Notes under the pieces: model-generated
Databases searched by the model: none
What the model was told of the DNA's origin: nothing
Seen by the model: only the letters and a program-made list of their open reading frames with translations
IMG/VR virus record: IMGVR_UViG_3300011894_000040
Span: 1-6,835 of that record
Reading direction: 5' to 3' (one strand)
Source: a virus
DNA length: 6,835 bases
Shown: piece after piece, positions 1-6,835 of the stretch
Layout: the number at the start of each line of letters is the position of its first letter
How positions within the stretch are numbered: position 1 is the stretch's first letter
Translations under genes and position numbers: made by a program

Positions 1-77
1 AGATCAATTGTCTACTTCTAAAAAAACTGATACTGCACAGCCTCAGAATGCTAATCTTGATAACAAAGTTAAATTAG
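1..77. repeat. Terminal overlap, left copy (identical to 6759-6835); signature of a circular assembly
   Basis: Base-by-base reading shows agatcaattgtctacttctaaaaaaactgatactgcacagcctcagaatgctaatcttgataacaaagttaaattag at both ends. The reading frame of gI is continuous across the junction. Confidence 0.95.
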
Positions 78-547
78 ATGTTATACCGAAGGTATCCGAA
101 GAGGATTGCAGAAAAGGTGTAAATGTTCAAAAACCTGAATGTGTTGAATACTTTAACCGTCTAACTAAAAATGGTGAGTCTGTTGGTGTTGCTGTACAAC
201 AAGTAAGCTATGATCCGTCTAAGCCTTTTGAATCAGCCGAAAAGATACAAGAAACGGTTTCATATCAGGTTACTGCAAAGCCTGTATTGTCTGGTTGTAT
301 GACCGATCGTCACGGTAAGTTAGTTGGATATACTCAACAAGGTACAATTATTCATGGCCTCAATCAGTCCGATTGCAAACGTATAATTAAAGGAGATCGT
401 CCGTTTAATTACTTTGCTCAGCAGTCTGTACAACAACCTGTACAGCAAGCAGTTCAACAAGTTGCCACTAATCAGTCCTATCAGGCTAATAACTATGTTC
501 AGGAAGGCCTAGAACGTAATCCAGTGAATGGCGCGAACCAATTATGA
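1..547 (+). CDS. gI: Gene I (Zot/pI-like assembly protein), C-terminal part: continuation of the CDS that starts at 6091 (unique part 78-547, stop TGA 545-547)
   Basis: The frame of track ORF 8-547 equals the frame of 6091 after adding 6758. The TTG at 8 is internal, not a start. This part lies after the TM segment (6673-6738), so it is predicted periplasmic. It has 4 Cys and a [S/P/A]VQQ x3 repeat (12-nt units at 428-463). Confidence 0.85.
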   Translation, partial: DQLSTSKKTDTAQPQNANLDNKVKLDVIPKVSEEDCRKGVNVQKPECVEYFNRLTKNGESVGVAVQQVSYDPSKPFESAEKIQETVSYQVTAKPVLSGCMTDRHGKLVGYTQQGTIIHGLNQSDCKRIIKGDRPFNYFAQQSVQQPVQQAVQQVATNQSYQANNYVQEGLERNPVNGANQL

Positions 548-571
548 ATTTCTTCCCTCTGATCACAAAAT

Positions 572-692
572 CCGTCTCTTCGATGTGACGTTGCGTCTTA
601 AAGAAGTGTCTTCAGGGGAATTGAGACACATCGAGACAGTCTATTGATTTACCGTATAATATGAGTGTCTCAAGGCGTAGTCTAGACACTTC
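572..692. promoter_or_regulatory. Array of GTCT/AGAC-based motifs (candidate operator or iteron cluster)
   Basis: GTCTC 574, GTCTT 595, GTGTCTT 605, GAGACAC 623, GAGACAG 633, GTCTA 639, GTGTCTC 665, GTCTAGAC 680-687 (perfect palindrome), AGACAGTCT 634-642 (palindrome). The longer form TTGAGACAC / GTGTCTCAA recurs at 621-629, 665-673 and 883-891. About 10 copies in 120 bp, against roughly 1 expected by chance. Confidence 0.5.
633..660 (+). promoter_or_regulatory. Candidate sigma70 promoter: -35 GAGACA (633-638), 16-nt spacer, -10 TATAAT (655-660)
   Basis: Perfect -10 hexamer, 4/6 -35 at correct spacing. The -35 is embedded in the GAGACA motif array. It would transcribe the 664-892 element and the ORF at 912. 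Confidence 0.45.
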
Positions 693-892
693 GACATGAT
701 GATATGTGAACGTTCAGAATGTTTACTGGAGTTTGGAAGGAAAACGTGATTGCAGCGGTGCCGTAAGCGAGCACGACGCACATGCATAGTGTCGTAGGCA
801 CCGCAAAAGGTAAGTGGCTGTAAAATGGATAGGAAATTTCTGAAGGTAGAGAGCTTATCACTTAAGATGTGTTTATCTCGCCTTGAGACACT
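664..892 (+). other. About 230-nt structured element closed by a perfect 14-bp inverted repeat (ssDNA structure or RNA leader)
   Basis: AGTGTCTCAAGGCG (664-677) is the exact reverse complement of CGCCTTGAGACACT (879-892). An internal hairpin pairs GCGGTGCC (755-762) with GGCACCGC (797-804), with an inner stem ACGAC/GTCGT and an ATGCAT loop. No convincing ORF inside (only 12- and 17-codon fragments). Confidence 0.55.
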
Positions 893-911
893 TAAAAATA
901 AGGGGTATTTG

Positions 912-1052
912 ATGGCTGTTTGGCAATTTGTTAAAGATAACTTTGGGACTTTTTGGTTTCTTTTTATGGGCATCTTCTTTTTAGTAAGAACGTTTTTTTG
1001 GCTTATTCGTCAGCTTCGATACCAAAAACATGATGATCAATATATCCCTTGA
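912..1052 (+). CDS. Small hydrophobic membrane protein, 46 aa (MAVWQFVKDNFGTFWFLFMGIFFLVRTFFWLIRQLRYQKHDDQYIP)
   Basis: In frame with track ORF 825-1052. I prefer the ATG at 912 because of the SD AGGGG (901-905) 6 nt upstream. It has one Phe/Trp-rich TM segment followed by basic residues. The ATG at 825 is an alternative start with no visible SD. Confidence 0.5.
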   Translation: MAVWQFVKDNFGTFWFLFMGIFFLVRTFFWLIRQLRYQKHDDQYIP

Positions 1053-1159
1053 TTGGCATTTTATTACATCTCGAGTCAAGCCGGTGAGCTCGCCCTGGAA
1101 TCAAAAAAATGAATAAAATCAACACTTATGATTTTTTATAGATTGGCAAAATATTACAT
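1051..1159 (+). repeat. Pair of 19-bp direct repeats GATTGGCA-nnnT-ATTACAT (1051-1069 and 1141-1159), 90 bp apart
   Basis: gattggcattttattacat versus gattggcaaaatattacat, 16/19 identical, differing only in a central ttt/aaa. Confidence 0.6.
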
Positions 1160-1176
1160 TTAATTACCCTTTTGAA

Positions 1177-1233
1177 GCTGAAATGATTTTATGAAAAACT
1201 GAAATTTTTCATAAAATTTTCAGCACATTTTTT
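1177..1233 (+). other. AT-rich imperfect hairpin followed by a T-run (terminator, packaging signal or minus-strand origin candidate)
   Basis: GCTGAAA (1177-1183) pairs with TTTCAGC (1218-1224). TTTTATGAAAAA (1187-1198) pairs with TTTTTCATAAAA (1205-1216). Loop is ctgaaa and the T6 run is at 1228-1233. Confidence 0.45.
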
Positions 1234-1242
1234 AGCGTCTGA

Positions 1243-1344
1243 AAGTTCGCATAATGTGATGCACAGATTATGTTACTAAGCCCCAGTGAGAAAATTACGA
1301 AGTCTCACGGGGCTTTTTAACATCAATCTGCATTATGCGAATTT
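1243..1344 (+). other. About 100-nt forked hairpin with dif-like arms: candidate ssDNA attP for XerCD (CTXphi-type)
   Basis: Paired blocks are 1246-1256/1331-1341 (TTCGCATAATG, 11 bp), 1264-1269/1325-1330, 1270-1275/1318-1323, 1278-1284/1309-1315 and 1286-1291/1303-1308. There is a 7-nt bulge TGATGCA (1257-1263). The top strand reads TTCGCATAA-n13-TTATGTTAC. The complement of the bottom strand reads TTCGCATAA-TGCAGA-TTGATGTTAAA. Confidence 0.6.
1278..1318 (+). terminator. Rho-independent terminator candidate (apical part of the forked hairpin)
   Basis: AAGCCCC-A-GTGAGA / TCTCAC-GGGGCTT stem, 11-nt loop, then TTTTT (1314-1318). Lies downstream of the ORF at 912-1052. Confidence 0.45.
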
Positions 1345-1350
1345 GAAAGG

Positions 1351-1400
1351 TTGGGGGAGTCCACGTCTTCTAATGGTGGACTCTAGTCCGAAATTTCGGA
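1351..1400 (+). other. Plus-strand (rolling-circle) origin core with predicted gpII nick site between T1371 and A1372
   Basis: TTGGGGGAGTCCACGTCTTCTAATGGTGGACTCTAGTCCGAAATTTCGGA aligns almost base for base with the f1/M13 origin TTGGAGTCCACGTTCTTTAATAGTGGACTCTTGTTCCAAACTGGAACA (recalled from memory). The hairpin pairs GAGTCCAC (1357-1364) with GTGGACTC (1376-1383). It is followed by the perfect 14-bp palindrome TCCGAAATTTCGGA (1387-1400), in the position of the f1 TGTTCCA/TGGAACA repeat. Confidence 0.85.
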
Positions 1401-1404
1401 ATTT

Positions 1405-1617
1405 TTATAGATCTTTTGCGTTTCTTACAACTACTTTTCCATGTGCTGATATCTCAACATTTTCTATAGCTTGATCAAGGATGATGTGTACAAGCTCACT
1501 ATCCTTGATCGGCTGTAGATTTTTATTGATCAGAATTTTATTGAGCTCTACACACTTCTTTCGTAGAGATTCTTGCTCTTTGTCATTTAAACGAACTGTT
1601 ACTGCCATTTTCGTCAC
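1405..1617 (-). CDS. Ribbon-helix-helix (CopG/Arc-like) transcriptional regulator candidate, 67-70 aa
   Basis: This is the only convincing minus-strand ORF. AVTVRLNDKEQESLRKKCVEL fits beta-strand plus helix A, and DSELVHIILDQAIEN fits helix B of RHH proteins. The track start at 1617 is GTG; the ATG at 1608 (MAVTVRL...) is equally plausible. It is divergent from gII, as repressors of temperate inoviruses are. Confidence 0.5.
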   Translation of the reverse strand: MTKMAVTVRLNDKEQESLRKKCVELNKILINKNLQPIKDSELVHIILDQAIENVEISAHGKVVVRNAKDL

Positions 1618-1737
1618 ATTTTCGGGTTATTAACTTGCATACAATATTACTTGTATATCTGTTATATGTGCTTGCTATTCATGTGTAATTGTATTAAATT
1701 CCGCTTAATGTTATTTGTATACATGCGTAATTAGCCC
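1618..1737. promoter_or_regulatory. Divergent control region between the RHH gene and gII
   Basis: AT-rich. It contains the inverted repeat ATACAA-n6-TTGTAT (1639-1656) and the TGTATACA palindrome (1716-1723). A minus-strand promoter candidate has -35 TTACAC (complement of 1683-1688) and -10 TATAAC (complement of 1661-1666) with a 16-nt spacer. A plus-strand candidate has TTGCTA (1672-1677) and TTAAAT (1694-1699). All are weak calls. Confidence 0.3.
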
Positions 1738-2961
1738 ATGCTAGATCATATTTGCATAAATGCGCCTTTTGAATCCAGCTTCTACTCAGTAGATGCGGAA
1801 GGGCGTTATTTTTTTGTAGATATCGATCTTCACAGTATAGAAATACCGCTTGCTTCTCGTTCTGTTCATAAGAATGACGATGGTTCAATTTCTGCTGCTG
1901 CGTTATTCCATCCGTTTGAGTCGGTTCCGACTCATTACACTGGTATGGCAATGAAAGTTTTTTTTGATTCTTCGTATGAACCTTTTGTACAGATCAAGGC
2001 TTCTCCTGCGAAATTGCTGCAAGGGCATAATGTCTTTGGCAGCGACAACATAGAGCAGGGTGCTATGGAAATGATCGGCTTCTTACATGAAGCTTATCCG
2101 CTTCTTGCAAGGATGCTAGATTGGCCTCGTGCATGGGTTTCACATATTGATGTGACTTACTCAGTACGATTGAAAGACCAGAACACAGCTAAAAAAGTTT
2201 TGGATTTCTTGAGCAATGTCAGCAATGGCCAGACTCGTTTAAGTAACAAGCGTTTCGACAGTTCAGTATATTGGGGAGGTCAGACTTCAAGACTTGTGAA
2301 TCACAAGTGTTATATGAAGCATGACGAATTTATCGCTCAATTTGAGGAGTATAAGCAACTTGCAAAGAAGAACGATAAAGCAGCTCAACGAGTTGTTGAT
2401 GTCATGTCCAATTCGGATCTGATTAACTGGACTGTCGGTCTTTTACGTTTTGAATCACGTTTAAAAAAACGTTGGCTTGAACGTAATGGAATTCCTACCA
2501 ATCTCTTTGATTTAATTAAGTTTCAACGTTCCAATCCAAATTTACTTCAAACACTCTGGACTAAAGCTACTCATAGCATTTTTGATGCCTTACGAGGTCA
2601 AACTATGAAATTAACAGACGATACTAGTGTTCTTGAAGCTATCCAACGATCTGATGTTGTTTTAACCAAATCTGGTAAAGCTTCCCCAACTAAAGTACGT
2701 AATTTATTTGCCATGTATTGTCTTATCCGCGAAAAGGGATTTGATGAAGTTAAAACGACTTATGGCAAGTCTCAATTTCACAATCTAATAGCCCAGTTAT
2801 GTGCTGTACAAGGTCTTAATAAAGGTATCTTGCAGAACTTACATACAGGCAATGCCAACAATATTATTCCGTTTATTAAGTTCGTAGACATAGATTTCAA
2901 TCAACAATTGCCAGATTGGTACGAAGAGCCAGTTTCGCAGTTCAACTACAAAATTGCATAG
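1738..2961 (+). CDS. gII: Replication initiation endonuclease gpII (Ff-type rolling-circle initiator), 407 aa
   Basis: Collinear blocks match M13 gpII as recalled. HPFESVPTHYTGMAMKVF / VQIKASPAKLLQGHNVFG matches HPFESLPTHYSGIAFKIY / VEIKASPAKVLQGHNVFG. LSNVSNGQT matches LRNVSNGQT, and GLLRFESRLKKRWL matches GLVRFEARIKTRYL. NIIPFIKFVDIDFNQQLPDWYEEPV matches NVVPLVRFINVDFSSQRPDWYNEPV, and both proteins end in KIA. Tyr192 (tat 2311-2313, in CYMKH) aligns with M13 Tyr197 (AYLKH). Confidence 0.95.
   Translation: MLDHICINAPFESSFYSVDAEGRYFFVDIDLHSIEIPLASRSVHKNDDGSISAAALFHPFESVPTHYTGMAMKVFFDSSYEPFVQIKASPAKLLQGHNVFGSDNIEQGAMEMIGFLHEAYPLLARMLDWPRAWVSHIDVTYSVRLKDQNTAKKVLDFLSNVSNGQTRLSNKRFDSSVYWGGQTSRLVNHKCYMKHDEFIAQFEEYKQLAKKNDKAAQRVVDVMSNSDLINWTVGLLRFESRLKKRWLERNGIPTNLFDLIKFQRSNPNLLQTLWTKATHSIFDALRGQTMKLTDDTSVLEAIQRSDVVLTKSGKASPTKVRNLFAMYCLIREKGFDEVKTTYGKSQFHNLIAQLCAVQGLNKGILQNLHTGNANNIIPFIKFVDIDFNQQLPDWYEEPVSQFNYKIA
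2605..2961 (+). CDS. gX: gpX equivalent: in-frame internal translation product of gII, 118 aa
   Basis: The ATG at 2605 (Met290 of gpII) sits at the position homologous to the M13 gX start (MKLTDDTSVLEAIQ versus MNIYDDSAVLDAIQ). It is preceded by GAGG (2594-2597) with 7-nt spacing. Confidence 0.7.
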   Translation: MKLTDDTSVLEAIQRSDVVLTKSGKASPTKVRNLFAMYCLIREKGFDEVKTTYGKSQFHNLIAQLCAVQGLNKGILQNLHTGNANNIIPFIKFVDIDFNQQLPDWYEEPVSQFNYKIA

Positions 2962-2969
2962 GTGAGCAA

Positions 2970-3305
2970 ATGAACAATTCACAACATCCGATTATGACAG
3001 TTACAGGCATCCGTAAAGCTGCTGGCGACTTTCAGGACGATAAAGGCAAAACAATCGAGTTCTCAAACACGGTTGTAACTGTATTACAGAATTACTCTGA
3101 GCGTGAGCTTGAACAAGGTGCAATCGGATTCAAATCTACCGATTACAAAATCAAAGGCGCTCAGTTCTTTAATGATTACATGCATCAGAAGCTACCAGCC
3201 GAGGCTGCAATGATCTTTGATTGGGATTTCACGGGCAAACAGCCAAAGGCTGTGTTGGTTGCGCTAGATTTCAATGCGAAGAAACAGGAAGTTAAACCTC
3301 TATGA
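2970..3305 (+). CDS. ssDNA-binding protein candidate (gV position), 111 aa
   Basis: SD AGGTGA (2960-2965) precedes the ATG at 2970; the upstream part of track ORF 2916 overlaps the gII end and is discounted. It lies immediately after gII/gX as in Ff. The motif DKGKTIEFSNT resembles the QGKPYSLNE (M13 gpV) and KGNPYTFQE (Pf3 SSB) DNA-binding wing as recalled. Similarity is weak, so the call is mainly positional. Confidence 0.55.
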   Translation: MNNSQHPIMTVTGIRKAAGDFQDDKGKTIEFSNTVVTVLQNYSERELEQGAIGFKSTDYKIKGAQFFNDYMHQKLPAEAAMIFDWDFTGKQPKAVLVALDFNAKKQEVKPL

Positions 3306-3457
3306 TCAACATAAATCATTTTCAATCAGTTGTTTGCGCGGATTGTGGCGTTAAGTTTAAACCAGCATCACGATATTTAGAGTTGGGTGCTCACAAACCA
3401 CATTGCACACAAATAAGAGAAGAAACGGAAGAAAAACCTGTACAAACAAAGGCATAA
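3302..3457 (+). CDS. Small CxxC...HxxxC zinc-finger-like protein A, 51 aa (MININHFQSVVCADCGVKFKPASRYLELGAHKPHCTQIREETEEKPVQTKA)
   Basis: Not in the ORF track (too short). The ATG at 3302 overlaps the gV-like stop (ATGA coupling), and AGGAAG lies at 3286-3291. It has a CxxC-x15-HxxxC motif and an acidic/basic tail. It is paralogous in pattern to the ORF at 3514. Confidence 0.5.
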   Translation: MININHFQSVVCADCGVKFKPASRYLELGAHKPHCTQIREETEEKPVQTKA

Positions 3458-3464
3458 ATATACC

Positions 3465-3492
3465 GTTTCGCATAATGTATAATATGTTAAAA
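3465..3492 (+). other. Near-canonical 28-bp dif-like XerC/XerD site (GTTTCGCATAA-TGTATA-ATATGTTAAAA)
   Basis: 24/28 identical to E. coli dif GGTGCGCATAA-TGTATA-TTATGTTAAAT (9/11 XerC arm, 6/6 central, 9/11 XerD arm). The XerC arm plus first central bases (TTCGCATAATGT) are identical to 1246-1257. The same bases also contain TGTATAAT (3476-3483), an extended -10. Confidence 0.75.
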
Positions 3493-3513
3493 ATCAACAA
3501 CTTAGGTGATTTT

Positions 3514-3627
3514 ATGATTAAAAAGATAACACCAATGATGGGGGATAATCAAGTGGAATGTCCTAAATGTTATTCGTATTTTCACCGCAAATATTTGGCT
3601 TTTCACATGTCTAAGTGTGAAGGCTAA
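3514..3627 (+). CDS. Small CxxC...HxxxC zinc-finger-like protein B, 37 aa (MIKKITPMMGDNQVECPKCYSYFHRKYLAFHMSKCEG)
   Basis: SD AGGTGA (3504-3509) precedes the ATG at 3514. The upstream part of track ORF 3403 starts at TTG and reads through the dif-like site, so it is discounted. It has a CxxC-x11-HxxxC motif and shares V.C..C...F...(R/K)YL...H...C with protein A. Confidence 0.5.
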   Translation: MIKKITPMMGDNQVECPKCYSYFHRKYLAFHMSKCEG

Positions 3628-3636
3628 CTGGGGATT

Positions 3637-3852
3637 ATGAGTATGCAGATTGATGATTGCACAGCAACAACGGTAATCAATGGGGTCAATTACTGCGTAC
3701 TCGTCATACATCAACAAAGCTGGCTAGACGAACTCAACAATTTAACAGTTGTCCAAGTTGGTCTATTACTGTCTAGCACAGCGTTGATTTGGTACGTTGC
3801 TTGGGGCATACGTGCTGCTTTAGACCTACTTGGACATGATCATGAGGATTAA
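3637..3852 (+). CDS. Membrane protein sharing the major coat protein's C-terminal motif, 69-71 aa; candidate minor or cap coat protein
   Basis: It has a C-terminal TM (VVQVGLLLSSTALIWYVAWGI). YVAWGIRAALDLL (3793-3831) matches YVGWGIRRALSLL of gVIII (4075-4113) at 10/13 residues. There is no signal peptide and the tail is acidic (GHDHED). The ATG at 3643 has better spacing to GGGGA (3630-3634) than the ATG at 3637. Confidence 0.6.
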   Translation: MSMQIDDCTATTVINGVNYCVLVIHQQSWLDELNNLTVVQVGLLLSSTALIWYVAWGIRAALDLLGHDHED

Positions 3853-3855
3853 CAC

Positions 3856-4119
3856 ATGGAAAATAATCAACAACCTCTACAAGCTACTGATAACACCAAA
3901 AAGGCTGTTACTGCCGTAAAACGCGCAGCTATGACTGCTGGTGTTGTAATGGCAACTACTGCTGCGGCATTTGCTGAAGATGGGGGCACTTCGATTGATT
4001 TAACCACTGGCTTGGCTGGTGTTGCGATTATTGCGGGTCTTCTTTCTGTAGGTAGCCTCAAGGCTGTACCAACATATGTTGGTTGGGGTATTCGTCGAGC
4101 GTTATCACTTCTTCGCTAA
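3856..4119 (+). CDS. gVIII: Major coat protein precursor (gVIII type), 87 aa, predicted mature 47 aa
   Basis: SD GAGGA (3844-3848) lies 7 nt upstream. The leader ends in AFA with cleavage predicted before EDGG. The mature protein has an acidic N-terminus (E, D, D), a hydrophobic core (GLAGVAIIAGLLSVG) and a basic C-terminus (K, R, R, R). It is followed directly by a strong terminator, as in Ff. Confidence 0.85.
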   Translation: MENNQQPLQATDNTKKAVTAVKRAAMTAGVVMATTAAAFAEDGGTSIDLTTGLAGVAIIAGLLSVGSLKAVPTYVGWGIRRALSLLR

Positions 4120-4136
4120 TTGATAAAACAAAAAAA

Positions 4137-4182
4137 AGCTGGGAGGAGCGCACAGCTGTACGCACCTCACCCAGCTTTTTTT
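4137..4182 (+). terminator. Rho-independent terminator after the coat gene
   Basis: AGCTGGG (4137-4143) pairs with CCCAGCT (4170-4176), with further AGG/CCT and GCG/CGC pairs. It is followed by T7 (4176-4182) and preceded by an A-run, so it may work in both directions. Confidence 0.85.
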
Positions 4183-4201
4183 ATAACTGGAGTAAAGCGA
4201 A

Positions 4202-4264
4202 ATGACCGTCTATTACATCATTGTGGTGGCTCTTGCGTTGTGGATCGTCTTGTCGGGGAAATAG
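4202..4264 (+). CDS. 20-aa hydrophobic mini-ORF (MTVYYIIVVALALWIVLSGK), candidate gVII/gIX-like minor coat or membrane peptide
   Basis: Not in the ORF track. GGAG (4189-4192) lies upstream. The stop TAG (4262-4264) is 1 nt before the gIII ATG at 4266, which suggests translational coupling. It is a single TM-length hydrophobic stretch. Confidence 0.4.
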   Translation: MTVYYIIVVALALWIVLSGK

Positions 4265-4265
4265 T

Positions 4266-5812
<1,547 letters not shown>

Positions 5813-5813
<1 letters not shown>

Positions 5814-6091
5814 TGCTTAAGTTTCTCGCAAAGTTAACAGAATGGTTATTAAAAAACTCGGTTCAAAAGGTGCTTACTGGGGCGGGTTTATCGGTGGTTT
5901 CTTACCTGTCTGTAGTAGCTGTAATAAGGGTCGCTTTTAACAGTTTAATTAATTCAATTTATAGCGTTTCTGCTGATCTTCTTAATTTTATGGGTATTTG
6001 TGGGATCGATTACGCTTTAAGTGGTTTCGTTTCTGTAGCTGTTTTCTTGATGAGTATTAAACAAGGCAGCTTATCTTTGAGGAAAAAATAA
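5813..6091 (+). CDS. Small multi-TM membrane protein at the gVI position, immediately upstream of the Zot-like gene (as Ace is upstream of Zot in CTXphi), 92 aa
   Basis: The ATG at 5813 overlaps the gIII stop (TAATG), with GGAG at 5802-5805. Its own stop overlaps the gI start (TAATG at 6089-6093). It has two to three hydrophobic segments. The call is positional. Confidence 0.6.
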
Positions 6092-6835
6092 TGAGTCAAT
6101 CTGCTGGCGGTACGTTTCGACTTGTTTGCGGTCAAATTGGCGCGGGTAAATCATATCTGTATGTTAAACAAGTAGAAGAAGAAATTAAAAAAAGTGGCAA
6201 ATATAAAAAGATTTATTCAAACATTCGTGCACATGCTGAATTAGCTGAAGGTATTACACCACTTCCAGACGATTGGCGAGAATGTGAACCTGATAGCCTT
6301 GTAATTATTGACGAGGTACAGAAACATGAGAAGTTTAGTAAACACTTCTCCAGTCGTCGTGATAGCGAGATTGTAGACCTTACAATGATTCGACATCAGC
6401 GTTTAGATTTATGGCTTATCAGCCCCAATCCAGCGCTAGTAAACAGTGATGTGCGGAACCTTGTGACACAGTATTTCTGGCTTGAAGTTGTAGGTGCTAA
6501 AACAACGAAATGCTATTGTTTTACGAAGGTTTATAACAGTATTACCAAATCAATTAAATTACAGGCTTATGATGAGTTTGTTTATACAATCGAAGAGAAG
6601 TATCACAAACTTTATAAATCTACTGAAGACGGTATAGCATCAGGTCGTAACTATAATTTTAATGTTAAGTTATGGGGCTTTGTAGGTGGTTTGGTTGTTG
6701 TAGTTATTGTGGCTTGTTTTCTTGTAGGTTTTTTTGCAAAGGGGACAAAAACAAAAAAAGATCAATTGTCTACTTCTAAAAAAACTGATACTGCACAGCC
6801 TCAGAATGCTAATCTTGATAACAAAGTTAAATTAG
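6091..6835 (+). CDS. gI: Gene I (Zot/pI-like assembly ATPase), N-terminal part; the CDS continues across the circular junction to 547 (404 aa in total)
   Basis: Absent from the ORF track because it has no stop inside the window. SD GAGGA (6079-6083) is present. Walker A is GQIGAGKS (6130-6153; M13 pI has GKLGAGKT). Walker B-like is LVIIDEVQ (M13 has LLVLDECG). The TM segment is LWGFVGGLVVVVIVACFLVGFF. Confidence 0.9.
   Translation, partial: MSQSAGGTFRLVCGQIGAGKSYLYVKQVEEEIKKSGKYKKIYSNIRAHAELAEGITPLPDDWRECEPDSLVIIDEVQKHEKFSKHFSSRRDSEIVDLTMIRHQRLDLWLISPNPALVNSDVRNLVTQYFWLEVVGAKTTKCYCFTKVYNSITKSIKLQAYDEFVYTIEEKYHKLYKSTEDGIASGRNYNFNVKLWGFVGGLVVVVIVACFLVGFFAKGTKTKKDQLSTSKKTDTAQPQNANLDNKVKL
6759..6835. 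repeat. Terminal overlap, right copy (identical to 1-77)
   Basis: Same 77-nt string as 1-77. Position p at the left end corresponds to p+6758. Confidence 0.95.

Follow-up and report, generated by a model that had tools for sequence, protein, structure and literature searches.

A predicted fold-back element built from a conserved hairpin strand and a movable non-coding module in an Acinetobacter inovirus

Genes and signals between gI and gII

The window, by which we mean the whole 6,835-nt stretch of viral DNA analysed here, represents the complete circular genome of an Acinetobacter inovirus of 6,758 nt. Its Rep protein belongs to the Phage_CRI family, as in Ff, and its plus-strand origin is homologous to that of Ff. 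The initial annotation had placed the sequence of interest between gI and the origin of an inovirus genome, and this setting proved right. The region contains the following landmarks.

547: end of gI
901-905, plus strand: SD AGGGG of the small ORF; relatives show the same SD-to-ATG geometry directly after Block 2 (see below)
912-1052, plus strand: gene for a 46-aa single-pass membrane protein with the family tail DD(D/E)QYIP
1177-1224: a further hairpin
1243-1344: folded attP with inverted TTCGCATAATG arms; the prophage junction of plasmid pC9_1 lies exactly there
1356-1393: plus-strand origin, an 81.6% match to Ff 5765-5802 (the Ff origin of viral strand synthesis)
1738: start of gII

The folded attP contains a dif-like inverted pair at 1243-1256 and 1331-1344. 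All folds described below reside on the plus (packaged) strand in the non-coding space between the morphogenesis genes and the plus origin/gII. The Ff hairpins A (packaging signal), B and C (minus-strand origin) are likewise plus-strand hairpins located between the last morphogenesis gene and the plus origin/gII.

Acinetobacter filamentous phages were first characterised in 2024-2025 (PMC11209303, PMC12285184), and neither of these two papers contains the words intergenic, packaging signal, attP or hairpin; the literature searched describes no intergenic elements for these phages. A GenBank phage search with 548-1400 returned M02 as the sole match, from 1049 onward, leaving 548-1048 unmatched; an unrelated 134-nt module occupies the place of 548-1048 in M02. 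The Rfam 15 covariance models, run over the whole window at E-values up to 10, gave nothing overlapping 548-1052, 6S RNA included. Scanning viral contigs with the bare 14-mer of the inverted repeat described below was swamped by chance matches, yet recovered about 35 true relatives, and the bias of this selection was countered by loci picked via Zot or via the small ORF. The intergenic region is clearly a mosaic.

The SD and the ATG at 912 open a 46-codon hydrophobic ORF ending at 1052, as the initial annotation had described. About 30 protein clusters, exclusively from Acinetobacter, make up its family, in which the C-terminal tail DD(D/E)QYIP is invariant. The tail codons differ synonymously between lineages, indicating selection on the protein. 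Searches of Pfam, PHROGs, NCBIfam and PADLOC gave no match and no known toxin family. Most relatives that carry the ORF have it directly after the conserved hairpin described below, without any fold-back.

The inverted repeat and the conserved hairpin

The perfect 14-bp inverted repeat that had drawn attention to the locus is present as described: AGTGTCTCAAGGCG (664-677) and its exact complement CGCCTTGAGACACT (879-892) stand 201 nt apart. The 14-mer occurs exactly once per strand of the window, and 0.42 matches are expected by chance at up to 3 mismatches. Folding of 655-915 gives -38.5 kcal/mol with DNA energies (z = -4.5) and -86 kcal/mol with RNA energies (z = -5.3), and in neither case was any of 200 shuffles as stable. 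The SD is unpaired in the RNA minimum-free-energy (MFE) structure of this segment, and in the DNA ensemble the SD and the AUG are 84% and 86% unpaired, respectively. The earlier statement that no credible ORF lies between the arms also holds, as no ORF of the region is conserved and relatives carry stops or indels. A 75-aa in-frame extension (825-) meets stops in L133 and L122 and has no homologues, and the minus-strand frame, 110 codons long here, has only 76-96 in relatives and is without a family match; neither is regarded as coding. The same arrangement occurs in L096, L124, L122 and L133, and it is therefore not an assembly artefact.

However, the repeat does not delimit a self-contained element, since its left arm is contained in a block that about 40 related phages share unchanged. 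The full right arm was found only in the window lineage and in L133, with 9 nt of it in plasmid pC9_1. Among 35 contigs with the left arm, just one has the right arm, namely L096, which is near-identical and belongs to the window's own lineage. The insert 698-899 is absent from L114, whose Zot is 86% identical, and from more than 30 other relatives; in L114, Block 2 is joined directly to the SD and the ORF.

The usual partner of the left arm lies upstream of it. Together they form a two-helix hairpin of about 90 nt, which we call module A.

603-692, plus strand: module A, from the RNAalifold consensus and covariation
603-611 with 684-692, plus strand: helix P1 of module A
621-629 with 665-673, plus strand: helix P2 of module A
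612-620, plus strand: conserved internal-loop strand, TCAGGGGAA
674-683, plus strand: conserved internal-loop strand, GGCGTAGTCT
630-664, plus strand: terminal loop of module A, variable in sequence
655-660, plus strand: TATAAT, a -10-like hexamer at the 3' end of the terminal loop
606-629, plus strand: Block 1, GTGTCTTCAGGGGAATTGAGACAC, invariant, the usual partner of the left arm
663-689, plus strand: Block 2, GAGTGTCTCAAGGCGTAGTCTAGACAC, containing the left arm 664-677

The covariance analysis strongly supports the 603-692 hairpin, and compensatory changes also back the apical hairpin of the core (see below). For the 14-bp repeat itself covariation was not demonstrated, both arms being invariant in the two lineages that have it. 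In 17 sequences of module A, 98.4% of cells are paired and 10 of 18 pairs have changed on both sides, a result equalled by none of 500 shuffles. Over both covariation tests, 98-99.8% of cells are paired, with both-side changes in 4 and then 10 pairs, and the slid controls collapse. The hairpin is confirmed in loci picked without regard to its sequence: the inner stem of L150 shows a G-C to A-T change, and L151 and L152 have both stems swapped for other complementary sequences and keep the loop strands. Covariation fits plus-strand DNA and plus-sense RNA alike.

Block 1 is invariant whether loci are selected via Block 2, via Zot or via the small ORF. The internal loop is asymmetric and conserved in sequence, and the terminal loop has a fixed length of 32-34 nt in relatives. 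Most phages of the group have a single match to the covariance model, always on the plus strand and usually shortly after gI, and the ribosome-binding site of a small cargo ORF usually follows within about 10 nt. Thirteen of 17 loci chosen by Zot similarity carry module A; it is absent from M02, L143, L146, L148 and L149. Two other ways of pairing the blocks were discarded. Separate local hairpins for Blocks 1 and 2 show no covariation and are broken by L021, L151 and L152, and an operator with palindromes flanking a promoter is excluded because the 5' half of Block 1 covaries with the 3' half of Block 2, some 80 nt away. The left arm is thus part of Block 2, the 3' strand of module A, and module A is a previously undescribed hairpin motif that marks a large group of Acinetobacter phages.

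A movable core and a second copy of one hairpin strand

Between Block 2 and the right arm resides a structured non-coding module of about 170 nt, the core, followed by a sequence related to the strands of module A.

697-868, plus strand: core, a movable structured non-coding module found in five inovirus lineages
TGATGA/TTATCA, plus strand: closing stem of the core
713-719 with 838-844, plus strand: a stem of the core
729-754 and 805-835, plus strand: central region of the core, largely open according to ensemble pairing probabilities
755-804, plus strand: apical GC-rich hairpin of the core, from the fold and compensatory changes
869-893, plus strand: second copy (2'), a degenerate copy of Block 1, equivalent to an inverted copy of Block 2, holding the right arm 879-892

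The strong internal hairpin noted initially was recovered, with GCGGTGCC (755-762) pairing with GGCACCGC (797-804) and two compensatory changes in its inner stem. In L130 these changes read CAC/GTG to TAC/GTA and GCGA/TCGT to GCGC/GCGC. The consensus fold of the core contains these 2 compensatory changes and 4 wobble-type changes that preserve pairing only on the plus strand. No reading frame of the core survives the indels of relatives, which include 1-nt indels in L022 and L130. The 3' strand of the open region contains a conserved TAAAAT (821-826) at a distance of 16 nt from the apical stem; the -35-like positions of a promoter mimic proposed here show no conservation. A sigma-70 promoter within the fold-back (TCGACA, 18 nt, CAGAAT, 691-720) was rejected, its -35 not being conserved in L022 or L130.

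The core was found in 5 viral contigs, 1 metagenome contig and 1 plasmid prophage, always in inovirus intergenic regions and once per genome. Its orientation is constant in the five lineages, and its flanks differ between them. Four arrangements occur: A-core-2'-ORF, A-core-2'(partial)-B, A-54 nt-core-B and A-ORF-core-B. Between phages, identity is 85-96% in the core and roughly 65-85% in the adjoining gI DNA. In L130 the core is located 3' of the ORF, in pC9_1 and L022 no small ORF adjoins it, and L114, L018, L035, L038, L056 and others have the ORF and no core. The core is therefore shuffled among phages independently of the ORF. Its rod-like fold is thinly supported, because the core is known in five sequence variants only. 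The MFE folds of the L022 and L130 cores differ from the window's rod, so that paired ends as a conserved feature of the core come down to the TGAT(G)A/T(T)ATCA stem and lineage-specific flanking repeats; the flanking repeat of L130 may instead be a direct repeat of CCTT..CAATTG.

The second copy was seen only together with the core, in full in the window lineage and L133 and as 9 nt in pC9_1. Both 621-629 and 883-891 read TTGAGACAC, and 683-689 is the pairing partner of GTGTTTA (869-875). The element is accordingly composite, consisting of a conserved hairpin strand, a movable non-coding module and a degenerate second copy of a hairpin strand. Block 2 and the second copy share an unbroken complementarity of 14 bases, four of them from the conserved internal loop, and this complementarity shifts Block 2 from Block 1 to the second copy in the folding predictions. 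The new pairing is favoured by 5.6 kcal/mol with DNA energies or 17.5 kcal/mol with RNA energies, at an ensemble probability of about 1.0. The predicted refolded state leaves Block 1 as a small local hairpin and forms a rod of about 230 nt with the movable core at its tip. The window and L133 are the only cases for which such refolding is predicted; L131, L022, L130, L114 and L041 are predicted to lack it. In this lineage and one other, Block 2 is thus predicted to lose its usual pairing to the second copy. The 14-nt arm is the same in the window and L133, for which the chance at 88% identity without selection is about 17%.

A second copy that disrupts the conserved hairpin is awkward if that hairpin is essential, unless the rod substitutes for it.

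Possible functions and comparison with known systems

The initial annotation had offered a minus-strand origin and/or packaging signal as one reading of the element. This is plausible and the setting is right; however, in the form first described the element cannot serve the family as its essential origin or packaging signal, because the family-wide structure backed by covariation is module A, the full fold-back occurs in only two lineages and the insert is missing from close relatives. We tentatively favour, with a confidence somewhat below even, the reading that the folds act in cis on the plus strand in its single-stranded form, as signals for priming the complementary strand and/or for packaging. 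They would act in virion DNA or in the rolling-circle product and not as a translational control device. Module A would be the morphogenetic and/or complementary-strand signal of the group, and the core an accessory single-strand initiation signal of the kind of the Ff minus-strand origin. The core stem, open region, apical hairpin and TAAAAT would permit priming by RNA polymerase; to the host enzyme the core would look like a promoter that is already open, and the primer made there would extend in the direction of gI. Stabilisation against coating by single-strand binding protein would come from the long closing helix, and the small ORF would be a membrane protein gene in its own right, found across the family. 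No homology linking the folds (548-1048) to packaging or priming emerged from Rfam or the phage database.

Known single-strand initiation (ssi) signals, such as G4-type origins and the Frpo of the F plasmid, are portable, orientation-specific, structured plus-strand modules of about 150-250 nt that are conserved and exchangeable. The core is likewise portable, orientation-specific and structured, making it a candidate of this kind by its architecture; its promoter-mimic feature, TAAAAT at 821-826, is read from the sequence. The minus-strand origin of M13 is a promoter-like single-stranded DNA template for RNA polymerase, and the core, with its stem, open region and apical stem, could mimic such a template (PMC7948647). 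Unlike the Ff hairpins A-C, to which the folds of the window have no sequence similarity, module A consists of two short helices around a sequence-conserved internal loop and not of one long single stem. The window differs from Ff also in the attP, small ORFs and other modules interleaved in the region, and the 230-nt rod is confined to two lineages.

We regard as improbable a more elaborate version, in which the core is a portable single-stranded open-promoter mimic (cf. 6S RNA and the M13 minus origin) that passes among Acinetobacter filamentous phages as a plug-in complementary-strand origin. In this lineage it would have been docked onto the conserved hairpin via the acquired second copy of one hairpin strand, and strand exchange of Block 2 would toggle the plus strand between the family-type signal and the 230-nt priming rod. 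The DDDQYIP tail of the small protein resembles the C-terminal tip of SSB and could thus recruit SSB-binding replication proteins to the site of entry or assembly. A choice of Block 2 between two mutually exclusive partners, Block 1 and the second copy, resembles the 1:2 versus 2:3 pairing of attenuators and riboswitches. Unlike in these, there is no ligand, leader peptide or terminator, and the switch is predicted to be fully one-sided at equilibrium. The folded attP(+) of CTXphi offers another likeness, as it is also a plus-strand fold-back from two inverted sequence copies in the cargo slot downstream of zot. Its inverted copies are a protein-recognised sequence, with dif-like XerC/XerD sites forming the stem, whereas the arms 664-677/879-892 are not dif-like.

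The folds could also act as RNA, which we consider unlikely. A promoter in the terminal loop of module A would start transcription at about 667, giving a short leader and then the small ORF in most relatives and a 245-nt leader here, and the helix 667-677/879-889 would shield the mRNA against 5'-end-dependent decay or yield a stable core-containing RNA. The promoter motif claimed in the initial annotation is indeed there, TATAAT being preceded by TCGAGA 18 nt upstream (score 10/12), and both of the two top promoter-like sites of 400-1800 use this TATAAT. At this position, 16 of 29 distinct loops have a -10-like hexamer (5 or more matches out of 6), whereas shuffles would give about 6, an enrichment that is only suggestive because the sequences are related. 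The SD follows Block 2 or the second copy at 8-10 nt in nearly all genomes, and a promoter/leader role would account for this coupling, the fixed loop length and the hexamer equally well or better. With RNA energies the fold is very stable, the SD being outside the helix; in pC9_1 and L022 the core comes directly after the putative promoter, with the next small ORF further downstream; and the inovirus SW1 provides a precedent, with RNA stability under the control of long structured UTRs (PMC4762005). On the other hand, the -35 is weak and unconserved, the hairpin kept by L151 and L152 has a loop of 16 nt without a -10, and the Block 1/Block 2 pairing backed by covariation is impossible in an RNA starting at 667. 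The core of L130 being 3' of the ORF, the lack of a terminator after the rod in a pattern scan and the lack of an Rfam match argue further against RNA.

It is likewise unlikely, in our estimate, that the second copy and the 14-bp repeat are scars left when a phage with the core was joined to one with the ORF, the repeat having no function of its own. Being short, invariant and quasi-palindromic (GTGTCT...AGACAC), Blocks 1 and 2 could serve as recombination joints in a region that is a mosaic. The direct repeat AGACACTT at 684-691 and 886-893 would fit such a joint, and the order found from 886 onward (AGACACTT, 7 nt, AGGGGTATTTGATG) parallels the junction between Block 2 and the SD that relatives usually have. 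In pC9_1, just 9 nt of the arm run straight into module B, and L133 shows drift in 869-875, the inner part of the repeat. Plain copying of Block 1 is an insufficient explanation, however, because the arm bases CGCC complement the conserved loop of Block 2 and are missing from Block 1. No second copy was observed without the core, and loss of the conserved hairpin from the ground state should be counter-selected, yet it is kept in two lineages that have diverged by 12%. The direct repeat bears also on a MITE inserted into the phage, which a non-coding segment of about 230 nt with 14-bp perfect terminal inverted repeats might suggest: it lies inside the inverted repeat and is the only one, so that there is no flanking target-site duplication. 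The left "terminal repeat" is resident phage sequence, invariant in relatives without the insert, and the core is single-copy per genome, confined to inovirus intergenic regions and differently flanked in other lineages. The MITE reading is effectively refuted.

The second reading in the initial annotation, a fold-back leader as in type I toxin mRNAs or a superinfection-exclusion moron, is not supported, since in most relatives the ORF follows the hairpin directly and core and ORF are separable. In such a cassette, the leader would silence a toxic 46-aa peptide until relieved by processing or by an antisense RNA. In favour of this, the small hydrophobic ORF has a good SD and is preceded by a long-range 5'-3' helix, as in hok/sok mRNAs with their hydrophobic ORFs of roughly 50 aa, and 897-915 can pair with 641-657 in a read-through transcript. 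Unlike in hok/sok, the helix occludes neither the SD nor a translational activator element, as the repeat ends at 892, before the SD and the start codon. The ORF family is widespread without the fold-back, and leader and ORF are not co-inherited, core and ORF assorting independently. A consensus pattern scan of 400-1800, which is weak evidence, found no antisense promoter-plus-terminator unit and no antisense RNA gene, the minus strand having only a 9/12 site at 684..656 and no terminator. The absence of homology to known toxins and the conserved acidic tail, which suggests docking and not pore formation, also weigh against this reading, and we judge it highly improbable. A left arm within a conserved hairpin and a right arm just after a movable insert point to lineage-specific remodelling and not to a toxin switch.

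Our analysis defines a hairpin motif and a movable module and locates the plus origin and a CTX-type attP in these phages. If the folds act as RNA, they would represent a new class of leader or small RNA governing the phage cargo slot. If the hairpin and the core are the packaging and complementary-strand signals, they would provide minimal cis elements for Acinetobacter phagemids or transducing particles. Both outcomes would be of specialist use and would not overturn current understanding. Should the favoured reading be true, such signals would be exchanged cassettes, open to remodelling by strand duplication.

Genome organization and intergenic landmarks

The first 77 bases recur at the end of the window, so the genome is circular and 6,758 nt long. 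Its genes are arranged as in integrative inoviruses that lack a secretin gene.

Features of the genome, in window coordinates
6091 across the junction to 547: gI, Zot-like
directly after gI: intergenic region, 1.19 kb
1405-1617, minus strand: ribbon-helix-helix-like gene, 70 aa, PHROG 5642, inside the intergenic region
1738-2961: Rep/gII, Pfam Phage_CRI and G2P_X_C
between Rep/gII and gVIII: gV-like gene, then several mini-ORFs
3856-4119: coat gene gVIII
4266-5813: gIII
5813-6091: gVI

The nearest GenBank phage, Acinetobacter phage M02, has Rep (85%), 1049-1404 (76%) and 3458-3627 (87%) in common with the window, and 548-1048 found no counterpart in this comparison. Within the intergenic region, the plus-strand nick hairpin very likely lies at 1356-1393 (GGAGTCCACGTCTTCTAATGGTGGACTC...), where 38 nt agree at 81.6% with the "origin of viral strand synthesis" of Ff (M13/f1/fd). 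At 1243-1344, inverted dif-like arms (TTCGCATAATG at 1246-1256, its complement at 1331-1341) surround a GC hairpin. The end of a related prophage, carried by the A. baumannii plasmid pC9_1, falls precisely at this spot and reads AGTTCGCATAA|TAGAGA|TTATGTTAAAT. This marks a folded attP of the CTX type; the attP(+) of CTXphi likewise has inverted dif-like arms flanking a hairpin. The corresponding stretch of L131 is at about 6615-6650, and pC9_1 thus carries a filamentous prophage integrated at a plasmid dif-like site. These assignments cover the plus origin and attP of the intergenic region, but neither the packaging signal nor the minus-strand origin.

Several other features were observed. A near-perfect AT-rich hairpin at 1177-1224, identical in pC9_1, has 13-bp perfect arms (ATTTTATGAAAAA/TTTTTCATAAAAT) extended by GCTGAAA/TTTCAGC; it, too, could serve as packaging signal or minus origin. 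Motifs of the form GATTGGCA(T/A)(T/A)(T/A)TATTACAT, which may be protein-binding sites, are repeated 90 nt apart at 1051-1069 and 1141-1159, and also occur at 917-933; they mark the start of module B, a conserved module that even M02 has in common with the window. The segment 1405-1737, comprising the ribbon-helix-helix-like gene and upstream repeated TTGTATA, is replaced by unrelated sequence in close relatives such as L122 and looks like an exchangeable immunity region, comparable to rstR of CTXphi. A second, canonical-looking dif-like site (3467-3495, TTTCGCATAA TGTATA ATATGTTAAAA), 85-94% conserved in many relatives, lies between two mini-ORFs (3302-3457 and 3514-3627) with CxxC...H...C zinc-ribbon-like motifs. 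In L124 the near-identical prophage is interrupted at about 3478 and passes into sequence similar to 1246-1342, a junction such as recombination between the two Xer sites would give. Elsewhere, a 20-aa purely hydrophobic ORF (MTVYYIIVVALALWIVLSGK, 4202-4264) lies after the gVIII terminator and before gIII. Within gIII, degenerate GGTACnGGTTCT-type repeats (5275-5420) encode a long (Gly-Thr/Ser)n linker of the kind usual in inovirus receptor-binding proteins.

A covarying hairpin shared by the group

The perfect 14-bp inverted repeat reported in the initial annotation was recovered with its arms at 664-677 and 879-892, far exceeding chance expectation, together with the GC-rich hairpin at 755-804, TATAAT at 655-660, the Shine-Dalgarno sequence at 901-905 and the 46-codon ORF at 912-1052. 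The folded region 655-915 gave z = -4.5 as DNA and z = -5.3 as RNA; its minus strand folds too, about 19 kcal/mol less stably as RNA. The relatives compared have no conserved ORF anywhere between the arms, and an Rfam search returned no family match in the region.

A scan with the left-arm 14-mer gathered about 35 inovirus-like contigs, in which 545-697 is about 80% conserved even with most of the genome not conserved. This segment contains two invariant blocks, Block 1 (606-629) and Block 2 (663-689), separated by a spacer of variable sequence and 32-34 nt. Carriers among genome contigs are A. haemolyticus and A. geminorum, and plasmid and assembly matches come from A. baumannii and other Acinetobacter. 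One match, the 6,619-bp A. baumannii "plasmid" record NZ_CP051873.1, has a zot gene and the hairpin described next (module A), and probably represents a related filamentous phage in its replicative form.

RNAalifold pairs the outer halves of the blocks (603-611 with 684-692) and the inner halves (621-629 with 665-673) into a nested hairpin, here called module A. In 28 sequences, 99.8% of the cells are paired, four pairs covary, and none of 500 shuffles was as good; a model of two local hairpins was rejected, as it lacked covariation. Because the first loci had been selected by exact block matches, we fetched further relatives via the Zot protein and the small ORF. In L150 a G-C pair of the inner helix has become A-T by compensatory change, and in L151 and L152 (Zot about 30% identical) both helices are replaced by different, complementary sequences, with the internal-loop strands TCAGGGGAATTG and CAAGGCGTAGTCT retained. 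With these loci included, 10 of the 18 pairs have changes on both sides. A covariance model finds exactly one copy per phage, on the plus strand, and none in M02, M13, L143, L146, L148 and L149. Across the group, then, the partner of the left arm is 621-629, with GGCG (674-677) forming part of a conserved unpaired loop.

Near the gI stop, a CTCTGAT(T/C)AC motif (window 556-575; L001 3525-3545; L146, L148, L149) is common to phages with quite different downstream hairpin modules, and M02 has direct repeats of ACCAGGTATGAAC(C/T)AGGACTTT there, which suggests a common joint for module exchange.

The movable core, the second copy of Block 1 and the small ORF

In L114 (Zot 86% identical), Block 2 runs straight into the Shine-Dalgarno sequence and a small-ORF homologue, so 698-899 is an insert in the window by this comparison. 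Its main part, a core of about 170 nt (697-868), recurs in five lineages, always in the same orientation.

Arrangements of the core
ahead of the small ORF: window lineage, L133
fused straight to the next conserved module: plasmid pC9_1
following a different 54-nt spacer: L022, L123, L125
3' of the small ORF: L130

The core is 85-96% identical between phages whose gI DNA is roughly 65-85% identical, and it has indels that break the reading frame. Two compensatory changes fall in its apical hairpin, and four other predicted pairs vary via G-U intermediates that permit pairing only on the plus strand. The core behaves as an exchangeable cassette, independent of the neighbouring gene.

Immediately 3' of the core, 869-893 is laid out like Block 1 (GTGTTT, 8 nt, TTGAGACAC versus GTGTCT, 9 nt, TTGAGACAC), with the middle changed to CGCC, the complement of the GGCG loop of Block 2. 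This second copy is present only beside the core: the window lineage and L133 have all of it, pC9_1 has 9 nt. Block 2 has therefore two possible partners. When Block 1 is included, both energy models place Block 2 on the second copy, by 5.6 kcal/mol (DNA) and 17.5 kcal/mol (RNA) with an ensemble probability of about 1, and Block 1 is predicted to fold on itself. The switch is predicted only with the full 14-nt arm; the predicted folds of L131, L022, L130, L114 and L041 retain the family hairpin. In the resulting rod of about 230 nt, the well-formed predicted stems are 664-677/879-892, 713-719/838-844 and 755-762/797-804, and the central region (729-754 and 805-835) is about 60% unpaired in the predicted ensemble.

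In most relatives carrying it, the small ORF starts about 16-18 nt past Block 2. Its product, a membrane protein of 40-60 aa, has a single membrane pass, an invariant Trp, an Arg past the hydrophobic stretch and an invariant DD(D/E)QYIP tail. Synonymous differences between lineages in the tail codons show that selection acts on the protein. A profile search found 30 clusters, all Acinetobacter and all unnamed, with no family match in Pfam, PHROGs, NCBIfam or PADLOC; other phages hold a different cargo ORF at this position. The small ORF is therefore one of the ordinary accessory genes of these phages and no lineage-specific moron; that it lies beside the fold-back here is incidental. The tail (1033-1049) resembles the C-terminal tip of SSB, DDDIPF, and could be a membrane-tethered mimic of it; a different small ORF in the same slot of L033 ends in DENYPF. 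The stop codon overlaps the first GATTGGCA(T/A)(T/A)(T/A)TATTACAT copy. CxxC ORFs similar to the zinc-ribbon-like ones come after module A in L151, L152 and L146.

Possible roles of the folds

The analysis establishes how the region is built, that the hairpin covaries, that the core moves and which refolding is predicted; the function is inferred. Module A, the core and the rod would act in cis as folds of the single-stranded plus strand. We favor this hypothesis because each inovirus must have a packaging signal and an origin for the complementary strand in this intergenic region, because the structures are plus-strand specific and the blocks invariant across phages with very different Zot, and because the core moves independently of its neighbours. 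The block invariance suggests that a host factor, or some other highly conserved one, recognises the hairpin; between the carriers, Rep and coat genes have little DNA-level similarity. The core is laid out as a closing stem, an open centre in which TAAAAT follows the apical stem by 16 nt, and a GC hairpin at the tip, a layout that also recalls the M13 minus origin, a promoter-like single-stranded template used by RNA polymerase (PMC7948647).

Covariation cannot separate the DNA from the RNA level. A promoter or leader role would suit the fixed loop length of the family hairpin, an enriched -10-like hexamer and the constantly close ribosome-binding site about as well. Inovirus SW1 is known to have long structured UTRs (PMC4762005). 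The reading as a type I toxin leader fails the tests applied to it, as the ORF usually lies directly after Block 2 and the core moves independently of it; the MITE reading likewise fails its tests. The repeat itself could be a scar of recombination at quasi-palindromic blocks.

The initial observation is confirmed and its interpretation partly supported: of its two readings, the single-stranded signal survives once modified, and the toxin leader does not. These elements, hitherto undescribed, are of a known kind, the structured intergenic signals of filamentous phages, and are unusual in having a second partner strand and a movable module.

Follow-up and report, generated by a model that had tools for sequence, protein, structure and literature searches.

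The hairpin at positions 1244-1343 of the window is very likely (probability about 0.8) a CTX-type attP(+), the site at which host XerC and XerD insert the phage ssDNA. The window, which is the whole stretch of 6,835 nucleotides analysed here, represents the circular 6758-bp genome of a small filamentous Acinetobacter phage (IMGVR_UViG_3300011894_000040), whose positions 1-77 recur at 6759-6835. An initial annotation had proposed that the hairpin follows the logic of the CTXphi attP(+), a proposal that is supported by the fold, the geometry, the conservation, the covariation and the prophage junctions. The CTX-type IMEX class is known, and the window hairpin adds a member that resides on an Ff-type pII replicon instead of an RstA replicon. 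Hairpin integration is not known to have been reported for this phage group, although the mechanism itself is known.

A forked hairpin next to the plus-strand origin

In an in silico ssDNA fold, the + strand at 1246-1341 forms a 96-base forked hairpin, which consists of an XerC-arm duplex, a bulge, an XerD-arm duplex and an apex. The basal duplex pairs TTCGCATAATG (1246-1256) with CATTATGCGAA (1331-1341) and is lengthened by three A-T pairs between 1243-1245 and 1342-1344. A one-sided bulge, TGATGCA (1257-1263), is present on the 5' side of the hairpin alone. The second duplex is formed by CAGATTATGTTA (1264-1275) and TAACAT-C-AATCTG (1318-1330), from which C1324 is bulged out, and the apex duplex by AAGCCCC-A-GTGAGA and TCTCAC-GGGGCTT (1278-1315). 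These duplexes contribute 11, 12 and 13 pairs within 1246-1341, which gives the 36 bp over about 100 nt that had been described initially; the 11-bp base, the TGATGCA bulge and the XerD-arm duplex were likewise found where the initial annotation had placed them. The sequence also confirms the claimed difference in length between the two central regions, which is 13 nt (TGTGATGCACAGA) on the + strand and 6 nt (TGCAGA) in the - strand reading.

The DNA fold of 1230-1355 recovers the proposed forked hairpin at -29.5 kcal/mol, compared with -10.9 +/- 2.7 kcal/mol for shuffled sequences (z -6.9; 0 of 200 shuffles match), and the minus strand of the hairpin region folds with a z of -7.9. The window contains three copies of TTCGCATAATG, where 0.2 would be expected, and 0 of 200 shuffles reach that number. 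An Rfam scan of the window at E<=1 returned a chance miRNA match at 1177-1228 and nothing else.

The predicted XerC cleavage and exchange point lies between A1254 and T1255, and the TGT at 1255-1257 is identical to the initial 3 nt of TGTATA, the central region of the host dif. Once the + strand has folded, the 3' dif-like site forms the bottom strand in both the XerC and the XerD duplex, and the XerD arms are separated by a 39-nt hairpin only. The inverted pair of dif-like sites (1244-1278 on the + strand and 1315-1343 on the - strand) lies 14 nt upstream of the plus-strand origin core (Table 1).

Table 1. Coordinates of the hairpin elements, the second dif-like site and the replication module in the window.
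Feature	Position	Strand	Sequence or remark
XerC-binding arm of the 5' site (predicted)	1244..1254	+	AGTTCGCATAA; like the XerC half of Acinetobacter dif/pdif at prophage attR
Central region of the 5' site, 13 nt	1255..1267	+	TG paired, TGATGCA bulged, CAGA paired
XerD-arm-like sequence of the 5' site	1268..1278	+	TTATGTTACTA; dif XerD-arm consensus is TTATGTTAAAT
Apex hairpin, 7+6 bp, 11-nt loop, T run after	1278..1318	+	Terminator-like; also closes the hairpin
Short-spacer 3' dif-like site	1315..1343	-	AATTCGCATAA-TGCAGA-TTGATGTTAAAA in - strand reading
Ff-type plus-strand origin core (nick-site hairpin)	1356..1392	+	GGAGTCCACGTCTTCTAATGGTGGACTCTAGTCCGAA; aligns with the M13 core 5' GGAGTCCACGTTCTTTAATAGTGGACTCTTGTTCCAA
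Divergent 70-aa ORF, putative repressor	1405..1617	-	rstR position; assigned by position only
Replication initiator, pII type	1738..2961	+	PF05144 (2e-49) and PF05155
Canonical 28-bp duplex dif-like site	3465..3492	+	GTTTCGCATAA-TGTATA-ATATGTTAAAA; contains the third TTCGCATAATG copy (3467); absent from the initial annotation

The adjacent module is of the Ff gII/origin type and not of the RstA type, as had been recognised from the outset: the Rep combines PF05144 with PF05155, shares 37% identity with the pII of IKe/f1, and is accompanied by an M13-like origin core. RstA of CTXphi belongs to PF02486 (Rep_trans) and has no similarity to the window Rep. Membership in the CTXphi lineage (RstA/RstB/RstR replicon, Affertcholeramvirus) was rejected because the Rep is not PF02486; CTXphi and the window phage belong to a common mechanism class and to separate lineages. 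The divergent 70-aa ORF falls into phrog_5642, a family of unknown function, and matches no Pfam profile. No Pfam recombinase or integrase was found in ten ORFs and Zot, which include all ORFs above 130 aa, and PHROGs gave no recombinase match in the eight ORFs scanned.

The apex probably also acts as a transcription terminator. Its resemblance to a rho-independent terminator, noted initially, holds in the RNA fold (-24.2 kcal/mol, z -6.8), in which U5 follows directly, and the element has the GC-rich stem-loop and U run of an intrinsic terminator. The apex was missed by a terminator/promoter pattern scan of 500-1800 only on account of its 8-nt loop limit. A similar GC stem and T run are found in the apex of many relatives.

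Homologous hairpins and prophage junctions

We compared 27 distinct hairpins, drawn from the window and 22 loci of a Rep-based genome scan. All 27 adopt the same fold, with a 5' spacer of 7-13 nt and a 3' spacer of 6 nt (19 hairpins) or 7 nt (8 hairpins). Homologues are found in prophages of Moraxellaceae, Pseudomonas and Pasteurellaceae, and the window-type arm is present in 45 additional IMG/VR contigs. The XerC/XerD arm consensus is kept across the host families, whereas the apex sequence and the overall length (89-159 nt) vary freely. The dif-like arms are retained in the homologues together with the hairpin; a hairpin kept in their absence had been named as evidence against an attachment site. 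Relatives differ in the bulge sequence (GCA, GTC, GTT, GCT) but keep the paired parts. The 5' spacer starts with TGT in 14 of the 27 hairpins; certain others match dif at just 1-2 nt, and the target homology beside the cleavage site amounts to no more than 1 nt in some cases (pC9_1, L007 and L022). In L086, a 290-nt block lies between the phage intergenic region and the hairpin.

Compensatory changes, which the initial annotation had proposed to look for in homologous phages, are seen in the spacer bases adjoining the XerD arm. The four pairs directly before this arm are of several pair types among the 27 hairpins. When the last 4 spacer nt of the two arms are compared within each phage, 53 of 72 positions match, compared with 28.9 +/- 3.9 after permutation of the arms among phages (reached in 0 of 20000 permutations), a procedure that only partly removes relatedness between the phages as a factor. 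The covariation of the arms indicates selection for intrastrand pairing.

The crossover can be located in integrated relatives. In A. geminorum L009, window 1245-2505 is matched at 98.9% and the prophage starts exactly at the XerC site of the 5' arm; its left flank belongs to a chromosomal chaperone-usher operon, and its XerC arm has the chromosomal form. At attL, the chromosomal variant TTCGTATAA replaces TTCGCATAA, which places the crossover between 1250 and 1257. The L009 array terminates in a canonical dif; this assembly is a scaffold with N gaps whose internal order is uncertain, and its attL and attR read clean. A phage relative is also inserted in the pdif site of plasmid pC9_1 as a tandem prophage, in which attL reads ATTTCGTATAA followed by TTTGACC.., attR reads GTTCGCATAA followed by TAGAGATTATGTTAAAT, and an intact hairpin separates the prophage copies. 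pC9_1 carries the same C/T marker in the XerC arm as L009. Complete prophages in Moraxellaceae (L007), Pseudomonas (L024) and H. parainfluenzae (L055) have the hairpin at the left end and TGTATA-TTATGTTAAAT at the right end, with Zot immediately inside the right end and host genes outside. In pC9_1 and these three-genus prophages, the crossover maps to the border between the XerC arm and the spacer of the long-spacer arm, attL retains both arms, and attR is a regenerated dif.

Junctions between a chromosomal flank and the hairpin are also found in L103, L106 and L115. The left ends of arrays, where visible, are always of the hairpin type; in the loci examined, the chromosome was never seen joined to the XerD half of the duplex site (3465-3492) as an array left end. 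Parts of the arrays near the hairpin persist and distal parts are lost. All junctions seen involve the 5' arm of the + strand only. Recombination of the short-spacer 3' site as a 6-nt duplex was rejected because the prophage would be inverted, with the origin side placed at attR; no junction in which the origin-side flank adjoins dif was seen. No attL junction of a complete window genome was seen; the evidence comes from relatives, among them L009 (98.9% identity) and L117 (99.97% identity), and from others that are more distant. We regard the junction positions, as read from these sequences, as the decisive evidence for the predicted integration site in the hairpin: the crossovers fall where XerC would exchange strands according to the structure first proposed, at the XerC/spacer border of the long-spacer 5' arm.

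The integration pathway that we propose would begin with circular + ssDNA, either entering the cell or arising from pII rolling-circle replication at the nearby origin, in which the inverted dif-like sites would pair. Pairing would create duplex XerC and XerD sites with a 6-nt spacing in the bottom strand, and the 7 extra nucleotides of the top strand would be looped out. This dif mimic would be bound by host XerC and XerD and synapsed with the chromosomal dif or a plasmid pdif. [quoted passage not shown] The left end of the prophage would then consist of the dif XerC arm followed by the entire hairpin region, the origin, the repressor-like gene and rep; on the right, zot and the intergenic region would be followed by the phage XerC arm and the regenerated dif. 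Reversal by XerCD should fail because the left site, as a duplex, has a 13-nt spacer. Tandem arrays would yield phage when pII replication runs from the origin of one copy to that of the following copy. We infer the use of ssDNA as the substrate from the 13-nt spacer and the analogy with CTXphi; catalysis by XerC only, resolution by replication and irreversibility are likewise predicted features of the pathway.

Alternatively, the double-stranded RF could be the substrate, either through the 5' site by itself, in spite of the 13-nt spacer, or through a cruciform formed in supercoiled RF. The junction sequences would be alike for ssDNA and for a cruciform with the same hairpin, and both strands fold equally well. 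However, XerCD sites work with spacers of 6-8 bp, neither CTXphi duplex site is a substrate (PMC4246890), the arm covariation argues for intrastrand pairing, and the minus-strand hairpin that a cruciform would present as well would yield inverted prophages, of which none was seen. We therefore consider integration of the RF unlikely.

A second, duplex dif-like site

The XerC arm and the central region of the duplex site at 3465-3492 are identical to those of the host dif, whereas its XerD arm opens with ATAT instead of TTAT. Natural hybrids join the XerC half of this site to the XerD half of dif or to the hairpin of another phage. The left flank of the site is joined to a dif XerD half in L001/M02, L023, L030, L031, L033, L037, L081 and L082 and also in L086, L088, L111 and L113-L115; such attR-type hybrids are frequent among the loci. 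The 99.97% match between L117 and the window stops inside the site, at 3478.

The near-perfect dif with its identical central region, the numerous hybrids and the end point of the L117 match would all fit a reading in which 3465-3492 is the true attP, used for VGJ-type dsDNA integration, and the hairpin takes no part in integration. This is very unlikely, since the expected attL (host flank, XerC arm, TGTATA and ATATGT..) was found in none of the loci, all intact copies have a phage-type left flank, and visible array left ends are of the hairpin type. The hybrids could equally result from XerCD deletion between 3465-3492 and the attR dif, or from later events, and the XerD arm is without the conserved TTAT. 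Integration of the hairpin into the duplex site (intergenic flank, TGTATA and ATATGT..) was not found either; a junction at 13388 of L101 is ambiguous and lies at the contig end. Given that this second Xer site has recombined with dif, the hairpin may not be the sole integration route.

RS1-like units of ~2.1 kb, which comprise the hairpin, origin, rep and ssb, are present in L087, L095, L103, L023, L030 and L033. Deletion between the duplex site and dif appears to have produced these mini-elements; they do not resemble an independent lineage that carries a gene of its own, such as rstC. We tentatively suggest a two-site Xer system, one possibility among several, in which the hairpin would serve as a one-way ssDNA entry at dif/pdif, and recombination of the conserved duplex site with the regenerated dif would then delete the morphogenesis half. 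The remaining 2.1-kb unit would play the part that RS1 plays for CTXphi, giving the next integrated copy the upstream origin it needs to produce phage, and may be self-propagating as a satellite. Acinetobacter phage M02 is the sole match in a megablast against phages. Its 6243-bp record is called circular, has ~130 bp duplicated at the ends, and contains a terminal canonical dif followed by unrelated sequence; M02 therefore looks prophage-derived and yields no attL.

In Ff phages, the minus-strand origin consists of hairpins that lie 5' of the plus origin and imitate a sigma-70 promoter for primer synthesis. It is highly improbable that the window hairpin is mainly such a replication signal, a packaging signal or a terminator with incidental dif-like arms: it does lie just 5' of the plus origin and has a terminator-like apex, but its XerC/XerD consensus arms are kept in several host families while the apex is free to vary, the crossovers map to the arm, a pattern scan found no sigma-70 promoter mimic in 1243-1344, and other strong hairpins of the intergenic region (664-892 and 1177-1228) could serve these roles. 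The hairpin could nevertheless have further roles besides integration.

Relation to other Xer-dependent elements

Folding of the CTXphi attP(+) (NC_015209, 3171-3335) by the method used for the window hairpin gives the same architecture, with an XerC duplex, a 5'-side bulge, an XerD duplex and an apex (z -7.1). In both phages, the inverted dif-like sites lie just upstream of a divergent gene in the repressor position and rep, and the TGT beside the XerC cleavage site equals that of dif. CTXphi and the window phage group both keep the two arms at attL and regenerate dif at attR, have an XerC-arm polymorphism that marks the crossover, and form tandem arrays and rep-only satellites. Neither duplex site of the CTX type is a normal Xer substrate, because one spacer is over-long (12 bp in CTXphi) and the other has 5-7 bp. 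Sequence similarity between the two phages is confined to the dif-like arms. The window phage differs in its terminator-like apex, its Acinetobacter host, its extra duplex dif-like site, the distance between the XerD arms (~40 nt compared with 90 nt in CTXphi), and its pII (PF05144) and M13-like origin in place of RstA (PF02486). The CTXphi mechanism is experimentally proven, whereas the window phage is known from sequence analysis. Val et al. reportedly studied the CTXphi attP(+) of Vibrio cholerae in 2005 by strand-specific delivery through conjugative transfer. The spacers are 12 and 7 nt in CTXphi (NC_015209; PMC4246890) and 13 and 6 nt in the window phage.

YpfPhi of Yersinia pestis and CUS-1Phi of E. 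coli K1 are listed as CTX-type because their encapsidated genomes contain inverted XerC/XerD sites; they form tandem repeats, integrate at dif and restore dif at the 3' end (PMC4266046, PMC4246890). Compared by description, their hosts and genomes differ from those of the window phage, and their support, like that of the window phage, comes mainly from sequence analysis. The UPPhi of Enterobacterales are relatives of IKe/I2-2 with an Ff-type gene II and form tandem repeats at dif, in which only the first ~15 dif bases are repeated between copies (PMC7307601). The combination of an Ff-type replicon with dif integration thus has a precedent; an attP hairpin is not described in that paper (PMC7307601). 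The single 28-29-bp duplex attP of VGJphi resembles the window site at 3465-3492, whose use for integration is putative and for which no VGJ-type attL was found. RS1 of V. cholerae is, like the ~2.1-kb units, a rep-only element that shares the phage attP.

Acinetobacter pdif modules likewise have XerC/D and D/C sites in inverted orientation, and their arms follow the Acinetobacter consensus. In contrast to these modules, in which cargo gene(s) lie between inverted sites with 6-nt spacers, the window phage has one 13-nt spacer and no cargo gene between its sites, which rules out its reading as a pdif module. Another difference is that Pseudomonas and Pasteurellaceae phages share the hairpin design.

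To our knowledge, single-strand integration of the CTXphi type has been proven in Vibrio only and is a prediction for YpfPhi and CUS-1. Through the hairpin, the mechanism would reach a large number of filamentous phages with an Ff-type (pII) replicon, from Acinetobacter and other Moraxellaceae as well as from Pseudomonas and Pasteurellaceae. Its spread over Ff-type phages indicates a modular attP design that does not depend on the type of replication module. For prophage annotation, it offers a delimiting rule, with the hairpin at the left end and the phage XerC arm plus dif at the right end, for prophages that automatic tools cut badly. In the first description of A. baumannii filamentous phages, the use of XerCD was merely suggested (PMC11209303), and the hairpin would be the attachment site that was left open for these phages. 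Through the insertion in the pdif site of pC9_1, filamentous phages become connected with the network of Xer sites on the resistance plasmids of Acinetobacter. If the two-site system is true, these phages and their satellites would belong to the pdif recombination network through which resistance genes spread between Acinetobacter plasmids.

Genome organization and structure of the hairpin

The window represents a circular inovirus genome of 6758 bp, in which positions 1-77 recur at 6759-6835, and the + strand carries every gene except one. The initial annotation had placed the hairpin next to an Ff-type gII/origin module instead of a CTX-type RstA module, which agrees with the families of Rep and the M13-like origin core (see table); RstA of CTXphi belongs to PF02486 and is unrelated to this Rep. 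No Pfam match to a recombinase was obtained among the scanned ORFs, which include all ORFs >130 aa; eight of the scanned ORFs were also compared with PHROGs, again with no recombinase match. A Gly/Thr/Ser repeat linker with a 12-nt period in the pIII-like gene (5246-5437) and a strong terminator-like palindrome directly 3' of the coat gene (4130-4181) are ordinary inovirus features.

Features of the phage genome and of the attP(+) candidate
Feature	Position	Strand	Remarks
Long intergenic region	548-1737		contains the hairpin
XerC-arm duplex, 11 bp	1246-1256 with 1331-1341
One-sided bulge, 7 nt	1257-1263		5' side only
12-bp duplex	1264-1275 with 1318-1330		contains TTATGTTA; one C bulged
GC-rich apex, 13 bp	1278-1315
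Plus-strand origin core	1356-1392		immediately 3' of the hairpin; aligns with M13 origin core
70-aa ORF, rstR position	1405-1617	-	position
Rep, pII-type	1738-2961	+	PF05144 + PF05155; 37% identity to IKe/f1 pII
ssb-position ORF	2970-3305	+	position
Duplex dif-like site, canonical, 28 bp	3465-3492		GTTTCGCATAA-TGTATA-ATATGTTAAAA; between two small ORFs
Coat-like ORF	3856-4119	+
pIII-like ORF	4266-5813	+
DUF2523 ORF, pVI position	5813-6091	+
Zot/pI	6091 through circle junction to 547	+	PF05707
Further small ORFs		+

Every element of the forked hairpin of two inverted dif-like sites proposed in the initial annotation was recovered in place. The DNA fold has an energy of -29.5 kcal/mol, compared with -10.9 +/- 2.7 for shuffled sequences (z -6.9). 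Written as duplex sites, the arms correspond to AGTTCGCATAA-13 nt-TTATGTTACTA on the + strand (5' arm) and to AATTCGCATAA-TGCAGA-TTGATGTTAAAA on the minus strand (3' arm). The window contains three copies of TTCGCATAATG (0.2 expected), the third of which lies within the duplex site. The RNA fold of the apex, described earlier as resembling a rho-independent terminator, has an energy of -24.2 kcal/mol (z -6.8), and U5 comes directly after it. Since apex stems with T runs of a similar kind recur among relatives, the apex likely has an additional role as a terminator.

Homologous hairpins and prophage junctions

Megablast matched the window to Acinetobacter phage M02 and three Acinetobacter 'plasmids'; the match to plasmid pANC7912.4 is confined to the hairpin. 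A genome scan that used five aligned Rep proteins as query yielded 73 loci. Immediately before rep, the window and 22 loci share an inverted pair of XerC arms 80-160 nt apart; these loci come from Acinetobacter, Moraxella, Psychrobacter, Pseudomonas, Glaesserella, Haemophilus parainfluenzae and some MAGs. All 27 distinct hairpin sequences from this set share the fold design and retain dif-like arms, with a freely variable apex and an overall length of 89-159 nt; every one has a long 5' spacer of 7-13 nt together with a 3' spacer of 6 or 7 nt. A scan of viral contigs for the window-type arm added 45 contigs. The spacer bases beside the XerD arm are not read by Xer proteins. They are nevertheless paired and change jointly (CAGA, AAGA, GCAAG, ACAGG, CGGA and others): over the last four spacer bases, the two arms of one phage agree at 53/72 positions, compared with 28.9 +/- 3.9 when arms are permuted among phages (0/20000 permutations), which provides the compensatory changes anticipated for homologues. 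The hairpin might possibly serve as a minus-strand origin or packaging signal, but its conservation is explained without such a role, and the intergenic region offers other strong hairpins for these functions.

The strongly structured block at 558-900 contains perfect 14-nt inverted repeats (664-677 / 879-892) around ~200 nt, recurring GTGTCT../..AGACAC motifs and a promoter-like site (631-660); positions 557-696 are 78-85% conserved in otherwise divergent phages (L003 and L009). The block may act as a packaging signal, a minus-strand origin or a regulatory region. An AT-rich, near-perfect hairpin (GCTGAAATGATTTTATGAAAAACTGAAATTTTTCATAAAATTTTCAGC; 1177-1228) lies a short way 5' of the attP(+) candidate and is kept in the A. 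baumannii plasmid pC9_1; Rfam returned only a chance miRNA match for it.

In plasmid pC9_1, a relative is present as two copies in tandem, with an intact hairpin and origin between them. The array's left end reads plasmid-ATTTCGTATAA/TTTGACCAAGCGTTATGTTA-apex-3' arm-origin, and its right end ..ctgaaagTTCGCATAA/TAGAGATTATGTTAAAT-plasmid. Two markers, a C/T difference within the XerC arm and the loss of similarity beyond the first spacer base, locate the exchange where XerC arm and spacer meet in the long-spacer arm, as expected for strand exchange within the hairpin. In A. geminorum J00019 (L009), a 98.9% match to 1245-2505 starts precisely with the 5' arm. A chaperone-usher pilus operon forms its left flank and is followed by the chromosomal-type arm TTCGTATAA and the phage spacer TGTGATGCACAGA, and the array ends with TTCGTATAA-TGTATA-TTATGTTAAAT. 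Three complete prophages, in a Moraxellaceae MAG (L007), Pseudomonas (L024) and H. parainfluenzae (L055), are delimited by the hairpin at the left end and by a canonical dif at the right end, with Zot just within the right boundary and host genes outside. In the L055 tandem, the left flank of attR is identical to the inter-copy flank. Host flanks also join hairpins in L103, L106 and L115. All junctions lie on the 5' arm of the + strand; recombination at the 6-nt site, which places the origin side beside dif in an inverted prophage, was never seen among them.

Several records bear on prophage arrangement. The 115-kb mobilizable A. baumannii plasmid NZ_CP113443.1 carries a tandem filamentous prophage (L004, 5842-6000 and 12303-12330; L005, minus strand, ~2447-2276); its pdif-like target, reconstructed as ATTTCGTATAA-TAGAGA-TTATGTTAAAT, adjoins an apparently disrupted transposase. 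Viral contig L117 (IMGVR_UViG_2565956981_000001) contains the window's own phage as a prophage array (99.7-99.97% identity). The upstream copy in this array is missing 2568-5692, the hairpin separating the copies is intact, and the second copy stops at the duplex site, where it is fused to another phage. The M02 record (L001, OQ693633.1; 1-130, 5816-6243), called circular and complete, appears to be a piece of prophage with flanking host DNA and not the phage circle, because ~130 bp are duplicated at its ends and it terminates with a canonical dif and ~290 bp of unrelated sequence. L086 (reverse complement, 3968-4253) and L103 (reverse complement, 112-399) share a 290-nt block between the next hairpin and a phage intergenic region ending ..ctgaaag without a XerC arm; it may be host DNA left of dif or a piece of another element.

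The duplex site and mini-elements

[quoted passage not shown] Many relatives keep it at the equivalent place, after the ssb-position gene and upstream of a small CxxC ORF. The two small ORFs on either side (51 aa, 3302-3457; 37 aa, 3514-3627) contain CxxC...HxxxC motifs and matched no family; the 37-aa ORF, directly downstream of it, is kept in M02 and others. The left flank of the site is joined to the XerD half of dif in at least 14 loci, and to the hairpin of the next element in L009 (at 12425), L082, L087, L095, L096, L103, L110, L117 and L124. L117 matches positions 1-3478 at 99.97% identity and departs within the site. Such hybrids can be read as XerCD deletion between the duplex site and a regenerated dif, followed by more hairpin integrations. 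The site may possibly also act in RF dimer resolution or as an integration route. Among the loci examined, none showed the mirror junction (host flank + ATATGT half) that VGJ-type integration at a naive dif is expected to leave.

A recurrent product is a unit of 2.0-2.8 kb, hairpin-origin-(repressor)-rep-ssb, whose right boundary is the XerC half of the duplex site. Units are single or tandem in L023, L030 and L033, form an array with a period of 2040 bp in L103 (at 396, 2436 and 4476), and occur as 2.2-kb contigs L087 (2214 bp) and L095 (2202 bp); the repeated ends of L087 indicate a circle or a collapsed tandem array. These units resemble RS1 of V. cholerae and may be RS1-like satellites or deletion remnants. 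A mini-unit precedes a full copy in L031 and probably in M02; rolling-circle replication running from one origin to the next would free a complete genome from this arrangement.

Comparison with CTXphi and proposed mechanism

The attP region of CTXphi (NC_015209) reads AGTGCGTATTA-TGTGGCGCGGCA-TTATGTTGAGG ... (inverted) XerC arm-TACGCCA-TTATGTTACGG. With the identical folding tool it forms an arm duplex, a 5'-side bulge, a XerD-arm duplex and an apex (z -7.1), as the window hairpin does, which bears out the proposed CTXphi geometry. The same record carries the chromosomal XerC-arm variant at attL and the phage variant at attR, the kind of marker also found in prophages of the present group. Published values for CTXphi are in agreement: spacers of 12 bp and 5-7 bp lie ~90 nt apart, and XerC-only exchange is irreversible (PMC4246890). 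For CTXphi this type of attP(+) is established; for YpfPhi and CUS-1Phi it is a sequence-based prediction (PMC4246890, PMC4266046, PMC3442271). The IKe-like UPPhi phages are integrated at dif as tandem repeats, with no hairpin described (PMC7307601); XerCD use is only suggested in the original description of A. baumannii filamentous phages, which mentions neither attP nor hairpin (PMC11209303). A non-exhaustive full-text search for IMEX and Acinetobacter returned plasmid pdif work only.

We estimate a probability of roughly 0.8 that the hairpin functions as a CTX-type attP(+). Xer-type exchange almost certainly takes place at 1254/1255, and folded ssDNA is quite probably the substrate. Since the arms are selected to pair and a duplex Xer site with a 13-nt spacer is not workable, the folded + strand would be the most economical substrate. 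The hairpin probably belongs to the known CTX-type class, in a different replicon context; two features come in addition, namely a duplex site accompanied by mini-elements and insertion into the pdif site of a plasmid.

Follow-up and report, generated by a model that had tools for sequence, protein, structure and literature searches.

Two predicted mini zinc-finger genes flank the dif-like attachment site of an Acinetobacter filamentous phage

The window analyzed here, a stretch of 6835 nucleotides of Acinetobacter inovirus (filamentous phage) DNA, carries two mini zinc-finger genes that flank its phage attachment site (attP). ORF A (3302-3457, plus strand; 51 amino acids, CADC-x15-HKPHC) lies upstream of the dif-like site at 3465-3492 and ORF B (3514-3627, plus strand; 37 amino acids, CPKC-x11-HMSKC) lies downstream of it, exactly as the original prediction had placed them. 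Both are genuine, conserved genes of Acinetobacter inoviruses. Tentatively, we read each as encoding one stand-alone classical-type beta-beta-alpha C2HC zinc finger for which zinc binding is predicted. The interpretation that we favor, with a probability of roughly 0.4, is that these are genuine C2HC finger genes at a module boundary, expressed from an operon, the products of which would serve as nucleic-acid-binding accessory factors.

ORF A closes the replication module. The Rep gene (Phage_CRI, 1738-2961) directly precedes a gV-like gene (2970-3305, plus strand) for a single-stranded DNA-binding protein of 111 amino acids (phrog_4994, E = 7.5e-20), and the stop codon of gV overlaps the start codon of ORF A (ATGA). 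On the other side of attP, ORF B opens the structural module. It is followed by a gene for a 71-amino-acid small membrane protein with a hydrophobic C-terminal half and weak PHROG matches (3637-3852, plus strand), a candidate for the gVII/gIX slot, then by the major coat protein gene (3856-4119, plus strand; weak Inovirus_capsid and phrog_2186 matches) and by a second small hydrophobic protein (4202-4264). The product of 3637-3852 is 91-100% conserved in L005, L008, L014, L016 and L021. In a promoter scan, the interval from gV to the coat gene was free of promoter-like sites, and none adjoined ORF A or ORF B. No terminator was reported in 3200-4300 by a consensus terminator scan; an inverted repeat followed by a T-run can be read from the sequence at approximately 4132-4181. 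We infer that ORF A and ORF B are co-transcribed with gV and the coat gene in the main operon, and that the coat gene is the end of a gII-gV-ORF A-ORF B-coat transcription unit. A phage-specific T-to-A change creates TATAAT inside attP, and its use as an ORF B promoter is unsupported because the promoter scan showed no promoter-like site.

Open reading frames of at least 25 amino acids in all six frames were searched for the motif C..C-x8-20-H-x3-4-C. Exactly two were found in the window, ORF A and ORF B, compared with a mean of 0.038 in 1000 Markov-1 simulated windows, of which 0.1% had two or more. An intact ORF B is present in phage M02 and in 31 IMG/VR loci. Its residues G10, C16, C19, S21, F23, L28, H31, C35 and G37 are invariant, and the Cys/His residues are invariant in 22 distinct B proteins, in 19 further database proteins and in 22 proteins of a related type, type C, described below. 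The original prediction turned on conservation of the Cys/His positions and of the reading frames in related genomes, and both are conserved there. For ORF B the median dN/dS is 0.15, synonymous sites are saturated and alternative frames are closed. The conserved start of ORF B is the ATG at 3514, with a Shine-Dalgarno-like AGGTGA (3504-3509, plus strand) read from the sequence 4 nt 5' of it; the surrounding cttaggtga is conserved in related loci. Two extended starts (TTG, 74 amino acids; ATG, 50 amino acids) were rejected, the frame being closed just after the XerD arm of the attachment site in most relatives. That both frames arose by chance, or that the region is conserved only as DNA because it is an attachment region, might be considered given that the genes are very short and mostly unannotated, as is the ORF B copy in the M02 record. 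This is contradicted by the rarity of the motif in simulated windows, by the invariant ligands and by the conservation of ORF B where the dif-like site is absent, and we regard it as effectively refuted by the selection pattern.

The candidate ligands of ORF B are C16, C19, H31 and C35 (C-x2-C-x11-H-x3-C), with F23 and L28 as core residues, and the protein has a net charge of +3, as read from its sequence. In the AF2 model (pLDDT 76), strands at 13-15 and 22-24 precede a helix at 25-34. The best PDB matches by Foldseek are the UBZ4 fingers of WRNIP1 and RAD18, C2H2 fingers, Sgf11 and TRAF6. Superposition on 3vhs and 5vf0, the best PDB look-alikes, gives an rmsd of 0.5-0.7 Å over 23 residues, and the E values of the top WRNIP1/RAD18 UBZ matches, 0.5-1.7, are statistically insignificant. 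A fold search of BFVD returned giant-virus TRAF and C2H2 fingers, all with E of at least 0.1, and the matches in a profile search of the PDB are C2H2 fingers. Apart from zf-C2H2 and zf-C2HC_2 arrays, everything retrieved by an exhaustive HMM search was a small Acinetobacter protein; the best Pfam match, ZNF512_C2HC, reaches 9.9 bits where the cut-off is 27. Outside the family, no match in fold or sequence is statistically significant (Foldseek E at least 0.1; Pfam below gathering scores), and the structure-prediction and HMM searches proposed at the outset yield a protein that resembles classical C2H2/C2HC fingers at that level. The C2HC half of the predicted zinc-finger signature stands; the treble-clef alternative does not, ORF B being predicted as beta-beta-alpha.

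In ORF A the candidate ligands are C12, C15, H31 and C35 (C-x2-C-x15-H-x3-C), and F19 and Y25/L26 are candidates for the hydrophobic core. H34 is replaced by N in the homologue P0001 and is therefore not a ligand. The x15 spacer lies beyond the usual range of classical fingers, and the AF2 model (pLDDT 68, strand 7-12, helix 21-30) is weaker than that of ORF B. Zero Pfam matches were obtained, and a profile search of the PDB and a Foldseek search with the model returned only insignificant zinc modules (sirtuins, RING domains). A Paenibacillus match from the contig search was discarded as spurious, having only ETEEKPVQ in common. Eight IMG/VR loci carry ORF A at 82-100% identity, and the homologues P0001-P0003 are 86-90% identical. 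Changes in the finger part comprise 4 synonymous and 0-2 non-synonymous, whereas the variable acidic/basic tail has 3 synonymous and 9 non-synonymous. As an accessory finger ORF A is rare, and it is translationally coupled to one gV type.

Type C is a second finger family, with the consensus MTxxxYKCKKCGxxFxxHxxYxxHFYxC, the ligands C-x2-C-x12-H-x3-C, a conserved core of F15 and Y/F/L21, and up to 7 Lys in 29 residues. Of its 22 members, 17 match Pfam zf-C2H2 below threshold; the first member scores 19.2 bits (cut-off 25.2 bits) and the best E value of the 22 is 4.9e-5. Profile comparison links ORF B to type C (hhalign probability 84%, E = 7e-6) and, on this sequence evidence, ORF B ('B' type) and type C are assigned to one superfamily. 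The resemblance of ORF A to type C is weak and suggestive only (24%, E = 8e-4 over 16 columns). Between ORF A and ORF B, BLASTP gives no alignment at E up to 100 and hhalign gives a probability of 0.7% (E = 0.08); the description of the two as a paralogous, duplicated pair is not demonstrable. The pattern proposed to be common to them, V.C..C...F...(R/K)YL...H...C, fits both proteins only when gaps are allowed, and its KYL is peculiar to the window copy of ORF B, most homologues having QYL or QIL. No family in Pfam, PHROGs, NCBIfam or PADLOC is above threshold for A, B or type C, and a literature search on zinc fingers in inoviruses or beside dif found nothing relevant. Thus, A, B and C make up a family of mini-fingers (29-51 residues) that is mostly unannotated and previously undescribed. 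Database and HMM searches find it confined to Acinetobacter.

Classical C2H2/C2HC fingers (zf-C2H2, PF00096; zf-C2HC_2, PF13913) share with B and C the spacing C-x2-C-x11/12-H-x3-C, the core Phe plus Leu/Tyr and the predicted beta-beta-alpha fold. They occur as repeats or modules of eukaryotic proteins, whereas A, B and C are stand-alone proteins of 29-51 residues from a bacterial single-stranded DNA virus with matches to them that are below the Pfam gathering scores or insignificant, and ORF A, with its x15 spacer, has no detectable match. Retroviral nucleocapsid CCHC knuckles, the zinc subdomain of T4 gp32, P2 Ogr and Mu Com are likewise small basic Cys/His zinc modules, which handle single-stranded nucleic acid or regulate late genes. 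They are knuckles or ribbons that differ from the beta-beta-alpha fingers in spacing and fold, and homology was not detected. The small extra gene RstC of RS1, the satellite of CTXphi, ends a module of repressor, Rep and single-stranded DNA-binding protein genes by the attachment site. ORF A alone is like it in position, as compared by description; RstC is not known as a zinc finger.

The attP (3465-3492, plus strand) consists of the XerC arm GTTTCGCATAA, the center TGTATA and the degenerate XerD arm ATATGTTAAAA. Compared with the dif of Acinetobacter ADP1, GATTCGTATAATGTATATTATGTTAAAT (PMC2731167), it has two differences per arm and an identical central region. The identical core is present in more than 119 IMG/VR contigs, and prophage ends with a host-type XerD arm are found in L001 (5929-5951), L004 (6481-6503) and L007 (2459-2481). 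Abutting the XerD arm is a candidate IHF site, AATCAACAACTTA (3492-3504, plus strand). This consensus match is the sole one in the window to WATCAANNNNTTR, which we take to be the IHF consensus, with 0.72 expected per window. Nearly every one of more than 100 distinct dif contexts retains AA(A)TCAA[TC]AACTTA, with or without a finger gene following. On sequence, the conserved DNA beside the dif-like site is compatible with an IHF site. Elsewhere in the window, 1240-1352 forms a folded single-strand attP-like hairpin; such a second Xer-like hairpin site is not exclusive to finger phages, as the finger-less L042, L068 and L128 have one.

The attachment site is also a boundary of genome exchange. 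Similarity to phage M02 ends at the dif-like site, L021 has the structural module in common at 98-100% and not the replication module, L003 has the replication module in common at 100%, and tandem repeats of the replication module alone are found in L010, L003 and L006. This phage group has mosaic genomes, in which the dif-like site is where replication and structural modules are re-assorted, in agreement with the suggestion that related phages had recombined there. The Xer site lies between ORF A and ORF B because attP marks the boundary of two exchangeable modules. The finger family itself is freely combined with the gV, Rep and coat types.

Among 120 dif contexts, 109 have a finger gene (B or type C) downstream of the site at a distance of 16-50 nt, and 99 of 104 distinct finger-gene contexts (95%) are located no more than 160 nt downstream of a dif-like site. 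Synteny with the site thus holds as a frequent arrangement and fails as an obligate link. Four loci (L034, L036-L038) encode ORF B and their own PF00589 integrase and lack dif-like half-sites, ORF B is kept without a dif-like site also in L214 and in the plasmid remnant L212, and eight dif-type phages have no finger gene. We attribute the adjacency of finger and attP to gene order combined with crossover in the center of the site.

In approximately 90% of dif-integrating Acinetobacter inoviruses a B/C superfamily member thus opens the structural module, immediately behind attP. We propose that the fingers would be small, basic, aromatic-rich accessory factors that bind nucleic acid on phage DNA. 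The most likely substrate would be single-stranded or hairpin DNA, and the fingers would act when phage DNA passes from replication and gV coating into assembly or integration, a step at which they may be helpful and dispensable. Against nucleic-acid binding stand the absence of homologues of known function and the helix positions of ORF B that read DNA in classical fingers, which are mostly aromatic (H24, Y27, F30).

Free re-assortment and restriction to Acinetobacter fit a host-protein target equally well. Host-directed protein binders would be UBZ/TRAF-like modules acting on an Acinetobacter protein, for example in superinfection exclusion, anti-defence or the modulation of a replication or repair factor. 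Single UBZ4-type beta-beta-alpha fingers bind proteins, not DNA, and the closest structural look-alikes of ORF B (UBZ4 of WRNIP1 and RAD18, TRAF6, Sgf11) are protein binders; the helix surface is rich in aromatic residues, and the genes shuffle independently of all phage modules within one host genus and are dispensable in some lineages. Yet those structural matches are insignificant, PADLOC and annotated families gave zero matches, a basic protein is as readily a binder of nucleic acid and the partner is not identifiable computationally; UBZ function itself cannot carry over, because bacteria lack ubiquitin. We consider this reading somewhat unlikely. Regulation of transcription or translation, in the manner of P2 Ogr or Mu Com and including binding to the GTCT/AGAC array (572-692), is improbable. 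Small zinc-binding phage regulators exist and ORF B heads the structural gene block, but there is no Ogr/Delta or Com family match, no promoter-like site adjoins the genes, and structural genes of that kind are also expressed by phages without a finger. Loci without a finger carry such an array (GTGTCT/GAGACA) in 12 of 16 cases, ORF B loci in 7 of 35 and type-C loci in 20 of 96; array and fingers do not co-occur, which speaks against the binding originally suggested. Very improbable, in our view, is a function in the virion or its assembly that takes the place of Ff pVII/pIX, for example as a tip adaptor for the packaging signal. The fingers are like pVII/pIX in size (29-51 amino acids) and in position between gV and the major coat gene, and retroviral CCHC knuckles select packaging signals. 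The Ff proteins are hydrophobic, however, whereas ORF A and ORF B are soluble and charged and have no hydrophobic stretch or membrane segment, Cys-ligated zinc is not likely to persist in the extracellular medium, and eight otherwise similar phages are finger-less. The idea that the pair occupies the gVII/gIX slot as soluble, charged proteins is therefore right about their character and not about replacement, since small hydrophobic proteins are still encoded downstream at 3637-3852 and 4202-4264.

The position beside attP raises the question of a role in Xer recombination. Accessory factors of this kind would bind attP or XerC/XerD and stimulate, direct or stabilize integration at dif, like XafT in role only, or they would shield the prophage from FtsK-driven excision. 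XafT, a Xer activation factor, is a small protein encoded by the Vibrio satellite phage TLCphi, which integrates at dif via a degenerate XerD arm (PMC9226527). The XerD arm of the window is degenerate as well, as in integrative elements (IMEX) that need help (PMC9226527), the great majority of finger genes adjoin a dif-like site, small zinc-binding ORFs also turn up repeatedly on the upstream side (ORF A, a C2HC ORF in L065, a C4 ribbon in L103), and an Acinetobacter-only family is what a partner specific to the host Xer proteins should be. Against these points, ORF B and the dif-like site are doubly dissociated by the four integrase phages, L214 and L212 on one side and the eight finger-less phages on the other. 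ORF B sequence and XerD-arm variant do not covary, identical proteins occurring with different arms, and the homologue P0013 adjoins a site with a near-canonical XerD arm. The other Xer-using inoviruses VGJphi, Cf1c and XacF1 have no such ORF. The conserved, IHF-compatible DNA next to the site is retained irrespective of a finger gene, which also speaks against a dedicated role. Between XafT and the fingers, for which a zinc-finger fold is predicted, no sequence or domain relationship was found in Pfam, PHROG or NCBIfam, the HTH-type XafT family included, and an obligate association with the Xer site of the XafT type is not seen for the fingers. The comparative data give no indication that ORF A or ORF B acts at the Xer site, and the accessory role analogous to XafT suggested earlier is disfavored. 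Accessory factors of Xer recombination are unlikely and so is a dedicated Xer role; with 95% of finger genes adjoining a dif-like site, the fingers may have a facultative one. A broader proposal, that the B, C and A fingers constitute a new class of phage proteins assisting site-specific recombination at Acinetobacter Xer-type sites, is one we credit still less readily. Such helpers would bind the degenerate XerD arm or the 1240-1352 hairpin, or contact XerC/XerD, and would promote integration or module exchange, possibly with IHF at the flanking site; integrase-bearing relatives would pair the same helper with their own tyrosine recombinase.

In many Acinetobacter baumannii isolates dif is occupied by filamentous prophages, frequently in tandem and mixed arrays, and to our knowledge almost nothing is known of their accessory genes. 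The analysis adds an undescribed mini-finger family that roughly nine in ten dif-type Acinetobacter inoviruses carry at the junction where replication and structural modules are exchanged. It also brings a correction, in that adjacency to attP by itself does not imply an Xer function. Bacteria and their viruses rarely have classical beta-beta-alpha fingers, and the family would therefore rank among the smallest natural examples. The mini-fingers are easy to synthesize and, whether the target is phage DNA, the Xer proteins or a host factor, they offer a handle on phage replication, assembly or lysogeny.

The window is a circular inovirus genome (~77 bases are identical at both ends). A Zot-like gI gene runs on the plus strand from 6091 around to 547 and is followed by the GTCT/AGAC array (572-692), a divergent repressor-like gene of 70 aa on the minus strand (1405-1617; phrog_5642), the plus-strand Rep gene gII (1738-2961; Pfam Phage_CRI, E 2e-49) and a plus-strand gV-like gene (2970-3305; phrog_4994). 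After ORF A, the dif-like site and ORF B come, all on the plus strand, the gene of a 71-aa membrane protein, the coat gene (3856-4119), a 20-aa hydrophobic ORF, a gIII-like gene and gVI (DUF2523). Acinetobacter phage M02 is the sole similar phage in GenBank, and its match is limited to window 1228-2961 (86%).

ORF A (3302-3457) and ORF B (3514-3627) lie exactly where they were originally predicted and, judged by sequence comparison, are real, conserved genes under selection. Among window ORFs in any frame, the Cys/His pattern is limited to these two (C12-x2-C15-x15-H31-x3-C35 in ORF A, C16-x2-C19-x11-H31-x3-C35 in ORF B). Sequences simulated with the window's dinucleotide composition held a mean of 0.038 such ORFs, with two or more in 1/1000. 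The ORF A start codon overlaps the gV stop (ATGA), and AGGTGA lies 4 bases 5' of the ORF B ATG. ORF A is present in eight IMG/VR loci and is 86-90% identical to three database proteins (P0001-P0003), one of them encoded on an A. baumannii chromosome; P0001 has Asn in place of H34, which leaves H31 as the ligand. The two ORF A sequence types differ by 4 synonymous and 0-2 non-synonymous changes over the finger part, codons 1-37, and by 3 and 9, respectively, in the tail. Intact ORF B homologues occur in 31 IMG/VR loci, at identities down to 54%, and in M02 (161-274 of GenBank OQ693633, unannotated in the deposited record); a profile search added 17 database proteins. C16, C19, H31 and C35 are invariant, as are G10, S21, F23, L28 and G37, and two members have Arg at His24, which rules that residue out as a ligand. 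The median dN/dS is 0.15 over 24 distinct ORF B coding sequences, whose synonymous sites are close to saturation, and the other reading frames are mostly closed.

AlphaFold2 predicts ORF B, from the family alignment, as a classical beta-beta-alpha finger rather than a treble clef (hairpin 13-15 and 22-24, helix 25-34; pLDDT 76). Its top structural matches in PDB are UBZ4 fingers from WRNIP1 and RAD18 (0.5-0.7 Å over 23 residues), along with C2H2 fingers, Sgf11 and TRAF6, none of these matches being significant owing to the small size of the domain; a BFVD fold search gave the same picture. Against PDB sequences, the ORF B profile best matched Krueppel-type C2H2 fingers (E 0.015-0.5). When 1.84 billion representatives were searched exhaustively by HMM, just 24 proteins came back, a handful of small ones from Acinetobacter and long multi-finger arrays (Pfam zf-C2H2, zf-C2HC_2). 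ORF A is modelled less confidently (pLDDT 68; strand 7-12, helix 21-30 ending at H31), in a shape that would fit a stretched form of the predicted ORF B fold; PDB profile and fold searches gave it no informative match. Ligand spacing, core residues and predicted fold agree with zf-C2H2 and zf-C2HC_2, with scores below the thresholds of those families, and no model in Pfam, PHROG, NCBIfam or PADLOC covers either ORF. The fold class is already known, the mini-finger family lies outside every curated model, and our literature searches found no paper describing such fingers.

A scan of IMG/VR for the phage-type core TTCGYATAATGTATAATATGT gave >119 contigs, and we counted the 120 distinct contexts with enough downstream DNA. 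In 109 of these a C2HC mini-ORF starts 16-50 nt past the dif-like site, 35 of them of the ORF B type and 74 of a second type, C (29-34 residues; consensus MTQxxYKCKKCGxxFxxHxxYxxHFYxC; C-x2-C-x12-H-x3-C). Pfam zf-C2H2 was matched below threshold by 17 of 22 type-C members (best E 4.9e-5). By profile-profile comparison, B and C are related along their entire length (probability 84%, E 7e-6), and in L008, a related locus, a type-C gene replaces ORF B after ORF A and the site. Paralogy of ORF A and ORF B, as originally suggested, could not be demonstrated (nothing by BLASTP; hhalign probability 0.7%, E 0.08), and the sequence kinship of ORF A with type C is suggestive only (probability 24%, E 8e-4 over 16 columns, CxxCGxxFxxxxxY). 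ORF A is rare and always follows a window-type gV (82-100% identity; L003-L010 and L014); close gV relatives elsewhere stop 6-8 codons sooner and run straight into the dif-like site without it. Small zinc-binding ORFs upstream of the site arose at least three times: as ORF A, as a different C2HC ORF (MKYEYIRCAGCGQMIMRINFQKRKFHLDNCEIFE; L065 3948-4058) and as a C4 ribbon ORF in minus orientation (..CSEC..x17..CPKC..; L103 ~11578-11721), the latter two just upstream of the site and each paired with a type-C finger downstream. Elsewhere in M02-like phages, a ~100-aa protein after zot (L012 1856-2164; L015 3850-4110) ends in another C2HC finger, FCSICSNLVLKEQFDDHLDKCLEG, strikingly like the RAD18/WRNIP1 UBZ4 fingers.

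The dif-like site (attP, 3465-3492), GTTTCGCATAA-TGTATA-ATATGTTAAAA, lies between the two genes and differs from the Acinetobacter ADP1 dif by two changes per arm, with an identical centre (PMC2731167). A phage-specific T-to-A change at the first XerD-arm base, conserved in all phage-type sites, makes the host TATATT read as a perfect TATAAT within attP (3478-3483), for which a consensus scan found no acceptable -35. Abutting the XerD arm, AATCAACAACTTA (3492-3504) is the sole window match to the IHF consensus WATCAANNNNTTR; AA(A)TCAA[TC]AACTTA is kept beside this arm in >100 divergent dif contexts, with B, with C or without a finger. A related phage group carries a different dif variant, TTCGTATAATATAGATTATGTTAAA, whose two copies (L215 2518-2542 and 7327-7351; L217 31-55 and 4840-4864) flank the structural module alone, beside a host DcaP gene.

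The suggestion of a hybrid genome holds in a general sense, as sequence affinities switch at the dif-like site. M02 resembles the window in gII (90%) and ORF B (84%) and differs in gV and the structural module; the structural module recurs in L021 (98-100%) and the upstream gV end does not; the replication module and ORF A recur in L003 (100%). The bracketing pair is thus best read as A closing one exchangeable module and B opening the next, rather than as a duplicated pair. Tandem arrays in L003, L005, L006 and L010 agree with those reported for A. baumannii filamentous prophages (PMC11209303). They include repeats of the replication module only (gII-gV, period ~2 kb, no structural genes) upstream of a full phage (L010 871-4445; L003, L006), which resemble the RS1-type satellites of CTXphi. 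Folded as ssDNA, window 1240-1352 forms a long, forked hairpin (-29.5 kcal/mol, z = -8.0) with an XerC-arm-like stem (TTCGCATAATG/CATTATGCGAA), a 7-nt bulge and an XerD-arm-like stem with TTATGTTA; the structure resembles CTXphi's single-strand attP. Of 220 fetched loci, 29 contain the motif TTCGCATAATGTGATG, which in L003 is joined without a gap to the XerC arm behind ORF A; the replication module is thus bounded by two Xer-type sites. In its terminal regions (1-140 and 5860-6243), the M02 record (L001) has ~100 nt of the gV end twice and a host-type dif, TTCGTATAATGTATATTATGTTAAAT, at 5929-5956, followed by ~290 nt matching no phage gene; the deposited 'genome' looks like excised prophage sequence.

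The positional link between fingers and Xer sites is strong (a dif-like site lies within 160 nt in 99 of 104 distinct finger contexts), yet it dissociates in both directions. L034, L036, L037 and L038 keep ORF B between a gV-like gene and the structural genes and encode a Rep_trans Rep as well as a PF00589 tyrosine integrase of their own; L036-L038 contain no dif-like half-site anywhere, and in L034 the only such match is XerC-arm-like, with one mismatch (9459-9469). L214 (gV, 44-aa ORF, ORF B, coat gene) leaves no room for an Xer site. The mobilizable A. johnsonii plasmid NZ_CP140710 (L212 5444-6700) has an ORF B homologue without phage Rep or gV, in a cluster of a divergent phrog_5642 repressor-like gene, a phrog_20873 gene, the overlapping ORF B (TAATG) and a 39-aa membrane protein, with weak pdif-like sites 600-800 nt downstream. 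Conversely, in eight dif-type phages the site is directly followed by a small membrane protein with no finger. The same ORF B protein stands beside differing XerD-arm variants, and one homologue adjoins a near-canonical XerD arm. No such mini-ORF is present in the Xer-using inoviruses VGJphi, Cf1c and XacF1, the attP of VGJphi lying instead in its regulatory region, and the fingers do not belong to the XafT class. That they act as facultative Xer helpers is rather doubtful. Binding of the fingers to the GTCT array is not borne out: clusters of at least six GTGTCT/GAGACA motifs occur in 7 of 35 ORF-B loci, 20 of 96 type-C loci and 12 of 16 finger-less loci. These repeats, which in the window (572-692 and 880-890) surround a TATAAT at 655-660, are found in a minority of related loci, independent of finger genes, and are probably operators of a module-specific regulator; the fingers themselves being regulators is improbable.

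The genes are conserved and under selection and encode single C2HC fingers of predicted beta-beta-alpha fold. ORF A is coupled to gV, and a scan of the stretch from gV to the coat gene found nothing promoter-like; we infer that the fingers are co-expressed with both. They are basic and aromatic-rich (up to 7 Lys in 29 residues in type C; net charge +3 in ORF B). Our preferred but tentative reading, with a probability of about 0.4, is that they would be small accessory factors that bind nucleic acid and act on phage DNA as it passes from replication to assembly or integration. Binding of a host protein, a role to be set beside the UBZ4 likeness, is somewhat unlikely; a virion component, for proteins outside the pVII/pIX class, is very improbable; and that the ORFs are not genes, against the conservation and selection seen, has a negligible chance. 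The family, restricted to inoviruses of Acinetobacter, is reshuffled independently of the other modules, and some lineages do without it. It offers a clean, testable set of mini zinc fingers at the point where the modules of a clinically relevant phage group meet.

Follow-up and report, generated by a model that had tools for sequence, protein, structure and literature searches.

A conserved dif-type site at a module boundary of a CTXphi-like Acinetobacter inovirus, and its likely role as a second Xer site

Genome organization and host

The window, meaning the whole 6,835-nt stretch analysed here, begins and ends with the same 77 nt and therefore represents a circular genome of 6758 bp. A copy with 99.9% identity resides in Acinetobacter chromosomes, which identifies the host as Acinetobacter, and the nearest deposited phage is Acinetobacter phage M02 (OQ693633). 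The genome is that of a CTXphi-like Acinetobacter inovirus, whose genes share a single coding strand with the exception of a small repressor-like gene (Table 1). The product of the ssb-like gene was assigned by PHROGs to phrog_4994, a family without annotated function, and had no relative in the PDB. Two zinc-finger microproteins, zn1 and zn2, are encoded near the middle of the window, and zn1 accompanies the replication module in the mini-elements described below (loci L091, L092 and L098). Pfam zf-C2H2 matches to the zinc-finger ORFs stayed below threshold, the best, among relatives, scoring 24.0 bits against a cut-off of 25.2. As had been predicted from the letters of the genome, no integrase domain was detected in the window ORFs tested against Pfam and PHROGs.

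Table 1. Features of the circular genome, in window coordinates
Feature	Position	Strand	Description
Hairpin attP(+)	1244..1343	+	hp1 + loop + hp2 (hp2 on - strand)
Hairpin hp1	XerC arm 1244-1254; 12-nt centre 1255-1266; XerD-like arm 1267-1277	+	From the fold
Hairpin hp2	XerC arm 1343-1333; 7-nt centre 1332-1326; XerD-like arm 1325-1315	-	From the fold
Ff-type (+)-strand origin core	1357..1400	+	Nick-site hairpin GAGTCCAC...GTGGACTC plus adjoining inverted repeat
Repressor-like small gene	1405..1617	-	rstR position; phrog_5642; function suggested by position only
Replication initiator Rep	1738..2961	+	gpII type; PF05144 at 2e-49, plus PF05155
ssb-like protein, 111 aa	2970..3305	+	gV/RstB position; putative ssDNA-binding protein, by position only
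zn1, 51 aa	3302..3457	+	Single zinc-finger-like (C-x2-C...H-x3-C) microprotein; closes the replication-side module
Conserved 5' flank of difP	3441..3464	+	CAAAGGCATAAATATACC type, consensus atCAAAGnnTTAAnnATAnnn; overlaps the end of zn1
difP, duplex dif-type site	3465..3492	+	GTTTCGCATAA-TGTATA-ATATGTTAAAA
difP XerC arm	3465-3475	+	GTTTCGCATAA
difP 6-bp centre	3476-3481	+	TGTATA, identical to the host dif centre
difP XerD-like arm	3482-3492	+	ATATGTTAAAA, off-consensus; host dif has TTATGTTAAAT
Conserved 3' flank of difP	3493..3504	+	ATCAACAACTTA, consensus ATCAATAACTTA; 0-2 nt past the XerD-like arm
zn2, 37 aa	3514..3627	+	C2HC zinc-finger microprotein; opens the gene series 3' of difP
Structural/assembly module, incl. 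p71	3637..6835	+	Missing from mini-elements; single in 1.33-mer arrays
Major coat protein	3856-4119	+	Structural module
pIII-like protein	4266-5813	+	Gly/Ser/Thr repeat linker; structural module
pVI-like protein	5813-6091	+	DUF2523; structural module
Zot/pI-like protein	6091 wrapping to 547	+	Spans the circle junction

A dif-type site between the replication and structural modules

A duplex dif-type site, difP, is housed in the 56-bp gap between the ORFs at 3302-3457 and 3514-3627. The original prediction had placed it in this gap, which the ORF coordinates bear out, and had described it as lying amid the morphogenesis genes; it actually sits where the replication module, made up of the repressor-like gene, rep, the ssb-like gene and zn1, gives way to the structural module.

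The predicted match to E. coli dif, at 24 of 28 positions with an identical 6-bp centre, was reproduced exactly. The runner-up 28-mer in the window matches dif at 17 positions, and in 300 first-order Markov simulations the top dif score was at most 21, with none reaching 22. Alignment with host sites gave the same picture: difP matches the dif of Acinetobacter ADP1 (GATTCGTATAATGTATATTATGTTAAAT, taken from PMC2731167) at 24/28 positions and that of a Moraxellaceae genome, L002, at 25/28, the centre being identical in both. This centre, TGTATA, is common to difP, ADP1 dif and the dif sites in L002, L004, L072 and others, and difP is the only duplex site with a 6-bp spacer in the genome. Its XerC half conforms to the dif motif (ATAA-TGTATA), whereas its XerD half begins with ATAT instead of TTAT; over the whole XerD-like arm, the match to dif is 9/11, falling to 7/11 in the M02-type variant.

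The sequence TTCGCATAATG occurs three times in the window (1246+, 1331- and 3467+) against 0.2 expected, and the copies other than that of difP are the arms of a hairpin upstream of rep. The XerC arm that difP and this hairpin had been said to share is thus real, and the arms are demonstrably exchanged in lysogens (see below).

The hairpin attachment site and the replication origin

When folded as ssDNA, positions 1236-1352 yield a structure of -29.5 kcal/mol (z = -8.1) in which the XerC arms pair with each other and a 7-nt bulge occupies the centre, the two hairpin arms carrying centres of 12 and 7 nt. This is the anatomy of CTXphi attP(+). The genome displays both hallmarks of the hairpin of a CTXphi-type IMEX, namely the forked fold and, in the absence of an integrase, junctions at the boundary between XerC arm and centre. 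The earlier proposal that the hairpin is an ssDNA attP is upheld by its CTXphi-like fold and by the left junctions of lysogens.

Just 3' of the hairpin lies the core of an Ff-type (+)-strand origin, whose alignment with M13 (the M13 counterpart of the locus covers 5650-5950) retains the invariant GAGTCCACG...TAAT.GTGGACTCT.GT. The core falls within the segment that is duplicated in lysogenic 1.33-mers, arrays composed of a full prophage and a repeat of the replication module, and these arrays therefore have two origins bracketing one full genome.

Conservation of difP among related phages

Loci came from a Rep-based scan of species-representative genomes (4), from IMG/VR (65), and from a metagenome scan with the right half of the site (a further 13). 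The site is intact in 55 copies, representing 48 distinct 118-mers when flanks are included and 12 variants of the XerC arm, in relatives with Rep identities of 36-100% to the window protein. The 28 bp first noticed in one genome are therefore conserved among related phages, although some relatives, such as L002, are without difP. All 55 copies lie on the rep strand, 3' of rep and the ssb-like gene (and of zn1 where present) and 5' of the structural genes.

Across these copies the TGTATA centre is invariant, and the XerD-like arm starts with ATATGT in every case but one (ATCTGT), and never with TTATGT. The outer half of this arm is variable, with TAAAA, AAATA, CAATT and CAATA all represented. 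An unbiased pattern, allowing any arm on either side of TGTATA, returned centres followed either by the phage arm or by TTATGTTAAAT and then chromosome, and by nothing else. A chance origin of difP, or a relic, is rejected on account of the simulations together with the conservation over 48 distinct copies.

Conservation beyond the 28-mer spans only ~25 bp of flank, in which ATCAAnnnCTTA is found. The 5' flank, with the consensus atCAAAGnnTTAAnnATAnnn, is present at essentially all intact copies independently of the preceding gene, and a CAAAGnnTTAA-type motif lies 5' of difP copies; a few copies have another upstream sequence, tagttatttttacc, which is itself also found at junctions formed by the difP XerC arm. 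The 3' motif begins at offset 11-13, counted from where the XerD-like arm starts, in 47/48 distinct copies, a count to be read with the fact that the 13 metagenome loci were picked by a pattern containing this downstream motif. Candidate roles for ATCAATAACTTA are a 5'UTR, a regulatory site or an accessory site.

The same stretch of DNA includes a promoter-like element: TGTATAAT (3476-3483) is a perfect TATAAT with TG directly against it. This had been taken for an extended -10, but because TG abuts TATAAT the canonical TGnTATAAT is absent, and a consensus scan for sigma-70 promoters made no call at 3476-3483 and found no -35. More broadly, difP could be imagined as mainly a TATAAT promoter or regulatory element of the structural operon, perhaps controlled by a zinc-finger protein, its dif likeness being a relic and recombination a tolerated side effect. 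Several observations lend themselves to this reading, since the only invariant difference from dif, an A in place of T at XerD-arm position 1, is what makes the TATAAT perfect, conservation past the 28 bp includes 12 nt on the 3' side and the upstream motif, and a zinc-finger micro-ORF is the first ORF after difP in 37 of 42 distinct cases. However, a relic would not retain a complete XerC arm and a centre identical to dif in 12 arm variants, and difP has recombined independently in at least 10 lineages. Together with the outcome of the promoter scan, this makes it quite improbable that transcription is the main business of difP; promoter activity and a recombination site are not exclusive of each other.

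Junctions in lysogens

At the left ends of lysogenic elements, the chromosomal flank with its XerC arm leads directly into the hairpin centre at window position 1244/1245. This junction, chrL-C_chr^TGTGATGCACAG (left chromosomal flank and XerC arm, then the hairpin centre), occurs in L004, L072, L091, L098 and L099, with equivalents in L037 and L082; in L072, L091, L098 and L099 it reads ...attacacaac AGTTCGTATAA^TGTGATGCACAG. Every left end that abuts chromosomal flank is of this hairpin type. Because these junctions are of the CTX type, the hairpin is the integrating attP. Within IMG/VR, the left junction expected if the replicative form (RF) integrated through difP was sought in two ways, without success: a chrL-specific pattern recovered only L037 again, and the sole match to hairpin arm plus TGTATA was the cut end of L060, which speaks neither for nor against it.

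Right ends are of two types. In the first, seen in ~5 cases (for example L002, and L004 at 18911), the hairpin XerC arm is followed by TGTATA-TTATGTTAAAT and chromosome. In the second, the XerC arm is that of difP, preceded by its cognate upstream sequence and again followed by TGTATA-TTATGTTAAAT and chromosome. This second type occurs in about 8-10 independent lineages with differing arms, comprising M02, L005, L012, L024, L028, L037, L065, L068, L082 and the window phage in L072. Within arrays, moreover, fusions of the XerC arm of difP to the hairpin centre of the following element number at least 24, one of them with the window's own GTTTCGCATAA arm (L006, L095 and L100), and the hybrids so formed fold no less well than native hairpins. 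Such fusions explain why difP and the hairpin have an XerC arm in common. In all of these products exchange lies inside or at the edge of the centre, as expected of crossovers at a dif-type site.

Both Xer-type sites foreseen in the original prediction have thus recombined in nature, and difP is a real, non-random, conserved and recombinationally active site. The expectation that prophage junctions would map to difP held for the second type of right end, which uses its XerC arm, and failed for left ends, all of which are of the hairpin type.

These junctions bear directly on whether difP is a second primary attP, at which the duplex RF would integrate into chromosomal dif in the manner of VGJphi or TLCphi, independently of the hairpin. 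Its dif-identical centre and good XerC arm would suit such a role, right junctions of the form C_difP-TGTATA-D_chr (difP XerC arm, centre, chromosomal XerD arm) are common, and the mini-only and 1.33-mer arrangements described below differ by exactly one genome at difP. In addition, RF insertion at a hybrid dif beside a cognate mini-element would regenerate an apparently intact left difP and hence be invisible. The diagnostic left junction, however, in which a chromosomal, hairpin-type or foreign XerC arm precedes TGTATA and the phage XerD-like arm, was found in 0 of 55 copies, the metagenome scan returned no match to hairpin arm + TGTATA + ATATGT, and all left ends at chrL lead into the hairpin centre. 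Integration of duplex RF through difP is therefore unlikely, the independent second attP originally envisaged is not borne out, and difP is probably not the primary attP.

Two further loci, L046 and L049, carry an intact difP ~4-4.6 kb upstream of dif on one contig. The right end of L049 includes ~380 bp of the intergenic region of another element, which rules out a clean single prophage; we use this locus only as evidence that an intact difP and dif share one contig.

Array states, mini-elements and module exchange

The window phage is present as a lysogen, at 99.9% identity, in L072 (NCBI GCA_030187175.2). Reading from the left, chrL-AGTTCGTATAA^TGTGATGCACAG (window 1244) leads into a full genome with an intact difP and an intact hairpin, followed by the repressor-like gene, rep, the ssb-like gene, zn1, GTTTCGCATAA-TGTATA-TTATGTTAAAT and the right chromosomal flank. 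Here difP and the terminal hybrid dif are 6758 bp apart in direct orientation.

One chromosomal slot, flanked by a fimbrial operon and an RND efflux operon, is found in five arrangements among genomes encoding identical Rep: (i) a single 2.2-kb mini-element, window 1244-3475 followed by dif (L091, L098 and L099); (ii) a tandem of two such units (L092); (iii) a 1.33-mer running from window 1244 around the whole circle to 3475 and then dif, with difP intact (L072); (iv) a 1.33-mer layout with a different structural module (L093, whose Rep is 100% identical to that of the window at the amino-acid level and whose replication-module DNA is ~97% identical); and (v) a copy with an internal deletion, then the replication module and a foreign mini-element (L095, L100 and L006). 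A mini-only strain is represented by GCA_001415395.1. The 1.33-mer layout recurs in three more phage types (L037, L068 and L082), and the replication-module copies within a 1.33-mer are 100% identical over 2.1-2.2 kb in 3/3 arrays checked (L072, L037 and L068). Mini-elements of 2.1-2.2 kb contain the hairpin, the origin, the repressor-like gene, rep, the ssb-like gene and zn1, and seven contigs of 2.10-2.16 kb whose ends overlap at arbitrary points represent circular or tandem minis.

Modules have also been exchanged between phages. The structural module of L075 is 98% identical to that of the window in the pVI/zot/intergenic part and ~87% identical in the coat/pIII part. Its similarity to the window begins exactly at 3467, while the few bases 5' of difP come from another type of replication module, so difP is the swap point. 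A module boundary, which the original prediction had offered as an alternative to attachment, is thus supported by comparative data as well as by lysogen right ends that join the difP XerC arm to the spacer and XerD arm of chromosomal dif.

Sites that resolve plasmid multimers, such as cer and psi, combine a core with some 180 bp of accessory sequence to which accessory proteins bind. A comparable function for difP, resolving multimers of the RF, might be proposed because this small multicopy circle carries just one dif-type site, and some Acinetobacter plasmid Xer sites may act in this way (PMC11705084). Yet rolling-circle replication terminated by Rep already yields monomers, no accessory sequences were identified, and the products observed are phage-chromosome and phage-phage junctions, so that we hold multimer resolution to be highly improbable.

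A model for recombination at difP

On the strength of these comparisons, we consider it likely that difP is a working second Xer site that acts in the duplex DNA of this CTXphi-like Acinetobacter inovirus. From the crossover positions we infer that XerC and XerD act there, and the junctions, the conservation and orientation of difP and the origin homology would fit the following scheme, in which the direction of the reaction, a possible contribution of FtsK and the adaptive value are our proposals.

Primary integration at dif would proceed through the ssDNA hairpin (1244-1343), XerC strand exchange at the boundary between XerC arm and centre giving chrL-C_chr^hairpin centre. Because difP lies on the same strand, the prophage holds it in direct repeat with the dif that integration restores on the right. 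XerCD acting on these two sites would then exchange strands within their common TGTATA and place the chromosomal XerD arm behind the XerC arm of difP. Where one prophage is present, the reaction would shed the structural module and leave an RS1-like 2.2-kb mini-element; on the second copy of a tandem, it would generate a 1.33-mer, the layout that lysogens typically have, whose two Ff-type origins could support rolling-circle release of unit genomes, as with CTXphi-RS1. Within the 1.33-mer, difP and the terminal hybrid dif stand one genome apart, and Xer recombination between them would excise or re-insert the whole circle. Replication and structural modules could likewise be exchanged between phages at difP.

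The first formation of each of the 10 or more independent difP-dif hybrids requires a crossover at difP. Some junctions between the difP XerC arm and dif could nonetheless derive from hairpin (CTX-type) integration of a mini-element carrying a hybrid hairpin rather than from duplex recombination, and the switch between 1.33-mer and mini-only states could be made by RecA recombination across the identical replication-module repeats. The reciprocal product of the proposed exchange, hairpin XerC arm + TGTATA + difP XerD-like arm, was seen neither among the copies nor in the metagenome scan, which fits a lost circle but also leaves the model one piece short.

The A. baumannii enzymes XerC and XerD recombine dif in a way that depends on FtsK, and an ATAA-centre-TTAT motif controls both binding and cutting, with deviating Xer sites left uncut (PMC11705084). 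XerD may therefore bind or cleave difP poorly, given the ATAT start and the variable outer half of its XerD-like arm, and the combination of an invariant ATAT with a variable outer arm suggests an attenuated XerD half-site. Attenuation would make the reaction infrequent or XerC-driven, which agrees with the occurrence of difP and dif together on single contigs (L046, L049 and L072); the intact difP near dif in L046 and L049 indicates that deletion is neither obligatory nor fast.

A more far-reaching interpretation, which we offer tentatively and regard as possible rather than probable, is that one genome combines two Xer strategies. Entry would be irreversible, through the CTX-type hairpin, while a duplex mimic of dif, its XerD arm deliberately weakened, would let the structural module or a whole genome-length circle detach reversibly from a replication module that stays in place. 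In this way the phage would make an RS1-like satellite of its own and provide help for its excision in cis. By analogy with XafT in TLCphi, the zinc-finger microproteins and the conserved flanks may control the reaction at difP.

Relationship to known Xer-exploiting elements

Xer-exploiting elements have been sorted into classes, each with one attachment-site logic (PMC4246890). Like CTXphi with RS1, the window phage lacks an integrase; two inverted dif-like sites fold in its (+)ssDNA into a forked hairpin whose centre bulges, its junctions fall where the XerC arm meets the centre, and it forms arrays of prophage and replication module at dif. In CTXphi such arrays, combining a prophage with a replication-module element, are needed for rolling-circle virion production (PMC4246890). 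CTX-type integration is regarded as one-way, with tandem copies, RS1 or some neighbouring element needed for exit, and CTXphi that has integrated irreversibly can be helped to excise by VGJphi or TLCphi next to it (PMC4246890). Several features set the window phage apart. CTXphi is described with a hairpin attP only, no duplex dif site being mentioned between RS2 and core (PMC4246890), whereas the window phage has difP at this place; its RS1-like units end exactly at difP, unlike those of CTXphi; and its Rep is of the gpII/Phage_CRI type with an Ff-like origin, in contrast to RstA. The helper site for excision would lie in cis, rather than on a VGJphi or TLCphi neighbour as for CTXphi. The closest functional parallels to difP are the formation of RS1 and the help that VGJphi and TLCphi give to CTXphi excision.

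Elements of the VGJphi type (duplex attP, XerC-only, reversible) resemble difP in that the RF carries one duplex dif-like site of 28-29 bp with homology on the XerC side, and their products keep a functional dif, as do window-phage lysogens. By contrast, the centre of difP is identical to dif at 6/6 positions, whereas that of VGJphi is homologous on the XerC side only; difP lies outside the intergenic region, unlike a VGJphi-type site; and the attL-type junction of VGJphi (chromosomal XerC arm plus phage XerD arm) is found at 0/55 copies. TLCphi-type sites, like difP, have a dif-like XerC arm and centre and a degenerate XerD arm, but there the site is the only attP and works with the activation factor XafT (DUF3653), for which Pfam and PHROGs scans of the window ORFs returned no homologue.

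The pdif modules of Acinetobacter plasmids agree with difP in genus, in recombinases and in the use of 11-6-11 sites to bound exchangeable modules (PMC11705084). They differ in that pdif sites form inverted pairs with varied centres on plasmids, whereas difP is one site with the chromosomal centre, in direct orientation to dif and with an ssDNA hairpin as its partner; a pdif-module reading of difP is ruled out by the direct orientation and the single site. The gonococcal genetic island, in turn, is kept beside dif between a good and an imperfect site, difA and difB, the imperfection limiting its FtsK-driven loss. It is listed as a member of the TLCphi class (PMC4246890) and is neither a phage nor a bearer of a hairpin, and any comparable attenuation of difP is suggested by its ATAT arm only. 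The open-access papers and bioRxiv preprints searched contained no account of a dif-type site internal to Acinetobacter or other CTX-type inoviruses.

The phages assembled here form a large and widespread Acinetobacter family that carries both a hairpin and a duplex dif mimic and uses both in natural lysogens. For these phages, difP offers a sequence-level account of how RS1-like satellites may originate and of how replication and structural modules may be shuffled between phages, and it suggests a release route for an irreversibly integrated phage. If the modules are indeed detachable in the way proposed, the phage would supply in cis what V. cholerae needs RS1, VGJphi and TLCphi for. At a practical level, prophage callers and at least one GenBank 'complete genome', that of M02, bound these phages by the difP/dif repeat, with the result that their ends are mis-set.

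Intergenic region after zot and (+)-strand origin

Downstream of zot, the intergenic region holds a perfect 14-nt inverted repeat, its arms ~200 nt apart, together with repeated GTGTCTCAAGGCGTAGTCTAGACAC motifs. Both elements are 78-86% conserved in phages with different genes, and the fold of the whole region scores a z of only -2.6. This region may be a packaging signal or a (-)-origin candidate. A (+)-strand origin core of the Ff type was located by alignment with M13, whose nick-site hairpin and adjacent inverted repeat both find counterparts there; the same core is also kept in Acinetobacter phage M02 and in the related locus L002.

Coordinates of features in the window
Feature	Position	Sequence or size	Remark
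Intergenic region after zot	548-900		inverted-repeat arms 664-677 and 879-892
Ff-type (+)-strand origin core	1357-1400	GAGTCCACGTCTTCTAATGGTGGACTCTAGTCCGAAATTTCGGA	alignment with M13
zn1	3302-3457	51 aa	one side of difP
Upstream repeat copy	3441-3464	ATCAAAGGCTTA-like
Downstream repeat copy	3493-3504	ATCAAYAACTTA	directly after the core site
zn2	3514-3627	37 aa	other side of difP

Sequences and small ORFs flanking difP

The core of difP, the 28-bp duplex dif-type site, is bracketed by an imperfect direct repeat, both copies of which are retained in distant relatives. Of the two flanking micro-ORFs, zn2 encodes one classical zinc-finger pattern (C-x2-C...H-x3-C), of which zn1 appears to hold a looser form. 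Fingers of the zn2 kind, 29-40 aa in length, constitute the first ORF after difP in 37 of 42 distinct cases among the relatives. Pfam searches returned zf-C2H2 matches slightly under threshold for the relatives' finger ORFs, only a weak C2HC match for zn2 and no match for zn1. The zn1 and zn2 products could serve in regulation or as accessory factors for Xer.

Arrays, fusions and deletions in related loci

The 'complete circular genome' deposited for M02 (GenBank OQ693633), in which positions 1-128 are the same as 5816-5943, is a genome-length piece of a lysogenic array, cut from difP to a hybrid dif (difP XerC arm joined to the chromosomal centre and XerD arm). The ~300 bp beyond dif (5955-6243) are taken to be host chromosome; their first 40-odd nt match the chromosomal flank right of dif in L072, a lysogen of the window phage.

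Four loci (L025, L013, L029 and L061) carry long arrays at dif made only of replication-module minis. These minis represent several unrelated Rep types, every unit stops at a difP XerC arm, and identical units are often paired in tandem. One internal deletion, common to three assemblies (L006 334-1275; L095 and L100 5880-8340), joins rep codon ~282 to pIII codon ~477 (window ~2567 to ~5693) and is followed downstream by a full replication module. The deleted copy looks like a defective one maintained in arrays. At L009 6742-6860, difP is present in full, the 28 bp together with ATCAATAA, and runs straight into the loop GCCCCAGTGAGA of the attP(+) hairpin, standing in place of the entire first hairpin arm; the XerC arms are unpaired in the fold.

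Structural-gene features

Directly 3' of the major coat gene lies a GC-rich palindrome with A and T runs on either side (window 4130-4181). As in Ff phages, it is likely to be either an attenuator or a terminator that works in both directions; a terminator scan made no call at this palindrome. Farther downstream, degenerate 12/18-nt tandem repeats encode the Gly/Ser/Thr linker of the pIII-like protein (window 5246-5437), and the length of this stretch varies among otherwise near-identical copies (window versus L075).

Follow-up and report, generated by a model that had tools for sequence, protein, structure and literature searches.

The small gene directly upstream of the major coat gene gVIII in an Acinetobacter-type inovirus (ORF71) encodes a putative membrane protein whose C-terminal end closely resembles the DNA-proximal end of the coat protein of the same genome, and in a sister clade the two segments have switched several residues in parallel. 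We lean towards the reading that ORF71 is a g9p-like minor virion protein of the leading tip, i.e., a counterpart of g9p or g7p in Ff phages; that it enters the virion and sits at the tip is what we infer from gene position, size, topology, and the coat-like helix.

The DNA analysed here (“the window,” 6,835 nt) is a complete circular inovirus genome, consisting of a 6758-nt unit and a 77-nt terminal overlap from assembly. The phage groups with the filamentous phages of Acinetobacter: its replication gene shares 86% DNA identity with that of Acinetobacter phage M02, and homologous proteins bear Acinetobacter names. Judged by gene order, the succession of gII, ssb, small genes, ORF71, gVIII, terminator, gIII, gVI, and gI is an inovirus structural module (Table 1). 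The terminator region matches its own reverse complement. The gVIII product gave weak PHROG structural matches and a sub-threshold match to Inovirus_capsid, and the coat family ends in the conserved sequence PTY[VA][GA]WGI[RK]KALSMLR. A leader of 40 aa has also been described for the coat of a related Acinetobacter phage (PMC11209303). Among the small genes of this region, the one for a 37-aa mini protein with a CxxC...H...C pattern has conserved counterparts in phage M02 and in many relatives. In one branch (L025, 1519-1686; L026, 684-791), a very hydrophobic 35-aa ORF with a basic tail (MFYLVFLFF...KMRTQR) lies directly 5' of the ORF71 homologue, in the place of the window's zinc-finger gene, and resembles a g7p-type candidate.

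Table 1. Features of the window around ORF71 and gVIII (positions in the 6,835-nt stretch).
Feature	Position	Strand	Remarks
gII	1738-2961	+	Phage_CRI
ssb-like gene		+	between gII and the mini zinc-finger genes
two mini zinc-finger genes	3302-3457 and 3515-3627	+	CxxC...H...C pattern; between ssb-like gene and ORF71
Shine-Dalgarno GGGGA of ORF71	3630-3634	+	8 nt before ATG 3643, only 2 nt before ATG 3637
ORF71	3637-3852	+	longest frame 71 aa; small N-out membrane protein (topology inferred); 2-Cys family 5' of gVIII
N-terminal beta-hairpin (predicted)	3658-3699	+	flanked by invariant Cys8 and Cys20; Asn-Gly turn
juxtamembrane motif SWLDELNNL	3718-3744	+	W29 and N34 invariant; kept in both clades whose tails differ
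membrane-spanning part of long helix (predicted)	3745-3810	+	residues 37-58
coat-like motif of ORF71, YVAWGIRAALDLL	3793-3831	+	contains invariant Arg59
Shine-Dalgarno GAGGA of gVIII	3844-3848	+	read as the last two codons of ORF71, GAG GAT (Glu-Asp)
gVIII, major coat protein precursor	3856-4119	+	87 aa; 25 clusters
coat leader	3856-3975	+	40 aa, ending AFA
mature coat	3976-4116	+	47 aa
coat C-terminal motif, YVGWGIRRALSLL	4075-4113	+	DNA-proximal end of coat helix
intrinsic terminator	4131-4182	+	3' of gVIII; stem-loop then U-run; -26.1 kcal/mol, z = -5.3
hydrophobic 20-codon micro-gene, MTVYYIIVVALALWIVLSGK	4202-4264	+	between gVIII terminator and gIII; Shine-Dalgarno GGAG at 4189-4192
gIII, TspB-like	4266-5813	+
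gVI (DUF2523), then Zot-like gI		+	3' of gIII; gI spans the join

ORF71 is encoded intact in about 30 loci from viral, metagenomic, and genomic collections, each time directly 5' of the coat gene, and its homologues form 13 protein clusters of 61-100% identity. Absence or frameshift of the ORF in close relatives had been named in the earlier note as grounds for giving up its proposal; neither was seen in any locus examined. Pairwise dN/dS is about 0.2 with mostly saturated synonymous sites, and the value for the coat is 0.32. By these measures, ORF71 is a real, conserved gene that is constrained at least as strongly as the coat gene. Its true start is probably the second ATG (3643), which yields a protein of 69 aa, because the Shine-Dalgarno sequence is spaced 8 nt from this codon and all homologues begin at the equivalent methionine. 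Stop-codon readthrough from ORF71 into gVIII was considered and rejected: in the window, ORF71 and gVIII do share one reading frame, with TAA CAC between them, but the spacing in relatives ranges from -8 to +5 nt. Also rejected as a conserved element was a 16-nt inverted repeat within ORF71 (3750-3765/3821-3836). In the window, this repeat closes a hairpin of about 90 nt just 5' of the gVIII ribosome-binding site (-34.8 kcal/mol, z = -3.4), but a hairpin of comparable stability (z about -2.6 to -3.5) occurs only in L006, L027, L067, and L024, and not in most relatives.

Two database entries are recorded in passing. One predicted protein of the representative protein library (P0040, 2629 aa) has ORF71 profile matches in six separate stretches and is probably a gene-calling artefact over tandem prophage copies, or the product of a wrong genetic code. 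A 3.5-kb contig labelled MAG: Gordonia sp. (L029, JASLJL010000538.1) places an Acinetobacter-type phage with ssb, the zinc-finger gene, and the start of an ORF71 homologue (80% identity) in an actinobacterial MAG, probably by a binning error.

ORF71 consists of an N-tail and one hydrophobic segment. An N-terminal signal peptide or leader was searched for and not found, as the earlier note had stated, and its further remarks on the acidic end GHDHED, the basic coat tail, and cysteines in the N-terminal half hold as well. Two of these cysteines, Cys8 and Cys20, are invariant among 21 sequences, together with Trp29, Asn34, and Arg59. The N-tail (residues 1-36) has a net charge of -4 and is free of Lys and Arg; across the family, the net charge is -3 to -5 (mostly -4), and Lys and Arg are absent in nearly all members. 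The single hydrophobic segment comprises residues 36-58, with a Kyte-Doolittle maximum of 1.74 at residues 36-54. In an AlphaFold2 model built from the family alignment (pLDDT 74.6), residues 10-14 and 17-21 form strands, residues 29-34 a short helix, and residues 38-68 a long helix of 31 residues. Sec-independent translocation of an N-tail is established for the Pf3 coat and the M13 procoat. By that precedent, ORF71 presumably inserts into the inner membrane with its N-terminus outside and its C-terminus inside. When the AlphaFold2 model was compared with the PDB by Foldseek, no match fell below E 8, which is unsurprising for a hairpin followed by a single helix, and a sequence search of solved structures with the ORF71 and coat family profiles gave no relevant match. 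Pfam contains no hit to ORF71 at E <= 1, and neither Pfam nor NCBIfam holds a family for ORF71 or its relatives.

The resemblance to the coat lies at the C-terminal end. The motif YVAWGIRAALDLL of ORF71 and the motif YVGWGIRRALSLL of the coat are identical at 10/13 residues, with Tyr, Gly, Ile, Ala, and one Leu written in different codons; the earlier note had both the motifs and their codons right. A single BLASTP comparison of the two proteins aligns 11/17 identical residues (E 1e-5), the hhalign alignment between the profiles of the two families spans 26 columns with 54% identity (E 1.3e-5, probability 81%), and the local score of ORF71 against the coat exceeds that of all 2000 composition-preserving shuffles of the tail (z = 9.2). 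The motif is conserved in both families and reads L-I-W-Y-V-A-[WS]-[GAL]-I-R in that of ORF71. The claim of a tandem paralogue of the coat as a whole does not stand: the resemblance is confined to the last 14-26 residues, the N-terminal 35 residues have no coat counterpart and belong to a separate, widespread 2-Cys superfamily, and the Pfam models Inovirus_capsid and Phage_Coat_B do not match ORF71.

The earlier note had also drawn attention to a reversed charge of the tail. However, this is largely a coding by-product. Since the gVIII Shine-Dalgarno sequence falls within the last two codons of ORF71, the terminal acidic pair is, on the reading of this junction, co-determined by the gVIII ribosome-binding site. 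A Shine-Dalgarno-like motif at -12/-11 from the coat ATG, within the last codons of the upstream gene, is present in 20/21 distinct junctions; the remaining junction, that of L034, has an 8-nt overlap of the two genes and yielded no such motif. In the window's clade the site is written GAG GA[A/T/C] (Glu-Glu or Glu-Asp), with GAG GTA in one branch, and in the sister clade it is formed by codons containing AGG or GGAG. The arrangement indicates that ORF71 is translationally coupled to gVIII. The net charge of the tail varies among relatives: the window has -3, most members of its clade have about 0, and the sister clade has +2. The constant feature is a tail that is less basic than that of the coat: the invariant Arg59 is its one basic residue, compared to three within the last nine residues of the coat.

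The small protein changes together with its own coat. In the sister clade (L030, L031, L044, L067, and L068), the small protein reads W-L-L-C-W-G-Y-R-x-L-L-K-F-I and its coat x-L-L-M-W-G-Y-x-x-I-L-G-F-L, so that four or five positions have switched in parallel (YVA to LLC/LLM, I to Y, L/M to F). Counted on an anchored 14-residue segment, small protein and own coat share 7.0/14 residues in the window's clade and 6.4/14 in the sister clade, compared to 4.0/14 between the small proteins of the two clades, 4.2/14 between their coats, and 2.7-3.0/14 between the small protein of one clade and the coat of the other. Across 14 lineages, summed local-alignment scores are higher for own-coat pairing than for permuted pairing (P about 1e-4); this excess persists without the three Acinetobacter clades (P about 0.01) and when permutation is allowed only within GC classes (P 0.0004-0.001). 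The likeness is uneven. It is strong in two Acinetobacter-phage clades (z = 9.2 and 9.6), whereas NEU2023 and Dulem virus 58 show it moderately; in PE226, toucan80, and several prophages it is weak, with z of 0.6-1.9 in many lineages. In the L034 lineage it is absent (z = -0.7), and likeness to the coat therefore cannot be strictly required.

The N-terminal part of ORF71 links it to a much wider group. Many inoviruses encode, always just 5' of gVIII, a protein of 57-84 aa that belongs to no curated family. All members inspected, from Acinetobacter, Ralstonia, Pseudomonas, and metagenomic phages, have two N-terminal cysteines 9-25 residues apart and, after a linker, one membrane helix that ends in a short tail. 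The loci were drawn from divergent profile matches, annotated inoviruses, and prophages; a DUF2523 search over 400 genomes gave seven positives, whose loci were used in the lineage sample. ORF71 itself matches phrog_9110 (E 0.0015) and phrog_4644 (E 0.01) weakly, its clade-B homologue matches phrog_9110 at E 8e-7, and hhalign connects the ORF71 family with the toucan80 protein (92.5%, E 4.8e-7) and with PE226 ORF3 (E 4.7e-5). Profile cross-matches join PHROGs 9110, 4644, 4800, and 13391. Existing functional labels, namely “putative minor coat protein” (PE226 and p12J in GenBank) and “tail protein” (PHROG 4644), are positional only. A profile search of 1.84 billion representative proteins returned only 6 clusters, including divergent members, and no coat proteins; to judge from this search, the ORF71 family is narrow at the sequence level, and full homology to the coat gains no support. 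The motif AWG[FI][RK] is common in the superfamily, and the PE226 homologue has a sub-threshold Phage_Coat_B match (E 0.052) in its C-terminal half. Because AWG[FI]R also occurs in members such as that of PE226, whose own coats end otherwise, the suggestion that ORF71 derives from gVIII is unproven, and derivation could have run in the reverse direction.

A role at the virion tip, of the gVII or gIX kind, had been proposed in the earlier note, and it is the best-fitting one by position, size, topology, and the coat-like packing helix. Homology to the M13 tip proteins is not detectable (hhalign probability 7.9% for pIX and 0.1% for pVII). ORF71 lies directly 5' of gVIII within the structural module in the window and in every relative, and its product is small, has a single helix, and lacks a leader. 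In f1 and M13, pVII, pIX, and pVIII each consist of one helix whose C-terminus faces the DNA; in the first layer, five pIX alternate with five pVIII around a pVII plug, and pIX bends like pVIII (PMC10175506, PMC10480500). The C-terminal Glu29 of pIX bonds with pVIII Lys40 and pVII Arg33 and is essential (PMC10175506, PMC10480500). On the favoured reading, ORF71 would insert into the inner membrane without a signal peptide, leaving the acidic N-tail outside and the C-terminus inside; the N-tail would comprise a disulfide-capable beta-hairpin and the SWLDELNNL turn, from which the single long helix would continue. The inner third of this helix matches in sequence the DNA-proximal end of the own coat, with one basic residue instead of three. 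Acting at the leading, assembly-initiating end of the virion, ORF71 could take lattice positions beside the first gVIII subunits by means of its coat-like helix, with the DNA lumen closed by the low-charge tail and the N-terminal hairpin exposed as the tip itself. A tip protein in such positions would have to offer coat-like packing residues to the next layer and to follow changes of the coat. Several points count against a tip protein: homology to M13 pIX and pVII was not detected, ORF71 is twice the size of the Ff tip proteins, the likeness to the coat is not universal, some mutual similarity is expected among membrane helices that end in aromatic and then basic residues, and SDS-PAGE of related Acinetobacter phages revealed CoaB and CoaA only (PMC11209303).

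Alternatively, ORF71 might be a non-structural inner-membrane protein that pairs with gVIII before assembly and stays outside the virion; it might chaperone the coat or serve as its gatekeeper, or else exclude superinfecting phages or modulate the host in the manner of PfsE. Small genes at the same position in Pf phages reportedly have such non-structural roles (PfsE). A coat-like helix is equally suited to helix-helix pairing within the membrane, and the conserved SWLDELNNL motif and cysteine pair suggest a periplasmic partner that remains constant while the tail changes. The missing band on virion gels (PMC11209303) fits this explanation too, but five copies per virion would escape gel detection. 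Moreover, a stoichiometric structural partner better explains why the gene keeps its position and its coupling to gVIII even in very distant inoviruses. Without ORF71 the phage would also lack an obvious leading-tip protein, because among conserved small hydrophobic genes it has, besides ORF71, just the 20-codon micro-gene at 4202-4264. On the whole, we regard a purely non-structural partner as unlikely.

The likeness could also be a historical trace with little functional meaning: in one or several events, duplication or gene conversion would have carried the 3' end of one gene over into the other. In favour of this, the two genes are direct neighbours with a common orientation, the segments within a genome are more alike than orthologues between clades, which is the classical signature of concerted evolution, and the strength of the likeness varies by lineage, as episodic events would produce. 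One lineage (L024) even has a 13-nt exact match over the WGIR codons. However, in the window, the same codon is used at 4/9 shared non-Trp residues, with 3.5 expected from genome codon usage; overall, the count is 43/127 with 49.8 expected, and the longest exact nucleotide matches between ORF71 and gVIII are at chance level in 21/22 pairs. Recent gene conversion or duplication is thus rejected. Together with a dN/dS of about 0.2, these counts agree with the argument of the earlier note that both genes are maintained as proteins and do not represent a recent DNA copy, and they indicate that the likeness is maintained by selection on the proteins. In both families, purifying selection acts on the motif and synonymous sites are saturated; therefore, any exchange must be old and its product kept by selection, which turns copying into a statement about origin instead of a rival function. 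As an explanation of the likeness, a mere historical trace is distinctly improbable. That two membrane helices ending in an aromatic residue and arginine at the cytoplasmic interface resemble each other by chance is scarcely credible. Trp or Tyr followed by Arg or Lys is indeed common at the inner membrane boundary and many lineages display only z of 0.6-1.9, but the 10/13 identity, the z of 9.2 against shuffles, the E of 1e-5 by both BLASTP and hhalign, the conservation of the motif in both families, and the four or five parallel switches all speak against it.

The micro-gene ends directly before gIII, its stop codon adjoining the gIII ATG at 4266. It was found in 23/23 relatives with sequence in this region, and also in toucan80, PE226, p12J, M02, and others; its pooled pN/pS is 0.28, and it is unannotated in the GenBank records inspected. 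Its product is possibly another mini-protein of the tip or of assembly, or else a leader peptide for gIII. If ORF71 is a leading-tip protein, as we favour, a broader proposal can be made tentatively, which we consider rather less likely to be correct than not: in many non-Ff inoviruses, the leading tip would consist of the 2-Cys protein and a hydrophobic micro-protein of about 20 residues, and the lattice-facing helix of the 2-Cys protein would evolve in concert with the inner end of the coat because of its quasi-equivalent positions in the first coat layers. If true, such a two-protein tip would provide a general rule, readable from sequence, for the compatibility of a cap with a fast-evolving coat.

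To our knowledge, Ff is the only group of filamentous phages with tips resolved to atomic detail, and we know of no recognisable g7p or g9p in most other inoviruses, including temperate phages of Acinetobacter, Ralstonia, Neisseria, and Pseudomonas. ORF71 and its superfamily are the best candidate for the missing leading-tip protein of these phages. Because its tail and that of the cognate coat have changed in parallel, the compatibility of tip and coat becomes concretely testable, and the N-terminal hairpin, if exposed, is a possible display site. For annotation, three corrections follow: the likely start codon of ORF71, the gVIII ribosome-binding site hidden in its last codons, and the unannotated 20-codon gene.

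A minor coat candidate encoded before gVIII is a known kind of protein. As far as the literature searched shows, three features have not been described: the 2-Cys architecture, a tail that closely copies that of the cognate coat, and the parallel change of the two tails. Several close counterparts belong to the superfamily. ORF3 of the Ralstonia phages PE226 and p12J (PHROG 4644) shares with ORF71 the position, the 2-Cys N-tail with one helix, and a VAWGFR-type motif followed by an acidic end. However, the coats of these phages end in ..YMWVRRPIK, and the likeness to the own coat is weak (z = 1.2). Proteins of PHROGs 9110, 4800, and 13391 (Acinetobacter phage M02 orf1, Pseudomonas phage NEU2023, blackswan219-1, and toucan80) belong to the same superfamily and are always encoded just 5' of the coat gene, but differ from ORF71 in that their tails are basic instead of neutral or acidic, and in that identity is about 30% or less. 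In blackswan219-1, the likeness to the cognate coat tail is strong (z = 6.5).

Other filamentous phages offer counterparts by size and position only. In the Neisseria phage NgoPhi6, the 7.8-kDa Orf3, encoded before the coat gene product Orf4, is presumed to be structural, and a 2.6-kDa protein, Orf12, is encoded in a place similar to that of the micro-gene and may correspond to it, judged by place and size only (PMC7561177). PA0722 of Pf4, encoded just before CoaB, is likewise similar to ORF71 in size and position only; among Pf prophages, it falls into two lineages that coincide with those of the structural genes (PMC7549136). Like ORF71, pIX and pVII of Ff are encoded directly 5' of gVIII, are small, lack a signal peptide, and have a single hydrophobic helix; their N-terminus points outward and their C-terminus towards the DNA, as would hold for ORF71. 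In pIX, an acidic residue close to the C-terminal end is essential (PMC10175506, PMC10480500). ORF71 differs from both in being twice as long, in its N-terminal domain with the 2-Cys beta-hairpin, and in being the only such gene where Ff has two. Finally, M13 pIX and pVIII give no BLAST alignment, whereas the tail of ORF71 closely resembles its cognate coat.
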